From Nitrospinaceae bacterium (GTDB lineage Bacteria > Nitrospinota_A > UBA7883 > JAJDBK01): 64,000 bases of DNA. Each line of letters starts with the position of its first letter. Within the stretch, counting starts at the first letter, position 1. This document shows positions 1 to 64,000 of the stretch, piece after piece. The stretch spans positions 773 to 64,772 of the forward strand of contig JAJDBK010000048.1 of assembly GCA_029261405.1 (NCBI GenBank), given 5' to 3'. Below the pieces are notes generated by a model. That model saw nothing but the letters and a program-made list of their open reading frames with translations. It was not told where the DNA came from and did not search any database. The translations under genes were made by a program, and so were the position numbers.

Positions 1-650
1 TAACCTGCGTCTACAACTTTCCGCATGGCGCAAAGCCTTCTTTCAAGGTTGGCCGTTAAAAGTTCGTCGGTATCGATAACCTGTTGGGGGTTTAGGGTCC
101 AGGAGACCACCGTGCGTCCGCCGTGGTTAAGTTTTAGCAGATGATCGACGTTATCCGATTTTGTCTTAAGCTCCAGAAGAACATTCTTGTAACCGGCCAG
201 CCCCTCCACAAGTTCAGCCGAACCGTGCGTCAAAGGATCTACAGCGAGACTGTCACCAAGTTCCCACGACCCGATTCTGAAAAAACGATCTGGCTCTTTT
301 TCTGTCTTCTCAATAACTTCATCAATAATAGCTTTTGTGTCGCCAATCTGGGAGATGGCCGAGTCATTGAGATAACTTTGAAGGAAGCAGTATGAACACT
401 CGTATGGGCAGTTGCTTACCGACCGGAGAACATGGGCGTTGCAACAGATATAATCATCGCTCAACGATGCGCACAACCCTAAAGTCTCCCCCTTTTTACC
501 CGTTATATGAAGCCGGCTCTTCCCGTCACGGACAGACCCATCGACCGGCTTATCTTCAAGGGGCGAGACAATCCGTCCGCTCTCCTTCAGTTTTATGACC
601 GAGCCGCTATTCTCCTGTCCCGGCTCGAAAGTGAATTCTTTAAACGTCAT
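1..650 (-). CDS. Spore-photoproduct-lyase (SplB)-family radical SAM protein, N-terminal ~216 aa; the 3' end runs off the window
   Basis: Missing from the ORF track because it is open at the window edge. My translation from the ATG at 650 reads MTFKEFTFEPGQ...VSNCPYECSYCFLQSY (CX3CX2C triad followed by the LQ context of SplB)...FFRIGSWELGDSLAVDPLTHG...NVDHLLKLNHGGRTVVSWTLNP. This is colinear with B. subtilis SplB as I recall it. The ATG overlaps the upstream stop codon (ATGA). Confidence 0.7.
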   Translation of the reverse strand, partial: MTFKEFTFEPGQENSGSVIKLKESGRIVSPLEDKPVDGSVRDGKSRLHITGKKGETLGLCASLSDDYICCNAHVLRSVSNCPYECSYCFLQSYLNDSAISQIGDTKAIIDEVIEKTEKEPDRFFRIGSWELGDSLAVDPLTHGSAELVEGLAGYKNVLLELKTKSDNVDHLLKLNHGGRTVVSWTLNPQQVIDTDELLTANLERRLCAMRKVVDAG

Positions 651-1591
651 AATTTTGCTAACAGCTCTGTTATGCCGTCGGCGATATCAGGGTTGGCGAG
701 GTTTTTTACAACTACCGGAAAGTCCGCTCGATTCTTTATTATCAGCTCGATTTTTATCTCATGCAGTTCGAGACTTTTGTCCCACGATAATGTCGCGCCG
801 GGTGGCAACGACATATCATTGCGTATTATATCCATCTCGTTACTGATTGCCGTCAGGGCAGGGAGTCTCAATTCCCGGACGTACTCCCGAATGGCGTTGC
901 TCCTGTTATGCGGGGAAATATCCTCGTTCAGAATTTCGTTTACCTTTGCGTTGTTTTTTAAATCATCTACAGTCAATCCGTTTGCCTTAAGGTAGTCCCA
1001 CGTTCGCTCACACAGCTCTTCTATTATCGATGCCGTCAGATGCAGTTTATCGCTCCATGAAAAGACAAGCTTAACCAGCTCTACCGGCAGGCGGGTCAAT
1101 GCGAGAACCTTCTTCATCGGGAAATTTTTTTCGTGACAGAAATCGAGAACCAGAGTCGGCAGTGTCATGGCCGATTCGATCTTGCGTAACACCCGCTCGT
1201 GCGGCTCTAATTTCATCGCCTCGAAATATAGATCGCATACGTCGCTCCGCTTCAGACCGAGTCCTGTAGCGAAAACCGCCCATCGCGCTTTCGATATGAA
1301 AGATGAATTTTCGGTAAGGTTTACTTCATGGAAAACGATGTCTGTTATCTTTTCGACGGGTGTATCCGCTGGCAGGGTCGAGCATGGAACTGACCCGATT
1401 TTTTCCTGAAGCGCATATCCGTATCGTGCGAAACCGTCCACCAGATGACCGTCATGAACTACTACCGGAGTAAGAATACCGCTGGTACTCAAAGACCTGT
1501 ATAGAGCGATCGAACCGCTATTATCTATCTCTCGCAAAAACCGGTACTTCGAGTCAACAGCTTTGATGGAGTCGAGTGGTAATATCTTCAT
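647..1591 (-). CDS. ParB/Srx-like N-terminal domain protein (314 aa) with an uncharacterised helical C-terminal part
   Basis: The N-terminus ILPLDSIKAVDSKYRF...LYRSLSTSGILTPVVVHDGHLVDGFARYGYAL fits the ParBc pattern (I.l..I...R / L..SI...G.l.PiiV / DG.hR..A). The start lies 1 nt after the upstream stop, and its own stop overlaps the next start. Confidence 0.55.
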   Translation of the reverse strand: MKILPLDSIKAVDSKYRFLREIDNSGSIALYRSLSTSGILTPVVVHDGHLVDGFARYGYALQEKIGSVPCSTLPADTPVEKITDIVFHEVNLTENSSFISKARWAVFATGLGLKRSDVCDLYFEAMKLEPHERVLRKIESAMTLPTLVLDFCHEKNFPMKKVLALTRLPVELVKLVFSWSDKLHLTASIIEELCERTWDYLKANGLTVDDLKNNAKVNEILNEDISPHNRSNAIREYVRELRLPALTAISNEMDIIRNDMSLPPGATLSWDKSLELHEIKIELIIKNRADFPVVVKNLANPDIADGITELLAKL

Positions 1592-1592
1592 C

Positions 1593-3053
1593 TTATGAAT
1601 CGAGGGCCGCCAAGGCTGTTTCGTACTCTTCGATTTTTTCGTGTAGATCGCGCTTTAAACTTCCCTGAAGCAAAATGTTCAGCTTCTCCTGCAACACCTC
1701 AGTTATCTCCTTTCTGCAAGCGGGATCACTCTCCGAGTCAAGGGCCTTCGTGAGGGCTTTTACCCTGAAACGGTCCATCGCCTCATACTTTCGTGAAAGC
1801 TGATCTTCGTGACCTCCATGTTTTATCGTTGTCATCGATCCCTCAAGCCCTACCGGGTGATGGCGCGACAAGCGTAACCACAAATCGTAATCCTCGCAAG
1901 CTGGCAAAGATTCGTCAAAACCACCGTAAGCCTCCAAGAGACTCTTTTTAATTAGCGCCGTAGAGGGTGAGACAATGCACAGTTTCAACGATGGCTCAAA
2001 AATCCATCCTTCAGGTTTGGTGTGACGATGACGAGGGTTGACCCTTTTACCGTTTCTGATCCAGACCTCTTCGCTCTGCACAATTTCGTAAAACCGGTTC
2101 GACTCGATGAATTTTAATTGGCATTCCAGTTTCTTCTCCGTCCATTGATCGTCCGAATCGAGAAAAGCGATCCATTCGCCTGTAGCCTTCTTTACACCGA
2201 CGTTTCTGGCGCAGGAGACTCCACGGTTTTCATCGAGAGTTATCACCTTTATACTGTCGCCGAACACTTTTAGCGCTTCCGGGGTTCCATCAGTGGAACC
2301 GTCATCCACAACGATTATTTCATGTGCCGGAACTGATTGGGCCAGAACCGACTCTACACATTCGACGATTCTCTCCTTACGGTTATAAACCGGAATAATC
2401 ACAGAGACATCGCGGTTGACATCTGTCTTGAGGAAAGAAAGAGCTTTTTTCATTCCTTCCCGAACCGTGCCGAGCGCCTGACGATAATTTTTTTCGGCGT
2501 CCACCCCGGAATCGTCGGTAATCATCTTCACAGTATGAAAAGGAATGTTGCGGTTTCCAAATTCCTGCGCCAACGCAAAAACCTCCATATCGACGTAACC
2601 GTGTTCGCGCAAATTTTCGGGCCAGTCGCCGAAAATCGGACGACGAACAGAAACCATCGACCCGTTTATTGACCTCTCCTGTGTAAAAGGGAAGGGGAGC
2701 CGCTGATCTATCTTAATGCGGTTTCCATCTTCGTCGCATACGAGAGAAGGGGTGATCCAGACTCCGCTTTGTGAAATATCACCAACCGCGCCCGCTGTTC
2801 CGATATTGACAACGAAGAGAGGATCGAGATTCTCGCAGATCCATAAAGCCGCCCTCCTTGCGGCCTTAAGCCCGATACCGGTGATGAAGAAAAGAATTTC
2901 AGTATTGCCGGAGCTTGCGCCAAGTCCCACGATCGATTTTAGCTGAACGGAGCGCATGGTAATAATATCGACTCCGGTCGATTCGATCCAGTCAACCGGA
3001 ATTTCGTCCTTGCACGCAACGATGAATACGATCCGGTACTTCTTCTTTGCCAA
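1593..3053 (-). CDS. Fusion protein: N-terminal PNP_UDP_1 (Pfs/MTA-SAH nucleosidase, HpnG-like) domain plus C-terminal family-2 glycosyltransferase
   Basis: Nucleosidase motifs ITGIGLKAARRAA...VVNIGTAGAV and YVDMEVFALAQE...VKMITDDSG. GT2 motifs VSVIIPVYNR...IIVVDDGSTDGT...LDSDD...ACEDYDLWLR. TTG start preceded by GGAG with a 6-nt spacer. Confidence 0.75.
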   Translation of the reverse strand: MAKKKYRIVFIVACKDEIPVDWIESTGVDIITMRSVQLKSIVGLGASSGNTEILFFITGIGLKAARRAALWICENLDPLFVVNIGTAGAVGDISQSGVWITPSLVCDEDGNRIKIDQRLPFPFTQERSINGSMVSVRRPIFGDWPENLREHGYVDMEVFALAQEFGNRNIPFHTVKMITDDSGVDAEKNYRQALGTVREGMKKALSFLKTDVNRDVSVIIPVYNRKERIVECVESVLAQSVPAHEIIVVDDGSTDGTPEALKVFGDSIKVITLDENRGVSCARNVGVKKATGEWIAFLDSDDQWTEKKLECQLKFIESNRFYEIVQSEEVWIRNGKRVNPRHRHTKPEGWIFEPSLKLCIVSPSTALIKKSLLEAYGGFDESLPACEDYDLWLRLSRHHPVGLEGSMTTIKHGGHEDQLSRKYEAMDRFRVKALTKALDSESDPACRKEITEVLQEKLNILLQGSLKRDLHEKIEEYETALAALDS

Positions 3054-3116
3054 TCAAAACTCCTGTAGAATGACGGTGCGATCTATTTTACATTCATAAT
3101 TTGGTGTGTTGGCAAA

Positions 3117-3521
3117 ATGAAGTATGGCAGATTGAATATAATCGTTGGTTGTGTGGTCATATTCATTGCGGCGCTAGGCGGATTCGCCCTCGGATTCACC
3201 ATTGAGAACAATCTCAATGATGATATCTATATGGTAAGCTACACCCGGCTACTCCTGAAAGCGGGCCACACCCACGGAATGCCGTTCGCCCTCTACAACC
3301 TTATTATCGGTTCCCTTGCTGATCGACTGGAGCTTGCAGACAGAATGAAAAAACGGCTCTCTTACCTTGCCATCGGAACGCTTTTCATGCCGATCGGACT
3401 TATCCTGCGAGGTCTGACAGGCGGCGCCATGACCTTTGCGCCTGTGGTAATGATCGGGGCTCTCTGTTTCCTGGGGTCAACTGGAATAATGTTAAAAGGG
3501 GCCTTGGACTCCAGGGAGTAA
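3117..3521 (+). CDS. Small integral membrane protein (about 4 TM), function unknown
   Basis: Four hydrophobic helices and a conserved-looking LLLKAGHTHGM segment. The next ORF starts 3 nt downstream. Confidence 0.5.
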   Translation: MKYGRLNIIVGCVVIFIAALGGFALGFTIENNLNDDIYMVSYTRLLLKAGHTHGMPFALYNLIIGSLADRLELADRMKKRLSYLAIGTLFMPIGLILRGLTGGAMTFAPVVMIGALCFLGSTGIMLKGALDSRE

Positions 3522-3524
3522 CAG

Positions 3525-3755
3525 ATGAATCCAATTACATCCGCTATTATCGGCCTGTTTGCTTTCGGTCTTTTTATTCTGGCGTTGCGGCTTGGGATCA
3601 CCGTTGGTGGTCTTTTTCTTCTGCTGGCGGGAGGTGTTTTTACCGCATATTACCTCGGTTATTTTCAGGGAAGAAGAGCGCGCGACGACAAACCTCGCAA
3701 ACCGGGCGCCAGACCGGACGGTAACGGAGCGCCGGGGGGGGGGCCGCTGGTATAA
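3525..3755 (+). CDS. Small 2-TM membrane protein with a basic, Gly/Pro-rich tail
   Basis: ATG 3 nt after the upstream stop. Two clear TM helices. The tail contains the G10 tract. Confidence 0.4.
   Translation: MNPITSAIIGLFAFGLFILALRLGITVGGLFLLLAGGVFTAYYLGYFQGRRARDDKPRKPGARPDGNGAPGGGPLV
3734..3743. repeat. Homopolymeric G10 tract
   Basis: Read directly: gcc-GGGGGGGGGG-ccgctggtataa. It encodes GGG near the C-terminus of the 3525..3755 ORF. Confidence 0.95.
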
Positions 3756-4343
3756 TCAGGGGCAGGTTTTGTTGAGCCGGGTAAACCTTGATTTCACCCA
3801 CGGGATTCGGAAAACGAACAGGAACGCCATCATAGCCAGATAGACAAGCGCCTCGCTCTTCTCCTTTTTCAGCAACCAGTAGAAGTGCAACACCGCAATG
3901 GCCGTGGCCGGGTATACCAGCAGGTTTATAACCACGGCGTAATTTCTGAGACGGACGGCTCCGAACCTGAAAGATGTTATGGCTCTCGGTGTAATCAGGA
4001 GCAGAGCCGTCAGTCCCGCCAGAACGTATGGTTTCGTAAAAATGCCGTCACTTATGAGGTTGTAGTCGAACCTGTAATCGACTCCGAAAAAGATGAAAGC
4101 GTGCAGGACGGCGTAGAAGTATGTGTACAGACCGGTGAGTCTTCTGAAAGTCAGTGCACTGGCGCGTCCGGTTATGATCCTGGTGATGGTAATGGTGTGG
4201 GTTACGAGGAGCAGGGTAAGGGCGGCGTTTCCGGTTCTGTGGGTGACATCTTCAATCGGATTAGGCGACAGTTGTCCGAAATATATGTCCCAACAAATCG
4301 CTGTTAGCGGCAGAAGAGCCAGAACATGAGCGGCGAACCTCAA
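3756..4343 (-). CDS. msrQ: Protein-methionine-sulfoxide reductase haem-binding membrane subunit MsrQ (YedZ)
   Basis: Six-TM ferric-reductase-like protein directly downstream of msrP. The N-terminus (...SPNPIEDVTHRTGNAALTLLL...) is typical of YedZ. Confidence 0.8.
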   Translation of the reverse strand: MRFAAHVLALLPLTAICWDIYFGQLSPNPIEDVTHRTGNAALTLLLVTHTITITRIITGRASALTFRRLTGLYTYFYAVLHAFIFFGVDYRFDYNLISDGIFTKPYVLAGLTALLLITPRAITSFRFGAVRLRNYAVVINLLVYPATAIAVLHFYWLLKKEKSEALVYLAMMAFLFVFRIPWVKSRFTRLNKTCP

Positions 4344-4345
4344 TT

Positions 4346-5212
4346 CTAAAAATTCCGTTTCAGATCGAGACCTTTGTACAGTGAACTGACCTGCTTCCCG
4401 TATCCGTTGAACATGAGGGTTTTGCGTCTCAAAAAATCGCCTATCCGTCGTTCCGAGGCTTGAGACCAGCGGGGGTGGCTTACGTTCGGATTTACGTTGG
4501 CGTAAAATCCGTATTCGGACGGACCCGATTGCATCCAGAGGCTTTGTGGTTTTTCTTTTACCAGTTCAATCTTCACAATAGACTTGATACTCTTGAAACC
4601 GTACTTCCACGGAACTACAAGCCGTACCGGCGCTCCGTTTTGCGGTTTTAGAGGTTTGCCGTCAATTCCCGTTGCCAGAAGAGTGAGCGGGTGACGGGCC
4701 TCGTCCATAGTAAGCCCCTCCACGTAAGGCCACGGAAAAGAGCCGCTCTTCTGTCCCGGCATCCGATTTTTGTCGTAGAGGGAGACGAAACGGACATATC
4801 TGGCGTCAGAGGTCGGCTCAACTTTTTTCAGCAACTCGCTAAGCGCAATTCCCTCCCAGGGAATAACCATAGACCACGCCTCGACGCAACGCATTCTGTA
4901 AACACGTTCGACTTTATCAAAACCTCTCCTGATATCATCCAAATCGAAAATTCCGGGGTTTTTTACAAGCCCGTCAACCTTGATCGACCAGGGGTAGGTT
5001 TTAAAGTCGGCTGATAACTCTTTTACTTCGGTTTTGTTTGTGGAGAATTCGTAAAAGTTGTTGTAGCTGGTAATGGCCGAGTAGCTGGTAACAGTATCAC
5101 CAAGCTCATCCTTAAGGTCGGCCCGTGCGGCGCTGGATAACCCGGCAAACCCGGTTGCCGAAACGCCAATAACTGTGGCTACACCCTTTTTCAGGAATTT
5201 TCGTCTATCCAT
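4346..5212 (-). CDS. msrP: Protein-methionine-sulfoxide reductase molybdopterin catalytic subunit MsrP (YedY), TAT-exported
   Basis: Twin-arginine signal MDRRKFLKKG...AARA. Sulfite-oxidase-family core (YRMRCVEAWSMVIPWEG, VRLVVPWKYGFKSIKSIVKIEL). Confidence 0.85.
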   Translation of the reverse strand: MDRRKFLKKGVATVIGVSATGFAGLSSAARADLKDELGDTVTSYSAITSYNNFYEFSTNKTEVKELSADFKTYPWSIKVDGLVKNPGIFDLDDIRRGFDKVERVYRMRCVEAWSMVIPWEGIALSELLKKVEPTSDARYVRFVSLYDKNRMPGQKSGSFPWPYVEGLTMDEARHPLTLLATGIDGKPLKPQNGAPVRLVVPWKYGFKSIKSIVKIELVKEKPQSLWMQSGPSEYGFYANVNPNVSHPRWSQASERRIGDFLRRKTLMFNGYGKQVSSLYKGLDLKRNF

Positions 5213-5229
5213 CGTCCACTCCTTTGGTG

Positions 5230-6045
5230 TTACATACCTTTTTCGAGCCTGCGAATTGTAAAGAGAGTTTCTTCAAGTTTCTGGTTGTATTTGACGTTGC
5301 TGTTTTTCAGAACTGTTTTATGGGTTATGCTCTTGCCCCGCTTTGTGGTCATGGTTATTTCCAGCGAGGTCCAGATACCGTCAATGAGTTCGAGTTGTTT
5401 GACATCCAGATATTTTCTTTTTGAACCATCCTTCTCCCAATGGACCGCCCGCACCACAACGAAGTTGTCCTGGCGGATCAGGACGATAGACTTTGTATAC
5501 CCGGTCTCTTCTATTACATCCTGGTTTCTGGGAGTAGACTCGATTACCCACACCTTTTCGCCCCTGACTTCCGCCTCCTTGAGCAGTTTGAAATCGTAGT
5601 CGGTCAGATTTTTCGAGGACATATCAGAATAGTTGAAGTCCGAACCCATGAAACTTCCGCTCTTGTCCGAAGACGCGATTCTTTTTGTCTTCTTTAAAGC
5701 CGGAAGGTAGAGCCACTGGTCGTCGTCTTTCTCTTCGTCGTCGTAATCGTAGGTAAGAAACCCGGTGTTCTTTACGTCGGCCGGACTCAGAAAAAACATC
5801 AGCTTGTAGGAGTCCTCCCCGATATCTTTTGAGAAGAATCTGATATTGCGTTTACGTTCCGATCCGTTCTTGTCGATTAAGGTCATCTCCATATCGGAGA
5901 TCATGTTATCACCGTCATCACGGGCGTCCATCTTTTCCATGATGGCGCGGGCTTTCTTGTCGTCGGCCATAGCCTGCCCGCCAAGTGTGACAAAAAACGC
6001 CAGGAGCAAAAATATCGTGACGCTGATTTTCTTTATATATGACAT
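5230..6045 (-). CDS. LolA-like outer-membrane lipoprotein-sorting family protein (periplasmic partner of the adjacent RND exporter)
   Basis: Signal peptide, then MDARDDGDN...WLYLPALKKTKRIASSDKSGSFMGSDFNYSDM, typical of this family. I prefer the ATG at 6045 (MSYIKK...), 1 nt after the RND stop, over the track start at 6069. Confidence 0.7.
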   Translation of the reverse strand: MSYIKKISVTIFLLLAFFVTLGGQAMADDKKARAIMEKMDARDDGDNMISDMEMTLIDKNGSERKRNIRFFSKDIGEDSYKLMFFLSPADVKNTGFLTYDYDDEEKDDDQWLYLPALKKTKRIASSDKSGSFMGSDFNYSDMSSKNLTDYDFKLLKEAEVRGEKVWVIESTPRNQDVIEETGYTKSIVLIRQDNFVVVRAVHWEKDGSKRKYLDVKQLELIDGIWTSLEITMTTKRGKSITHKTVLKNSNVKYNQKLEETLFTIRRLEKGM

Positions 6046-6046
6046 C

Positions 6047-8464
6047 TCAATCATCCTTATGATACACAAGTTTCATCAAGGCTGGCGCCAGGAAAAAATC
6101 GGCCAGAAGCGCGCAGATTATCGTAATGCCTGTGAGCAGTCCGAAGTTAAAGAGGTTTTTCATGGTGGCGAACATGAATATAAAAAATCCGGATGAGAGT
6201 ACAATAGTGGTAACGATCATGGCTCTCCCGGTGGTTAGCAAAGTTTCCCTCACTGCTGTTGCAACGTTTCCGGTTTTAGCGAAATACTTTCGGAAATTGT
6301 GCATGAAATGTACGGTGTCATCCACCGCCATCCCTATGGCTATCGATCCGATCAGCATGGTGAACATATCGAGGGGAGTTCCCTTGAGACCCATTATCCC
6401 GATGATAAATATTATGGGGAAAAAATTAGGAATCATGGCGATAGCGCCCATTCTGACACTACCTACAAGTAACATCATCATAACTGTTATGACGAATCCG
6501 GCTATGACATAACTTTTTGCCGCGCTATGGATAGCGGCGCTCAAGGTTCGTCCCAACAGGGCAATAAGGCCGGTAGCGCTGATTTTGGCCTCCTGTCCGA
6601 ATACCTCCCTGAACCTGCTCTCAATATGTGTCATAAACTTTCCGTAAACGATTGCGTCGAGCCAGCCGGTTTTGATGGTGAACCTTGCTTTGGTGAACTG
6701 GCTGTCGCTAAAATCCTCCATATCATCAGAACCTGAGTTTTCGAAAAGGAGAAACTCCTGGGCGATCAGCTTGCGGTTGTCAGGCGTTTTGTAATACTCC
6801 GGCCTGTTTTCGTTTAACGCCCGGTTGGTCTCTTTTAAAATATCCGTAATGGCGATGGTTTTTCCAACTAACACCTTTCCGATCTGGGCGCCGGTAAGCT
6901 CGACAGCCAAACCGTCGATCTTTTTCAGGATTGCAGGATCGTATAGACCATTCTCCTTGCCGGTGTCGATAATCACCTCAAGGGTTGTGGAGCCTTTCAT
7001 ATTTTTATCAATTCGCTCGGTGGCAATCCGTATTTCCGAATCTTCTGGGAACCAGACCAGCGGGTTGTGCGAGAAATAGACTGTGGAGGCAAACGCGCCT
7101 GCAATAACCAGAATGACCAGAAATATCGCTACCACACTTTTTGCGTAGGTTGTCGATATATCGGCCACACCGATCAACAACCTGTCGAGAGTCGATGATC
7201 TTTCCCTATGGTGATCCTTCGTACCTTTCTCTACAGGGAACAGGGATATGAGCGCAGGTAACAATACGACTGTATATATGAATCCAAGCATTACGCCGAA
7301 TGCGGCGAACATGCCCAGGTCGGCTATGGGGGCGACTTCGGCGGTGGAGAAAGATCCGAGGCCTGCGGCGGTGGTGACGCTTGTCATCAGTATGGCAATG
7401 CCGGAATGCTCCACCGTCCATATGATCGCGTCTCGTTTATTCTCTCCGTTTTCAATACGGTAATAAAATATCGCCAGGATATGGACTGCGTCACCGACAC
7501 AGACAGCCATAAGAAAGGAGGGGATTATCTGGGTTGGCAGTTTTATGGGGACTCCGAAGGCGGCCATAAGGCCTATGGTGGATAGTACCGACAGGATCAC
7601 TATGGCCAATGAAAAAACGACAGCCGACACCCGCCTGAACGTGATGAAGAGTAATAAAGAGATAATCAGGATCGCCATGACCATGAACTTGCGCATGTCA
7701 CTCATCATGCTGGCTTTCAGGGTCCGTGTTACGACTGGCGAACCGGCGATAGTTATCATGAAATCGGCGGTGTCATATTTCTTTGCTATCTCGCGGACAG
7801 CGTCCACCACGGCGTTGTTCTGGGTATCCGTAAGGGAGGGTCTTGACCTGTCCCCTTTCGGTGGAGGCCCCGGACTCTCCTCCTCTTCAAATCCTTCGAG
7901 AGCGTCTTCCGTCGATTCTGTCTCATCGGCGAAACCGTGGGTCTTGATAACAATGGTTGTGAACGCTCCGTCCTCTGATACAAGCAGGTTTTTGTAGAAC
8001 GGATTCGACATCACTTTTTTCCGCAGACTCTTCAGATCCTCTTCGGTTTCCGGGAAATTTTCCAGCAGATCCTCGACGATTAACTCGCTCTCTTTACCCA
8101 GGGTGTTACGGGCGTTGACCATGCTGGTTATGTCGTCGAGATACGGAACGTTATTCTCGAACTCGTTATGGAGTGACTTTAGCTTTTGAAGGAATTTTAC
8201 ATTAAACAGGTCGGGTGGTTTTATCGCCACGAGAATCATTTCATCCCGACCGAACTGTTGGCGGAAATCGTAATAGTCAACCAACGCCGGATCGTCAGCG
8301 TGCAAAAATCCCTCTGTCGAGGTGTCAATGGTCAGTTTCGGCAAGTTGGAGAGAATGACCGCCACAAACAAAAATAGCCCGAACAGGGCTTTGAGCCTGT
8401 TGTCGTAGATCCACCCTGTTGTTTGACCAAACATTTTTTCAATGCGATTGCGCATCTCTTCCAT
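6047..8464 (-). CDS. RND-superfamily exporter (MMPL/HpnN-like, two 6-TM bundles)
   Basis: 805 aa. The N-terminal region DDPALVDYYDFRQQFGRDEMILVAI is typical of this group. Two repeated TM bundles and two periplasmic loops. Confidence 0.8.
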   Translation of the reverse strand: MEEMRNRIEKMFGQTTGWIYDNRLKALFGLFLFVAVILSNLPKLTIDTSTEGFLHADDPALVDYYDFRQQFGRDEMILVAIKPPDLFNVKFLQKLKSLHNEFENNVPYLDDITSMVNARNTLGKESELIVEDLLENFPETEEDLKSLRKKVMSNPFYKNLLVSEDGAFTTIVIKTHGFADETESTEDALEGFEEEESPGPPPKGDRSRPSLTDTQNNAVVDAVREIAKKYDTADFMITIAGSPVVTRTLKASMMSDMRKFMVMAILIISLLLFITFRRVSAVVFSLAIVILSVLSTIGLMAAFGVPIKLPTQIIPSFLMAVCVGDAVHILAIFYYRIENGENKRDAIIWTVEHSGIAILMTSVTTAAGLGSFSTAEVAPIADLGMFAAFGVMLGFIYTVVLLPALISLFPVEKGTKDHHRERSSTLDRLLIGVADISTTYAKSVVAIFLVILVIAGAFASTVYFSHNPLVWFPEDSEIRIATERIDKNMKGSTTLEVIIDTGKENGLYDPAILKKIDGLAVELTGAQIGKVLVGKTIAITDILKETNRALNENRPEYYKTPDNRKLIAQEFLLFENSGSDDMEDFSDSQFTKARFTIKTGWLDAIVYGKFMTHIESRFREVFGQEAKISATGLIALLGRTLSAAIHSAAKSYVIAGFVITVMMMLLVGSVRMGAIAMIPNFFPIIFIIGIMGLKGTPLDMFTMLIGSIAIGMAVDDTVHFMHNFRKYFAKTGNVATAVRETLLTTGRAMIVTTIVLSSGFFIFMFATMKNLFNFGLLTGITIICALLADFFLAPALMKLVYHKDD

Positions 8465-8653
8465 AACATCTTCTTTCGCTGACTGTTAACGCATATCGGG
8501 TCATTTAACCATGAAATAAGTAACATGCTAAATTCATTCTGCCTATACGCTCATAACATACGCGAATGAATAGGCGTGGTGACCTGCTGGAGACAGCAAC
8601 CAGTCACAGGTAATTCCAGGAGTCTGTCGGACTTGGGATGATTCTGCTACAAA

Positions 8654-8739
8654 GTGGCCGAGCCACTCGCTGTGGCCGAGCCACTCGCTGTGGCCGAGCC
8701 ACTCGCTGTGGCCGAGCCACTCGCTGTGGCCGAGCCACT
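8654..8739. repeat. Tandem repeat: 18-bp unit GTGGCCGAGCCACTCGCT x4 plus a 14-bp partial fifth copy
   Basis: Read directly. All units are identical. Each contains the hairpin GTGGC-cga-GCCAC. It lies in the divergent intergenic region between the RND operon and the MCP gene. Confidence 0.95.
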
Positions 8740-8866
8740 TTAATCTGTTCGCAGGTCGGCGGACGCGGTTTCACATGTTACAATGTCGTCGCGATTTCCA
8801 TGCTGAACCAGCGAACAAAACAATTGTTTGTTTGAATTTATTTTCAAAAACATCAGGAGGGGTGTT

Positions 8867-11800
8867 ATGTCGGATATTTCCAGGCGTGAAACAATACCGG
8901 CGAAGACGCCGATGGTATCCAAAACTGAAAAGAAACGGTTCTCGATGAAAAAACTGGGGCCGAAACTTCTTTGCGCCTTTCTGGGCGTGGGGCTTATTCC
9001 CTTTGCCATTCTGGCGCTTGTTACGATAAACCAATCGTCAGACGCGTTGTCGGAGAACGCCTTTAATCAGCTCGAAGGTGTGCGGGAGATAAAAAAAGCT
9101 CAGGTTGAGAAGTTCATTGGTGATAGGCGTACCGACCTTAATTCGCTTATCACCAACGTCAAGAATCTGAGGCAGGCCGCTTTCGACAAGTTGGAAGCTG
9201 TCAAATCGATCAAACGATCTGCGCTGGAAAAATACTTCCAGACTATCCGGGATCAGGTAATGACCTTTTCCGAGAACCGGATGGTTGTGGAGAATATGCG
9301 GTACTTCACCGAGGAGTTCAAGACGTATCGCATGCAAAACGACATAATGGTCCAGGAAGTCGATAAATGGCGCGCGGAACTGGCTACATATTATACCGGT
9401 GAGTTTACCGAAGAGTATAAAAAACAGAATAACGGCGCCGACCCTAACGCCATCAGGTTCCTCGAAATGCTCGATAACGACTCAATAGCTCTCCAGCGAC
9501 AATTCATCAGGGCCAATAAGAACCCGTTAGGCTCCAAGCATCTGCTCGACAAGATTGAAGGCGATATGTCCGATTACGGCGCCAGCCATGAAAAATTCCA
9601 TCCTGTCGTCAGGAGTTATCTCGAAAAATTCGGCTATTACGACATCTTTCTTGTCGATTCCGAATCGGGGGATGTCGTCTATTCGGTCTACAAGGAGCTA
9701 GATTACACAACGTCTCTCATAGACGGTCCTTACGCCAAAACTAATCTCGGCGAAGCTTTCCGGCTTGCCAGCGCTGATACGGCTAAAAAAGATGACGTAT
9801 TCCTGGTCGATTTTAAAACGTATACCCCCTCCTACGAAGGGCAAGCAGGCTTTATCGCTTCCCCGATATTTGAGGATGGCGAAAAAATCGGTGTGGCGAT
9901 ATTTCAGATGCCGATTGACCGAATCAACGATATAGTCAACGAGCGGACCGGGCTTGGCAAGACCGGTGAGAACTACCTGGTGGGTGAACAGGATGGAAAG
10001 ACCTACTACCGTTCAAAACGTGTCGTCAAAAAAGGTGAAATAGGTCAACCGAAGTCTGGCGCCGAGATAAACAGAGCTATCGCAGGTGAAGTCGGATCAA
10101 CGATCAAAACAGGTAGTTCCGGGTCTATGGAGATGGCCAGTTTCGCTCCCCTAAATATCCCCGGTGTTAAATGGATGATAAACAGCGCTGTTTCGTTGGA
10201 AGAGGCGATCGCTCCGATCCTAAAGGGTGAGAAAGATGATGTGTTCGCAAAATATATCAAGGATTATGGTTATTACGATCTCTTTTTAATAAATAACAGT
10301 GGTTTTGTCTTCTATTCGGTAACCAAAGAGGACGATTACCAGACCAACATGGCGACAGGAAAATACAAAGACTCCGGGCTGGGCGAACTTACCCGAAAGG
10401 TATTGAGTTCCAAGGAGTTCGGGTTCGCCGACTTTAAACCTTACGCTCCGAGCAACGGTGACCCGTGCGCATTCATCGCAATGCCGCTTGTTGTGGACGG
10501 GAAGGTGGAGATGATTGTAGCCCTTCAGTTATCCCTTGAGGCGTTAAACGATATCATGCAACAGCGAGAGGGAATGGGAGAGACTGGTGAAACATACCTT
10601 ATAGGCTCGGACAAGCTGATGAGGTCAGATTCTTTCCTCGACCCTGTTAACCATACCGTGAAAACTTCTTTTGCCAACCCCGCTAAAGGGAGTGTCGATA
10701 CGGAAGCTGGTAATGAGTCGATAGCCGGAAAGACAGGCTCCAAAATTATCATCGACTACAACGGCAATCCGGTTCTTTCCGCCTTTACACCGGTAAAGGT
10801 CTTCGATGTTACATGGGGTCTCATCGCAGAAAAAGATGAGTCTGAAGCGTTCGCGGCCATCGTGGCCATGGAATGGCTCATGGGCGTAATCGCAGTGATA
10901 GGCGTATTGTGTATCATCGCCGTAGCCGTCCTGATTACTCGCTCCATTGTGAATCCGGTGACCGCTACGGTCGCGGTTATCAAGGAGATCGCCGAAGGGG
11001 ATTTCACCAGGGAGATCGAAGTCAAGAGCGAGGATGAAATCGGGGAGTTGGCGGCGTCGGTAAACGCGATGGTAGTTGACCTGAGGAGTGTGATGACCGA
11101 AATCGGGGAATCGTCAAACTCAGTGGCGTCTTCGTCAGAAGAGCTTTCCAACGTGACCACCGAGCTTGCCAGTAGCTCCGAAGAGATGACCTCCCAGTCT
11201 ACTGCGGTTGCCGGCGCAACGGAACAGATGTCGGCCAACATCAACTCCATGGCTTCGGCGGTGGAAGAGGCCAGTGTTAACGCAGATACGGTTTCGAGTA
11301 CAGCGGAGCAGATGTCATCCAATATGGGCGCCATCTCAAGCGCGGTGGAGGAGATGACCGTATCAATAGGTGAGGTTTCCAAGAACGCCAGGGACGCCTC
11401 TGGCATAGCCACCAAGGCTTCGGAGCAGTCGAAATCCGCCACGGCGACGATGCACTCCCTCGGCGCCTCCGCCAGGGAGATCGGGAAGGTGACCGAGATG
11501 ATTACCCAGATCTCAGGCAAAACCAATCTACTGGCGTTAAACGCAACTATCGAAGCGGCCTCCGCTGGTGAAGCGGGCAAAGGTTTCGCCGTTGTCGCCA
11601 ACGAGATCAAGGAACTTGCCAACCAGAGCGCGAAGGCGGCTGACGAGATTACGGAGAAGATTGAAGGTGTTCAGAGTAGCTCTGAGGACGCAATCAAGGT
11701 TATTACCGAAATCTCGGATATCATTGAGCAGATAAACAGTTCAGTCGATGTTATCACCACCGCTATGGAGCAACAGACGAAAGCGGCGAACGAGGTATCG

Positions 11801-12058
11801 CAGAATGTTATGGAAGTTTCGAGCGGCGCCAACGAAATCGCCTCTTCAATCGCCGAAGTGGCCAAAGGCGCTTCAGAAGTCGCCCGCAACGCCGGTGAAG
11901 CGGCCAAAGGCGCCAACGAGGTATCGTCGAACATTCAGGGGATCAGCGCCGCCATCGCACAGAACAGTTCCGGTGTGCAGAGTATAGACACATCCGCTAC
12001 CGAGCTTGCGGGTATAGCTCAAAGGTTGCAGAGTCTTCTGGAGCGGTTCAAGGTTTAG
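8867..12058 (+). CDS. Methyl-accepting chemotaxis protein with a large duplicated Cache-type periplasmic sensor, HAMP and MA domains
   Basis: ATG at 8867 preceded by AGGAGG. TM1 at [19 protein letters not shown] and TM2 at [25 protein letters not shown] follows, then the signalling hairpin ...[37 protein letters not shown]. The track start at 8828 is probably too long. Confidence 0.9.
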
Positions 12059-12073
12059 TGAGTTTTAGTTACG

Positions 12074-12108
12074 CCCGCCAAAGGTTACGGCTTTTGGCGG
12101 GTTTTTTT
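12074..12108 (+). terminator. Rho-independent terminator after the MCP gene
   Basis: CCCGCCAAA-(10 nt)-TTTGGCGGG followed by T7. The T-run overlaps the stop codon of the convergent addA. Confidence 0.8.
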
Positions 12109-15100
12109 ATGTCGAAAAGCTCTCTTTGCCGAAACATCTGAGTCGGTAGTGGCAGGTAATATCCTTACACTTCCCGATGTTGCGTTTTTCCCAGGCTTGT
12201 TCCGGTTTTCCGTGTAGTGAGCGAAGTTTTAGAGCGTCCTTTACGACCGAGGCCCGCAGTTGGGGCCAACTCTTGTTGTTGATGTTTGTTTCTGAAACTA
12301 CGGTTTCTTTCCCCTTGAGATAGATCAAGGCCGCTGTTACCTTTACGGCATTTCGATTAATCATCCACCCGCCAGCGTAGAGTGACACCTGGTAGAGGTA
12401 GGCTGTCTCCGCCTCCGGTCGCTCCGAATATTTATAGTCGGCGACATAAAGTTCGTCACCGGTTTTCCAGGCTATATCGGGTGTGCCGGTCAATGTCAGC
12501 AGAAAGCCATCTTCTGCGATACGTATAACCATAGGCTCCTCTCTTACCACCAGATCAGCTTTCGCAAGAAGGTTCAGCGGATATGTATTGAAGGCTCGTT
12601 TTATATTCGTTCGCACCATCGCTTGTTCGCTGACTCCCGGTTCAGGAAAAAACTTTTCGATCAGCCGGTCGAGGTCTCCTGGTAATTCACGCATTATATC
12701 GTGGACGCTAGAGCCTATTTCGCTTGCGGAAACTTTACCTTTGCCCGGTCTGTCCGAACCTTGATCCGGTAAGGAGCGGTAGTAGCGTAGTCGCTGGCAG
12801 TAGCGAAAACCGGCCAGGTCGGTAATCGAAAGGGTCACTCTTATCTGATGGGATTCTTCTGTGATAGGCGCGAATACCGAAGCGTCAACTCTCTCCTGAG
12901 CGTCTCTAATATAAAGCTCGCCCGGTAATTTTCCGATCTTTTCCATGTCGGGTATGGAGACTTCCAGCTTTTTCGATTCGACAATAGTATCGATCCAGTT
13001 GCGCCACGATTCATCATCTCTCGATTTTAACGGGGCGCTTACGATCAGCCGGTCCCGCGCTCTGGTGGCGGCCACGTAGAGCAACCGTTTAAGTTCACCT
13101 CTGTTCCACGCCTTGATATCGGAGTTAACTTTGGCAAAAACCTGAGCTTTCGTCCAGATCCCCGAATCTGTGTGGTAATACTGCATCCCCATGCCGCCAT
13201 GCGAATGGAACGCTACCCGACTCGATTCATTCTTTCCACCAAAATTGACGTTGCCCAGGATCACCACCGGAAACTCGAGACCCTTCCCCTGATGCGCCGT
13301 CATTATTTTTACCGAAAGCTCGTCATCCTCCACAAGACCGGCGTGAGATTCCTTAAGCGAACGCTCCTCGGCCATTTTCAGAAACGATATGAAGTTGACC
13401 AGTCCTCTCCTGCCGTCGGTCTCGTATTTGCGGGCAAGTTCGATCAGCTTGAAGACGTTGGCGAGTTTCCGCTCCCCGTTTACCCGGCTGACTGTTACGG
13501 CCAGGTATCCGCTATCGCTTACAATCGTCTCCAGTAGTTCAGAGATGGTCATACGGTCCCGGTTCTTTTTCCACCTTCTTGCGTTATTGATAAAGTCACG
13601 CAATCGCTCCCCCTCAGCGCCGTCTATGGAGAAGTCTTCGTTATCATCAAGCAGATTACAGAGGTCGCGTGTCTTGCCCCCGTCTGTCCGTCGCAATGAG
13701 AGGAGGGTGGAATCGGAAAGAGCGGCAAAGGGGGATCGCAGAACGGAAAAGAGGGAGAGAATGTCGCCTGAATAATCGAGATATTGCAGAACGTTGACTA
13801 TATCGCGCACTTCTCCCGATTTATGGAATCCGGCGCCGTTTACCACAGTATATGGAAGGTTTCTGACAGTGAAAGCGGATTCAAAAGCCGCCAGATGCGA
13901 CAGTGTGCGAAATAAAATCGCAACGTCACCCGGTTTGGCCGGTCGTGTTGAATTGATCTTCTCGTCCCACACATCCCTCGCCAGAATATCCTTTATGATA
14001 AGGTCGGCCACGGCGTAAGCCTCGTCTAAAAGCTTGTCGTTACCTTTTCCATCGGGAGTGAAAAGGCGTTCTGGTTTGTGAGGGACCTGCTCACAGCTTC
14101 GGTGTGGTATGAGCGAATCGTGTTCGGGAAGGTAGCAAAGCTCCTTGCCACTCTCGTTTTTCATAAGCTCAGGGAAAAAACTGTTGAAAAAACGGATAAG
14201 ATCGGGGGTTGAGCGTCGGCTTATATTGAGGGTGAAACCAGCCCCACCATTTTCGATGATCTTTTGCGCCGTCTCTTCAAAGACAGTAAAGTCCGCGCCC
14301 CGGAATCCGTAGATCGACTGTTTCGGATCGCCGACAATGAGCAGACGGTTCTCACCCGGTGGCGCCAGCGTGGTGATAATCATCCGCTGTAAATTGTTGG
14401 TGTCCTGAAACTCGTCTACTGAAATACGATGAAACTGCGCTTTGTACGAATTTCTTACGGCGCTATCGTTTGCAAGAAGGTGATGTGTCTTCTCCTCCAG
14501 ATCGTCGAAATCGAGATATGATCGTTTATGTTTCTCGGCGGTATAATCATCAAGGGTATCTTTGATAAGGGAGAGAAGGGTTTTTTGGTCTTTTGCGATT
14601 TCTGATTCAAATGTGGGTCCGGCTATGCCTCGCAGGATTTCGGCGGTCTTGCGGCCAAGGATCTCGTTCTCCTTATTCCCCTTCTTATCCACCCAATCAG
14701 CCAGCGTATAGAGATGTGCGGCCTGTTCAATTGTCAAAGGGGTGTTCTCTCCCAGATAGTCGAGCTTCTGGATTTTTTCGACTATCCTGTATGCGCTGGT
14801 GTTTCTTTTCTGTTGATGAAGTTTCGGTACCATTGCAAAAAGCTCCGCGCGGAGCGATCCGGCCTCCTCTTCCAATATGAGCCGGTGCGATTCGTATTTT
14901 CTCCAGATATCATCAGTAGTCAGACGCGCAGAACGTATCAGGGGAATCAATCTTTTGATTTCTGTTTTAAGTCCGCTCCCGAAATTCCCCTGCGCTTCTA
15001 ATCCAAGAGAGAGGAGCAGGCGGAACGTCTTTTCGTCACCTCCCCTTAATCGGCGCAAGATTACCGCATGAGCCGAATTTTCCAATAACTCCGAGGCGGT

Positions 15101-15550
15101 TTTTTCATCAGCTATTTTAAAGGAGGGGTCTATTTGCGCCGAGAGGGGTCTCTCTTTTAACAACCGAGCGCAAAAGGAGTGGATGGTGGAGATATACGAA
15201 CCGGCGATCAACTGCCGCTGGTTTATCAGGTGTGTAAGTTTTTTTTTCTTTTCGACCAACTCCTTGTCGATCAGGAGATCATCAGATGATGGTCGTGATG
15301 AAATAGTATTCGTCAAATCATTGATTTTTGCCGATAACCCGGCGCGAACCCGCTCCACCATCTCTCCGGCCGCTTTCTCCGTAAAGGTTATTGCGGCAAG
15401 TCGGTCAACGGTTATATATTTCCCGTCCTGAAGGGTTGTAAGATCGCTTAAAAACTTGTGGACCAAAGTGTAGGTTTTGCCGGTCCCCGCTGACGCCCGG
15501 ATGACCATATCCGTTTCACAGGCTATTACATCATCGAGAATATCACTCAT
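12107..15550 (-). CDS. addA: ATP-dependent helicase/nuclease subunit A (AddA; UvrD/Rep motor plus C-terminal RecB-type nuclease)
   Basis: Walker A ASAGTGKTYTL, VDEFQDTN, and nuclease motif GTPDIAWK...VADYKYS. I prefer the ATG at 15550 (MSDILDD...), which overlaps the addB stop by 8 nt, over the track start at 15625. Confidence 0.85.
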   Translation of the reverse strand: MSDILDDVIACETDMVIRASAGTGKTYTLVHKFLSDLTTLQDGKYITVDRLAAITFTEKAAGEMVERVRAGLSAKINDLTNTISSRPSSDDLLIDKELVEKKKKLTHLINQRQLIAGSYISTIHSFCARLLKERPLSAQIDPSFKIADEKTASELLENSAHAVILRRLRGGDEKTFRLLLSLGLEAQGNFGSGLKTEIKRLIPLIRSARLTTDDIWRKYESHRLILEEEAGSLRAELFAMVPKLHQQKRNTSAYRIVEKIQKLDYLGENTPLTIEQAAHLYTLADWVDKKGNKENEILGRKTAEILRGIAGPTFESEIAKDQKTLLSLIKDTLDDYTAEKHKRSYLDFDDLEEKTHHLLANDSAVRNSYKAQFHRISVDEFQDTNNLQRMIITTLAPPGENRLLIVGDPKQSIYGFRGADFTVFEETAQKIIENGGAGFTLNISRRSTPDLIRFFNSFFPELMKNESGKELCYLPEHDSLIPHRSCEQVPHKPERLFTPDGKGNDKLLDEAYAVADLIIKDILARDVWDEKINSTRPAKPGDVAILFRTLSHLAAFESAFTVRNLPYTVVNGAGFHKSGEVRDIVNVLQYLDYSGDILSLFSVLRSPFAALSDSTLLSLRRTDGGKTRDLCNLLDDNEDFSIDGAEGERLRDFINNARRWKKNRDRMTISELLETIVSDSGYLAVTVSRVNGERKLANVFKLIELARKYETDGRRGLVNFISFLKMAEERSLKESHAGLVEDDELSVKIMTAHQGKGLEFPVVILGNVNFGGKNESSRVAFHSHGGMGMQYYHTDSGIWTKAQVFAKVNSDIKAWNRGELKRLLYVAATRARDRLIVSAPLKSRDDESWRNWIDTIVESKKLEVSIPDMEKIGKLPGELYIRDAQERVDASVFAPITEESHQIRVTLSITDLAGFRYCQRLRYYRSLPDQGSDRPGKGKVSASEIGSSVHDIMRELPGDLDRLIEKFFPEPGVSEQAMVRTNIKRAFNTYPLNLLAKADLVVREEPMVIRIAEDGFLLTLTGTPDIAWKTGDELYVADYKYSERPEAETAYLYQVSLYAGGWMINRNAVKVTAALIYLKGKETVVSETNINNKSWPQLRASVVKDALKLRSLHGKPEQAWEKRNIGKCKDITCHYRLRCFGKESFST

Positions 15551-18500
15551 CCTCATCACTCTTTTCAGGTGAAGTCCCCGGCGCCGGAGCATATCGACAA
15601 AGACCGATAAACTCACAAAACTCACACGATTTCGGCATTATATGAAACTCGCCCCCTTCGATCTTTCGTATGGCTTTCCCAAGGCGGTCGATGAAGTTAT
15701 CGGCTTGCGGCGCCGGTGTTTCGTTCAGGAACGGGTCAGAGTTGAACGGATTTTTGGACGAACCGGTAAGGGTTGAGAATTTTTTCGGGTCCGTCGCTTT
15801 AAGCAAGTAATACCCGCCTGACAAGCTCCCAACATGGTCGATGAAATTTTCATTTTTCGCCCAGTTCCTGGCCATCATCATGTATGAAGCGAGTTGGAAG
15901 GAGCTTATTCCCATCTCATCTTGTTTTGTCAATTTGCTGTATTTACTTCCGTTGGCGCTTGTTTTGTAATCGACCACCCGGATGGCGTTTTGATCTTTGT
16001 TGACATCTATCCTGTCGGGTTTACCGATAATATATCGTGTCTCCCCACCACCGATATCAACACGCAGGGGAGGGTGATTCTGGTTGGCGTTCTTTTTGAA
16101 TCGTCCGGCGTAAACCTCGAATGAGACCTCTACGGCCATAGGTTCATACCCTTCTTTATCCAGAGTTTCAAAGTCCCACTTGATAAACCTGGCGAGCATG
16201 GTGGAGGTTCTTGTTTTCTCCACTTTAAAGAGCGCAGGGTCGCCGGTTTTACCCTCCCGTTCATGCTTCGCGAACATTTTTTCACAGGAGGAATCAAGGA
16301 TCTCTTTCTGTTTTTTTACGCTTGTTCCGTGGATTCCACCAACCTTGATAATGTCCAGATAAAACTGTTCCAGAATATCGTGCGCCAGGCTCCCTTTCCC
16401 CATGACATCAAGCTCCGGCGCCGGTTCTTTCACCTTTCCGAGGTCGAGGAGTTTTCTTGCGAAATAACGGTATGGACACTGGCCGTAATTTTCGAGGGAA
16501 GTAGGAGAGTATCGACCGTAACCATCAGCCACAATGACGCTTTTAAGCCGCTCTTTAGCGTCAGGAATAAAACCAGTAAGTTCGTTTGCAAGCTCGATTT
16601 TTTCGTCAGGATCCTTCTCGAAAAAGAAGTGGTCCCGTTTCCTTTCTATGCCCACCAGTGCGCGAAGTCTTTTGAATCGTGACCATAACAGAGGGTCTTT
16701 CGATAGAGCTGTAACCCGTTTTTCGGTCGATCCCGATCTGTTGAAAAAATCCCGGGTAAGTTTGGTCAGGCGCTCTTCAGGGTCTATAAGCAGGTTTTCG
16801 TCCCTCTCAATGGCAAGGGCGGGAGCGGTAGTTATTGTTAAATGCGGTTCACCAATCGAAAGCAGGTCGTCGATAAACTGGGAACGTTGGAGAGAAGAGC
16901 CGTCCAGCTCCCGGACGCTGCAGGTAAGGAAGATCTTTTCAGTAGCTGAAGTAATCGCCTGATAAAAAAGGAGAGACTCCTCCTGAAATTTGTCACTGGT
17001 CCTCTCAAAGACTCTCCTCCCGGAGGCCAGATGAGGGCGATCCCGAAAGAAAGCGCTCCTGTGCGCTTTGTTAAACGCTTTACGTTCGCTCTCACTTAAT
17101 ATCGAGCGCAGGTCGGCGTGTACCGGAAACTCCTTTTCATGCAGGCCGCAAACAAAAACATAAGGTGAACTGGCGCCAATAACATCGTGGGCGTTTTGAA
17201 CCTGGACGCAGTTTTCGTCGAGAGCGCCCGTTTCGTTTACCGTCAACCCTTCGATATGTCCCTCTATGGTGTCCCTCAGTTTTTCGTAACCGACCGGTAT
17301 TCTCTCCATACCAATCTTTTTGACAGTGGAACACGTTTCGTTGACAGCCTCCAGAATCTGGGCGCAGGAGTGGTAGTCGCGCAACAGGTGGGAAAAATCG
17401 TCGGAAAGGTTTTCTCCGTACCGTAGATATCCAAGAAGGTTCTTGAGCGAAACAAAAAAGCCTCCTGGAGTAACTTGCTCAGACAATGATTGGAGACGGT
17501 GTAAAAGCTCGACAACCTCGCCGGTTATCATACTCTTTCCGGCGGTCGATAAACTCCGTTCCCACTGTAATAAACTACCGTCGATCATTCCCGAGTCGAG
17601 GAGTATTTTTTTTATCGAATCGTGTCTTAGTCGGGCGAACCTGTCGAAGTATGGGGAGGTTAAGAGGCGTGAGACGTTTTCGTTGGAAAAACCGGTGTCG
17701 ATGGTTTCAAACAGAGCAAGCAGAGCTCTTGCCGCCGGAGTCGAACTTAAGGAAACCCCTTTTTTCAAGCTAAACGGGATCGAATAGCGCCGAAAAACGT
17801 CTTCTATGATCGAGCCGTAGAGTCTGATGTCGCGCAACACTATAGAGAACGCAGTCCAGTCGGTCCTCTTTTTCCGCTTTATGCCCGCTATCTCTGTTCC
17901 TATCTCCTCAACCTCCCTGTACCTGCTGGCGCATGAGACGATTTTAACGCTCCGCTCAAGGGTGTCTTTATCAGTTGGCGAAAGAAACGGTTTCCGTCCG
18001 GCTTCAAAAAGGTTGTCAGCTATATATGACAGATGGCTATTTTTTTTCTCCTTCCAGTAAATTGAAAGGTTGCCGTGATCTTCTCCAAGGTTTTCGAACT
18101 TTGAAAGATTGGTATCGATGAAGCCGAACGCTTTTCGCCGGTTGTCGGGGAGGGGAGCGACAATCGTTACCGGGATACGTCTGGAAATCTTTCTGAACAA
18201 CTCGAACCTGAAGGGTGTGAACATGTATACGTCCACAAGCTCGATCTCGTCGAACTTTAATAACGGAGAGGTGAAGGCTGTTTCAAGTTTTTCAAGAAGC
18301 GCCTGGCGATCTATTCCCGCATCGTTAAGTCCGGTCTTTTCAAGCTCCAGGGAGTATCTTGAGTAGAGATCTGATATCGCCTCTTCTTTCCCCGGAGCGT
18401 ACCCCTTTATCTTCATCAAGTCTGCGGGGGAGACCAGTCCGGCTGAAAGTTCGTTGAAGAATTTTTGCATGGCCCCTGCAAAACCCTTGAATCGCTTTAT

Positions 18501-18734
18501 CCGGGAGAAAAGGTCTATTCTGGTCTCGAACAAAACCTTTATTAAAAGAAGTGATCGTTCAAGGTTCGTTGCGCTCTTTCGACGATGCGGGACATCAGAT
18601 AACAGCTCTTTTTCAAAGGCTCCTACAGTGGTCAGGTTACCCGTGAAAAAAGCTCCATCCTCATCAGTGGAGAGTAGCGTGTTTCGAGCGTCGAGAAGTC
18701 TTCCTCTGGTAGGGAATATGATGAGCTTGCTCAT
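15543..18734 (-). CDS. addB: Helicase/nuclease subunit B (AddB-type; degenerate motor, PD-(D/E)XK nuclease with a 4-Cys iron staple)
   Basis: No Walker A at the N-terminus. The C-terminus carries GQCPYRYF...DRIDV...VVDYKT...CEFCEFIGLC (C...CX2CX5C). It lies immediately upstream of addA and overlaps it. Confidence 0.8.
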   Translation of the reverse strand: MSKLIIFPTRGRLLDARNTLLSTDEDGAFFTGNLTTVGAFEKELLSDVPHRRKSATNLERSLLLIKVLFETRIDLFSRIKRFKGFAGAMQKFFNELSAGLVSPADLMKIKGYAPGKEEAISDLYSRYSLELEKTGLNDAGIDRQALLEKLETAFTSPLLKFDEIELVDVYMFTPFRFELFRKISRRIPVTIVAPLPDNRRKAFGFIDTNLSKFENLGEDHGNLSIYWKEKKNSHLSYIADNLFEAGRKPFLSPTDKDTLERSVKIVSCASRYREVEEIGTEIAGIKRKKRTDWTAFSIVLRDIRLYGSIIEDVFRRYSIPFSLKKGVSLSSTPAARALLALFETIDTGFSNENVSRLLTSPYFDRFARLRHDSIKKILLDSGMIDGSLLQWERSLSTAGKSMITGEVVELLHRLQSLSEQVTPGGFFVSLKNLLGYLRYGENLSDDFSHLLRDYHSCAQILEAVNETCSTVKKIGMERIPVGYEKLRDTIEGHIEGLTVNETGALDENCVQVQNAHDVIGASSPYVFVCGLHEKEFPVHADLRSILSESERKAFNKAHRSAFFRDRPHLASGRRVFERTSDKFQEESLLFYQAITSATEKIFLTCSVRELDGSSLQRSQFIDDLLSIGEPHLTITTAPALAIERDENLLIDPEERLTKLTRDFFNRSGSTEKRVTALSKDPLLWSRFKRLRALVGIERKRDHFFFEKDPDEKIELANELTGFIPDAKERLKSVIVADGYGRYSPTSLENYGQCPYRYFARKLLDLGKVKEPAPELDVMGKGSLAHDILEQFYLDIIKVGGIHGTSVKKQKEILDSSCEKMFAKHEREGKTGDPALFKVEKTRTSTMLARFIKWDFETLDKEGYEPMAVEVSFEVYAGRFKKNANQNHPPLRVDIGGGETRYIIGKPDRIDVNKDQNAIRVVDYKTSANGSKYSKLTKQDEMGISSFQLASYMMMARNWAKNENFIDHVGSLSGGYYLLKATDPKKFSTLTGSSKNPFNSDPFLNETPAPQADNFIDRLGKAIRKIEGGEFHIMPKSCEFCEFIGLCRYAPAPGTSPEKSDEDE

Positions 18735-18796
18735 GATGTCATGAAGTAGTCGGACATGGTAAAGTTATATTTAATTTGGAATAAGTCTAAATAAAG

Positions 18797-18825
18797 TTGA
18801 CATCCAAACCTATGGGAAGTAACAT
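18797..18825 (+). promoter_or_regulatory. Candidate sigma-70 promoter for the cupin gene
   Basis: TTGACA-N17-TAACAT, about 75 nt upstream of the ATG at 18899. Confidence 0.35.
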
Positions 18826-18898
18826 TTACCCCACACTTATTCAGTATAAGAAAGTGTATGCGAATATACTTTGAACTGTAACATACAGGAGAAGAGAA

Positions 18899-19246
18899 AT
18901 GACTATTTCAAACGCAAGTATTTCGGAGAGCGCAGTATACAGCGATGACGCTGTTTCCAAGGTGACACTGCAGAAAACCGACACCTTAACCCTCGACGTA
19001 TACTATTTCAACGCCGGTCAGAGACTCGGTTATCACAGGCATCCGACCGGAGACCAGATCTTTACGGTTATCGAAGGGGAAGGAACCTTCTACCTTGACG
19101 ATAGCGGCGAGGAGACCATTGCGGTAAGCGCCGGTTCAACCTTCCTGGCCCCGGCCAACACCTGGCACGATCTTCATAATACAGGCTCAGGGAAACTTGT
19201 AGCCCAGCAGGTGACAAAACAGCCTGCCGGTATGGAAAAAAGATAA
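18899..19246 (+). CDS. Cupin-domain protein
   Basis: Cupin motifs GYHRHPTGDQIFTVIEGEGTFYL and PANTWHDLHN. RBS AGGAGAAGAG. Confidence 0.7.
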   Translation: MTISNASISESAVYSDDAVSKVTLQKTDTLTLDVYYFNAGQRLGYHRHPTGDQIFTVIEGEGTFYLDDSGEETIAVSAGSTFLAPANTWHDLHNTGSGKLVAQQVTKQPAGMEKR

Positions 19247-19255
19247 GTTCCGATC

Positions 19256-19296
19256 ATAAAAAAAGGCCCCGGAGAGCAATCCCCGGGGCCTTTTCT
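19256..19296. terminator. Bidirectional intrinsic terminator
   Basis: A8-GGCCCCGG-(10 nt)-CCGGGGCC-TTTTCT, between the convergent cupin gene and the lipoprotein genes. Confidence 0.75.
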
Positions 19297-19305
19297 ATTT
19301 GAATC

Positions 19306-19779
19306 TCAATAAATTGGCAGGTTTGAATCGTGACAACCGTCGGTGTTGCATGAACCGTTTGTCGGTCTCGTAACCATAGTGGTCCCGTACACGGCTGTAT
19401 AACCACCACCCGGATTTCCGCCATACTTCGTTCTCAAACAGAAATTCCCGTCACCGTTGACCTTGAGGTTGTAGGTCGTACCATCAGTTTCGATGACAAC
19501 GACAGCGCCACCAACTGGCGCCGATCCTGAGTAACTCATGGTCTTGTTGGTGGCGTGGCAACCTGAGGCCGCGCAGTCCCGCCCGGCGTACCGATCATGG
19601 TTGTCCTCCTTGCCACAGGAATGGCTCGATGTGGTGACATCGGTGGAAGAATCGCCGCCATTATCGTCCTCCCCATCGCCGGACGATCCTCCGCCACATC
19701 CAGACATCAACGGGATGGCAAGAGCCAAGCTCAGCGCAAGAGCCAGCAACGACAAGCGTTTATTCAAAACCTTCTCCAA
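19306..19779 (-). CDS. Lipoprotein with two CxxxxCH motifs (paralog B)
   Basis: Lipobox LMSGC, an acidic Gly/Ser/Asp linker, then DCAASGCH and SCNTDGCH. No ATG is available; the start is TTG at 19779 or TTG at 19767 (after GGAGAAGG). The mature domain is highly similar to the upstream gene by eye. Confidence 0.7.
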   Translation of the reverse strand: MEKVLNKRLSLLALALSLALAIPLMSGCGGGSSGDGEDDNGGDSSTDVTTSSHSCGKEDNHDRYAGRDCAASGCHATNKTMSYSGSAPVGGAVVVIETDGTTYNLKVNGDGNFCLRTKYGGNPGGGYTAVYGTTMVTRPTNGSCNTDGCHDSNLPIY

Positions 19780-20256
19780 TTAATAGAGCGGCAGATTGGC
19801 GTGACAACCATCTGTATTGCATGATCCGTTGGTTGGCTTGACAATCATGGTCGCTCCGTACATGGCTGTATACCCACCACCCGGATTTCCTCCATATTTG
19901 GACCGCATGCAGAAGTTGCCGTCACCATTAACCTTGAGGTTGTAGGTGGCGCCGCCGTTCTCCAATATCACGACTGTCCCCCCGTTCGGCGCCGAACCTG
20001 CGTAACTCATGGTCTTGCTGGTCGCGTGACATCCGGATCGGGAACAATCTTGTCCATAATATCTGCTGTGATTGCCCTCTGTCTCGCATGAGCGGCTTGT
20101 TGTAGTACCGCCTCCTGACGATCCGCCATCGTCGTCACCGTCAGACTCGCTCTCCCCGTCGCCTGAAGATCCACCGCACCCTGTCAACAGAGGTGGCGCA
20201 ACCGCAAGGAAAAAAACAAGCGCCAGTATGGATAATAACGACAAGCGTTCTTTCAT
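19780..20256 (-). CDS. Lipoprotein with two CxxxxCH motifs (paralog A)
   Basis: I prefer the ATG at 20256 (MKERLSLLSILALVFFLAVAPPLLTGC), which has AGGAG 9 nt upstream. Motifs DCSRSGCH and SCNTDGCH. The stop directly abuts the start of paralog B. Confidence 0.75.
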   Translation of the reverse strand: MKERLSLLSILALVFFLAVAPPLLTGCGGSSGDGESESDGDDDGGSSGGGTTTSRSCETEGNHSRYYGQDCSRSGCHATSKTMSYAGSAPNGGTVVILENGGATYNLKVNGDGNFCMRSKYGGNPGGGYTAMYGATMIVKPTNGSCNTDGCHANLPLY

Positions 20257-20422
20257 AGTCTCTTTCTCCTGTAATCTCCAAAACCCCACAGAAACTATAC
20301 AATATACGCATTGTCGCTCACAAGGTTCTTTATGCGGGTATTAATTAAATGTAAAAGGGTAGGGGAGTTCATTAAACAGATAAGACCGGGATAACCGATC
20401 CTGAAAAATAGCTGATATCAGG

Positions 20423-20959
20423 TTATTTTTTTTCGTCGCCTGCGAAGGAGTATCCGAAGTTTATCTCGTCACTCTTGAATCCGTTCAGCCTTTGATTAAC
20501 GATGGTGACGTAGACCTTGAGGATAGCCACCTGGTTTACCACTCTTTGCGGTTCCGGGACGGTATCGTCAAACTTGATAACCCGGTCTACAAAAGCGGTA
20601 ATTATGATGACCTGCATTTCAGACTCTTCGTTTCCGTCAAACCTGAAATCGATCTTTTGCAGTTTCTCGCTGGTTATCTGGGCTAAACCGTAGACAATGA
20701 TCCCATCAACCTTAAAGTAAGTCTCCTTGACGGAAACCCTTTCATCCATCCATTTGCGGACATCGTCACTGCTTTTAAAGATTGGCTCCCTGAATTTGGA
20801 GCAAATTTCGTAGAAGGTGTCAGGATCGTTTTCAAAATAGGAATGTACAAACCTGGTGAAGACCTCTCTGGATTCATCGCCGTTCATGGCGGACACCACT
20901 TTCGGCGATGAGAAAGCCACAATCAGAATGGCAAACACAAAATACTTAAAAGACTTCAT
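20423..20959 (-). CDS. Secreted hypothetical protein (178 aa)
   Basis: Signal peptide MKSFKYFVFAILIVAFSSPKVVSA. No motif that I recognise. Confidence 0.55.
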   Translation of the reverse strand: MKSFKYFVFAILIVAFSSPKVVSAMNGDESREVFTRFVHSYFENDPDTFYEICSKFREPIFKSSDDVRKWMDERVSVKETYFKVDGIIVYGLAQITSEKLQKIDFRFDGNEESEMQVIIITAFVDRVIKFDDTVPEPQRVVNQVAILKVYVTIVNQRLNGFKSDEINFGYSFAGDEKK

Positions 20960-21090
20960 ACGCCTCTCATAAAGAACTGGAATTAAAAGTCAGAGTGTTT
21001 CTGAAACCCGACTACGCATTGTATGTTGTCTGTAACGGTTTGGCAATATTTTAGGGATAGGGTTCTGTAAAGAATGATTGAAGTAACCGT

Positions 21091-21123
21091 AAAGCCCCTG
21101 TCTCGGGGAAAAACAGGGGCTTT
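21091..21123 (-). terminator. Hairpin downstream of flgM (probable terminator with a weak U-tail)
   Basis: AAAGCCCCTGT-(11 nt)-ACAGGGGCTTT, 8 nt after the flgM stop. Confidence 0.5.
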
Positions 21124-21130
21124 ATAGGTG

Positions 21131-21469
21131 TCAGGACTTTTTGACAGATTCGTTGACTACGTTGTCAAGAATCGCACTGGCAACGTTTGTAGAATTAGGA
21201 TTGTAACTTCCCTGCAACACCTTCGCCTTGATCTGGGCAACCTTGCTGGCCCTTGAAAGGTTCGGTTTTGATTCCATTGCAATACGGTAAGCCTTGATGG
21301 CCGCTTTGCTTCGGTCCGAAACCTCCATGGTCACTTGTTCGGAGGCGTTGCTGGTTACAGATCCCTTCTTGTCACTGACAGATTTTGACGCATCCCGGTC
21401 TGTCCGATCAACCTTTTCGGTCTGCTTTACTTCCTGAGGCTTTCCGCCCGTAACTTTTTGTATTACCAT
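21131..21469 (-). CDS. flgM: Anti-sigma-28 factor FlgM
   Basis: 112 aa. Disordered Ser/Lys-rich N-terminus. The C-terminus SRASKVAQIKAKVLQGSYNPNSTNVASAILDNV matches the FlgM sigma-28-binding helices (kV..iK..I..G.Y.vd...vA..il). Confidence 0.8.
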   Translation of the reverse strand: MVIQKVTGGKPQEVKQTEKVDRTDRDASKSVSDKKGSVTSNASEQVTMEVSDRSKAAIKAYRIAMESKPNLSRASKVAQIKAKVLQGSYNPNSTNVASAILDNVVNESVKKS

Positions 21470-21481
21470 TTTTCTTTCTCC

Positions 21482-21512
21482 AGGACTTTCGTCCTATCGG
21501 GACATTCGTCCC
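21482..21512 (-). promoter_or_regulatory. Two tandem near-identical 5-bp-stem hairpins in the flgM 5' leader
   Basis: On the transcript: GGGAC-GAAU-GUCCC, 3 nt, then AGGAC-GAAA-GUCCU. These are followed immediately by the SD GGAG and, 8 nt later, the AUG. Confidence 0.6.
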
Positions 21513-21565
21513 GCCGGGGGTTTTACCATTCCGGCCATCCGGGTTTTCATCCCCTGGTACTTATC

Positions 21566-21592
21566 TTATCGGTACCCCTGCCATAAAGTTTA
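21566..21592 (-). promoter_or_regulatory. Sigma-28 (FliA) promoter of flgM
   Basis: Reverse complement reads TAAA-N15-ACCGATAA (consensus TAAA-N15-GCCGATAA, one mismatch), about 97 nt upstream of the flgM ATG. Confidence 0.7.
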
Positions 21593-21696
21593 ATCAAATA
21601 GAATGGATACGGCAATGTCAAAACCGACGTTTCATTAATTCCCTGAACATGTTAGAATTAAACCAGATGGAAAACGGAATAAATATAATTATCGGC

Positions 21697-21723
21697 TAAA
21701 GATTATCGAATTTTTGCCGATAA
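21697..21723 (+). promoter_or_regulatory. Sigma-28 (FliA) promoter with a perfect consensus
   Basis: TAAA-gattatcgaattttt-GCCGATAA with an exact 15-nt spacer, 37 nt upstream of the ATG at 21760. Confidence 0.8.
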
Positions 21724-21759
21724 ACGTGTTGTAGAGTTCCGCAGATTAGGAGACAAGAG

Positions 21760-21984
21760 ATGGGCATGACAGCTGGAGGCGCCGGTGGTTACGGCTCTTT
21801 GGGGTTGAGAGCGAACATGAACAAGCTTTCCCAAGCCTCGGCCGGCAATTCGAAAGTCATGAAGGCCCAAAGCAACGACTCGCTCCGCGCTTTAGCTCAG
21901 TCGCAAACCCAGAAATTTATCTCTAACGGTAAAAAGGTCGCCCAGGGAGCCAGCGGCGGTTCAAGAGTTTCGATTAAAGCGTAA
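21760..21984 (+). CDS. Small Gly/Ala/Ser/Gln-rich protein (74 aa), predicted member of the sigma-28 regulon
   Basis: AGGAG lies 7 nt before the ATG, and the perfect FliA promoter is upstream. No confident family assignment. Confidence 0.55.
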   Translation: MGMTAGGAGGYGSLGLRANMNKLSQASAGNSKVMKAQSNDSLRALAQSQTQKFISNGKKVAQGASGGSRVSIKA

Positions 21985-22124
21985 CGGCGCCTTTGTATCG
22001 GTTGCTTTAATGTGCGGGGGGGGCGGTATAAAACCACCCTTTTGCTGACCAGCCTCTTTTCCTGAAGGCGGTTCCTCCCTGTTCCCCCCTTTGCTGGCGC
22101 CCGACAGACTCCCAGGGTTTCACC

Positions 22125-22159
22125 AAAAAAAGCGACCGGCGGATGGTTCCACCGGTCGC
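22125..22159 (-). terminator. Rho-independent terminator of dnaK
   Basis: On the minus strand: GCGACCGG-(12 nt)-CCGGTCGC followed by T7, about 30 nt after the dnaK stop. Confidence 0.8.
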
Positions 22160-22190
22160 TTGGAGATTTTTGGTTACAAACTATCCGGAA

Positions 22191-24131
22191 CTACTTCTCT
22201 TTTTCGGTTTCAACAAACTCCGCGTCCACGACATCGTCATTCGGTGTTTCCGGTTCTGCCGAAGATTGTTCCGAAGCGCCGCCCTCTCCTCCAGCGCCCT
22301 GCCCAGACCCAGCGCCCGGAGCGCCCTTGGCTGTGGTTTGCTGGTAGATTACCTCGGCAAGTTTGTGGCTGGCCTGTGTAAGCTTTTCAGTGGCCGGTTT
22401 TATCTGGTCGATATCGTTCGCTTCGACAGCTTTCTTAAGCTCCTCCACCGCTTCAGTCAGGTTTTTCTTATCTTCTTCTGGTAGTTTGTCTCCATGCTCC
22501 GACAAGGTTTTTTCGGTTTGGTAGACAAGGGAGTCGGCCTGGTTACGCGCTTCGGCCAGCTCTACGACCTTTTTATCCTCTTCTTCACTCGTCCTGGCTT
22601 CATCCACCATCTTTTTGATATCATCATCGGAAAGGGCGCCAGAGCTTGAGATGGTGATTTTCTGCTCTTTACCGGTACCTTTGTCGGTGGCGGAAACGTG
22701 TACTATTCCGTTGGCGTCGATATCGAAGGTGACGTCGATTTGCGGCATCCCTCTGGGGGCCATTGGAATCCCTTCCAGATGAAATCTTCCGAGGGTTCTG
22801 TTGTCCCTTGCCATGGGGCGTTCGCCCTGCATGACGTGAATTTCCACAGACGTCTGGTTATCGGCTGCAGTAGAGAAAATCTCACTTTTCTTTGTAGGAA
22901 TTGTGGTGTTTCGTTCGATCAGCTTTGTCATGACTCCGCCCAGCGTTTCGATTCCGAGCGAAAGAGGCGTGACATCGAGAAGAAGGATATCCTTTACGTC
23001 ACCAGCCAGGACACCCGCCTGAACTGCGGCGCCGAGCGCGACCACTTCGTCTGGGTTGACTCCTTTGTGAGCCTCCTTGCCGAAATGATCGCTGACTCTC
23101 TTCTCCACGCACGGTATTCTTGTTGAACCGCCAACCAGAATCGCTTCGTGTACGTCTGATGGCTCCACTCCGGCGTCGCTGATGGCGTTTTTCACCGGGG
23201 CCATGGTTTTGTTAACCAAATCCTCGATCATCGCCTCAAATTTCGCTCTGGTCAGGGAGACCTGCATATGTTTTGGGCCGTTAGCGTCGGCGGTCAGGAA
23301 AGGCAGATTTATCTCGGTCTCGACTGCGCTTGACAGCTCTTTTTTCGCCTTTTCAGCCGCTTCCTTAAGACGCTGTAGCGCCATTATATCTTTGCTGAGG
23401 TCTATGGCTGTATCTTTTTTAAACTCGCTGATGAGCCATTCGATAACCCTCTGGTCGAAGTTGTCACCGCCAAGATGTGTATCGCCGTTGGTAGATTTTA
23501 CTTCAACGACATTATCGCCAACTTCAAGAATCGATATGTCGAATGTGCCACCGCCAAGGTCGTATACCGCTACGGTTTCATCTTTCTGTTTGTCCATGCC
23601 GTAAGCCAGGGCCGCGGCTGTCGGCTCATTTATGATTCGTTTTACGTCAAGGCCGGCTATCTTGCCTGCGTCCTTGGTGGCCTGCCTCTGGGAATCGTTA
23701 TAGTAGGCGGGAACGGTGATGACAGCTTCCGTTACCTTCTCGCCCAGATAGGCTTCTGCGGCCCCTTTAAGTTTTTGTAAAATAAGGGCTGAAATCTCCT
23801 CCGGGGTGTGATCTTTTCCACGGACATTTACAACGGCCTGGCCCTGGGAGCCTTTTCCAACCTTGTAAGGCACCATGGTCATCTCTTCCGGGACTTCATT
23901 AAACTGCCTGCCCATGAAACGTTTTATAGAGAAGACAGTGTTTTCGGCGTTGGTTATGGCCTGATTCTTCGCTGTCTGACCAACAAGGGTTTTCCCGTCT
24001 TTGGTGAACGCCACCACCGAAGGAGTTGTTCTTGACCCTTCCTGGTTAACGATAACTTTTGGCTCACCGCCCTCCATTACCGCAACCACAGAATTTGTGG
24101 TTCCAAGGTCGATTCCGATAATTTTTCCCAT
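22191..24131 (-). CDS. dnaK: Molecular chaperone DnaK (Hsp70)
   Basis: [22 protein letters not shown]..., [12 protein letters not shown], and an acidic tail ending ...[11 protein letters not shown]. Confidence 0.97.
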
Positions 24132-24365
24132 TACAATCTCCTGAGACGTATGTTTAAAGAAGTAACTTTTCGTTTTTATAACAATGTAAGCCGGTTAATT
24201 TTACGGTAATCCGGTCTATGATCCATTTCGCTCGCCAAACATGATATAAAACCGTGAGTGAGCGCGGTCAAGCGCACATGTAAGAAGAATTAAAAAAAAC
24301 TTGTATATATAAAGAAGCATACAGACCTGTTCCGACAGATAATCGGGGCGAAGCAAAACTACCCT

Positions 24366-24908
24366 TTGCAGGAGACGACATTGACTAAGCCAGTAGAAAG
24401 CTTTTTGCGGAAATTAAACTTCATCTGGATTGCCATCTTAAGCTCCATCGGAATGATGGCCGCTGTGACTTTTTTTCTCCTTGCAAGCCAGCAGGTGCAG
24501 ATGGAAACCGGTATAAGTAGCCAGCAGGTCATTGTGTTATTTGCGGTTCTGGCGATCGGGCAGATATGGATGATTACCGTTCTCGACCAGAAAATGAAGA
24601 GCCAGGATGTGGTAAAACGCTACCTTGCAGGAAAAGGAGCCACCGCCATCGCCCCCAAAATGCCTGATGTTAGCAACCTTGATGACGACAAAACGGCTAT
24701 TGTGTTATTTCCTCTCTATTTCCAGCTATGCCTTGTCAGATGGGCCTTGATAGAGGTGATAGCGGTTTTCGGGTTTATCCTTGGTCTCATCACCCAGGAT
24801 TTATTGGCGTCATCAATATTTTTCGCAGTGGCCGCTTTTATGATGGTTCAGAAAAACGCAACGATGGACGAGGTGAACGGGATGATAAGAAAAGCCAGAA
24901 ACCGTTAG
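24366..24908 (+). CDS. Membrane protein (4 TM), function unknown
   Basis: TTG start. Four hydrophobic helices. No recognised motif. Confidence 0.45.
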   Translation: MQETTLTKPVESFLRKLNFIWIAILSSIGMMAAVTFFLLASQQVQMETGISSQQVIVLFAVLAIGQIWMITVLDQKMKSQDVVKRYLAGKGATAIAPKMPDVSNLDDDKTAIVLFPLYFQLCLVRWALIEVIAVFGFILGLITQDLLASSIFFAVAAFMMVQKNATMDEVNGMIRKARNR

Positions 24909-24918
24909 TTGCGGAAAT

Positions 24919-25368
24919 TCACCTTCTCCTTTTTACATTGGCGAGCAGATCAAGAGCTTTATTTTTGAGAACCAGGTTATTCTTTAACGTCTGAAATGCG
25001 TTTCGCCGTTGACGGGACTCTGTCGATACGGTTGAGACGACCCGTTTTTCGTCACCAAGGGTTTTACTCAGGATGGAAACCACTTCCATGAGGATTGGAC
25101 CACCAGCGTTCCGCAGTTTTTTGATGACCCTTTTTTTCTCCTCAAAATCCGCTTTCAGTTTCGCTCTGGTCTTTCTCAGTCTGCTTATATTCATCCGCTT
25201 GGATATTATTTTTTCGTCTCTTCTGATTTCCGATCTTACTAGAGCTTTAACTTCGCCGATATCGATTTTGGCTATGCCATGCTGAGGCCTTCTTGCCTCC
25301 GCCTCCATCGTAGCAATAACGGATAAAACCAAAAAGGCCGAAACAAGTAGTCTTAGTCGCGTGTTCAT
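24919..25368 (-). CDS. Secreted, basic, coiled-coil-like protein (149 aa)
   Basis: I prefer the ATG at 25368 (MNTRLRLLVSAFLVLSVIATMEAEA signal peptide). The longer track ORF (to 25488) would overlap greA. Confidence 0.45.
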   Translation of the reverse strand: MNTRLRLLVSAFLVLSVIATMEAEARRPQHGIAKIDIGEVKALVRSEIRRDEKIISKRMNISRLRKTRAKLKADFEEKKRVIKKLRNAGGPILMEVVSILSKTLGDEKRVVSTVSTESRQRRNAFQTLKNNLVLKNKALDLLANVKRRR

Positions 25369-25444
25369 AATATATCGGGAGCCTCGTCTTTGAAACTTAT
25401 GTATAATTTCATTTATCGATTTTTTAGGAGCCTTGATTATAACA

Positions 25445-25918
25445 ATGCAATTTGAACTTGTAAAAAAACTTGAAACAGAACTTTTCAAACTCGACCATGA
25501 ACTTAAGATTGATATTCCTAGAGAATTGAAGACTGCGGCGGATCATGGCGATCTATCCGAAAACGCAGAGTACGACGCCGCCAAGGAACGTAAACGATAC
25601 CTGGAGTCGAGAATCGCCCATATTCAAAAACGGATAGGGGAGATAAAGTCTGTAAACCTTGACGCCATTCCGGCGGGTAAGGTCGGGTTGGGTTCCACTG
25701 TTACGTTAGAGGATCTCGATACGGGAGCCGAAGAGACCTATCACTTTGTATTTCCTGAGGATGTCGATCCAGAAGTGGGCAAGATCTCGCTGGCGTCACC
25801 TGTAGGAAAGTCGATGGTGGCAAGAGAAGAAGGGGACGAAGTGACGGTCGTAACACCGAAAGGGAGAAGGTCGCTGGAAATTATCAAAATAGTAACAATC
25901 CACGATAAAAAGTCGTAG
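25445..25918 (+). CDS. greA: Transcription elongation factor GreA
   Basis: ...DHGDLSENAEYDAAKERKRYLESRIAHIQKRI... coiled-coil finger and a C-terminal globular domain (SLASPVGKSMVAREEGDEVTVVTPKG). The ATG at 25445 aligns with the E. coli MQ start; the track uses TTG at 25433. Confidence 0.9.
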   Translation: MQFELVKKLETELFKLDHELKIDIPRELKTAADHGDLSENAEYDAAKERKRYLESRIAHIQKRIGEIKSVNLDAIPAGKVGLGSTVTLEDLDTGAEETYHFVFPEDVDPEVGKISLASPVGKSMVAREEGDEVTVVTPKGRRSLEIIKIVTIHDKKS

Positions 25919-26137
25919 GTGCCAGCGTACAGCTATTGGTCTTGCAGACAGCAGTTGCGACCTTACCGCACTATACTCCAATGCTATCGAAGCCATGGGG
26001 ATGTTTGCGACGGGCAACACCACTTCTTAATCAATCCGTAACAGACCAGACGGAAGGGCGCGAAGCGACCGCTACCGGACGCAGACAATGGGATATTCAA
26101 ACATCGCGACAGCGCACTTGGCTGTGCGCCACGCACC

Positions 26138-26212
26138 TGGCTGGGGCGGGAGGATTCGAACCTCCGAATGCAGGAACCAAAAACCTGTGACTTACCACTT
26201 GTCGACGCCCCA
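26138..26212 (-). tRNA. tRNA-Gln (anticodon UUG), CCA encoded
   Basis: Reverse complement reads TGGGGCGTCGACAAGTGGTAAGTCACAGGTTTTTGGTTCCTGCATTCGGAGGTTCGAATCCTCCCGCCCCAGCCA. It closely parallels E. coli tRNA-Gln(UUG): UGGGG 5' end, UUUUG anticodon loop, GGTTCGAATCC T-arm. Confidence 0.9.
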
Positions 26213-26233
26213 GTGGACAGGTGAAGGGATCGT

Positions 26234-26262
26234 ATTATAGGAGTCGGTAACCGTAAAGTCTA
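26234..26262 (-). promoter_or_regulatory. Candidate sigma-70 promoter for tRNA-Gln
   Basis: On the minus strand: TAGACT-N17-TATAAT. The -10 element ends about 21 nt before the mature tRNA 5' end. Confidence 0.5.
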
Positions 26263-26264
26263 TA

Positions 26265-27497
26265 TCAAATCGGGTTTTGGTCATTGTTTGGTTGAGGGTT
26301 CGGGTTTCCCATCAGCCGATCAGATATGCCGTTGTAAACGTCTGGCTGAATATTTTCTATATATATGGACCTTGAGGGTAACGCCAGCGCCAGATTCATC
26401 TCTTCCAGTTTTTTCATGATTTTGAGGTTCACCCGTTCGCGTACACCGAGGTAATAGGCCCAGTTAGCGGAGTCGGCAAAATAGTATATGAAGATATCGA
26501 GGGCCGACTCACCAAAATCGGTGAAATAGACCAGAGATGTCATTCTTTTATCGACCCCTTCGTCGGTTCGCAGTATCTCCCTGATAGCCTCAAGTACATT
26601 TTCAAGTTGTGTTGAGTTGGCGGCGTAGGAGAGACCAATAGTCATTTTTATTCTTCTGACGTTAAGTCCCTTGTCTTTGCGGCGGTCCATGTTTTCGACT
26701 TTCACGTTGGCCATGACGCTGTTCGGGATGTTTTCGATGGTTTTGCCAAAGGTTCTGATCCGTGTAGACCTGAACCCGACCTCCTCGACTACCCCTTCAA
26801 AGTTGTCGCTTTTGATCCAGTCGCCCACTTTGAACGGTTTATCCATCAGAATCATTAGTGATCCGAAAAGGTTCGACAGGGTATCCTTCGACGCCAGAGC
26901 CAGGGCGGCGCCACCGAGACCGAGGGAGGCGACAAGTCCACTGACGGAATAGCCGAGATTCTGGGCGATTACGATGCCGGAGATTATGACGATGAGAAAA
27001 CGCATGACAAGGTTGATGAGCGGGACAATGCCAAGGTCGAGCCAATGCTCCGGGTCGGCGGCTTTTCTCGACAAGGTTTCCGATGCCACGCCAACCAGCC
27101 TCAACAGACCCCAGGCCAGAATAATCAGGACAAGGGTATGGCCGGTTACCTGTACGAACTTCTCCACATTGACAGGTTCGGTAGGCTGAGGGAGCGCCCG
27201 TATGGCAAACCAGATACCGTAAGTTACAATCAGGACTTCAAGGGGTGGTGTTATCGCTTTTATTGTCGCTTCGTCCCACTGCGCCTCGGTTTTTTTCGCT
27301 TTTTTCTCAATGGCGCCCAAAATTACTTTGACGATGATTTTTCGTAACGTTAAGGCCATCAGGATGAAAACACAGCTTGCGATGATCTGGTATGTGTTTA
27401 TACCAAATACCTGCGTATTGAGGAAATCGCTTATACTGGCGATTTTGTTGGCAAATAATTCGATTTTTTCCATTACATATTCCAGTGGCGTGGCCAT
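26265..27497 (-). CDS. Mechanosensitive ion channel (MscS family)
   Basis: The pore helix and beta-domain signature SGLVASLGLGGAALALASKDTLSNLFGSLMILMDKPFKVGDWIK is typical of MscS. Confidence 0.85.
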   Translation of the reverse strand: MATPLEYVMEKIELFANKIASISDFLNTQVFGINTYQIIASCVFILMALTLRKIIVKVILGAIEKKAKKTEAQWDEATIKAITPPLEVLIVTYGIWFAIRALPQPTEPVNVEKFVQVTGHTLVLIILAWGLLRLVGVASETLSRKAADPEHWLDLGIVPLINLVMRFLIVIISGIVIAQNLGYSVSGLVASLGLGGAALALASKDTLSNLFGSLMILMDKPFKVGDWIKSDNFEGVVEEVGFRSTRIRTFGKTIENIPNSVMANVKVENMDRRKDKGLNVRRIKMTIGLSYAANSTQLENVLEAIREILRTDEGVDKRMTSLVYFTDFGESALDIFIYYFADSANWAYYLGVRERVNLKIMKKLEEMNLALALPSRSIYIENIQPDVYNGISDRLMGNPNPQPNNDQNPI

Positions 27498-27641
27498 AGC
27501 GAATAATACCCTCTGGGGCGGATGCGCTATCGCGTAGCCTGGTTATCCTTATTCATGCGTGTTGATAGCGGTGGCAGGGTCACACCCATTATTGGGCTTA
27601 GTCATTCCCTGAAGAACTACCGTGGATATGTATAATACCGC

Positions 27642-28925
27642 ATGGAGAAAAAAAGAAAAGAAATGGTGATCGAAGAAGAGAGTATTGACAGCCGGTTAAA
27701 GACCGTGGCGCTATCGGGGCTGGTCCTTGCCGGTATCCTCGGATCGTGCTCCCTTTATCTGCTCGTTACAGGGTCGGGTGATATATTTTACCAGTTTTTA
27801 ACGGCCCATCTCTCTCTGGCTCTACACCTCTGGTTACCTGTGGTGGAGATCATTTTGTTCAGGGCCTGCTATTCATCTCTTGTGAAGAGAGAGCCTGGTT
27901 TTTCGGGTGTCACTTTCTGGTCCGTTACCGCCGGTTTTTTTCTTATGGTAGCTGGCATTGTGACAGGAATTGACCGCGCAATTCCCATAGATTACGCTCC
28001 GTTTTTTTATTCGCCTCTCTTTTTCTGCGGTATGGTCACAATTTATATTACATGGTTGTTCAACTCAATGGCTCCACTGATAGCCTTCAGACGATACAAA
28101 CTGGAGTCGCAGGCCGCCATGGCTCCGTGGTGGTTTGCCGGGTACGCAACAGCTTCGATAGCCGCCATGGTCACGGCTGTCAATACGATTCTCGGTTTTA
28201 TCACAGTTCCCTCGGGTCTGGAAATCGGGTTTTTTATTGAAGCTTCCATTTACGGCGGCGGACATTCCATACAGTTTGTTCATATCTCCCTGATGATCGC
28301 TTTATGGGCGAAAATATCGGGATTCCCCAAATCAGACAGGTTCGGAAAGGTGGCGCAGGTGGTATTTACGTTAATCGCCTGCCTCGCATTATTGACTCCC
28401 GCCATGTATCTTTTCGACAACGCATTAGAACAGACCCGCCAGAGTGGATGGACCCTTCTGCTAGGTATCGGACTCGGTTCGTTTTCCATGATCGCCGCCA
28501 TGACCGTTATCTTGGGAATGAGATGGTCTGCAACGATGGCGCCGGTGATACTTTTATCATTCGCCTGTTTTCTGGTGGGGGGATGGGCGCCTGGTCTCGC
28601 GGACCGCACATCCCTCTCGCTGACGGCTCATTTTCATGGTTTGCTTGGAGGTTTTACCGCTACTTTTCTTCTGGTCGTTTATCAGTCGGGAAACCGTGAG
28701 GATTGGCGAAAGGCATTCCTGTTCGGAGCGGGAATACTTGTGTTGGCCTTTTCGTTTGCCGACCTTTCTTCGTTGCCTCTACTTAGAAAAGCATCCACTC
28801 TGGCAGGAGTCTACAGTATGAATCCGTTGGCGGCGACAGGTCTGCTTGCGGGTGGATTGATCTCTGGAATTGGGGTTATCTGGATAGCATTCGACAAGGA
28901 AAAGATAGAGGATAATCACGCCTGA
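27642..28925 (+). CDS. 12-TM membrane protein resembling haem-copper oxidase subunit I (divergent and orphan)
   Basis: 12 predicted helices. TM2 FLTAHLSLALH, TM6 IYGGGHSIQFVH and TM10 LTAHFHGLLGG resemble COX1 TAH..., GHP... and AHFH. TM7 has no HH pair. The assignment is tentative. Confidence 0.4.
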   Translation: MEKKRKEMVIEEESIDSRLKTVALSGLVLAGILGSCSLYLLVTGSGDIFYQFLTAHLSLALHLWLPVVEIILFRACYSSLVKREPGFSGVTFWSVTAGFFLMVAGIVTGIDRAIPIDYAPFFYSPLFFCGMVTIYITWLFNSMAPLIAFRRYKLESQAAMAPWWFAGYATASIAAMVTAVNTILGFITVPSGLEIGFFIEASIYGGGHSIQFVHISLMIALWAKISGFPKSDRFGKVAQVVFTLIACLALLTPAMYLFDNALEQTRQSGWTLLLGIGLGSFSMIAAMTVILGMRWSATMAPVILLSFACFLVGGWAPGLADRTSLSLTAHFHGLLGGFTATFLLVVYQSGNREDWRKAFLFGAGILVLAFSFADLSSLPLLRKASTLAGVYSMNPLAATGLLAGGLISGIGVIWIAFDKEKIEDNHA

Positions 28926-29005
28926 CACTTATGTTATACTGGTCGCCACTTATTAAGACCATCAATTTGCCTGGGTTGCATTTATATCCGAGGAGGGGGA
29001 AGACG

Positions 29006-29725
29006 ATGAAAAGAAAACTTATAATGTTAACGGTCATTACGCTTGTCATTGCGCTAAGTGGTGGAAACGCTTTGGCCAAAGGCAAAAAGGTTCTCGCCGT
29101 TGATGAGTTCAAAAACAGTACCAGCGCATCATGGTGGAGAACCGGTGTCGGTAGTGAGCTGTCTGGAATGCTGACAAACGAACTGGGGGCTTCCGGTAAA
29201 TTCAAGATGGTCGAACGCAAAAAGATCGACTCAGTTTTAAGAGAGCAGAATCTGGGCGCATCGGGGAGGATCCGTAAAGGGACCGCCGCCAAGATAGGCA
29301 AACTTACAGGCGCGCAATACCTGATTATGGGTACCGTTAGCGCATATGAGGAAGGTTCGTCAAGCACTGGTGGTGGCTTGAGTTTCGGAGGAATATCCAT
29401 CGGCGGGAAATCATCGAAGGCTTACATCGCCGTCGATCTGCGGGTTGTGGATACCACGACAGGCGATGTGGATTTCATGCGGACAATCGAAGCTAACGCC
29501 AAGAGTGGCGGGCTAAGTTTCGGTTTCTCCAAGGGTGGGCTCGGCGGAGCGCTTGGTGGTGAAAAGAAGACACCCGCCGGCAAGGCTATTCGCGCCTGCA
29601 TCATTGAGATATCGGAATATCTCGAATGTGTGATGGTCGATAAAGGCTCCTGCATCGACGAGTACAACCAGAAAGAGTCAAAACGCCGGGCTAAAACCAA
29701 AAGCGCGATTGATCTTGACGACTAG
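29006..29725 (+). CDS. CsgG/HfaB-family outer-membrane secretion-channel protein
   Basis: ATG at 29006 after GGAGGGGG. KKVLAVDEFKN...LTNELGASGKFKMVERKKIDSVLREQNL...GAQYLIMGTVSAYEE...IAVDLRVVDTTTGDV matches the CsgG-family core. The signal peptide has no lipobox Cys. Confidence 0.75.
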   Translation: MKRKLIMLTVITLVIALSGGNALAKGKKVLAVDEFKNSTSASWWRTGVGSELSGMLTNELGASGKFKMVERKKIDSVLREQNLGASGRIRKGTAAKIGKLTGAQYLIMGTVSAYEEGSSSTGGGLSFGGISIGGKSSKAYIAVDLRVVDTTTGDVDFMRTIEANAKSGGLSFGFSKGGLGGALGGEKKTPAGKAIRACIIEISEYLECVMVDKGSCIDEYNQKESKRRAKTKSAIDLDD

Positions 29726-29741
29726 ATAACGCAATTATTAT

Positions 29742-29778
29742 AGGGCGCGGTCTGAATCTGATCGCGCCCTTTCTTTAT
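29742..29778 (+). terminator. Rho-independent terminator after the CsgG-family gene
   Basis: AGGGCGCG-(13 nt)-CGCGCCCT followed by TTCTTT. Confidence 0.7.
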
Positions 29779-29791
29779 GTAAGGTTCTTTA

Positions 29792-30442
29792 TTGATTATG
29801 ACCTCCCACGATTCTCTCGTAGTTGCCCTTCCGAAAGGGCGAGTCTTGCCACCCACCGTTGCTGTGTTCAAGGTGGCTGGTTACGATTTTTCCGAAACTT
29901 TAGGTGACAGCAGAAAACTGATATTCGATGCCATAGGTTCTTCCGCCAAAGCGTTGGTAATCCGGGCCCAGGATGTGGCTGTTTATGTGGAGAATGGAGC
30001 GGCGGACGTGGGGGTGGTAGGGTCAGACGTTCTTTTGGAGCAGGGGAGGGATCTGTACGAACCTCTCGACCTCGGTCTGGGTCGATGCAGTATGGTGGTG
30101 GCTGAACCGAAAGAGCTTTCGCAACGGGATAATCCAAACGAGTGGACCCATATAAAAATCGCCACTAAATACCCGAAAATAACCCAGGCCCACTTTGCGG
30201 GACGAGGGGTGCAACTGGAGCTTATAAAACTGTACGGATCGATGGAGCTTGCTCCGTTGGTAGGGCTTTGTCAGCGGATCGTCGATCTTGTTTCGACAGG
30301 CGAAACCCTTCGGCAAAACGGACTTGTCGAGGTGGAGACGATCATGGAGGTTTCGGCGCGGCTGGTTGTAAACAGGGCTTCGTTAAAGACCAAGAGCAAA
30401 GTAATCGGCCCCTTGATCGAAAGACTTGCGGAGGCCGTTTAA
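29792..30442 (+). CDS. hisG: ATP phosphoribosyltransferase, short form (HisG)
   Basis: LVVALPKGRVL..., VIRAQDVAVYVENGAADVGVVGSDVL..., about 215 aa with no C-terminal regulatory domain. Confidence 0.9.
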   Translation: MIMTSHDSLVVALPKGRVLPPTVAVFKVAGYDFSETLGDSRKLIFDAIGSSAKALVIRAQDVAVYVENGAADVGVVGSDVLLEQGRDLYEPLDLGLGRCSMVVAEPKELSQRDNPNEWTHIKIATKYPKITQAHFAGRGVQLELIKLYGSMELAPLVGLCQRIVDLVSTGETLRQNGLVEVETIMEVSARLVVNRASLKTKSKVIGPLIERLAEAV

Positions 30443-30444
30443 CA

Positions 30445-31017
30445 TTGAGTCGTACAGGCTCTTGTAAAGGCCCTCTTGTCCTGATCGGTTTCAAAGGTTG
30501 TGGAAAATCGACCATCGGGCGGATAATCGGAGATAAAACCGGGCTTGATTTTATCGACACCGACGCCTCCATTGTGAGGGCTTACCAGTCTAGGACCGGA
30601 TTGAATCTTACTTTCCGGGAGGTATACCAGGAGGTGGGTGGCGACCAGTTTCGGAGTATGGAGCTTGATGCGGTAATAGAGGCGTTGAAGATAAAAAGGC
30701 AGGTTGTCTCCTTCGGAGGTGGAACCCTGCAAAACGCCGAGAGCGCAGGTGTCGATTTTGGTGATGCGATATTCGTGAAAATCGAAACAGATGTGGAATT
30801 TCTCTATAATAGGGTCATGAATAAGGGGCGTCCCGCTTTTCTCGATCCTGAAGACCCGAAAGGATCATTTATGGCCAGGATGAAAGAGCGAACTCCGCTA
30901 TACGATAAATATGCTAGGTTTTCAGTGAACAACACCAACCTGACCGCCGATCACTCTGCGGATATGATAATAGCCGAAGTCGGGCAAGATTTGGGGGTAA
31001 CCGTTGATGGCGGGTAA
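30445..31017 (+). CDS. aroK: Shikimate kinase AroK
   Basis: P-loop [14 protein letters not shown] and DTD motif. The likely start is the TTG at 30445, just after the hisG stop, with GGAGG 10 nt upstream. The track start at 30268 overlaps hisG. Confidence 0.8.
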
Positions 31018-32071
31018 TTCTTTCGGAGTCCAGTTCAGGGTCACTACCTGGGGAGAATCCCATGGACCGGCTATTGGTGTGGTTATCGATGGATGTCCCG
31101 CCGGGCTTTCCATTTCGGAGGATACTATCCAGACCCAGCTTGAACGTAGACGCACAGGGTTAAGCTCCATCACAAGCCAGCGCAAGGAACCTGATAAATG
31201 CAAGATTCTCTCCGGTCTTTTCGAGGGGAAAACCACAGGCGCTCCGATCCAGATACTAATTGAGAATAAAGACGCCGACTCTTCGGCCTACGACGAAATC
31301 AAAGATATTTTCAGGCCGGGTCACGCCGATTATACTTACCATAAAAAATATGGTCTGCGAGATCATCGTGGAGGGGGAAGGTCGTCCGCCCGCGAAACCG
31401 CTTGCCGTGTGGCGGCGGGGGCTGTGGCAAAGGAGCTTTTAGCAGCTTGCGGCATCGAAGTTTTCGCCCATACCGTGAGCATTCATTTTGTAAGGGCGGA
31501 GACTTTCGACAGGGCTGTGATAGAACAGAACATCGTTCGTTGCGCCGACCCTGATGTCGTGGAGGAGATGATCGACTCGATCCATACAGCCCGCAAAAAT
31601 GGTGATTCGTTAGGTGGTGTTGTCCAGGTTGAAGCGACGGGTGTTCCCGCCGGTTTGGGAGAGCCTGTCTTCGACCGTTTCGACGCTGATCTTGCCAAAG
31701 CTCTTATGAGTATCAACGCCGTCAAAGGTGTGGAGATAGGCTCCGGTTTTTCCGCTACGAGCAGTCGCGGTTCGGAAAATAACGATAATATGACACCGGG
31801 CGACCCTCCCGGATTTGCGTCGAACAATTCGGGCGGAATAGACGGTGGAATCACCAACGGAAACACAATAGTGGCCCGTATTGCCATAAAACCGACCCCA
31901 TCGATTCTAAACGAACAGTCTTCAGTGAACAAGGATGGGAACGCCGTAATGGTGCGGACGAAGGGTCGGCACGACCCGTGTGTATGCCCTCGCGCTGTTC
32001 CGGTAGCCGAGGCTATGCTCGCCCTGACATTGGCGGATCATGTCCTGCGCAACAGAAGCGCCAAAGCATAG
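31007..32071 (+). CDS. aroC: Chorismate synthase AroC
   Basis: [34 protein letters not shown]..., [17 protein letters not shown]. Overlaps the aroK stop. Confidence 0.95.
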
Positions 32072-35033
32072 AGGTCGCTTGGGTAACGTCGAGAGCCTGA
32101 TCGAAAAGGTTCGTGGCAGGCGGGATTTGGGCGCCAATATCGTTTACGAACGGGCCATCGAACCTGTCACAGCGGCATGGCGACCATTACCCGGGAACAT
32201 TCACCCCTCTCTGACAAAACGTCTCTTGATGATGGGAATTGAGAATGTCTACAGCCATCAGGAGGAGGCGATCAGGTTCGCCCTTGATGGAAACGATGTA
32301 ATAATCGCCACACCCACCGCATCGGGGAAAACATTCTGCTACACCATTCCAGTGGCAAACGCTCTGCTCAACGACTCATCCGCCACAGCGTTATTTCTCT
32401 TTCCGTTAAAAGCCCTTGCCAGGGATCAGGTAAACTCCTTCAACCACCTGATGGAAGAATTGCCCGGCGCGATTAAAGCGGATGTTTTTGATGGCGACAC
32501 CACGCCGCATTTCAGACAGAAGATTATCGGGGGGAACCCCGGAGTCATATTTTCTAATCCCGATACCCTGCACGCTTCGATCATGCCGGCCCACGCCAAA
32601 TGGGAGATGTTTTTTCGTAATTTAAAGTATGTAGTTATTGATGAGACCCACACATATCGTGGTGTGTTCGGATCGCATATAGCGCAGGTGATTCGACGGC
32701 TTCATCGGATATGCGGACATTACGGATCGAACCCGGTTTTTATCGCATCGTCGGCCACTATAAGCCAACCGGGACGTTTCGCCGGGAAACTTCTGGGTCG
32801 AAAGTTTTATGTGGTGGAAAATTCCGGGGCGCCGCGTCCGGGTGGTGAATTTATTGTTTACAATACCGAAGCCAGCCCTTTTACCGACGCCTCAAAAATA
32901 ATCCGGGCCGCTGTAGAGGAAGGATGCAAGTCGATAACCTTCACCAAGGCGAGAAAGATAACGGAGCTTATCTACACCTGGACAGTGCAGGCGGCGCCGG
33001 AGCTTGCGGGAAGAATCGGCAATTACAGGGCGGGCTTCCTCCCGGAAGAGAGACGGAAGATTGAGCAGTCCCTCTTTTCAGGCGGGATGGACGCTGTGAT
33101 AAGCACCTCGGCGCTGGAGATGGGTGTCGATATCGGTGGTCTCGACGTATGTATCCTGGCGGGTTATCCGGGTACGGTGGTAAACACCTGGCAGAGGGCG
33201 GGGAGGGTGGGGCGGCGGGGCGACAACCGGTTCCTCGTTCTCCTGATAGCCATGCCGGACGCTCTCGACCAGTATTTTGTGAAACGACCGGAAGAGCTTT
33301 TCAACCGCGGATTTGAAGAGGCGGTAGTCGATCCTGAAAACGAATCGGCGCTGAAGGGGCATATCGTTTGTGCGGCGGCGGAACTGCCCCTTACGGAGGA
33401 TGATCCTTATTTTACCCCCCATAAACGTTCCCCCCTGATGGCGACCCTTACAGCGGAGAAAAAAATCGTCTTTTCGATGGAGGGCAGATGGCTCTCCACG
33501 AGGGATCGCCCCAGCAGGTTCGTCAGCATCCGTTCGGTAGGTCAGTCTTATTCCATATTTCTCGATGGCGGCAAAAAAGTTATCGGAACCTTGTCCGGGT
33601 CGAGAGTTTTCGCCGAAGCCCATCCGGGGGCCGTATATCTGCATAACGGGGCGCAATATATCGTTTTGAACCTCGATCTTGAAAAACGGGTCGTAACCGT
33701 TAAACCGATGGATGGGCGGTATTACACCCGGCCCCGGAGTGAAAAAGAGACCGAAGTTCTTTCTGTAATAGATGAGAAGCTGGTGAACGGGCATAAAGTT
33801 TCGCTTGGCGGGGTTAAGGTGACTGAACAGGTTACCGGATATGAAAAGCGGGCGATCTTCGGACGGGAGTCGCTCGGTGTTATTGATCTTCAGATGCCGG
33901 TGACGGAATTTAACACCGTGGGATTCTGGGTTGAGATAAGCGAGAGTGTAAAAGCTGAGATCGACTCTACCACAGGCTATTTTGGAGGGGGAATCCACGC
34001 TTTTGAACATGCGGTCATATCCCTTTTCCCTCTCTTCGCCCTCTGCGACCGAAACGACATCGGTGGTATCGCATATCCGCATCATCCCGCACTGGGCCGG
34101 TCCGCTATATTCTTTTATGACGGATATCAGGATGGAGTAGGGTTGTGCGAAGCCGGTTACGCAAAAGTCGAAAAACTTTTCAGGGCCGCTTTAACACTTG
34201 TATCGGAGTGTGATTGTAGCGACGGATGTCCGTCATGCGCGCATTCACCAAAATGCGGGTCGGGAAACAAACCTCTCGACAAAAAAGCCGCCATAACGGT
34301 TCTGGAATACCTTTGCGGAGAGCGTAAAATACCTGAATGGCGCGATCGGCCGGTTAGCGGAAAAACTCCAGCCAAACAACAATTTGCATCCATGGAGAAA
34401 ATAATGATCGCTGAAGATATCGACTTTTACGATCCGGCGCCCGATCATCGAATCGTCTTTTTCGACCTCGAAACACAAAAAAGCGCCGCTGAAGTTGGTG
34501 GGTGGAACAATGTCAACAAGATGCTGATGGCGGTGGGGGTTGTCTACGATTCCAGGGAAAAAAGGTACATTCGCTATTGGGAGGATGACGCAGGCGCCCT
34601 GATAGACAAACTTCATTCAGCTGATCTGGTGGTGGGGTTTAACCAGATCAGATTCGATTATACGGTTCTCTCCCACTACACCTCGATCAATCTGGTGGAA
34701 AAAATCGGGTCGTTCGATATTCTCGTAGACGTAAACGAGAGATTGGGTCATCGCCTGAGCCTGAACCATCTCGCCAAAGCCACCCTGAACATGGAGAAAT
34801 CGGCTGACGGGTTGCAATCCCTGGTATGGTGGGCCGATGGCGAGCGTGAAAAAGTGGCCGACTACTGCGAGATGGACGTTAAGGTGACAAAAGAGCTTTT
34901 TGAATATGGTTTAGGAAACGGTCACCTGATCTACACCCACAAGAAAGGGGAGAAAGTCCAGATTCGCCTCGACTGGGAGATTGGCGAGCTTATCCGGAAA
35001 GCGGGGAAACCGAAACGGAAATTGCGGTTCTGA
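32040..35033 (+). CDS. DEAD/DEAH-box helicase with a DUF1998 zinc-cysteine domain (MrfA/YprA-like) fused to a C-terminal DEDD-type 3'-5' exonuclease domain (MrfB/YprB-like)
   Basis: Helicase motifs [19 protein letters not shown] and [13 protein letters not shown]1998 signature [25 protein letters not shown]. Exonuclease motifs [18 protein letters not shown] and ADYCEMDVK. The start is uncertain: ATG at 32040 overlaps aroC, and a TTG at 32079 is also possible. Confidence 0.8.
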
Positions 35034-35035
35034 GC

Positions 35036-35731
35036 ATGAGTGAGCGCGTATTTGCGGTAGTTCCCGCAGGTGGGTCGGGAATGAGAATGGGAAGCAGTGT
35101 GAAAAAACAGTTCATCTCTCTTTTAGGGATGACCGTTCTTGAGCGTACCATCCTGGCCCTGGAACGTTCGCCCCTTGTCGAGGGCATAGTTTTATCCGCG
35201 CCAGAGGAGAGTGTCAAGGATTGCATACGGGGGTTATGTGAAAATCGAACCGAATCGAAGATTACGGAAGTGGTAACAGGTGGCTCAACGAGACAAGAGT
35301 CGGTTTATAACGGTGTTGCGGCTCTTCCAGGTGATGTTGAGTATATTCTGGTTCATGATGGTGCAAGACCTTTTGTCACAACGGAAATCATCGAAAGGGT
35401 GATCCTGCAATCGTTTGCAAGCGGAGCCGCCGTAGCCGCTGTCAAGGTGAGGGATACCCTGAAAGAAACGTGCAACGGCATCATTAGCGGGAGTATCAAC
35501 AGGGACGATGTTGTGCGAATCCAGACACCGCAATGTTTCAGGGCGGACCTTCTGAAAGACGCGATGGCTCACGCCATGAAAGATGACCATCTGGCCGACG
35601 ATGAATCATCGTTGGTCTCCAGGGTCGGAACTGATGTCACTGTGGTGGAAGGGAGCGAAACGAATATCAAGCTGACGACCAGAGAGGATTTGCTTCTGGG
35701 AGAGGCAATACTGAGTTTGCGATCCGGCTAA
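35036..35731 (+). CDS. ispD: 2-C-methyl-D-erythritol 4-phosphate cytidylyltransferase IspD
   Basis: AVVPAGGSGMRMGSSVKKQF..., VHDGARPF, IQTPQCF. Confidence 0.92.
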   Translation: MSERVFAVVPAGGSGMRMGSSVKKQFISLLGMTVLERTILALERSPLVEGIVLSAPEESVKDCIRGLCENRTESKITEVVTGGSTRQESVYNGVAALPGDVEYILVHDGARPFVTTEIIERVILQSFASGAAVAAVKVRDTLKETCNGIISGSINRDDVVRIQTPQCFRADLLKDAMAHAMKDDHLADDESSLVSRVGTDVTVVEGSETNIKLTTREDLLLGEAILSLRSG

Positions 35732-35929
35732 GATGATTTTTGTTGTACATTGCGCCCGGACGTGTCATATTCTATTCGCTAGGTATTTTATATAGGGTAT
35801 ATAGGTAATACCTGTTAAAATATCTGACGTTTCATTCTTTTTGCGCTTTTGACCCAGGTCTACCCGTCTTGGAGAATTCAGAGCCCGCGTAAAAAGGCCC
35901 TTGTCTAATATTAGGAGAGTTTTAAGAAG

Positions 35930-36211
35930 ATGGATATATATGTAGGAAACCTTGCTTACAGCGCGACCGAAGACGATATACAGCAGGTTTTCGAAACTTA
36001 CGGTCAGGTCAGTTCCGTGAAAATCATCATGGATAGAGTGACCGGAAGATCCAAAGGGTTCGGGTTTGTAACCATGGACGACGAAGAGCAAGGGGCTGCG
36101 GCTGTTGAAGGTCTTGACGGTCGTGAAGTAAGCGGACGCAGAATCAAAGTCAACAAAGCCAGGCCGAAACCGACCGGTGGCGGCGAAGGTGGTGGCGGCG
36201 GAAGATACTAG
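35930..36211 (+). CDS. RRM-type RNA-binding protein with a Gly-rich tail
   Basis: RNP-2 IYVGNL and RNP-1 KGFGFVTM. C-terminus GGGEGGGGGRY. Confidence 0.9.
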   Translation: MDIYVGNLAYSATEDDIQQVFETYGQVSSVKIIMDRVTGRSKGFGFVTMDDEEQGAAAVEGLDGREVSGRRIKVNKARPKPTGGGEGGGGGRY

Positions 36212-36242
36212 CGTCGAATAAGCAGTAATTAAAACAAGAGTC

Positions 36243-36273
36243 GGCCCTTTTTTTAAGGGTCGGCTTTTTTTTT
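36243..36273 (+). terminator. Probable intrinsic terminator after the RRM gene
   Basis: GGCCCTT-(5 nt)-AAGGGTC (one G-U pair), then GGC and T9. Confidence 0.5.
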
Positions 36274-36300
36274 GGCTCTCATGCGGTAGTTCTTTTGTGG

Positions 36301-36408
36301 CGGTGTCAGTGGCGCGACCACACCGAATAAAGTACGCCTCCGAGCCAAAGAGGCTGAAAACGCCCATCCGGGCACAGGCGGCTACTAACTCGCTGTGGTG
36401 GCGCCACT
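36301..36408. repeat. REP-like element: imperfect 18-bp inverted repeat (16/18) flanking an internal hairpin, related to the 8654..8739 repeat unit
   Basis: Left arm AGTGGCGCGACCACACCG (36308..36325); right arm CGCTGTGGTGGCGCCACT (36391..36408). Inner hairpin GCCTC-cgagccaaa-GAGGC. The right arm and its flank, ACTCGCTGTGG...GCCACTTT, match the end of the tandem array. Confidence 0.7.
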
Positions 36409-36444
36409 TTCATTGCAAACCCTCATGAATTGTTCGGGTAATTC

Positions 36445-36474
36445 TTGACATTTATTGAATAATTGGGTTATAAT
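36445..36474 (+). promoter_or_regulatory. Candidate sigma-70 promoter for cpoB
   Basis: TTGACA-N18-TATAAT (both hexamers are consensus), 24 nt upstream of the 36498 start. Confidence 0.6.
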
Positions 36475-36497
36475 TAACTTTAATTATCATCAATTCA

Positions 36498-37286
36498 GTG
36501 AAATATATAGTGGTTTTACCGCGTATGTGGTGTCGCGGTTACAGCTTTTTTTGGGTGGTTTTTCTGATTTTATCGACAGGCGCCTGCGCGTCTGGTGATA
36601 TGCCAAAAATGCGGGCCGATCTTGACGCCATGAAAAAACAGTTGTGGGCTGTCCAGAAACAGACCGCTGAACAGGGGCTTAAGGTAGCCTACAACAGCGC
36701 CGATATCGCCTTGCTTCAAGAGCGTATTAAAGCTGGCGACACGATAAAGAGAGATCGTGAAAGTGGTGGTGGTAAACCGGAGTCGGTATCCCGGCTCGAC
36801 GATTCCGGGAGTGAGGCGCTGGTTGAGGCGGACGCCGAAAAAGTAGCTCCTGCCGTAGTGGCTCAGGCTGGCGATCCAGGTGAGGGTTCCGCCGCTGATT
36901 TCAGGAAACTCTCCATTGAGCAGATGTACAAAGACGCTATGACCCGGTTTAACAACAGGGAGTATGACGAGGCAATATCGGAATTTCAGCGCCTTATAAG
37001 AAAAACACCCGATCATGCGCTGGCGGCCAACGCCCAGTTCTGGATCGGCGAGGCGTATTACATACAGAAGCGCTTCCAACACGCTTACGAGGAATATAAA
37101 AAGATATTGCTCCGATGGCCCGACAGCGCAAGGGCGCCAGATACATACCTCAAGTTGGGGCTTAGTCTGATGGCGTTAGGTGACGATAAAGAGGGGCAAC
37201 GCTATCTCGACGAACTGATGGAGCGTTACCCGGACAGTTCAGCCACTGCGTCGGCCAGAAGAAGATTCGGTGGCGTGACGCAATAG
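36498..37286 (+). CDS. cpoB: Tol-Pal-associated cell-division coordinator CpoB (YbgF), coiled coil plus TPR
   Basis: The C-terminal TPR block YKDAMTRFNNREYDEAISEFQRLIRKTPDHALAANAQFWIGEAYY...WPDSARAPDTYLKLGLSL is typical of YbgF. GTG start; an ATG at about 36525 is also possible. Confidence 0.8.
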   Translation: MKYIVVLPRMWCRGYSFFWVVFLILSTGACASGDMPKMRADLDAMKKQLWAVQKQTAEQGLKVAYNSADIALLQERIKAGDTIKRDRESGGGKPESVSRLDDSGSEALVEADAEKVAPAVVAQAGDPGEGSAADFRKLSIEQMYKDAMTRFNNREYDEAISEFQRLIRKTPDHALAANAQFWIGEAYYIQKRFQHAYEEYKKILLRWPDSARAPDTYLKLGLSLMALGDDKEGQRYLDELMERYPDSSATASARRRFGGVTQ

Positions 37287-37332
37287 GCGCGCAGAGTGTA
37301 TAAAAATATTAATTAACAGATAGGGCTTTACC

Positions 37333-38388
37333 ATGAAGGGAACCAGAGCGCTCCTCGCCATTTTCGCGGCGTGTATTTTCCTCGATTATTCGAATGCTAA
37401 CTTCCCCGAAGCCATGTGGAGCGTTGATGAGGCGTTTGGCGGCGGATCGGATGAGATGTCGAACGGGCCGGACACTGAGGTTTCCACCACTCCCACTCCC
37501 AGGGAACAGTGGCCTGACGCAGGTGATTCAGGCGCAGGCGCCAACTCTGGCGGTAGTGACGGCTTTGCTGACTCGTCGGGCGGTTCCGGCATGTCCGAAG
37601 ATGAAAGGCCGGTTAAGGCCAGCCTCGTCACCGATGGATCGAGGGGGCAAGGCTCCCTGTTTTCCAATCCGACCAACCAGAAGACTGTTGTCGGCAAAGG
37701 GATTTATGAGACCGCAGGTTTCATCGATATGTCGATCGATAACTTCGGCCATATTGTGGACGGAATCCCCACCGACAAGATCTCCTTTAGCAAGGAGGAC
37801 TATGTATACCTGAACAAGGGATCGCTCGACGGTGTAAGGGTTGGCGATACGTTTATGGCTTTGCATCTTTCGGAAAATGAAATTCTTCACCCCGTAAGCG
37901 AAGATCTGCTCGGTTATAAAGTGGTGATTGATGGTGTTCTTCAGGCGATCGAAACAAATGAAAGCGTCACCAAAGCCAGAATCACCGGCGCGTTCCGCAC
38001 AATCGAGCGGGGGCATGTCATTATGCCTTTTGAATCGCCCAGGATACCGACGTTTGATCCGGATGAACCACCAGCGGACAAGTCGATCAGGGGTTATGTA
38101 GTGGACGGTCAGGTTTCCAAGGGTGGTTTCTCCGAAGGGGATATCGTTTACTTCGATGTTTCAGGGTCCGAGGGTGTGGAGCCTGGCGACCTGTTCGATA
38201 TCATCGAAGACCACAAGGTCATCGGAAAGAGTGGGACAATGGTGGAGGTTTTGCCAAAGGTGATCGGGCAGGCGCGCATTATCGGTGTCAGAGGAGCCGG
38301 GTCAACCGCATATATACTCTATTCGGTCAGTGAGGTTCTTCCGGGCGCGAAGGTGGTTTACGCCGTGATGCGCGAACCTGGAAGTTGA
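37333..38388 (+). CDS. Secreted hypothetical protein (351 aa): acidic Gly/Ser-rich N-terminal region and beta-rich C-terminal part
   Basis: Signal peptide MKGTRALLAIFAACIFLDYSNA. No motif that I recognise. Confidence 0.5.
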   Translation: MKGTRALLAIFAACIFLDYSNANFPEAMWSVDEAFGGGSDEMSNGPDTEVSTTPTPREQWPDAGDSGAGANSGGSDGFADSSGGSGMSEDERPVKASLVTDGSRGQGSLFSNPTNQKTVVGKGIYETAGFIDMSIDNFGHIVDGIPTDKISFSKEDYVYLNKGSLDGVRVGDTFMALHLSENEILHPVSEDLLGYKVVIDGVLQAIETNESVTKARITGAFRTIERGHVIMPFESPRIPTFDPDEPPADKSIRGYVVDGQVSKGGFSEGDIVYFDVSGSEGVEPGDLFDIIEDHKVIGKSGTMVEVLPKVIGQARIIGVRGAGSTAYILYSVSEVLPGAKVVYAVMREPGS

Positions 38389-38465
38389 CCGCTTTTACAG
38401 GTAATTACAATTGACGCCATTAGCCGGTAAACGCTCGGTATAAAAGATCGAAGCCCGGCGCGCTT

Positions 38466-39788
38466 ATGAGGAATAATTCGGCCGCTTCAGCGCGGTTACA
38501 CATGTCAGGGGCCGATTCTGCGAAGGTCGGGAATAGAGAGGACCGTGTCGCCCAGGCGGGAGTGCGTCAGGCGTGGTTCATCTGCGTCTGTTTCTCCCTC
38601 TTTTTCTTTGCCAGGGAACTCGATATAGACCGCCATCTGATCTATTCGCTTCCTTTTCTCTCTCTGCTCGTATTTCTGGGTAATACCGGCACACGGTCGA
38701 AACTTGTCTTCGACAAACTCTCAGTCAAAGCGGCCTGGCTCTACGGTTTTGCTTTTTTCCTCTCATTTGTCTCTATAAGCGGAATCCAGTTCTTTGTTAT
38801 TCGTGATTACGCTATTATCACCGGTGTATTTCTCACTTTCCTCCCCAATACTGTGGTGACCGACAAAATGGTAAAATTCCTTTTTGTCGTCTATGCGTCG
38901 AGCAAGACGCTCGACGCTTTTGCTGTATTTAATACGGATATAGGGTTCACTCAACTGTTCATCGATTCCACCACCGGTATCAGCGAGACCAACTCGTTCC
39001 AGTTCGCCGTATTCGCCTTATATTTCCTCTACAAAAAGGATTATCACTGGTTTCTCGCCGCTTGTTTCTTCAACCTTGTGGCGTTTAAAAGGATTTCCAT
39101 TCTGGCCATGCTTGGCGCCATATTCACATACCGGGTATTGCCTTCGGATAGTGGTTCGGTGGTGGCGAAGAGTGTGAAACGCTCCATGACGATGGTCTAT
39201 ATATGGACGGTCGTTGTGGTTTTCTACCTTTTTGCGGTGAACCTTGAGCTGATCGCCAGGACCGTGCTGGATCTGATGGGGTATACAGATATGAGCACCA
39301 ACTATTTCATGAAGGGCAGGGTGGTGCTTCACGGATATATTCACCGGGATATGGCGTTAGCCGATACGTTGCAGATATTTTTTGGACATGGCGCCGGAGC
39401 GGCCGACGAGTTGCTCAAACGTATATACGGAGTTGCGGAAAATCCGCACAACGATTTCCTGAAACTGCAATACGAATACGGATATGTTGGCATGGCGCTC
39501 TACTGGATTGCGCTATGGACTATATTGTCCCGAAATAACTTCGGCATATCGATATTCATATACACGATCACCATTTTCCCAACTGATAACATTCTTATCT
39601 ACTATCCTTTTCAGTTGGTAGCCCTTTTGGCGGTAAAGGCCACAATGGACACTTCTCCGGCAAAGAGTGTGCGGAAGGTGAAGAGCGAGAGTTATAACAC
39701 TGTGTTAAAACGAGCGCTCGAGGCAAAAAAAAGGAGTGTTGCGGCAAGGGGAGTCGAAGGTTGGCAACCACCTGGGGCGGGGGGCTAA
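38466..39788 (+). CDS. O-antigen ligase / Wzy_C-family polytopic membrane protein
   Basis: About 10 TM helices with the loop FGHGAGAADELL...AENPHNDFLKLQYEYGYVG typical of O-antigen-ligase-like proteins. Confidence 0.6.
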   Translation: MRNNSAASARLHMSGADSAKVGNREDRVAQAGVRQAWFICVCFSLFFFARELDIDRHLIYSLPFLSLLVFLGNTGTRSKLVFDKLSVKAAWLYGFAFFLSFVSISGIQFFVIRDYAIITGVFLTFLPNTVVTDKMVKFLFVVYASSKTLDAFAVFNTDIGFTQLFIDSTTGISETNSFQFAVFALYFLYKKDYHWFLAACFFNLVAFKRISILAMLGAIFTYRVLPSDSGSVVAKSVKRSMTMVYIWTVVVVFYLFAVNLELIARTVLDLMGYTDMSTNYFMKGRVVLHGYIHRDMALADTLQIFFGHGAGAADELLKRIYGVAENPHNDFLKLQYEYGYVGMALYWIALWTILSRNNFGISIFIYTITIFPTDNILIYYPFQLVALLAVKATMDTSPAKSVRKVKSESYNTVLKRALEAKKRSVAARGVEGWQPPGAGG

Positions 39789-39891
39789 AAGGATCAGTGT
39801 TTCAATGCAATGAGGAATTGTAGCGGAATCATCCTGAGTCCGGCTGACTCCTGGAATCGACAAAATATCTTTAAATAGGGGGATCCATTTC

Positions 39892-42800
39892 ATGGTTGAA
39901 AAATCTGACAGGAGCGCAGTTTCCGATATAATTTACCATTACCCTCCCATCAGGCTCAGCGCGGAGGAGAAGGCCGCTGATTTTCGTAAAATCTGGCCTG
40001 AAATTGAAAAGCTGTTTGACGGCGACGATCCCGCATTGTTCAAGAAGCTCTCGTCCATAGTCTACTGCTCTTTTATCGATAAACTCTCCAGTCATTACAC
40101 GGCGGAACGGATATATGAAAAACTCAGGAAATATTACAATTTCTTTTTGGAACAGTTCGACACGGCCCACGACCCGGACACCGAAACACCTCGCGCGCGG
40201 GTCCTTATAGATCCTTCCAAGGATAATTTTCTCGAATATGGTGGCGCCAGGATAGCCGTTACAGGAATAATGATTCACGCTTCAGATTCCCCATTTCTCT
40301 TCGAAAACCTGGCCGGATACCTGAACACATCCGGATTGCATGTTCTAAGCGGCATTCATCCGGTATTTACGGTAAAGCGTGAGAATGGCAGACTAACTGA
40401 CATCCTCTCTCCCGAGAAGGTGGGGACAAAGGAAGTTCTGATCAAGTTCCAGGTAAAGAAGATCGTAAATCCTGATAACAGGAAAAAGCTGGAAAAGGAG
40501 ATCCGTTCCATTGTCAAGGCGCTCTACCTGAGCATAGGCGATTTTCCCGTTATGCTGGAGCAGACCAGCAACTTTTGCAACGAACTTGACAAGGATGTTG
40601 TAGCGCCGGAGGACGCCAAAGAGACGGCTGAATTCATTAAATGGTTACTTCCCGACCATTTCATCCTGATGGGAATGGTCAGCTACAAAATTGAGAATGG
40701 AGACATCAATATCGTCGAAAAGTCGAGTAGGGGCGTATACCGCAACATAGGGCTTATGGATGAGGTCTTCCCCGGTTTAAACGACGAGATTGAAAAGAGA
40801 ATTGTAAATTCGTTTAACAGACCTTTCATGATGGTTATAGATTTCCATACGAAATCCCCTTCTATCATTTACCACCGCGAGGCCGTGGATGTTATATTCG
40901 TTCGCCAGTTCGGAACTGACCAGAATCCGATATCCGTCACCGTATTTATAGGCAGGTTTTCCAGGGGCGGTCTGATGAGCAGGTCTTCGGACAACCCTTT
41001 CCTGCGGAAAAAACTCGACAGGCTCATTGCATCGGAAAATATAATGCCAAGATCTCATCTGCACAGGGAGATTGCGACGGCGTTTAACCAGCTACCTAAA
41101 AGGGAGCTTTTTTACACCGACAGAAAGACCTTGTCCGCTATGCTCAACATATCGGCGTCGCTACAGGGCGATTACGAATTGCACCTCCTTGTCCGCCACA
41201 ACCCGCAATTTGAATATATTACCGTTATCCTTATCTTCTCCGTTATTAAGTTAAACCAGGAAAACCTGGAAAGAGTAAAAGATTACCTCTGTGAGGCTCT
41301 GGGACTCGATATTCTCTTCCAGGACGACTCGCAAAGCGCTTCGGTGGCCCAGGCGTTCTTCTATTTCCACGCACCGGGTGATGCAATACCGGAGATCGAC
41401 GCAAGAAATGTGGCTACCGGGTTGCGGGACCTGCTTATGACGTGGGACGATCTGCTTGTGGAAAAACTGGTCGGCAAGTATGAGGACAAGTTCGGTTTCA
41501 GACTATATAAACAGTACCGAAAACGGTTGACCGACCTGTACAAGCAGGCTGTGCCTCCCGACGCCGCCACAGGTGATCTTGTCAAACTTGATGAACTGAG
41601 AAGGGAAAAGACACTTCAACTCGACATAACTTTCAAATCGCCCACAAACGCTCACCTCAGAATCTACTGGAACAAAGAGCTGGACCTGATGAAGCTGATT
41701 CCTACGTTCAGGAATCTGGGTCTTCATGTGAAAGAGGAGATCGCTCTTCCACTGAAATCGGAGAATAGCGACCAACTCTACATCCAGCTTCTTCTCCTGG
41801 AGGATACGGAAGAGAGAATATCCCTTCTCCGAAAACATAAAGAGAAGCTTATAGAGGCCATCAGGCTTGTTATCAGCGGAGATTCGGAGGATTGTGAACT
41901 TAACCGTCTGGTTTTATCCGGCGGATTTGATTGGCGTCAGGTCGATCTGGTCAGGTCGTACAGGAACTATATCCTTCAGATCAACAAGTCGCTGAATCCT
42001 GTTTCCGTGACCGATACCATGAACAAGAACAGATCCATCCTTGCGACGCTGGTCGAATATTTCATCGAAAAGTTTGATCCCGGCAAGGGGGACACCGCCC
42101 GTCTTGAGGAGATAAAGGGTCGCTACGAGAAGGGACTGGGCGATATAACCGATCTTACGGAAGACAGCATAATGCGTAGCCTGTTCAACGTTGTGGATAA
42201 TACACTTCGCACGAACTATTTCAAAGCCTGTGATCGGCACTACATCTCGTTCAAGATCAACTGTCACGGTGTTCTGGGGATGCCAAAACCAGTCCCCTTG
42301 GCCGAAATATTTGTCCACAGCCCGTACCTTAACGGCGTTCACCTCCGGGGAGGAAAGGTGGCCAGAGGGGGACTGCGGTGGAGCGACAGGCCGGACGATT
42401 TCCGCATGGAGGTTTTGGGGCTGGTAAAGACCCAGATGGTAAAAAACGCCGTAATCGTACCGGCTGGATCAAAGGGCGGTTTCATAATAAAGAAGATGAA
42501 ATTCGGTAACCTTACCGACCGGGCGGAGATATACAAAAATCTTTACCAGACATTCATAATGGGTCTTCTTGACCTGACCGACAACCTTGTGGAAGGTGTT
42601 CTTACCCGCCCGGAGGGGGTTGTCTGTTATGACGATCCAGACCCGTATCTTGTAGTGGCGGCGGACAAGGGGACGGCCACCATGTCCGACTCCGCCAACG
42701 AGATTTCGGACAAATACAGTTTCTGGCTCAAGGACGCCTTTGCGTCGGGGGGCGCCGTAGGGTACGACCACAAAAAATATGGCATTACCGCCCGTGGAGC

Positions 42801-44772
42801 GTGGGAGTGTATCAAGCGGCACTTCCGTGAACTGGGTGTGGATATTCAAAGCGAATCGATAACCGTGGCGGGTGTGGGTGACATGTCAGGTGATGTTTTC
42901 GGTAACGGAATGCTCCTCTCCGAAAAGATAAAAATGGTAGCCGCATTCAATCATATGCATATCTTTCTCGATCCTGATCCTGACCCGGCCATATCCTTTG
43001 AGGAGCGAAATCGACTTTTCGAGATGGGAAACAAAGGACCGTGCAGTTGGACCGATTACGACCCGGAGAAAATATCTGAGGGTGGAGGCGTGTTTCTCCG
43101 CTCCGCCAAGGCGATACCAATTTCGGAAAAGACTCGAAAAATACTGGGAGTGGACAAAAGCAGTATGAGTGGTCGTGAGTTGATTCAGGCCATTCTCACC
43201 ATGCCTGTCGATCTTCTCTATTGTGGTGGTATCGGCACTTATATCCGCGCAAGTAATGAAAGCGACCTGAGTGTCGGAGACAAGGCTAACGACTCGGTGC
43301 GCGTAACGGCTGACAAGGTGCGCGCAAAGGTTCTTGGAGAAGGGGCGAACCTGGCTCTTACTCAAAAAGCCCGTCTGGAATATTCCGAAAAAGGTGGAGT
43401 CAGCAATACGGACGCCATAGACAACGCAGGTGGCGTAAATATGAGCGACCATGAGGTTAACATAAAAATATTTCTCGAAATCCTGCTGGAGCGAAGGGAA
43501 ATTGAGAGCCAGGAGAAGCGTAACGAATTCTTCATGGAGATCGGTGGCGAGGTTGCCGATATGGTTCTTCGCGATAACTACATTCAGAGTTGCGGTATCA
43601 CCCTCGATCAGAAAAAGAGCGAGGAGAAGCTGGAACTCTTCTCTAATTATGTCGACACCATGGAATCCAATGGTCTTTTAGAACGGGAGCAGGAGGATAT
43701 TCCGATCCGTGAAGAGCTGATTGGCTACAGTGCAAAACCGGGTTACATGCCCAGGCCAATACTGGCGGTGCTCTACGGATACGAAAAGATACGGATTAAC
43801 GAGAAGATAATGGCGTCCGAACTTGTGGAGTACGCTTTTTCGGAGCGTTATTTCGTCAAGTATTTCCCGTCCGTAATTCATCGGGACTATTCAGCGCACC
43901 TTGGAGAGCATCGCCTGAAAAAGGAAATTATAGCGACGGTACTGAGTAACAAAATCGTGAATCAGGCTGGTGTGACGTTTGTTCACTCCATGGAATCGAT
44001 CACAAGATGCACCCCTGCGGAGATATGCAAGGCGTACCTGATAGCGGAGAATCTGCTTCAGGCGGACGAATTCAGACGGCTCGTACACGAACTGGACAAC
44101 ACTATTCCGGCGAGCAAGCAGACGGAGTTTCTGCTACAGATGGAGACTCTTATCGGAAAGGTGGTGGCGTGGATGTTAAAACATACTGAAACTGATCGAA
44201 TAAGTTTCGATTTCATCAACCAGTACCAGGCCATTGTCAGACGTTTCCAGGAGAACCTCTACGAAAAACTTGAATCCATATGCTCCATGGAATGCGGATG
44301 TCTGGACGATAAGATCGTTAAGCTTCAGGAGGAGAATGTTCCGAAGCCCCTGGCAAAATGGTCGGCGATACTCCCCTACATGGCTGATATCATGTCTATC
44401 GTAAAGATAAAAGAGACGAAGCATACTGACTTTATAGATACCGGTAATCTGTTTATCCAGATCACCGACAACCTGGAGATCGACTGGATAGCGCGAACCC
44501 TTGAAACCAGGACACCTACGACCAGTTGGGAAAAACGTAGTGTGGAAAATATGATTACAGAACTGGAGCAGAGTCAGTATCGCATCGTAATGAGTATTCT
44601 TGAGTTCAAACGCAAGGATGAAGATATGGATACCGCGTTTCGAAGCTACATAGCGGAAAATGAAGGTTCCCTGAAAAGATACTACGAGACAATTGCGACG
44701 ATTAAAGCGGAAAAATCGGACGACCTGCTGGCGTTGGGAGTTCTGATTCGTATGTTATCATCCCTTGATTGA
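39892..44772 (+). CDS. Large NAD-specific glutamate dehydrogenase (about 180 kDa, Bac_GDH type)
   Basis: 1626 aa. Catalytic core RGGLRWSDRPDDFRMEVLGLVKTQMVKNAVIVPAGSKGGF...VVAADKGTATMSD...GDMSGDVFGNGML. Confidence 0.92.
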   Translation: MVEKSDRSAVSDIIYHYPPIRLSAEEKAADFRKIWPEIEKLFDGDDPALFKKLSSIVYCSFIDKLSSHYTAERIYEKLRKYYNFFLEQFDTAHDPDTETPRARVLIDPSKDNFLEYGGARIAVTGIMIHASDSPFLFENLAGYLNTSGLHVLSGIHPVFTVKRENGRLTDILSPEKVGTKEVLIKFQVKKIVNPDNRKKLEKEIRSIVKALYLSIGDFPVMLEQTSNFCNELDKDVVAPEDAKETAEFIKWLLPDHFILMGMVSYKIENGDINIVEKSSRGVYRNIGLMDEVFPGLNDEIEKRIVNSFNRPFMMVIDFHTKSPSIIYHREAVDVIFVRQFGTDQNPISVTVFIGRFSRGGLMSRSSDNPFLRKKLDRLIASENIMPRSHLHREIATAFNQLPKRELFYTDRKTLSAMLNISASLQGDYELHLLVRHNPQFEYITVILIFSVIKLNQENLERVKDYLCEALGLDILFQDDSQSASVAQAFFYFHAPGDAIPEIDARNVATGLRDLLMTWDDLLVEKLVGKYEDKFGFRLYKQYRKRLTDLYKQAVPPDAATGDLVKLDELRREKTLQLDITFKSPTNAHLRIYWNKELDLMKLIPTFRNLGLHVKEEIALPLKSENSDQLYIQLLLLEDTEERISLLRKHKEKLIEAIRLVISGDSEDCELNRLVLSGGFDWRQVDLVRSYRNYILQINKSLNPVSVTDTMNKNRSILATLVEYFIEKFDPGKGDTARLEEIKGRYEKGLGDITDLTEDSIMRSLFNVVDNTLRTNYFKACDRHYISFKINCHGVLGMPKPVPLAEIFVHSPYLNGVHLRGGKVARGGLRWSDRPDDFRMEVLGLVKTQMVKNAVIVPAGSKGGFIIKKMKFGNLTDRAEIYKNLYQTFIMGLLDLTDNLVEGVLTRPEGVVCYDDPDPYLVVAADKGTATMSDSANEISDKYSFWLKDAFASGGAVGYDHKKYGITARGAWECIKRHFRELGVDIQSESITVAGVGDMSGDVFGNGMLLSEKIKMVAAFNHMHIFLDPDPDPAISFEERNRLFEMGNKGPCSWTDYDPEKISEGGGVFLRSAKAIPISEKTRKILGVDKSSMSGRELIQAILTMPVDLLYCGGIGTYIRASNESDLSVGDKANDSVRVTADKVRAKVLGEGANLALTQKARLEYSEKGGVSNTDAIDNAGGVNMSDHEVNIKIFLEILLERREIESQEKRNEFFMEIGGEVADMVLRDNYIQSCGITLDQKKSEEKLELFSNYVDTMESNGLLEREQEDIPIREELIGYSAKPGYMPRPILAVLYGYEKIRINEKIMASELVEYAFSERYFVKYFPSVIHRDYSAHLGEHRLKKEIIATVLSNKIVNQAGVTFVHSMESITRCTPAEICKAYLIAENLLQADEFRRLVHELDNTIPASKQTEFLLQMETLIGKVVAWMLKHTETDRISFDFINQYQAIVRRFQENLYEKLESICSMECGCLDDKIVKLQEENVPKPLAKWSAILPYMADIMSIVKIKETKHTDFIDTGNLFIQITDNLEIDWIARTLETRTPTTSWEKRSVENMITELEQSQYRIVMSILEFKRKDEDMDTAFRSYIAENEGSLKRYYETIATIKAEKSDDLLALGVLIRMLSSLD

Positions 44773-45195
44773 GGGATTTTTATATTTTGCTTTCGGATGA
44801 AAAGCTATGCCACCTCTGGGCGCGAACCTGCCCTCTACTTTCAGCCAGACCGGGTCGAGCAGGGTGACAAGATCGTTGGCGATACGGTTTACTACGGCCT
44901 CATGGAATGTACCGAACATTCTGAATCCCATCAGGTAGAGTTTTAGCGATTTACTTTCGAGCGCCAGTTTACCCGGTTTGTAATCGACAATTATGATCCC
45001 GAAATCGGGCTGGCCGGTTATAGGGCAGACACATGTGAATTCGGGCGCCTCGATATGAATCGTTCCGTGAACGTTGTTCCGGTTCACCGTTTCATCCCCG
45101 AATGGGTTTTCAAAACACTCCAGAATTGAGGAGTCTGGTTTTTCGTACTGATATTTGGTTTTGGAGTTACCGAGACTGGTTAGAGAGTTTTCCAT
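44758..45195 (-). CDS. queF: NADPH-dependent 7-cyano-7-deazaguanine reductase QueF (type I)
   Basis: EFTCVCPITGQPDFG and ESKSLKLYL motifs. The 3' end overlaps the GDH 3' end by 15 nt. Confidence 0.9.
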   Translation of the reverse strand: MENSLTSLGNSKTKYQYEKPDSSILECFENPFGDETVNRNNVHGTIHIEAPEFTCVCPITGQPDFGIIIVDYKPGKLALESKSLKLYLMGFRMFGTFHEAVVNRIANDLVTLLDPVWLKVEGRFAPRGGIAFHPKAKYKNPSIKG

Positions 45196-45272
45196 ACGAA
45201 TTTCCGTTCCTGGGTTGTAAATAATTGACGCGCCATATTAACATGTCCAAATTTAAATACAGCTAAACCATA

Positions 45273-45911
45273 ATGAGCCTCAAGATAAGAGTATTGCATG
45301 GTGGCAAGGAGTCGGGTTTAACCGACGCAAGGCCCGACATACGAAGGGTATTCTTCGCGTTTGACATATCTGAAGAGATCAGGGAGAGGGCAGGGCGACT
45401 CGTCAGCTCTTTTGCATTAGAGGGTAGCCAGGTCAAATGGGTCCATCAGGAAAACCTGCACCTTACTGTGAGATTCCTCGGAGACGTGGACGAGTCTGTT
45501 TTCGATAAGCTCAAGAATGTAGCGACATCGGTATCCCGTCAGTACGATCCATTCACGATGACTATTGAGGGCATAGGGTTGTTTCCGAACCATGACAAAC
45601 CGAGGGTAGCGTGGCTGGGCGCCAGGGATAGCGGAGGAACCCTCAATTCGTTCGAGACGGAGCTTTCCCGCGAGCTTGAGCCTCTCGGATTTTCGCCGGG
45701 AGAGAAACGTTACACTCCCCACATTACGTTGGGCAGGGTGAGAAGCGATCTGGTTCGTGGCAAAATCGTCAGGATCAGCCGGGAGTACCATAACCATCAA
45801 TTCGGAGATACGAAGGTCAGCCAACTGGTTCTCTACGAGAGCTCCCTTAACACCATTGGTTTCAAGTACAAGAAACTTGCTACATTTCCCCTCGGAAACC
45901 CTCAGGATTAA
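45273..45911 (+). CDS. thpR: RNA 2',3'-cyclic phosphodiesterase (ThpR/LigT, 2H family)
   Basis: Two HxT/S motifs: HLTVRFLG and HITLGRV. Confidence 0.85.
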   Translation: MSLKIRVLHGGKESGLTDARPDIRRVFFAFDISEEIRERAGRLVSSFALEGSQVKWVHQENLHLTVRFLGDVDESVFDKLKNVATSVSRQYDPFTMTIEGIGLFPNHDKPRVAWLGARDSGGTLNSFETELSRELEPLGFSPGEKRYTPHITLGRVRSDLVRGKIVRISREYHNHQFGDTKVSQLVLYESSLNTIGFKYKKLATFPLGNPQD

Positions 45912-45935
45912 TCCGGGCTAAAGCGGGCGACGCAG

Positions 45936-46610
45936 GTGACCGATAAGATGAAAATGAGAAACAGATTTAATCAGCTATACCGCATCGGTTTTGAAGTGAC
46001 CAAGGCCATGCTTTGGGCCATTTGTATCGTGCTGATAATGAAAAGCGCCCTTGTGGAAGCCAACCAGATCGTATCCGGCTCCATGCGGCCCACCCTTAAA
46101 GATGGTGATTTCGTGCTGGTGAACAAGCTTGAATATGGCATTCACATCCCTTTTTTAGCGGAGATGTTCTACATCTGGTCTGAGCCGAAGAGAGGGGACG
46201 TGGTTACTTTCACCCCTCCCATGACCGATGAAAACGGGAAAGCCAGGCTTTTTATCAAACGGATAATAGCTCTGCCCGGTGACGTTGTCATGATAAGAGA
46301 CTCCATACTGTTCATAAACCACAAGCCGGTAAACAGCGTAAAAATCAACGCTGGAACTTTTATCGAAACCATTGGTGAGAAGGTATTTTCCGTAACAAAA
46401 AAAGATGACCATGCTAATTTCGGTCCGGTCACCGTGCCTGTCGGTTATGTGTTTGTGATGGGTGACAACCGGGACAACAGCCACGACTCCAGGAACTGGG
46501 GGCCGCTTCCCATTTCCCGGATCGAAGGACGGGCGGCCATGATATATTTCACGAAAAAAACGTTGCTCGAAGGGGATCTCGATATTCGCCGAATCGGCTC
46601 CTTGCTCTAA
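45936..46610 (+). CDS. lepB: Signal peptidase I
   Basis: SGSMRPTL, FIKRIIALPGD, GDNRDNSHDSRNWGPLP. Confidence 0.92.
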   Translation: MTDKMKMRNRFNQLYRIGFEVTKAMLWAICIVLIMKSALVEANQIVSGSMRPTLKDGDFVLVNKLEYGIHIPFLAEMFYIWSEPKRGDVVTFTPPMTDENGKARLFIKRIIALPGDVVMIRDSILFINHKPVNSVKINAGTFIETIGEKVFSVTKKDDHANFGPVTVPVGYVFVMGDNRDNSHDSRNWGPLPISRIEGRAAMIYFTKKTLLEGDLDIRRIGSLL

Positions 46611-46624
46611 GAATAAAGTTCACT

Positions 46625-47974
46625 TTGTCTACTGTCGTATACCGCAAATTACCCTGGATTGATCCGGTCCGCATCTTCACAGCTTCCCAACCTGCGCCGG
46701 GATTTGTCTGGCTCGACGGCGCGTATAACGCCAACAGTTACGGAAGGTGGTCCTTCATGGCCCGAAACCCGTACAAGATCGCATCGGGCGGAGTCGGTAA
46801 CGGGATCGACGATCCGTTCGAGCTTATGGAGACTCTGGTCGGTAAGAGCAAAAAACAACAACCCGGTCTACCCCCTTTTACAGGTGGCGCCATAGGGTAT
46901 TTCGGGTACGATCTGCTCAAGTATGCGGAACCATGTACACAGCTTGTAAAGGAGAGGGGAATTGGTGGGCGCGACTTCTGGTTCGGATTTTATCAAGAGG
47001 TTCTCGCCTTTGACCGAAAACAAAAAGAGATCTGGTTACTTGCCAATGCCACCGACTCTCAAGAGGGAGGGGAAAAGCTTGACGCGCTTGAACAGTGGAG
47101 CCAAACCGGAATTTCGGCGCCTGACCCGGAATCGGTTACCGGTAGAAACCGTCTGGAATCAAACTTTGGGCGGGACGAGTATATAAACGCGGTTCAAAAG
47201 GTCAGGGAGTATATAGAAGCGGGCGACTGTTACCAGGCCAACATATCCCAAAAGTTTTCCATGCCCGCCACAATGGATTCGAAAACGGTCTACTTAAGGC
47301 TAAGGAACGCAAGTCCGGCGCCTTTCGGAGCGTATATTGATACAGGCGACAGAGTGATTCTCTCAAGCTCACCAGAGAGGTTTTTTTCTCTTGCTGGAAA
47401 AAAAATTCAGACCAGGCCGATCAAAGGGACAAGACCGAGAGGTTCCACCTCTGAAGAGGATGACTCTTTAAAAGAAGAGCTTGTGACAAGCGAGAAGGAG
47501 AGAGCGGAAAATATAATGATCGTCGATCTGCTCCGGAACGACCTTGCAAAGGTCTGCAAACCTGGCTCAGTGAAGGTAACGGGGCTTTGCGAGATCGAAT
47601 CTTTTCCTACTATTACCCATCTCATATCTACTGTGGTAGGGGAGTTACGGGATGAATCGGGTCTGGCAGAACTTTTACGCGCAACCTTCCCATGTGGATC
47701 GGTGACCGGCGCTCCGAAAATAAGGGCTATGGAGATTATCGACGAGATCGAACCTGAACCGCGGGGTGTTTATTGCGGCGCCATCGGATATCTTGGTTTT
47801 GGTGGTTCGGTCGATCTTAGTGTCGCTATCCGGGTTATCGTAAAAGAGAAGGGTCGTTATTCCTTCCATGTAGGTGGCGGTGTTACATATCCATCTGATC
47901 CTGCGGCGGAGTTCAACGAAACCCTTCATAAAGCTGAGGGAATAATGACGGCGCTATCGGCATGCCGGAGCTGA
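46625..47974 (+). CDS. pabB: Aminodeoxychorismate synthase component I (PabB; chorismate-binding enzyme family)
   Basis: ...SSPERFF...RPIKGTRPRG...KERAENIMIVDLLRNDL...FPCGSVTGAPKIRAMEII. Followed by pabC, with an overlap. TTG start. Confidence 0.8.
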   Translation: MSTVVYRKLPWIDPVRIFTASQPAPGFVWLDGAYNANSYGRWSFMARNPYKIASGGVGNGIDDPFELMETLVGKSKKQQPGLPPFTGGAIGYFGYDLLKYAEPCTQLVKERGIGGRDFWFGFYQEVLAFDRKQKEIWLLANATDSQEGGEKLDALEQWSQTGISAPDPESVTGRNRLESNFGRDEYINAVQKVREYIEAGDCYQANISQKFSMPATMDSKTVYLRLRNASPAPFGAYIDTGDRVILSSSPERFFSLAGKKIQTRPIKGTRPRGSTSEEDDSLKEELVTSEKERAENIMIVDLLRNDLAKVCKPGSVKVTGLCEIESFPTITHLISTVVGELRDESGLAELLRATFPCGSVTGAPKIRAMEIIDEIEPEPRGVYCGAIGYLGFGGSVDLSVAIRVIVKEKGRYSFHVGGGVTYPSDPAAEFNETLHKAEGIMTALSACRS

Positions 47975-48819
47975 TTTTTTTAAACGGCGCTTTTGTCCGG
48001 GAGGCTAAAATCCCGGTGGATGACAGGGGGTACACTATTGGTGACGGTCTTTTTGAAACCATACCCCTTTACGACAGCAAACCGTTCCTGTTAAAGGAAC
48101 ATCTTGTCCGGCTTGCCGGCTCCGCAGAGATTATCGGACTGAAAATTCCATTCAGGGATGATGAAGTCGAAGAGATAATCGGGGAGTTGGCGGAAAAAAA
48201 CAGTGTAAGCCGTGGTGTGGCGAGGTTGACTCTGACAAGGGGGGTGGGGCCGAGAGGTTACGGCTCCGAAGGTTGCCACAACCCATCCCGGGTGTTGACA
48301 GTGCGACGTTATTCTCCGTTGCCCTCATATATTTATGAACGGGGATTCACCCTGACTCAGGCGGCGATCCGGAAAAACAGGTTTTCACCCTTAAGTTCGA
48401 TGAAATCCACAAGTTCCATTGAAAGGACACTGCTTATAGACTCCGCGAGGAGTCGAGGGGCGGACGAGGCGTTATGCCTTACCGCCGAAGGGTGGGTTTC
48501 AAGTTGCTCCTCGTCGAATATTTTCTGGCTTAAGGCTGAAACTTTATATACTCCCTCCCTCAATTGCGCCATTCTGCCGGGCGTCACAAGAGGATCGGTC
48601 CTGAAACTGGCTGAAGAGCTGGGTATCAGGAAGGAGGAGGGTTCTTACAAAGTTACCGACCTAGATTTTGTCTCCGAGGTTTTTATAACAAACTCCCTGA
48701 TGGAAATAATGCCGGTGAGCCGACTGGCGGGACGTTTCAACTCAGGTGGCCCGGGTGAGTTGACAAAAAAAATCAGCGCCCGGTTAAAGGCGCTGATAAA
48801 GTCCGCGAATGGGGATTAA
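47962..48819 (+). CDS. pabC: Aminodeoxychorismate lyase (class IV aminotransferase fold, PabC)
   Basis: GYTIGDGLFETI..., class IV PLP fold. Overlaps the pabB stop by 13 nt. Confidence 0.75.
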   Translation: MPELIFLNGAFVREAKIPVDDRGYTIGDGLFETIPLYDSKPFLLKEHLVRLAGSAEIIGLKIPFRDDEVEEIIGELAEKNSVSRGVARLTLTRGVGPRGYGSEGCHNPSRVLTVRRYSPLPSYIYERGFTLTQAAIRKNRFSPLSSMKSTSSIERTLLIDSARSRGADEALCLTAEGWVSSCSSSNIFWLKAETLYTPSLNCAILPGVTRGSVLKLAEELGIRKEEGSYKVTDLDFVSEVFITNSLMEIMPVSRLAGRFNSGGPGELTKKISARLKALIKSANGD

Positions 48820-48823
48820 ACTC

Positions 48824-49339
48824 TTAATCCTCCTTGATCCACAATGCGGTGACAACGAAAACCCCCAAAAGGCCTAGAAAACTTGCTCCGGCTCCAGCCT
48901 GCGCCAGTAGTTCCAGCGACTCTTTGGCGGCGTGTTTACCGACCTCAGCCGATTTTAATCCTGCCAGGGTCCAGAAGAGCGGATAGATAAAGGCTCCCAG
49001 CCCCACCAGTGTGGATACCACCATCTTCATGACATCAGCCACTGGAGATAGCGCCACCACAACCACAAGGGCAAGAGCGGCGGTTCCCAGCCCCATGAAA
49101 TGTATATGCGCTCTTTTCAGATACTTCCAAGCGCCACCTGCCGCCTTTTCCACCTTGGATTTTGATCCGAGAGTTGCCTCATTGGCTTTCGCCGTGTTTT
49201 CAAGGTAGCTTTTTATTGCGTCCTCTTTGGCTCCGAACGCCATACCGTGCAGTTCACCGCCGAGCAGAGCGAGTAAGGCCAGGATAAGGCCTACAGCCAC
49301 CGGCTTAACCGAGATGTCGATCATTATCGTCCTTCCCAA
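48824..49339 (-). CDS. Membrane protein (4 TM), function unknown
   Basis: Four helices. The segment YLKRAHIHFMGLG resembles LLKAGHTHGM in the 3117..3521 ORF. Confidence 0.45.
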   Translation of the reverse strand: MGRTIMIDISVKPVAVGLILALLALLGGELHGMAFGAKEDAIKSYLENTAKANEATLGSKSKVEKAAGGAWKYLKRAHIHFMGLGTAALALVVVVALSPVADVMKMVVSTLVGLGAFIYPLFWTLAGLKSAEVGKHAAKESLELLAQAGAGASFLGLLGVFVVTALWIKED

Positions 49340-49545
49340 TGTAATGTTTTTGAATGCTCGAATATAACACAGGGAGACTCCTGGACGTATTCTATATCTT
49401 CTATCGGAGGCTCCGGTTATGTCGGATGGAAAAAAGCATTGAGAATTATTGTGCGATTCGCTGTTTTAAAGAGACTTGCGCTTTGGTATGATAATCCTTG
49501 TAAAAAATGGCAAACAGAACTGTTCATTAACGCTCCGGAGACCAC

Positions 49546-50808
49546 ATGTCTATTTTCACAAAATTAACGCTGTTAAGTATGATTCTCGTTTTCTCCACTA
49601 CCGCAGGTCAAGCAACCGCCCAGGTAGGCGTTAACGGCGGTTCAGGCATGTTTTATGTCGATAAGGCCGGGACTTTGGGCCACAAGAATCTGGCTCTTTC
49701 GGCATATGTAAACTCGTTCAATTACGGTACGCCGACACATGTCGATACCGATGTAACCGAGATTTCTGCGTCGGTCACTCTCGGCATTCTGGACAATTTA
49801 GAGATTTCGGTCCAGGCTCCTTACTCCACTGTTTCCGCCGAAGGCGCCGACTCGGAGAGTGGCATGTCAGACGGTATCGCCAAACTGAAGTGGAATTTTC
49901 ACGACTCAGAAAAGTATGGGGTACTCTTTTCCGCCATAGGATCGTTGACCCTTCCGTTAGGGGATAAGGATAAAGGGCTCGGATCAGAAGACGCTTTCCC
50001 CGGTTTGTCCCTTGCTATCGACAAGGTATACGACGATATAACGTGGAGTTTTAATTTCGGTTTCATTAACTCGGACAACGAGGAGCTTGGACTCGACCCG
50101 AAGACTACTTATGGCGTTGGTGTTGAGTATTTCCCCAATGGCGGCAAGCTTGCCCTGATAGGCGAAGTCTCGGGCTACGCCTGGAATTCCATGCTACCTT
50201 ACCGTGATGACAGCGCTAAAACAGCTTTGGGATTGCGTTATTTTTACTCCGACTGCACGAGCTTATCAGCCGGATACAGCTCCTGGGGCGGAGGAGATAT
50301 CGCCAACTACCAATACCTGGCCGGAATAACCGTAAGTTTCGGCGGGAAGAGACACTCAAAAGAGCCTGAATCTGTAGTGGAGCCGGTTGTCGAAACAGCG
50401 CCAGTTGAGGAGCCGGTAGCTGAGGTAACTCCCGAACCTGAGCTTGCGCCTGAACCGGAGAAAATTGTAATTGTCCTGGAATCGGTGCATTTTATGTTCG
50501 ACAAGTCTGACCTTACCGATATTGCAAAACAGATCCTTGAGCGGAATGCGGAGAAGCTGAAAACCAATCCGGGTGTGCAGATCTCCATCGAAGGCAACAC
50601 TTGCAGTATCGGTTCCACCGGATACAACAAAAAACTTGGATTGCGCCGCGCTATCTCAGCGAAGAAATACCTGATGGAGCAAGGGCTCTACGCTGACAGG
50701 ATAGCCGTGATGATGAGTAATGGCGAAGAAGCGCCCCAATACCCCAACGACACCAAAGAAGGACGAAAGTTAAATCGTCGGGTTGATTTTGTAATTCTCG
50801 TAAAATGA
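49546..50808 (+). CDS. Outer-membrane protein: N-terminal beta-barrel (MetA-pathway/transporter-like), Pro/Glu-rich linker, C-terminal OmpA peptidoglycan-binding domain
   Basis: Signal peptide ...TAGQATA. Barrel motif SGMSDGIAKLKWNF...LTLPLGDKDKGLGS. Linker EPVVETAPVEEPVAEVTPEPELAPEPE. OmpA_C domain ...IEGNTCSIGSTGYNKKLGLRRAISAKKYL...NRRVDFVI. Confidence 0.8.
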   Translation: MSIFTKLTLLSMILVFSTTAGQATAQVGVNGGSGMFYVDKAGTLGHKNLALSAYVNSFNYGTPTHVDTDVTEISASVTLGILDNLEISVQAPYSTVSAEGADSESGMSDGIAKLKWNFHDSEKYGVLFSAIGSLTLPLGDKDKGLGSEDAFPGLSLAIDKVYDDITWSFNFGFINSDNEELGLDPKTTYGVGVEYFPNGGKLALIGEVSGYAWNSMLPYRDDSAKTALGLRYFYSDCTSLSAGYSSWGGGDIANYQYLAGITVSFGGKRHSKEPESVVEPVVETAPVEEPVAEVTPEPELAPEPEKIVIVLESVHFMFDKSDLTDIAKQILERNAEKLKTNPGVQISIEGNTCSIGSTGYNKKLGLRRAISAKKYLMEQGLYADRIAVMMSNGEEAPQYPNDTKEGRKLNRRVDFVILVK

Positions 50809-50857
50809 CGTTGTTCCAAGTCAGCTGGAATCAAAACTCGGAAGTTTAAGGGGCTTT

Positions 50858-52162
50858 ATGAATAAGCGAATCGACGTTCTGAAGGTTTGCGTCTTTGCAT
50901 TGCTCCTGACTTCGGGGTTTTGTTCCGCGTCCCACGCGCTCCCTGTTGTCTCACCGATGTCTGCTGTTCCTGCTATCCCGGAGCAATACAATTGCATCAC
51001 TTGCCACCTCGACATGGAAGATGAAACCATCACTCCCCCTGTGAATGAGTGGAAAGAATCAGTTCACAGGACAGCCGGAGTCATGTGTCACGACTGTCAC
51101 GGCGGCAACCCTGCAGACGATGATCTGGCGATGGACCCTGATGAGTCCGGTTTTACAGGTAAGCCTGAACCTCAGGACATCCCGGAGCTTTGCGCCAAAT
51201 GCCATGCGGACGCAAAAAAAATGCGCCAGTACAATAAACGGGCGGATCAATACGCTCTCTACTCAGGCAGTGTCCATGGTCGAAAACTTGCCAAGGGCGA
51301 TATAGAAGCCCCTTCATGTGTCAGTTGTCACGGTAAACACAAGATCCTGCGGGTAAAAGACCCCCAATCGATGGTAAACCGAAACATGGTTATCGAGACG
51401 TGTGGCGGGTGTCACAGCGACAAGGCGAAGTTCGAGAAGAGAAGAAAACCTTTCAACCAGCTTGCACTCTACAAAAAAAGCCGTCATTACGATCTTCTTT
51501 CGAAAGGCGATCTGCTTGTACCTACCTGTGTCGATTGTCACGGCAACCATGGAGTTCTCTCGACGAAAAGCGAGAGGGTGAGGACCGTTTGTTTTAAATG
51601 TCATGGCCAGCAGGCGGAGGCTTATAAACAGAGCCCTCATTTCAAGGCTTACAAGGAGGAGGGGGAGCCGCTCTGCTTTACATGCCACAATAATCACGAT
51701 GTTGAGAAACCTGGCGTAGCAAAGTTTTCCGGAGAAAATGACAACGATTGCATCGGTTGTCACGATGAGAAGAGCAAGGCGTATCTGACTGGTATTGAGA
51801 TTCAGTCGGCGTTAACTTCCACCATCTCCGCGCTTCAGGAGGGGGGGACCGCTCTTGCCGATCTGAAAGAGAACGGTCACGGTGGATTCGAAACATCCTC
51901 TCTCGAAGAGAAGATAGCCAAAGCCCACGAGAACCTGACGGAACTCCACTCCACCACCCATGGGCTAAATGTGGAAACGATCAAGAAGGATTCGGAAAAA
52001 ATCATCCAGAGCTCCCAGTCAGTCAGCAATAAGGTCGCATCGTTCTGGGCGGAGATTAAAACAAGACACAGGGGACTTGCTGTCGCCTGGATCGTCTTTT
52101 TAGGGTTTGGGTATTCTCTCTTTACATGGTCGAGAGTTGTTGATAAACAACGGGATGAATAG
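50858..52162 (+). CDS. Nonahaem c-type cytochrome with a signal peptide, a C-terminal coiled coil and a TM anchor
   Basis: Nine CXXCH motifs counted: CITCH, CHDCH, CAKCH, CVSCH, CGGCH, CVDCH, CFKCH, CFTCH, CIGCH. C-terminal helix GLAVAWIVFLGFGYSLFTW. Confidence 0.9.
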   Translation: MNKRIDVLKVCVFALLLTSGFCSASHALPVVSPMSAVPAIPEQYNCITCHLDMEDETITPPVNEWKESVHRTAGVMCHDCHGGNPADDDLAMDPDESGFTGKPEPQDIPELCAKCHADAKKMRQYNKRADQYALYSGSVHGRKLAKGDIEAPSCVSCHGKHKILRVKDPQSMVNRNMVIETCGGCHSDKAKFEKRRKPFNQLALYKKSRHYDLLSKGDLLVPTCVDCHGNHGVLSTKSERVRTVCFKCHGQQAEAYKQSPHFKAYKEEGEPLCFTCHNNHDVEKPGVAKFSGENDNDCIGCHDEKSKAYLTGIEIQSALTSTISALQEGGTALADLKENGHGGFETSSLEEKIAKAHENLTELHSTTHGLNVETIKKDSEKIIQSSQSVSNKVASFWAEIKTRHRGLAVAWIVFLGFGYSLFTWSRVVDKQRDE

Positions 52163-52471
52163 TTGGAACTTCAAGAGCGGGCCATAGAGCGAATAGACCG
52201 GGAAACAACCGAAATTCTAGAAGAAATCATCAGAAGGGATGAACCCGCTCCGCTCGTAATTTCTATCGTTTTCCAAATGGTAGTAGCCCCGATCTGGTTG
52301 TTTATAAAAGAGTATTTTTTTCGTGGGCGGATAATCAAAGGGCTTGAAGGAATAAAAACATCTGTGAACCTGTCAGTCTCCCGCTTCACCCTGGAAGCGA
52401 AACGTTACGAATTGTACTTCAAGGACGACAAAAAACTCCTTGAAAAACGAAAAGAGTTTGTTAACAAATAA
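52163..52471 (+). CDS. Hypothetical small protein (102 aa, one hydrophobic helix); coding status uncertain
   Basis: The TTG lies immediately after the cytochrome's TAG stop. The first internal Met is at residue 38. No clear RBS. Confidence 0.3.
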   Translation: MELQERAIERIDRETTEILEEIIRRDEPAPLVISIVFQMVVAPIWLFIKEYFFRGRIIKGLEGIKTSVNLSVSRFTLEAKRYELYFKDDKKLLEKRKEFVNK

Positions 52472-52502
52472 TTGAAACGGATAATATAAAGGAACCAGAG
52501 TT

Positions 52503-52757
52503 ATGCCGGAGTCTAAATCACCACAAAACGCGCCTTATGTACTCGAACTGGAGGCTGGGTCTTATATCTGGTGCGGGTGTGGTCTTGCCAAAAATCAACC
52601 CTTCTGTGACAACGCCCATAAAGGCACAGAATACGAGGGACAACCAAACGCCGCCATGCTCTTCGAGCTGGATTCTGACAAGAAAGTGGCGCTTTGCGGC
52701 TGTAAAAAGACAAAAAATCCACCATATTGCGACGGAACACACGCCTCACCTGAATGA
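52503..52757 (+). CDS. CDGSH iron-sulfur domain protein (two CDGSH-type motifs)
   Basis: CGCGLAKNQPFCDNAH and CGCKKTKNPPYCDGTH. Confidence 0.9.
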   Translation: MPESKSPQNAPYVLELEAGSYIWCGCGLAKNQPFCDNAHKGTEYEGQPNAAMLFELDSDKKVALCGCKKTKNPPYCDGTHASPE

Positions 52758-54235
52758 CGGGCTGCTTTCTTACAGTCGTTTTTTGTACCGCGCTACTCCT
52801 TTTCGGGATGGCGTATCGCGATAATTCGTCCGGCCGTGTCACCATCCTGCATATAAACGATTTTTACGAAATTGAATCGAATGACGACGGGAGGGGCGCC
52901 GCAAGAATAAAAACCATATTCGATCAGGTGAAGGCGGACGACAGCGAGGCGATTATGCTTCTCTCTGGAGATTTTCTGTCCCCATCGTTGATGTCGAGCC
53001 TTTTTGCCGGGAAAGGTATGATAGCCGCCCTGAACGCCGTAGGTCTTTCTTATGTAACTATAGGAAACCACGAGTTCGATATCGGTGTGGACGCTTTAAA
53101 CGAACGGATTGCGGAGTCGAAGTTTCCCTGGGTCATCTCCAATCTGTATGTCGATGGCTCTTCCTGGCCGGGTACAGCGCGCTACATCATCAAGGAGATA
53201 AACGGGGTCAAGGTGGGGCTGTTCGGCCTTGTTACCGAAGATACCAAAACCCTTGCGAATCTACCTGACAATATTACGTTTGCGGATGTCTATGGGACAA
53301 CGAACGAGATTATCGCTCTGTTCCAGCGTGAAAACGTTGAGATCATAGTAGCGATTACCCATCTCGAAATGGATGTGGATCGCGCATTAGCTGACAGGTT
53401 TCCTGAAATTGACCTCATTATGGGAGGTCACGATCATATTGTTATCACTGAGAGTTTTGGCGAGACCACAATTGTAAAGTCTGGGTCCAACGGTGAAGTT
53501 ATCGGAAAAGTGGTGATCGATAAAGTTGGCTCCCCGAAAATCACGTCTGTTACTCATATAGAGACAAGTAGTGATATTGCCGAGGATCCGGGCGTGGTCA
53601 CGGTTGTGGAGGGGTATTCGAGTCAATTGGCCCCCTATATGGATGTAAAGATTGGCGAGAGCGACGTGGAGCTTGACGCTACAAGATCAAACAACCGAGG
53701 CGCTGAAACAAACATCGGAAACTTTATCGCCGATGCTATGCGTGAAAAGATGACAGCCGATGTGGCTCTGATAAATGGTGGTGGAGTCAGGAGCGACACC
53801 ATATACGGCCCCGGCGTAATTACACGGAGGGATATCTATTCGATACTGCCCTTCGGGAATTACCTGTGCAAAATCCGCGTTACCGGCAAAACCTTGATAG
53901 AGGCTCTGGAGCATGGTGTAAGCAAGCTAGATTCTGCTGGTGGCGCGTTTCCCCAGGTTTCCGGTTTATCTTTTACAGTAAATCGTACAAACGATACCGG
54001 AAACCGGATTGGAGCCGCCAGCGTGAACGGTAAAGAGCTTGAACCCGATTCGCTCTATACAGTGGCGACCATCGACTACCTTTTCGATGGAGGAGACGGC
54101 TACGATATGTTCGGTGACACCCAGATTGTGGTCGCGCCAGAATTTGGCCCTCTACTCGCCGAATCAGTTGTTGAGAAAATCGTTGAGAAACAAAATATAT
54201 CCCCAAAGGTAGAAGGCAGGATCGGTTTCGAGTAA
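52754..54235 (+). CDS. Bifunctional metallophosphatase / 5'-nucleotidase (UshA-like)
   Basis: ILHINDFYE, GDFLSPS and GNHEFD metallophosphatase motifs, plus a C-terminal 5'-nucleotidase domain (...IDYLFDGGDGYDMF). Confidence 0.88.
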   Translation: MTGCFLTVVFCTALLLFGMAYRDNSSGRVTILHINDFYEIESNDDGRGAARIKTIFDQVKADDSEAIMLLSGDFLSPSLMSSLFAGKGMIAALNAVGLSYVTIGNHEFDIGVDALNERIAESKFPWVISNLYVDGSSWPGTARYIIKEINGVKVGLFGLVTEDTKTLANLPDNITFADVYGTTNEIIALFQRENVEIIVAITHLEMDVDRALADRFPEIDLIMGGHDHIVITESFGETTIVKSGSNGEVIGKVVIDKVGSPKITSVTHIETSSDIAEDPGVVTVVEGYSSQLAPYMDVKIGESDVELDATRSNNRGAETNIGNFIADAMREKMTADVALINGGGVRSDTIYGPGVITRRDIYSILPFGNYLCKIRVTGKTLIEALEHGVSKLDSAGGAFPQVSGLSFTVNRTNDTGNRIGAASVNGKELEPDSLYTVATIDYLFDGGDGYDMFGDTQIVVAPEFGPLLAESVVEKIVEKQNISPKVEGRIGFE

Positions 54236-54375
54236 GGATCCTCCTGTTTTGATATAACGCAATTTTCCCTTCTCATCATATCCGTTAATTCCGTGATAGT
54301 TCGAATTGCACAATAACCATGCCGGGTTATAATGAAATAACTTCATGTAATTTCAGGGGGAATGATGGTGGGGCC

Positions 54376-54724
54376 CAAGTGCAATAGTGAAGTGCGCCAC
54401 ACACATAGAGGTTATTGTGTGTGGTTATGGGAAACAGATATAAGCAGTTGAATATTGAGGAGCGAGAACGAATCATGGTTCTTCGGTCTTTGGGCAGGAC
54501 AGTACGTCAGATAGGCGATTGCCTCGGGCGGAGCCATACGACGATCTCTCGTGAACTTCGTCGCCATCCGCCGCTACATTCCGAAGAGGACGGATATCGG
54601 GATGTATTCGAATGAGCAGATCAAATGGACTGAGAAACAGGTTAACAACCGGCCTCGAAAATGCCTCGGCTACACGACGCCAGCCGAGGTCTTTGATAAA
54701 CTTTGTGGCGCACTTCCCACTTGA
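54376..54724 (+). mobile_element. Internally deleted IS30-family element (about 350 bp) retaining both terminal inverted repeats
   Basis: Left end CAAGTGcaatagtGAAGTGCGCCACA. The reverse complement of the right end reads CAAGTGgGAAGTGCGCCACA. Only the ends of the transposase gene remain. Confidence 0.75.
54415..54724 (+). pseudogene. IS30-family transposase remnant: N-terminal HTH joined out of frame to the C-terminal tail; the DDE core is missing
   Basis: Frame 1 reads MGNRYKQLNIEERERIMVLRSLGRTVRQIGDCLGRSHTTISRELRRH. A second frame reads IPKRTDIGMYSNEQIKWTEKQVNNRPRKCLGYTTPAEVFDKL, the typical IS30 C-terminus (N.RPRK.LG..TPaEVF). Confidence 0.8.
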
Positions 54725-54930
54725 ATGTGGCGCTATTTACAGGGTCTTTTGTCATCGATATTAAAGACCTTCTTCGATATGGAATATCCCATTAAATACT
54801 GGTTTATTTTACTTTACTTCCTGAAATGCCTTTTTGCCATCGCAACAAATCAGATCAACGTCAAGTTTCATGCGGTATAATCCAAGGTTTACGGAATTTT
54901 CACGACTACACTGCGTCTATACATTAAAAC

Positions 54931-56736
54931 ATGCGATTCGGATTTTTTTTTACCGCATTTCTGGTCGGTTTTGCGACCCTTATAGTCACGCCAGGTCTGG
55001 GGTACGCCGCTGACGAGATCAGTCTGAGCGCCGGGGCCACGCCCGATACCATGCCGCCAGGAGAGACGTTCACACTAACAATCTCGGTCACCGGGCAAGG
55101 ACTCAATTCTCTGCCTGATCCCAACCTCTCAAAGTTGGACCGGTTCGAGATCGTTGGCAGGGCGTCGAGCCAGCAGATATCGATGATTAATTTCACCACT
55201 TCCGTGACCAAAAAGATCACATACCAGATCCTCGTGCCACCCGAAACCGAAGACGGGACCTACACACTCCCGGAAATAACTCTGGCGTACAAAAGCAAAA
55301 ACTATAAAGCCGATCCGATAAAAATCACCGTAGATAAAAACGCGCCACCACCAACCCGTGCAAGGTCTACCGGCAGGAGAAACCGCTTTTTTCCCAACAT
55401 GGATGGCGGGTTTTTCTCCCGGCCAGAAACCAATATCGATAAAGACGATATCATCGTAAAACTTGAAACCGACAAGAAACAGGTAGTCCCTTTTGAACCG
55501 ATAGTTGTCACGTTCAGTTATCTCCGATCCATCCGTATGTTCAGCCAACCCTCTTACGAAAAACCGAACTTTGCGGGGTTCTGGGTCGAAGAACTAACAT
55601 ACCCGGACGGAGAGGCCCAGAAAGATTTCAGTACCCGTGAAAACGGCAGAAACTATCAGGTGACATCTCTGCGTTACCTTCTCATACCGTTATCCACAGG
55701 TGAACACGTCATCGATTCCGCGAAGTTGCATGTGTCACTCGGCGCATTTGGCCAGAGAAAAACACTGATTACAAAACCTGTCGCCATTACCGTTTTCGAG
55801 TTTCCCGACAAAGGCAAACCGGCTTCTTTCGCCGGAATGGTCGGCACATATAACATCGTTTCCGAAACCATACCAAATCTCGCCGCCACCAGTAGCGTCA
55901 AGGTCAATAACAGCATAACCCTAAAGATAACAATCACTGGCGAAGGTTATTTAAAGCCGCTCCCAGCCCCCGAAAAGCCGGTTGTGGAGCATTTTGAGGT
56001 CTTTGACGCAAAGGTCACAGACGAGATGGAGAAAAAAGGCGGCATGATAATCTCCACAAGAGTGATCGAGTTTCCGATGATCGCCAAAACTGTCGGGAAC
56101 GCCACCATTCCCGCCATACCCTTCTCATGGTTTCACCCCGAAACCGCGAAATATATAAGCAAAACCACCGATCCGGTCACCATCAAGGTTGAGCGGTCCG
56201 ATACCCCGGCGACCCTGCAAACGACAACTATCAAAAAAGTGGAACGGGGATTGGCGTACCTTAAACCGGACGTGGCGGAGTTGTCCGACTGGTCTGAACC
56301 GCTCTATCTGAAGTGGTGGTTTATCACTCTGGCTCTACTACCCATACCAGCCCTGATAATTGTGTTCCGCCAGGCCAGACATAAAGAGCGTCTTTATACC
56401 AATGCCGATTTCGCCAGGAGAAGTGGCGCCCACAAAACCGTGATGTCGCGGCTCGACACAGCCGGGTCGGTGGATACCGAAGAGGAGTTCTACGCCAGGG
56501 TCGACAAAGCCTTGCGCGGATATCTGGGTGATATCTGGTCACTTCCAGCGCCCTCCATAACAAAAGAGTCACTTTATAACCTCGACAACCGAATGACCGA
56601 CGAGATGAAAGTCCGGATAACAAAACTGATCGATACCCTCGAATTATCCCGTTACGCGCCTCTGGAAGGTGGTGGCCGAGAGTCGATTTTAAACGAAATG
56701 AGAGCGATAGTTTCAGCGCTGGAGATGAAAAGATGA
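54931..56736 (+). CDS. batD: BatD-family (aerotolerance operon) protein
   Basis: Signal peptide, repeated beta-sandwich modules (...PPGETFTLTISVTG..., ...TYTLPEITLAY...), a TM helix near residue 470 and a cytoplasmic tail, as in BatD. Confidence 0.7.
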   Translation: MRFGFFFTAFLVGFATLIVTPGLGYAADEISLSAGATPDTMPPGETFTLTISVTGQGLNSLPDPNLSKLDRFEIVGRASSQQISMINFTTSVTKKITYQILVPPETEDGTYTLPEITLAYKSKNYKADPIKITVDKNAPPPTRARSTGRRNRFFPNMDGGFFSRPETNIDKDDIIVKLETDKKQVVPFEPIVVTFSYLRSIRMFSQPSYEKPNFAGFWVEELTYPDGEAQKDFSTRENGRNYQVTSLRYLLIPLSTGEHVIDSAKLHVSLGAFGQRKTLITKPVAITVFEFPDKGKPASFAGMVGTYNIVSETIPNLAATSSVKVNNSITLKITITGEGYLKPLPAPEKPVVEHFEVFDAKVTDEMEKKGGMIISTRVIEFPMIAKTVGNATIPAIPFSWFHPETAKYISKTTDPVTIKVERSDTPATLQTTTIKKVERGLAYLKPDVAELSDWSEPLYLKWWFITLALLPIPALIIVFRQARHKERLYTNADFARRSGAHKTVMSRLDTAGSVDTEEEFYARVDKALRGYLGDIWSLPAPSITKESLYNLDNRMTDEMKVRITKLIDTLELSRYAPLEGGGRESILNEMRAIVSALEMKR

Positions 56737-57542
56737 GAATTGTTATCACCACCGTAACATCGTTATCAATCCTCTTCTCATGTCACGCTTACGCCGGATC
56801 ACCCGCTGAAGAGTATAACAAAGCCAACCTCCACTACAGCAAAGGGGAATATGAGAGGGCGCTAGAAATTTATACAGGGATAAGAATCGTAAATCCCGAC
56901 CTGGAATACAACATCGGATCCGCTTATTTTGCGACCGGAAATATCGGGAAAGCCAGACTCCATTTTGAACGGTCGCTGAAACTCAGACCCTCCGATGAAG
57001 AGACCATCGCCAATATTGATTACATCAAAAAAGTGAAACCGGATCGGGAAACCTATAGTGACGAGAACGTGGTAATTACGGTTTTTTCCAATGTTCTTAA
57101 TTCGTTCCCCATCGATAACGGACTTGTGATCCTGCTGGTTTTATATCTAACGACCTGTTTTGTTTTCGGTCTTGGAAAAATGACACAAGACGCACTGGTC
57201 AAACGCAAACTATCCGGGCTGTTGATTGTCGCTCTCACCATGACAGGGGTGATGGTCGTGGCGGTATCCGTCAGGCTTTATAATGTTCGTTCCGACCAGT
57301 TTGCGGTAGCGGTCAAGCCGGTTATCCACGCTCTTTCGGCTCCTGTCAGGGATGCGCCCTCCAACTTCTCGATCCATGAAGGCGCTAAGGTGAGAGTGAA
57401 CAGGGTGGAGGGTGATTACGCTTATATCACCCTGGTCTCCTCGCTTGAAGTCTCTACCGGAACAGAGGAGAAACCTGAGATGGTATCGCTTCGTCCCGGG
57501 CTTTCCGGTTGGGTGGACAGGTCAGCTATAGAAAGAATTTAA
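56733..57542 (+). CDS. BatE-like protein (TPR repeats, TM segments, C-terminal SH3-like domain)
   Basis: TPR segment AEEYNKANLHYSKGEYERALEIY...GNIGKARLHFERSLKLRPSD. C-terminus ...IHEGAKVRVNRVEGDYAYITL...GWVDRSAIERI (SH3b-like). Overlaps the batD stop by 4 nt. Confidence 0.6.
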   Translation: MRIVITTVTSLSILFSCHAYAGSPAEEYNKANLHYSKGEYERALEIYTGIRIVNPDLEYNIGSAYFATGNIGKARLHFERSLKLRPSDEETIANIDYIKKVKPDRETYSDENVVITVFSNVLNSFPIDNGLVILLVLYLTTCFVFGLGKMTQDALVKRKLSGLLIVALTMTGVMVVAVSVRLYNVRSDQFAVAVKPVIHALSAPVRDAPSNFSIHEGAKVRVNRVEGDYAYITLVSSLEVSTGTEEKPEMVSLRPGLSGWVDRSAIERI

Positions 57543-59005
57543 GTCAGTTTGTAGGAGGGGTTCTTTTTCGATTCGAGGCGGCTGATTCCTTTGCTCAGAT
57601 ATTTATCCACTTCCCGCGCGCACTCCCTCCCTTCAGATATGGCCCACACCACAAGCGACTGTCCTCGATGCATGTCACCAGCCGAAAATACGCCTTCGAT
57701 GTTCGTCCGGTAGGCGTAATCGGTATTTACGTTACCACGGTCGTCTTTATCAATGTCCAGCCCCTCAAGAAGTCCAGCGGGGTCGGGGTGCAAAAAGCCC
57801 ATGGCAAGAAATGCGATATCGACATCGTAGACCCCTTCGCTACCCGGAATCTCCTCGAACTGCCTTGCGTTGAGCCATTTGATTTTTACATGGCGCACAC
57901 CTGTCAACTCGCCTTCATCGTTTGTAATAAACTCTTTGGAGAGGACAGACCATTCCCGTTTGCAACCCTCCTCCTGGGATGTGGAAGTGGAGAAGCGTCT
58001 GGGGCCGGGATGTACAGGCCAGGCGGTTTCTTCCGTCCTCTCTTCAGGTGGCGTAGGTAACAGCTCGATCTGGGTGACCGATGCGGCTTTCTGGCGGATA
58101 GAGACTCCTACACAGTCAGAGCCTGTGTCACCACCTCCAATAACCAGCACGTTTTTTCCCGTGGCCAGAAGATCCTCCGGGCCGATTATCGGTTCACCCG
58201 TGACACGCTGGTTGCTTTGCGACAGGAAACTCATGGCAAAATGCACACCTTTGGCGTCCCTGCCTTTAATGGGGAGATCGCGAGGTATTGTACTACCCCC
58301 CGCCAGGACGATGGCGTCGTATTCTGAGCGTAAATCATTGGCGCTTATATTGATTCCCGCATTAATACCTGTCAGGAACCGCACCCCTTCGTTTTCCATC
58401 AGAGTTACCCGGCGTTCAATGATCTTCTTGTCCAGTTTGAAGTTCGGAATACCGTATCGCAGAAGGCCACCCGGTTTGTTTGATTTTTCGTAAACCGTTA
58501 CGTTATGCCCCGCTTTATTTAGCTGGTCTGCGGCGGAAAGCCCTGAGGGGCCGGAGCCTATGACAGCAACCTTGAATTCGGTTCTGCTCGCCGGAGGTTT
58601 CGGCTCCATCCAACCTTCTGTAAAACCGTGTTCGATTATGGCAAGTTCGATATTCTTGATGGAGACAGGCTCCTTGACAAGGCCGAGAACACAACCCGAT
58701 TCGCAAAGAGCGGGGCAGACCTTGCCGGTAAACTCCGGGAAGCTGTTGGCGCTTAGCAGGGCGTCGAGAGCTTCTTTCCATCTCCCTCTGTAGATGAGGT
58801 CGTTGAAGTCGGGGACGATGTTGTGAACAGGGCAGTTGGGATGGCAAAAAGGTGTGCCGCAATCCATACATCGCGCCGCCTGGGTCTCTATTTCAGCCTT
58901 CGTCAAGGGTACCATGAACTCGAAGAAACCCTTGATGCGCTCTTCCACAGGTTTATAACTGTGGGTTTTTCTGTTGTATTCTCTAAAACCGCCCGGTTTT
59001 CCCAT
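57539..59005 (-). CDS. gltD: Glutamate synthase (NADPH) small subunit GltD
   Basis: N-terminal Fe-S cysteines (CMDCGTPFCH...CP), VAVIGSGPSGLSAA, and a second GGGDTGSDC dinucleotide fold. Confidence 0.93.
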   Translation of the reverse strand: MGKPGGFREYNRKTHSYKPVEERIKGFFEFMVPLTKAEIETQAARCMDCGTPFCHPNCPVHNIVPDFNDLIYRGRWKEALDALLSANSFPEFTGKVCPALCESGCVLGLVKEPVSIKNIELAIIEHGFTEGWMEPKPPASRTEFKVAVIGSGPSGLSAADQLNKAGHNVTVYEKSNKPGGLLRYGIPNFKLDKKIIERRVTLMENEGVRFLTGINAGINISANDLRSEYDAIVLAGGSTIPRDLPIKGRDAKGVHFAMSFLSQSNQRVTGEPIIGPEDLLATGKNVLVIGGGDTGSDCVGVSIRQKAASVTQIELLPTPPEERTEETAWPVHPGPRRFSTSTSQEEGCKREWSVLSKEFITNDEGELTGVRHVKIKWLNARQFEEIPGSEGVYDVDIAFLAMGFLHPDPAGLLEGLDIDKDDRGNVNTDYAYRTNIEGVFSAGDMHRGQSLVVWAISEGRECAREVDKYLSKGISRLESKKNPSYKLT

Positions 59006-59054
59006 TATTTCACCTCTGTTGCAAAACCGCTGTTAACACCGGTCGTAATTTTGT

Positions 59055-62000
59055 TCAATTCTGTAAAGATGCGGTCTGCGCTTCTTCTATCGCCATTTCG
59101 GCTAGAGCGAGTTTGTAATCTCGCGGCATGACCTTGATAAATTTCGGAAGGTTGTTGTCAAAGCCGGCCATTATTTCCTCAGCCAACACGCTACCAGCAA
59201 ATTCAATTTGTCTCTCCATCATGCTCCGCAGTTCTTCGATATCATTCGGGTCCTCAACGGTTTCCAGATCGACCATGCCGGTATTGATTCTATTTCTCGA
59301 ACTGCCATCCTCATCGAAGAGGTAAGCTATTCCACCACTCATGCCGGCGGCGAAGTTCTTTCCGATCGGTCCAAGGATAACGACCCTTCCACCGGTCATA
59401 TATTCACAACCGTGATCTCCCACCGATTCCACTACGACCCGTGCGCCGGAGTTACGGACACAGAATCTTTCACCGGCCATACCCCGGATAAACGATTCAC
59501 CACTGGTGGCGCCGTAAAAGGCGACGTTGCCGATGATAACGTTGTCACGTGGGATGAATTGCGATTCCTTCGGCGGATAGAGTATCAATCTTGCGCCAGA
59601 GAGACCTTTGCCGAAATAGTCGTTGGCTTCCCCTTCAAGTTCGAAAGTCAGGCCACGGGCTCCGAACGCGCCGAAAGACTGACCCGCAGACCCCTTGAGC
59701 TTGAAATGAATGGTATCGTCGGGCAGACCCTCTTCACCATATCGTCTCGATATTTCAGTCGATAGCATGGCGCCGGCTGTCCGGTTGATGTTCCGGATTC
59801 TTATGTCGGCCCGTACCTTTTCTCCATTTTCGAGCGCTGGTTGGGCTAGTTCGATCAATTTGTTGTCGAGAGCTTTTTCCAACCCGAAATCCTGCTTTTC
59901 ACAGCAGTACGACTCGCATCCAAGCGATTTTGCCACATGAAGAATGTTACCAATCTTGAGGTGTTTGGCTTTCCAGTGTTCGATATTCTCTCTTTGTTTG
60001 AGTCTGTCGGTTTTTCCAACCATTTCGTTGACGGTTCTGAAACCGAGGGAGGCCATGATTTCCCGCATCTCGGTTGAGAGAAAAGTGAAGTAGTTCTCGA
60101 TATGTTTCGGGTCACCAGTGAACGATTTCCTCAGTTCCGGATCTTGTGTGGCAATACCGACAGGACAGCTATTCATGTGGCATTTACGCATCATCACGCA
60201 ACCTATGACCACCAGGGCCGCAGTGGCGGCGCCCCATTCTTCAGCGCCAAGAAGTGTAGCTATCGCCACATCCCGCCCTGTAAGGATTCGACCATCTGTC
60301 TGGACCACGATTCTTGATCGCAGGTTGTTTTTCATCAACGAATGGTGGGTCTCCGAGAGACCCAACTCCCACGGCAGACCCGCGTGTTTGATAGAGCTTT
60401 GCGGAGAGGCTCCGGTTCCACCATCATGTCCTGAGATGAGGACCGCTTCGGAGTGACCTTTCGACACACCTGAGGCAATGGTCCCGACACCGACTTCCGA
60501 GACCAGTTTTACGTTTATCCTGGCCCTGTTATTGGCGTTTTTCAGGTCGAAGATCAGCTGGGCCAGGTCTTCGATGGAGTAGATATCGTGGTGGGGCGGG
60601 GGAGATATCAGACCCACTCCGGGAGTGGAGTGCCTTACTCCCGCTATGATCTTGTCTACTTTTTTGCCGGGTAGATGTCCCCCCTCCCCCGGTTTGGCGC
60701 CCTGGGCCATCTTGATCTGAATCTCGTCGGCGTTTGCAAGGTAGTTGGAGGTGACTCCGAACCTTCCGGAAGCGACCTGCTTTATGGCGGAGCGTCGGGA
60801 GTCTCCGTCGAAGCCGATCTTGAACCTTTCCGGGTCTTCACCCCCTTCGCCGGAATTGCTTTTGGCGCCTAGTCGGTTCATGGCTATGGCCATGGTTTCG
60901 TGCGCTTCCTTGCTGATGGAACCGAACGACATCGCCCCGGTGAAAAATCGTTTGACGATTTCTTCTACAGGTTCGACCTCCTCTATCGGAATCGGATCGG
61001 AATCGGTAAAGTCGAGCATACCCCGAATGGTGTTGGCGTCTTCAGGGTTGTCATGCACATATAGCCCAAACTGTTTAAACAGTTCGTAATCGCCGAGCCT
61101 TGTAGAGCGTTGCAGGATCTCGATTGTTTCGGGATTGTGGGTATGTCTCTCGCCCCTTGCCCGCCACTGGTACAACCCCCCTTCGGAGAGACGCACTCCT
61201 TTCGCCGCCAACTCGTCGGTATAGGCGTAGTGATGCCGAATGAGCGTCTCCCGCTCCACTATGTCGATACCTATGCCCCCGATCTTCGATGGAACACCTG
61301 TGAAGTACTTTTCGACAAACTCTTCCCCAAGCCCTACAGCTTCAAAAATCTGTCCACCGCAATACGACTGCACAGTGGAAATGCCCATTTTCGACATGAT
61401 CTTTAGCAGACCTTTGCCGATGGCTTTTATATAGTTGTCACGCGCTTTCTCTTCCGTGATTCCCTTAAGGAGGTTCTCTCCGAGTCTCAGATCCTCTATA
61501 GTCTCGAAAGCCAGATACGGATTGACCGCAGAGGCGCCGAAGCCCAATAAAAGCGCAAAATCGTGTACTTCACGAGCTTCACCGGTTTCAACTATGATTC
61601 CGCATTTAGCTCTGGTGCCACAGAGGATAAGGTGGTGGTGAACCGCCGATGTCGCCAGAAGTGAGGGGATAGGGGCTTTCTTCGGGCCAGCGTCCCTGTC
61701 GGAGATAACAATGATGTTGGCGCCACCTTCCACCGCTTTCGATGCGCTTGCGCAAAGCTCTTCAATTGCTTTTTCGAGATTGCCCTCACCCGGCACGGGG
61801 TTAAAAACGGTCGGAATTAACTTCGTTGTAAAACCTTTTTTGGCGCATTTTTTCAGCCGTTCAAGGTCGTCGTTGGCCAGGATCGGCTGGGGTAGTTCAA
61901 TCATTCGGCAATGATCACTGCTCTCGGCCAGGATATTCTCTTGCGGGCCGACCATTGCGACGAGGGACATTACCGATTCTTCTCGTATCGAATCGATAGG

Positions 62001-63596
62001 AGGATTCGTAACCTGGGCGAAGAGCTGGTAGAAATAGTTGGAGAGGTTTTGTGGTTTTTCCGAGAGTACAGCCAGCGGGTTATCCGCTCCCATCGAGCCT
62101 ATCGGCTCTTTCCCTTCGTTTGCCATCGGTTCGAGGATGATCTTGAGGTCTTCTTTTGTGTATCCGAAACAGGCCTGACGATGTAGCAGGGTCTCATGGT
62201 CCGGCTGATGGGGTGATTGCGCCTTATCCAGTTCGTCGAGAGTCAGTTTTCCTTCGTTGATCCACTGCCCGTAAGGCCGCTCCTTGCTTATCTGTTCCTT
62301 GATCTCTTCGTCCGGAATTATCCTGCCTTCGTCGAGGCTGGCGACAAACATTCTTCCCGGCTGAAGCCTTCCCTTTAATACGATGCTTTCGGGGGGAAAT
62401 TCAAGCGTTCCGGTCTCGGAACCCATTACAAGTATGTTGTCGTCGGTAAGTAGATATCGGGAGGGGCGAAGACCGTTCCTGTCGAGGGTCGCGCCTATAA
62501 GACGCCCATCGGTAAAGGCTATCGACGCAGGCCCGTCCCAAGGCTCCATGAGAGTAGCGTGGTATTCGTAGAAGGCTTTCCGGTTTTCTCCCATTTCAGG
62601 ATCGTCGGTCCACGCCTCCGGTATGAGCATCATCATCACATGCGGCAAAGAGCGACCGCTCATATGGAGAAGTTCTACGGCGTTATCTATGATAGCTGAG
62701 TCAGATTGGGTATCGTCGATAATCGGAAGAAGTTTTTGAATCTCGTCGTCGGTGAAAAGGTCTGACTCGAAGAGAGCCTCCCTTGCTCTCATCCAGTTGA
62801 CGTTACCCCTGAGCGTGTTTATCTCGCCGTTATGAGCCAGGAACCGGAACGGTTGAGCCAATGGCCAGGAGGGGAGTGTATTTGTAGAAAACCGGCTGTG
62901 TACCAGCGCCAGCGCCGATTTTAGCGATTCATCGCTCAAGTCGGGGAAATAATCGAAAACCTGCGGGGAAGTGAGCATCCCCTTATAACAGACGGTTTTG
63001 TACGACAAGGATGCGACATAAAAACTCTCGAAGTCTTTAATTCCGCTCGCTTTGATTTTCCGTTTTGCGTATTTGCGGATAACGTAGAGTCGGCGTTCGA
63101 ACGCGTCGGGATCGGCGATATCATCGCCCTGTTCGATGAAAACCTGGGCCATATTCGGTTCGACACCTTTCACCATCCCGCCTATCTGGCTGTTGTTGGT
63201 GGGAACGTCCCTGAAACCGAGTATTTTCTGGCCCAACTCCTCCACACACTTGATGAAGATAGCCTTGACCTTTTCCCGGGAATCAGCGTCTTGCGGAAAA
63301 AAGATGAAACCGACACCGTATCGTTCGTCTTCTGGTAGATCAATGCCGATCTGGCCGCATTCCTTGCGAAAAAATTCGTCCGGTTTCTGGATAATAATTC
63401 CCGCTCCGTCGCCAGAGTTTACCTCCGCTCCAACGGCGCCACGATGCTCAAGGTTTTCAAGGATTTCTATCCCCTGACGAACTATTTTATGAGTTTTTAC
63501 GCCTTTGAGATCGGCGATAAAACCAACTCCACAAGCGTCGCGCTGACGCAGGGGATCCAAGTATACGTCGCGTCCGGCCCTATCGTCTTTATTCAT
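59055..63596 (-). CDS. gltB: Glutamate synthase large subunit GltB
   Basis: 1513 aa. Ntn-amidotransferase start ...RDACGVGFIADLKG, an FMN/3Fe-4S central domain and a C-terminal GXGXG beta-helix. Confidence 0.97.
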   Translation of the reverse strand: MNKDDRAGRDVYLDPLRQRDACGVGFIADLKGVKTHKIVRQGIEILENLEHRGAVGAEVNSGDGAGIIIQKPDEFFRKECGQIGIDLPEDERYGVGFIFFPQDADSREKVKAIFIKCVEELGQKILGFRDVPTNNSQIGGMVKGVEPNMAQVFIEQGDDIADPDAFERRLYVIRKYAKRKIKASGIKDFESFYVASLSYKTVCYKGMLTSPQVFDYFPDLSDESLKSALALVHSRFSTNTLPSWPLAQPFRFLAHNGEINTLRGNVNWMRAREALFESDLFTDDEIQKLLPIIDDTQSDSAIIDNAVELLHMSGRSLPHVMMMLIPEAWTDDPEMGENRKAFYEYHATLMEPWDGPASIAFTDGRLIGATLDRNGLRPSRYLLTDDNILVMGSETGTLEFPPESIVLKGRLQPGRMFVASLDEGRIIPDEEIKEQISKERPYGQWINEGKLTLDELDKAQSPHQPDHETLLHRQACFGYTKEDLKIILEPMANEGKEPIGSMGADNPLAVLSEKPQNLSNYFYQLFAQVTNPPIDSIREESVMSLVAMVGPQENILAESSDHCRMIELPQPILANDDLERLKKCAKKGFTTKLIPTVFNPVPGEGNLEKAIEELCASASKAVEGGANIIVISDRDAGPKKAPIPSLLATSAVHHHLILCGTRAKCGIIVETGEAREVHDFALLLGFGASAVNPYLAFETIEDLRLGENLLKGITEEKARDNYIKAIGKGLLKIMSKMGISTVQSYCGGQIFEAVGLGEEFVEKYFTGVPSKIGGIGIDIVERETLIRHHYAYTDELAAKGVRLSEGGLYQWRARGERHTHNPETIEILQRSTRLGDYELFKQFGLYVHDNPEDANTIRGMLDFTDSDPIPIEEVEPVEEIVKRFFTGAMSFGSISKEAHETMAIAMNRLGAKSNSGEGGEDPERFKIGFDGDSRRSAIKQVASGRFGVTSNYLANADEIQIKMAQGAKPGEGGHLPGKKVDKIIAGVRHSTPGVGLISPPPHHDIYSIEDLAQLIFDLKNANNRARINVKLVSEVGVGTIASGVSKGHSEAVLISGHDGGTGASPQSSIKHAGLPWELGLSETHHSLMKNNLRSRIVVQTDGRILTGRDVAIATLLGAEEWGAATAALVVIGCVMMRKCHMNSCPVGIATQDPELRKSFTGDPKHIENYFTFLSTEMREIMASLGFRTVNEMVGKTDRLKQRENIEHWKAKHLKIGNILHVAKSLGCESYCCEKQDFGLEKALDNKLIELAQPALENGEKVRADIRIRNINRTAGAMLSTEISRRYGEEGLPDDTIHFKLKGSAGQSFGAFGARGLTFELEGEANDYFGKGLSGARLILYPPKESQFIPRDNVIIGNVAFYGATSGESFIRGMAGERFCVRNSGARVVVESVGDHGCEYMTGGRVVILGPIGKNFAAGMSGGIAYLFDEDGSSRNRINTGMVDLETVEDPNDIEELRSMMERQIEFAGSVLAEEIMAGFDNNLPKFIKVMPRDYKLALAEMAIEEAQTASLQN

Positions 63597-64000
63597 TACT
63601 CTCCCGTGTTATATCCTTGAAAATTCTATTCTTATAAGGCTTCTTCTTGCCGTGCGCCCGTTACAGGAGCGGATGGTAAGAAGAGCTTACGTTGCGCCAA
63701 TCAGCGGAAAATGGCGCTGGCGATGGCAATCCCGCTTATTTATCAAGAACCCTAAAGATAGCTTGAAGCGATCTATTTTGTCCAGCCAAAATAAATGGAG
63801 ACGGTGCAAGTCTGATTATTCAAAAATGAGGTAACGCAACAGACTTGACAGGTGGGGATCGGAAGAGTGAAGGGAACCTCTAAAAATCACTTATTCGTCT
63901 GGTTATTCTTTTCAAAGCCGCAATATAGTTTATGCCCACGTGATATTCCCTGTTTGACGGTGGGCTCGATAGCCCTCACCAATCGCCTTTAACCTAAATT

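What the first reader, a model, noticed from the sequence alone, without database searches (positions are those of the whole stretch)
1..3053. Translationally coupled operon: nucleosidase-GT2 fusion, ParB-like protein, SplB-like radical SAM enzyme (candidate DNA-directed modification or repair module)
Seen in the sequence: three minus-strand genes joined by a 1-nt gap (TAA-g-ATG at 1591-1595) and a 4-nt ATGA overlap (647-650), so they are almost certainly co-translated. Established knowledge: SplB-family radical SAM enzymes act directly on DNA through a 5'-deoxyadenosyl radical. ParB N-terminal domains are DNA-associated (CTPase clamp or nuclease-like) and recur in DNA-modification systems, for example DpdB. 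Pfs/HpnG-type nucleosidases either clear 5'-deoxyadenosine or remove adenine from adenosylated intermediates. GT2 enzymes transfer sugars. Inference: nothing else in the window suggests a spore former (Gram-negative envelope genes), so classical spore-photoproduct repair is an unlikely role. The combination points to a multi-step chemistry on DNA or on an adenosylated substrate. I do not recognise this combination as a described system. The 3' end of the radical SAM gene and anything further downstream lie outside the window.
Basis: partly seen in the sequence, partly recalled or inferred. Interest (0 to 1): 0.7.

Follow-up and report, generated by a model that had tools for sequence, protein, structure and literature searches.

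The report
Conserved ParB-like/radical-SAM glycosylation cassette
The three genes are a real, tightly coupled operon and one copy of a widespread but uncharacterised cassette, in which a relative of a DNA-repair radical enzyme travels with its own ParB-like partner, an adenosine-cleaving enzyme fused to a sugar transferase, and often a reductase; this probably builds an unknown sugar-decorated modification, possibly on DNA.

Summary
Three minus-strand genes (3053-1593, 1591-647, 650-<1) are joined by TAA-g-ATG and an ATGA overlap.

- Gene 1 is an MTAN-type nucleosidase fused to a GT2 glycosyltransferase. Catalytic residues of both domains are invariant.
- Gene 2 is a true ParB/Noc-like protein. 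Pfam misses it; a family profile and an AlphaFold2 model do not.
- Gene 3 is an SPL-family radical SAM enzyme but not an SplB orthologue.

In 84 related loci from more than 10 phyla (almost all MAGs), the ParB-like gene lies directly upstream of the radical SAM gene in 65 of 75. The fusion lies upstream in 30 of 64. A fourth gene, an aldo-keto reductase, lies downstream in 31 of 73. It is not seen in the sequence available for this organism.

A distant second clade repeats the same chemistries as GT2, nucleosidase, SPL-family radical SAM and an SDR reductase, without ParB.

My best reading (about 0.35) is hopanoid-side-chain-like logic: radical adenosylation, adenine removal, reduction to a polyol, then glycosylation. 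In this clade the ParB-like partner would direct it to DNA.

I found no phage, plasmid or defence-system link and no published description. The function is untested.

The parts
1593..3053 (-). Gene 1: fusion of an MTAN-family nucleosidase (aa 1-210, about nt 3053-2424) and a soluble GT2 glycosyltransferase (aa 211-486, about nt 2423-1593). TTG start.
   Evidence: ORF. Pfam GT2 7e-38 and PNP_UDP_1 31 bits. The N-domain profile hits MTAN at about 1e-14. E17, D155-M156-E157 and D180 (MTAN E12, E174 and D197 equivalents), the DxD D299/D301/D302, and E387-D388 are invariant in 29 of 29. AlphaFold2 pLDDT 91.9, pTM 0.90. Foldseek top hits are WrtF, TarS, TarP, RmlT and CgT.
3060..3064 (-). Shine-Dalgarno AGGAG, 6 nt upstream of the TTG start of gene 1.
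   Evidence: Read from the sequence.
647..1591 (-). Gene 2: ParB/Noc-like protein (314 aa). It has a ParB/Srx N-domain with a DGFxR motif (G53, R56), a ParB-type central helical (HTH) region, and a family-specific C-terminal domain (P244, W270-D271, L274-E275).
   Evidence: No Pfam hit alone. The family profile hits Spo0J, Noc and ParB at 3e-13 to 1e-12, and SbnI and sulfiredoxin at about 7e-5. AlphaFold2 pLDDT 96.5. Foldseek finds ParB, KorB, Noc and Spo0J. The family has 139 representatives at E<1e-30. Conservation.
1..650 (-). Gene 3 (5' part, 216 of 360 aa): SPL-family radical SAM enzyme, here called clade I. It has the CxxxCxxC motif at C81/C85/C88 plus invariant C60, C69, C70 and C323. 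C323 lies outside the window.
   Evidence: Translation. Full length from L001. Pfam SPL 86.8 bits. PDB SPL 4fhc at about 1e-18. TIGR04070 105 bits against a cut-off of 400. Residue conservation in 74 of 74. Comparison with real SplB.
1589..1595 (-). Junction of genes 1 and 2: TAA-g-ATG, a 1-nt gap.
   Evidence: Sequence.
647..650 (-). Junction of genes 2 and 3: ATGA, a 4-nt overlap of stop and start.
   Evidence: Sequence.

Best explanation
The operon is one copy of a conserved, vertically co-inherited four-enzyme cassette: [MTAN-like nucleosidase-GT2 fusion], [ParB/Noc-like protein], [SPL-family radical SAM enzyme] and, often, [aldo-keto reductase].

Proposed mechanism. Every step is inferred unless marked as shown.

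1. The SPL-family enzyme works as a pair with its ParB-like partner. Shown: the two genes are adjacent and translationally coupled.
2. The enzyme cleaves SAM and adds the 5'-deoxyadenosyl radical to an sp2 carbon of its substrate. HpnH does this to diploptene and MqnE to its substrate. The adduct radical is quenched by the invariant active-site Cys60, or through the extra Cys69/70/323 site.
3. The fused MTAN-type nucleosidase removes adenine from the adduct, as HpnG and MqnB do. This leaves a 5-deoxyribos-5-yl group with a free aldehyde/hemiacetal.
4. The AKR reduces it to a C5 polyol. In the sister clade an SDR would do this.
5. The GT2 domain glycosylates the ribosyl or polyol chain.

In this clade the acceptor is most likely a pyrimidine in DNA. 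The reasons are the SPL ancestry, the retained equivalents of the SPL phosphate-binding R273 and K309, and a partner with a ParB-type DNA-binding core. The product would then be a glycosylated polyol appendage on DNA.

Shown: the anatomy, conserved synteny, conserved catalytic residues, and non-identity with SplB and with partition ParB. Inferred: adenosylation, the order of steps, and the substrate.
For: Synteny:
- The ParB-like gene lies directly upstream of the SPL-like gene in 65 of 75 loci. Nuc-GT2 lies upstream in 30 of 64, and AKR downstream in 31 of 73.
- When Nuc-GT2 is not linked, it is found elsewhere in the same MAG (L094 with L039, L096 with L031, L258 with L045).
- Distance matrices of the four proteins are correlated, with Mantel r of 0.77-0.93.

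An independent, distant clade repeats the same four chemistries with a non-orthologous reductase. It is 25-29% identical and has more than 585 genome hits. The order there is GT2, separate nucleosidase, SPL-family radical SAM, SDR. In 77 loci SDR is present in 56, the nucleosidase in 37 and GT2 in 29.

All the enzymes look active:
- MTAN catalytic residues are invariant in the fusions and in the stand-alone clade II nucleosidases.
- The AKR tetrad D41/Y46/K74/H115 is present in 34 of 34.
- The GT2 DxD motif is invariant.

From my own knowledge, dedicated adenosyl-nucleosidases inside radical SAM operons occur where the adenosyl group stays on the product (HpnG, MqnB). The HpnH, HpnG, BHT, HpnI sequence is described in PMC13459092.

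The best structural matches of the GT2 include the ribitol-phosphate glycosylating enzymes TarS, TarP and RmlT. This is weak support only.

Support for DNA as substrate:
- The two characterised SPL-fold enzymes both act on DNA: SPL (PMC3467042) and phage M6 gp53 (PMC8989533).
- R261 and K291, the equivalents of R273 and K309, are invariant in clade I.
- The partner matches ParB, Noc and KorB through the N-domain and the HTH region.
Against: - No biochemical data exist for any member.
- SPL-family enzymes are known for H-abstraction, not adenosylation. Nothing in the sequence distinguishes the two.
- The nucleosidase and reductase could simply dispose of 5'-deoxyadenosine and 5-deoxyribose.
- 18 of 60 fully flanked loci carry only the ParB-like/SPL-like pair. 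The window's own organism shows no AKR in the 64 kb window or in the roughly 230 bp known beyond gene 3.

Against DNA as the substrate:
- The tip of the SPL beta-hairpin, thought to flip the lesion out, is deleted.
- The proteins are not basic.
- The cassette is absent from phages and plasmids and has no restriction or defence neighbour.
- GT2 orthologues at about 50% identity occur as stand-alone genes in many genomes.
- Clade II has no ParB-like gene and lacks the K309 equivalent.
- ParB/Srx proteins can be small-molecule kinases and regulators, for example SbnI.
Confidence: 0.35

Rival explanations
1. The enzymology is the same or similar (a radical SAM step, then nucleosidase, reductase and GT2), but it acts on a non-DNA substrate such as a small molecule, lipid or cell-envelope polyol or glycoconjugate. 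The ParB-like protein would be an SbnI-like NTP-dependent kinase and/or operon regulator, not a DNA-targeting subunit.
For: - The context is chromosomal and housekeeping-like, with no GC anomaly.
- There is no mobile-element, phage, plasmid or defence signal.
- The GT2 resembles TarS, TarP, RmlT and WrtF envelope glycosyltransferases. It has stand-alone orthologues at 45-53% identity in Leptospira, Desulfobacterota and others.
- Clade II works without any ParB-like gene.
- The ParB-like profile also hits SbnI, a serine kinase and regulator inside a biosynthetic operon, and sulfiredoxin.
- The ParB CTP-pocket boxes I and III are not conserved; only G53 and R56 are.
- The beta-hairpin tip is lost. 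The pI is acidic to neutral.
Against: - A mere regulator would not be expected to stay translationally coupled to one enzyme across more than 10 phyla while diverging to about 26% identity.
- The strongest profile and structure matches are DNA-clamp ParB, Noc and KorB, including the HTH region.
- Clade I keeps the SPL residues that bind the dinucleotide phosphate.
- Both characterised SPL-fold enzymes act on DNA.
Confidence: 0.3
2. The ParB-like/SPL-like pair is a direct-reversal DNA repair system for an SP-like or other pyrimidine lesion in non-spore-formers. The nucleosidase and reductase only clear the radical SAM by-product (5'-dA to 5-deoxyribose to 5-deoxyribitol). The GT2 is functionally unrelated or peripheral.
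For: - The pair alone is the most conserved unit; 18 of 60 loci are pair-only.
- The closest solved relative is SPL.
- Y96, R273 and K309 equivalents are kept, and a Cys occupies the Clostridium-type H-donor position (C60).
- One locus has a Tag DNA glycosylase gene directly after the AKR.
Against: - The Bacillus Cys141 and Tyr99 equivalents and the hairpin tip are missing. The score is far below the SPL cut-off.
- The GT2 is physically fused to the nucleosidase, with a confidently predicted fixed domain arrangement (pTM 0.90). It co-diversifies with the radical SAM gene (Mantel r = 0.93), which is hard to call peripheral.
- From my own knowledge, radical SAM operons do not normally carry private by-product disposal genes.
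- The same four functions recur in clade II.
Confidence: 0.15
3. An anaerobic 'base-J-like' route. The SPL-like enzyme abstracts H from a pyrimidine C5-methyl group. The extra Cys site (a possible auxiliary Fe-S cluster) oxidises the radical to a hydroxymethyl base, and the GT2 glycosylates it. The nucleosidase clears 5'-dA.
For: - SPL chemistry proceeds through the thymine allylic (methyl) radical.
- Four extra invariant Cys are confined to the ParB-associated clade.
- The hosts are mostly anaerobes or microaerophiles, where O2-dependent TET/JBP chemistry is unavailable (record titles; the inference is mine).
- From my own knowledge, the base-J glucosyltransferase has a GT-A fold.
Against: - It gives no role to the conserved AKR or SDR.
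- It does not explain why a nucleosidase is fused to the GT2.
- An auxiliary cluster is only inferred from the Cys pattern, and C60 aligns with an H-donor Cys rather than a cluster ligand.
- There is no restriction partner or phage association.
Confidence: 0.1
4. Nothing special: an ordinary SplB, a degenerate partition or plasmid ParB, and an unrelated cell-wall glycosyltransferase that happen to be adjacent.
For: Public annotations call these proteins 'DNA photolyase', 'spore photoproduct lyase' and 'glycosyltransferase'.
Against: - Synteny is conserved across more than 10 phyla.
- There is no ParA or plasmid context.
- Gene 3 fails the SplB equivalog test and lacks two of the SplB radical-relay residues.
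- The ParB-like family is a discrete family of about 320 aa with its own C-terminal domain.
Confidence: 0.02

Closest known systems
Spore photoproduct lyase SplB (TIGR04070; PDB 4FHC-4FHG)
   Same: - Same Pfam family (PF20903) and the same CxxxCxxC radical SAM core. About 26% identity.
- Equivalents of Gt Tyr96 (Y87), the SAM-binding Lys174 (K164), Arg273 (R261) and Lys309 (K291) are kept.
- A Cys (C60) sits at the Clostridium-type H-donor position.
   Different: - It scores 105 bits against a cut-off of 400.
- The Bacillus Cys141 position is Glu and the Tyr99 (Gt Y98) position is Phe.
- There is a 10-residue deletion of the beta-hairpin tip (R304/Y305).
- It has three further invariant Cys (C69, C70, C323) and a 40-aa C-terminal extension.
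- There is no SplA, the hosts are not spore-formers, and it has an obligate ParB-like neighbour.
Phage M6 gp53, an SPL-like radical SAM isomerase that installs a thymidine hypermodification in DNA (PMC8989533)
   Same: It is an SPL-fold radical SAM enzyme working inside a multi-enzyme DNA base hypermodification pathway. This is the precedent that SPL relatives can modify DNA rather than repair it.
   Different: - M6 gp53 is phage-encoded and works with a 5-hmdU kinase, aGPT-Pplase and a PLP decarboxylase.
- It has no ParB-like protein, nucleosidase, GT2 or AKR.
- Clade I is essentially absent from phage collections.
- Homology to gp53 was not tested directly.
Hopanoid side-chain pathway: HpnH (radical SAM adenosylation), HpnG (nucleosidase/phosphorylase), reduction to BHT, HpnI (GT2) (PMC13459092)
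   Same: It has the same set of four chemistries: a radical SAM enzyme, an adenosyl-nucleosidase, a carbonyl reduction and a GT2. The nucleosidase domain gives a weak HpnG hit of 29.9 bits.
   Different: - The radical SAM enzyme belongs to the SPL family, not the HpnH family.
- The HpnG score is far below the cut-off of 187.
- There is no shc or hpn gene nearby, and the window's RND pump is HAE3, not HpnN.
- A ParB-like partner has no counterpart in the hopanoid pathway.
ParB/Noc/KorB CTP-dependent DNA clamps, and ParB-superfamily partners of DNA-modification enzymes (DndB; DpdB from my own knowledge)
   Same: - It has a ParB/Srx N-domain and a ParB-type central helical domain.
- It is paired with a DNA-chemistry-type enzyme, as DndB is with DndACDE (PMC10853773).
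   Different: - There is no ParA or parS context.
- The GERRxRA and ENLQR boxes are reduced to G53 and R56.
- It has its own C-terminal domain.
- There are no PADLOC hits to Dnd or Dpd components.
SbnI, a ParB/Srx-fold serine kinase and regulator of the staphyloferrin B operon (PDB 5UJD, 6NR6)
   Same: It is a ParB/Srx-fold protein encoded inside a biosynthetic operon. It is hit by the family profile at about 7e-5.
   Different: The match covers only the N-domain (positions 31-86). The matches to ParB and Noc are much stronger and extend into the HTH region.
MTA/SAH nucleosidase (MTAN/Pfs), aminofutalosine nucleosidase, MqnB
   Same: The profile match is about 1e-14, and the E12, E174 and D197 equivalents are invariant.
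   Different: - It is far below every NCBIfam cut-off.
- It is fused N-terminally to a GT2, or is a separate operon gene in clade II.
- The 5'-substituent specificity is unknown.
The uncharacterised 'clade II' cassette: GT2, nucleosidase, SPL-family radical SAM, SDR (for example Solemya velum symbiont, Methylobacter tundripaludum)
   Same: The GT2 is orthologous (45-53% identity), the nucleosidase is homologous, the radical SAM enzyme is of the SPL family, and an NAD(P)H reductase lies downstream.
   Different: - It has no ParB-like gene.
- The radical SAM enzyme is only 20-29% identical and lacks C60, C69, C70 and K291.
- The reductase is an SDR rather than an AKR.
- Public annotation is only 'DNA photolyase' or 'SPL family radical SAM protein'.

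Membership tests
Spore photoproduct lyase (SplB, TIGR04070) | Radical SAM CxxxCxxC cluster motif and the SPL Pfam domain | tested here: met
   C81/C85/C88 are invariant. PF20903 scores 86.8 bits against a cut-off of 27.
Spore photoproduct lyase (SplB, TIGR04070) | Whole-protein score at or above the equivalog cut-off (400 bits) | tested here: not met
   105 bits for the full-length protein and 117 bits for a homologue.
Spore photoproduct lyase (SplB, TIGR04070) | H-atom-donor cysteine (Bacillus Cys141 / Gt Cys140, or Clostridium Cys77) | tested here: inconclusive
   The Cys141 position is Glu130 in 70 of 74. The Clostridium-type position aligns with the invariant C60. The alignment in that N-terminal stretch is of modest quality.
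Spore photoproduct lyase (SplB, TIGR04070) | Radical-relay tyrosine (Bs Tyr99 / Gt Tyr98) | tested here: not met
   Phe89 in 74 of 74. The Tyr97/Tyr96 equivalent, Y87, is kept.
Spore photoproduct lyase (SplB, TIGR04070) | Long beta-hairpin with Arg304/Tyr305 at the tip for lesion flipping | tested here: not met
   There is a 10-residue deletion at this site in clades I and II. The feature is described in PMC3467042.
Spore photoproduct lyase (SplB, TIGR04070) | Spore-former host and splA-splB context | tested here: not met
   The hosts are Nitrospirota, Desulfobacterota, Gammaproteobacteria, Margulisbacteria and others. The upstream gene is ParB-like, not SplA (compare).
Partition ParB / Noc / KorB (CTP-dependent DNA clamps) | ParB/Srx N-terminal fold followed by a central HTH DNA-binding domain | tested here: met
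   The profile hits at 3e-13 to 1e-12 over positions 4-179. Foldseek probability is 1.00 over 205-260 aligned columns.
Partition ParB / Noc / KorB (CTP-dependent DNA clamps) | CTP-pocket motifs (box I QPR, box II GERRxRA, box III ENLQR) | tested here: not met
   Only G53 (99%) and R56 (96%) of box II are conserved. S14 (86%) is the only other conserved residue nearby, and box III is not conserved.
Partition ParB / Noc / KorB (CTP-dependent DNA clamps) | ParA partner or parS/plasmid context | tested here: not met
   No ParA-type gene is among the conserved neighbours. The conserved neighbour is the radical SAM gene.
Partition ParB / Noc / KorB (CTP-dependent DNA clamps) | NTP binding/hydrolysis and DNA binding | not testable with these tools
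   This needs biochemistry.
MTA/SAH nucleosidase family (MTAN, MqnB, HpnG) | Catalytic Glu12, Glu174 and Asp197 equivalents | tested here: met
   E17, D155-M156-E157 and D180 are invariant in 29 fusions. They are also kept in the 36 clade II proteins, apart from D155, which is Glu in 9 of 36.
MTA/SAH nucleosidase family (MTAN, MqnB, HpnG) | Score above a curated equivalog cut-off (MTAN, HpnG or futalosine hydrolase) | tested here: not met
   The best scores are 36.8, 30.7 and 29.9 bits, against cut-offs of 129, 161 and 187.
GT2 glycosyltransferases (GT-A fold, Leloir type) | PF00535 domain, DxD motif, GT-A fold | tested here: met
   E=7e-38. D299-S-D301-D302 is invariant. Foldseek E is about 3e-16 to TarS, TarP and WrtF. 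No NCBIfam equivalog cut-off is reached.
Hopanoid side-chain pathway (hpnH-hpnG-hpnI) | HpnH-family radical SAM enzyme, shc/hpn neighbourhood, HpnN transporter | tested here: not met
   The radical SAM enzyme is of the SPL family. HpnG scores 29.9 bits against a cut-off of 187. The neighbouring RND transporter is HAE3, with HpnN at 111 bits against a cut-off of 752.
Known ParB-containing DNA modification/defence systems (Dnd, Dpd and others in PADLOC) | Significant match of any cassette protein to a PADLOC model | tested here: not met
   There are no meaningful hits. The best E-values are 0.025 and 6e-4, to unrelated models.

The most novel reading that the evidence does not exclude
A chromosomally encoded bacterial DNA hypermodification of a new chemical class. 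An SPL-derived radical SAM enzyme, loaded on DNA by a dedicated ParB-like partner, would covalently add the 5'-deoxyadenosyl radical to a DNA base. The adduct would then be trimmed by the nucleosidase, reduced by the AKR and glycosylated by the GT2 to a sugar-capped C5 polyol. This would be the first radical adenosylation of a nucleic acid. It would be an anaerobe-compatible analogue of base J, present in at least ten phyla.
Probability: 0.2. Interest if true: 0.95.

Novelty: new variant of a known kind. Interest (0 to 1): 0.72.

Why it matters
SPL has long been treated as an isolated DNA-repair oddity of spore-formers. These data show that its relatives form two very large uncharacterised clades. 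There are thousands of metagenomic clusters and more than 585 genome hits for clade II alone, including culturable methanotrophs. Both clades are embedded in conserved operons with an adenosyl-nucleosidase, a carbonyl reductase and a glycosyltransferase. One clade also has a private ParB-like partner.

If the adenosylation reading is right, this is a third independent use of radical adenosylation, after hopanoids and futalosine, and possibly the first on DNA. If the substrate is not DNA, it defines a new widespread glycoconjugate or metabolite pathway and a new enzymatic or regulatory role for a ParB/Srx protein.

Either way, the current database labels ('DNA photolyase', 'spore photoproduct lyase', 'cell-wall glycosyltransferase') are probably misleading. 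The cassette is compact enough, at about 4 kb, to test by heterologous expression.

Tried and rejected
1. A word-index search with the ParB-like protein gave only 3 hits. The exhaustive profile search showed the family is large.
2. The search for related loci with the 71-sequence ParB-like alignment failed because the alignment is too divergent. I switched to the SPL-like alignment.
I reran it with A7.
4. Hopanoid link: rejected. The nearby RND pump is HAE3, not HpnN, the HpnG score is far below its cut-off, and there is no shc.
5. Phage anti-restriction or defence system: rejected. Phage collections hold only relatives at about 26% identity, plasmids hold only canonical splB, and PADLOC gives no hits.
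6. Genomic island: no GC or skew anomaly. One related locus has a tRNA gene directly upstream, but this is not general.
7. Riboswitch or leader RNA that would name a ligand: none in six loci.
8. An AKR elsewhere in the window: none.
9. Protein charge or pI as a proxy for nucleic-acid binding: uninformative.
10. Literature: eight searches found no description of the combination, and a ninth was rejected for its syntax. The library lacks most subscription-journal papers, so absence is not proof.
11. The first exact-sequence look-up used wrong end coordinates. It was corrected.
12. Weak viperin (pVip) hits to the radical SAM motif region were judged to be motif-level only.

Full report
**1. What is in the window**

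Three minus-strand ORFs fill positions 1-3053.
- Gene 1 runs 3053..1593 and encodes 486 aa. It starts at a TTG that has an AGGAG 6 nt upstream.
- Gene 2 runs 1591..647 and encodes 314 aa.
- Gene 3 starts at 650 and runs off the window edge. The window holds 216 aa of it.

Consensus scans found no minus-strand promoter-like site and a single weak terminator-like site inside gene 3, no more than expected by chance. The GC content matches the neighbouring DNA.

An overlapping public contig, L001, supplied the full 360-aa gene 3 product and about 230 bp beyond it. No further cassette gene follows there.

**2. Identity of the three proteins**

Gene 1 is a two-domain fusion.
- Residues 217-376 are a textbook GT2 domain (PF00535, E=7e-38). 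The DxD motif and the E-D pair are invariant.
- Residues 1-210 are a divergent member of the MTA/SAH-nucleosidase family. Pfam PNP_UDP_1 only just passes its threshold (31 bits against 25.1). A profile of the domain hits many MTAN structures at about 1e-14, as well as aminofutalosine nucleosidases.
- The equivalents of MTAN Glu12, Glu174 and Asp197 (E17, D-M-E155-157, D180) are invariant in all 29 full-length fusions examined.
- The AlphaFold2 model is confident for the whole protein (pLDDT 91.9, pTM 0.90), which suggests a fixed arrangement of the two domains.
- Its GT2 half is closest to WrtF, to the ribitol-phosphate-glycosylating TarS, TarP and RmlT, and to CgT.

- An exhaustive profile search found a discrete family of proteins of about 320 aa, with 139 representatives at E<1e-30.
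- A 71-sequence profile hits Spo0J, Noc and ParB at 3e-13 to 1e-12 over positions 4-179. That span covers the N-domain and part of the HTH region.
- The AlphaFold2 model (pLDDT 96.5) retrieves ParB, KorB, Noc and Spo0J as its top Foldseek matches.
- Of the ParB CTP-pocket motifs, only the superfamily-wide G..R (G53, R56) survives.
- The C-terminal third (P244, W270-D271, L274-E275) is specific to this family.

Gene 3 belongs to the SPL Pfam family (86.8 bits). Its closest solved relative is spore photoproduct lyase, at about 1e-18. It is nonetheless not an SplB orthologue.
- It scores 105 bits against TIGR04070, whose cut-off is 400.
- I aligned it with genuine Bacillus and Clostridium SplB and read the alignment against the SPL structure paper (PMC3467042).
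- It keeps the cluster motif, Gt Tyr96 (Y87), the SAM-binding Lys174 (K164), and the two residues that hold the intra-lesion phosphate, Arg273 (R261) and Lys309 (K291).
- Glu replaces the Bacillus H-donor Cys141. Phe replaces the relay Tyr99 (Gt Tyr98). The ten residues that form the tip of the lesion-flipping beta-hairpin are absent.
- An invariant Cys (C60) aligns with the alternative, Clostridium-type H-donor position.
- Three more Cys (C69, C70, C323) are invariant in 74 of 74 family members. They may form a second metal or Fe-S site or a thiol relay. This is inference only.

**3. Comparative genomics**

Using the SPL-like alignment I collected 80 genome loci and several metagenome loci. 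Almost all are MAGs or single-cell genomes. They come from Nitrospirota/Thermodesulfovibrionia, Desulfobacterota, Gammaproteobacteria, Bdellovibrionota, Margulisbacteria, Elusimicrobia, Acidobacteriota, Cloacimonetes, Deferribacteres, Binatota, Nitrospinota and others.

Among 84 non-redundant loci:
- A ParB-like gene lies immediately upstream of the SPL-like gene in 65 of the 75 loci with enough flank.
- The nucleosidase-GT2 fusion lies upstream in 30 of 64.
Its catalytic tetrad is intact in 34 of 34.
- Fifteen of 60 fully flanked loci have all four genes. Eighteen have only the pair.

Where the fusion is not adjacent, it can be elsewhere in the same MAG (L094 with L039, L096 with L031, L258 with L045).

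Pairwise distance matrices of the four proteins are strongly correlated, with Mantel r of 0.77-0.93. This fits inheritance as a unit, although shared phylogeny contributes to the correlation.

The other neighbours are lineage-specific housekeeping genes. The closest relative, on a 762-kb contig (L257), shares even the two small divergent membrane-protein genes. Like the window's organism, it has no AKR directly downstream. No AKR is present anywhere in the 64-kb window.

**4. A second, independent clade with the same chemistries**

The GT2 domain has orthologues at 45-53% identity in many more genomes. Beside a subset of them I found a different cassette: GT2, a separate PNP/MTAN-like nucleosidase, a distant SPL-family radical SAM enzyme, and an SDR reductase. 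It has no ParB-like gene.
- The radical SAM enzyme is 20-29% identical to gene 3. It lacks C60, C69, C70 and K291.
- This clade II is very common, with more than 585 genome hits. It occurs in cultured methanotrophs such as Methylobacter tundripaludum and Methyloglobulus morosus.
- In 77 loci the SDR follows the radical SAM gene in 56. A nucleosidase precedes it in 37 and a GT2 in 29.
- Its nucleosidases keep the same catalytic residues.
- Public annotation is only 'DNA photolyase' or 'SPL family radical SAM protein'.

So radical SAM, adenosyl-nucleosidase, NAD(P)H reductase and GT2 recur together in two deeply separated clades, and the reductase has been displaced by a non-orthologous one (AKR versus SDR). 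This is the strongest evidence that all four belong to a single pathway.

**5. Mechanism**

To my knowledge, dedicated adenosyl-nucleosidases inside radical SAM operons occur where the 5'-deoxyadenosyl radical is added to the substrate rather than used for H-abstraction.
- One case is HpnH and HpnG in hopanoid side-chain synthesis. There the product is reduced to a tetrol and then glycosylated by the GT2 enzyme HpnI (PMC13459092).
- The other is MqnE with MqnB or MTAN in the futalosine route.

The cassette reproduces that four-step logic with unrelated or distantly related parts. I therefore propose this sequence: radical adenosylation by the SPL-family enzyme, adenine removal by the fused nucleosidase, reduction of the exposed aldehyde by the AKR or SDR, and glycosylation by the GT2.

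For the substrate in clade I, I favour a DNA pyrimidine. The reasons are these:
- The two characterised SPL-fold enzymes both act on DNA. They are SPL and phage M6 gp53, the latter as a modification enzyme (PMC8989533).
- The equivalents of SPL's phosphate-binding residues are invariant.
- The enzyme is coupled to a ParB/Noc-like protein. ParB-superfamily partners accompany other DNA-modification enzymes, such as DndB (PMC10853773).

Confidence differs by layer:
- That this is a genuine functional module, distinct from SplB repair and from partition: about 0.85-0.9.
- The adenosylate-trim-reduce-glycosylate logic: about 0.4-0.5, summed over substrates.
- DNA as the substrate: about 0.45.
- The full chain on DNA: about 0.2. 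The 0.35 given for the best explanation lies between this and the chemistry-only figure, because DNA is named there only as the most likely acceptor.

**6. Evidence that cuts the other way**

- The hairpin tip used by SPL to flip the lesion out is missing.
- The proteins are not basic.
- There is no phage, plasmid, island, restriction or defence association.
- The GT2 looks like an envelope polyol or glycan glycosyltransferase and is often a stand-alone gene.
- Clade II needs no ParB-like protein.
- ParB/Srx proteins can be small-molecule kinases and regulators. SbnI, which is one, is hit by the profile.
- A third of the loci carry only the pair.
- The nucleosidase plus reductase could merely detoxify 5'-dA and 5-deoxyribose.

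These points sustain three rivals: the same chemistry on a non-DNA substrate (0.3), SPL-like direct repair with by-product disposal (0.15), and H-abstraction-based hydroxylation followed by glycosylation (0.1).

**7. Novelty and verdict**

Eight full-text searches found no description of this gene combination, and a ninth was rejected for its syntax. Curated libraries (NCBIfam, PADLOC) have no model for it. The paper library lacks most subscription-journal papers, so a prior description cannot be excluded.

The parts belong to known superfamilies. The architecture, the private ParB-like partner of a radical SAM enzyme, and the implied chemistry are not described. I rate it a new variant of known kinds: ParB-assisted nucleic-acid modification modules, or radical-adenosylation pathways. 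There is a real chance that the product is categorically new. Interest is 0.72.

Noticed in passing
L009:11149-12111, L004:3741-4760, L024:11019-12110 and 28 other loci (outside the window): An aldo-keto reductase with an intact catalytic tetrad is a fourth, frequently present member of the cassette, directly downstream of the SPL-like gene. It is absent from the window and from the roughly 230 bp known beyond gene 3 in this organism.
   Followed up: yes
L104:5971-8629, L152:5974-9449, L178-L256: There is a second, very common cassette: GT2, stand-alone MTAN-like nucleosidase, distant SPL-family radical SAM, SDR reductase. It has no ParB-like gene. It occurs in Gammaproteobacteria, Alphaproteobacteria, Acidobacteriota and others, including cultured methanotrophs (Methylobacter tundripaludum, Methyloglobulus morosus). 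In Methylococcales, only the radical SAM and SDR pair is present.
   Followed up: partly
L119:5983-6876 (Leptospira interrogans), L109, L166 and many loci in L094-L173: Stand-alone GT2 orthologues (45-53% identical to the GT2 half of gene 1) occur in many genomes with no SPL-family gene nearby. In several Desulfobacterota they follow a Dus gene and an IspH(LytB)-UbiA fusion gene. Their acceptor substrate is unknown, which bears on the DNA versus non-DNA question.
   Followed up: partly
L092:10238-10909: In one gammaproteobacterial MAG, a DNA-3-methyladenine glycosylase I (Tag, PF03352) gene follows the AKR on the same strand, after ParB-like, SPL-like and AKR.
   Followed up: no
window 8654-8739: A perfect 18-bp tandem repeat (GTGGCCGAGCCACTCGCT, 4.8 copies, 100% identical) lies in the intergenic region between the RND transporter gene and the large methyl-accepting chemotaxis-type gene (8828-12058).
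   Followed up: no
window 3117-3521 and 3525-3755 (+ strand); L257:6249-6898: Two small predicted membrane proteins (134 and 76 aa) are divergently transcribed from the operon. They are syntenic in the closest relative (128 and 76 aa), so they may share a regulatory region with the cassette. Only a faint Pfam SOI hit is on record.
   Followed up: no
L001:5527-5720 (just beyond the window's left edge): Directly after the stop of the SPL-like gene there is a short reading frame ending ...ELLLDILKHGEEVEVLSPPSLRDLVIGRLENSFKQYRE*. It reads like the C-terminal end of a WYL/YafY-type regulator with no N-terminal part, so it may be a gene remnant where other genomes have the AKR. I did not verify this by a search.
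   Followed up: no
window 3756-5212 and 5230-8464 (- strand): Adjacent genes are MsrQ/MsrP (periplasmic methionine sulfoxide reductase; MsrP scores 424 bits), then a LolA-like lipoprotein and an HAE3-family RND transporter (not HpnN). They are ordinary and not conserved next to the cassette elsewhere.
   Followed up: yes
L024:7364-7436: A tRNA gene lies about 60 bp upstream of the Nuc-GT2 gene in an uncultured Desulfobacterales MAG. It is seen in only one of the six loci scanned, so it is no general sign of an integrated element.
   Followed up: no
L257:10562-12646: In the closest relative, the genes convergent with the cassette encode a SAM hydroxide adenosyltransferase-like protein (SAM_HAT_N/C, called as two genes) and a MiaB-like radical SAM enzyme. 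This is probably coincidental, but both use SAM or adenosine.
   Followed up: no
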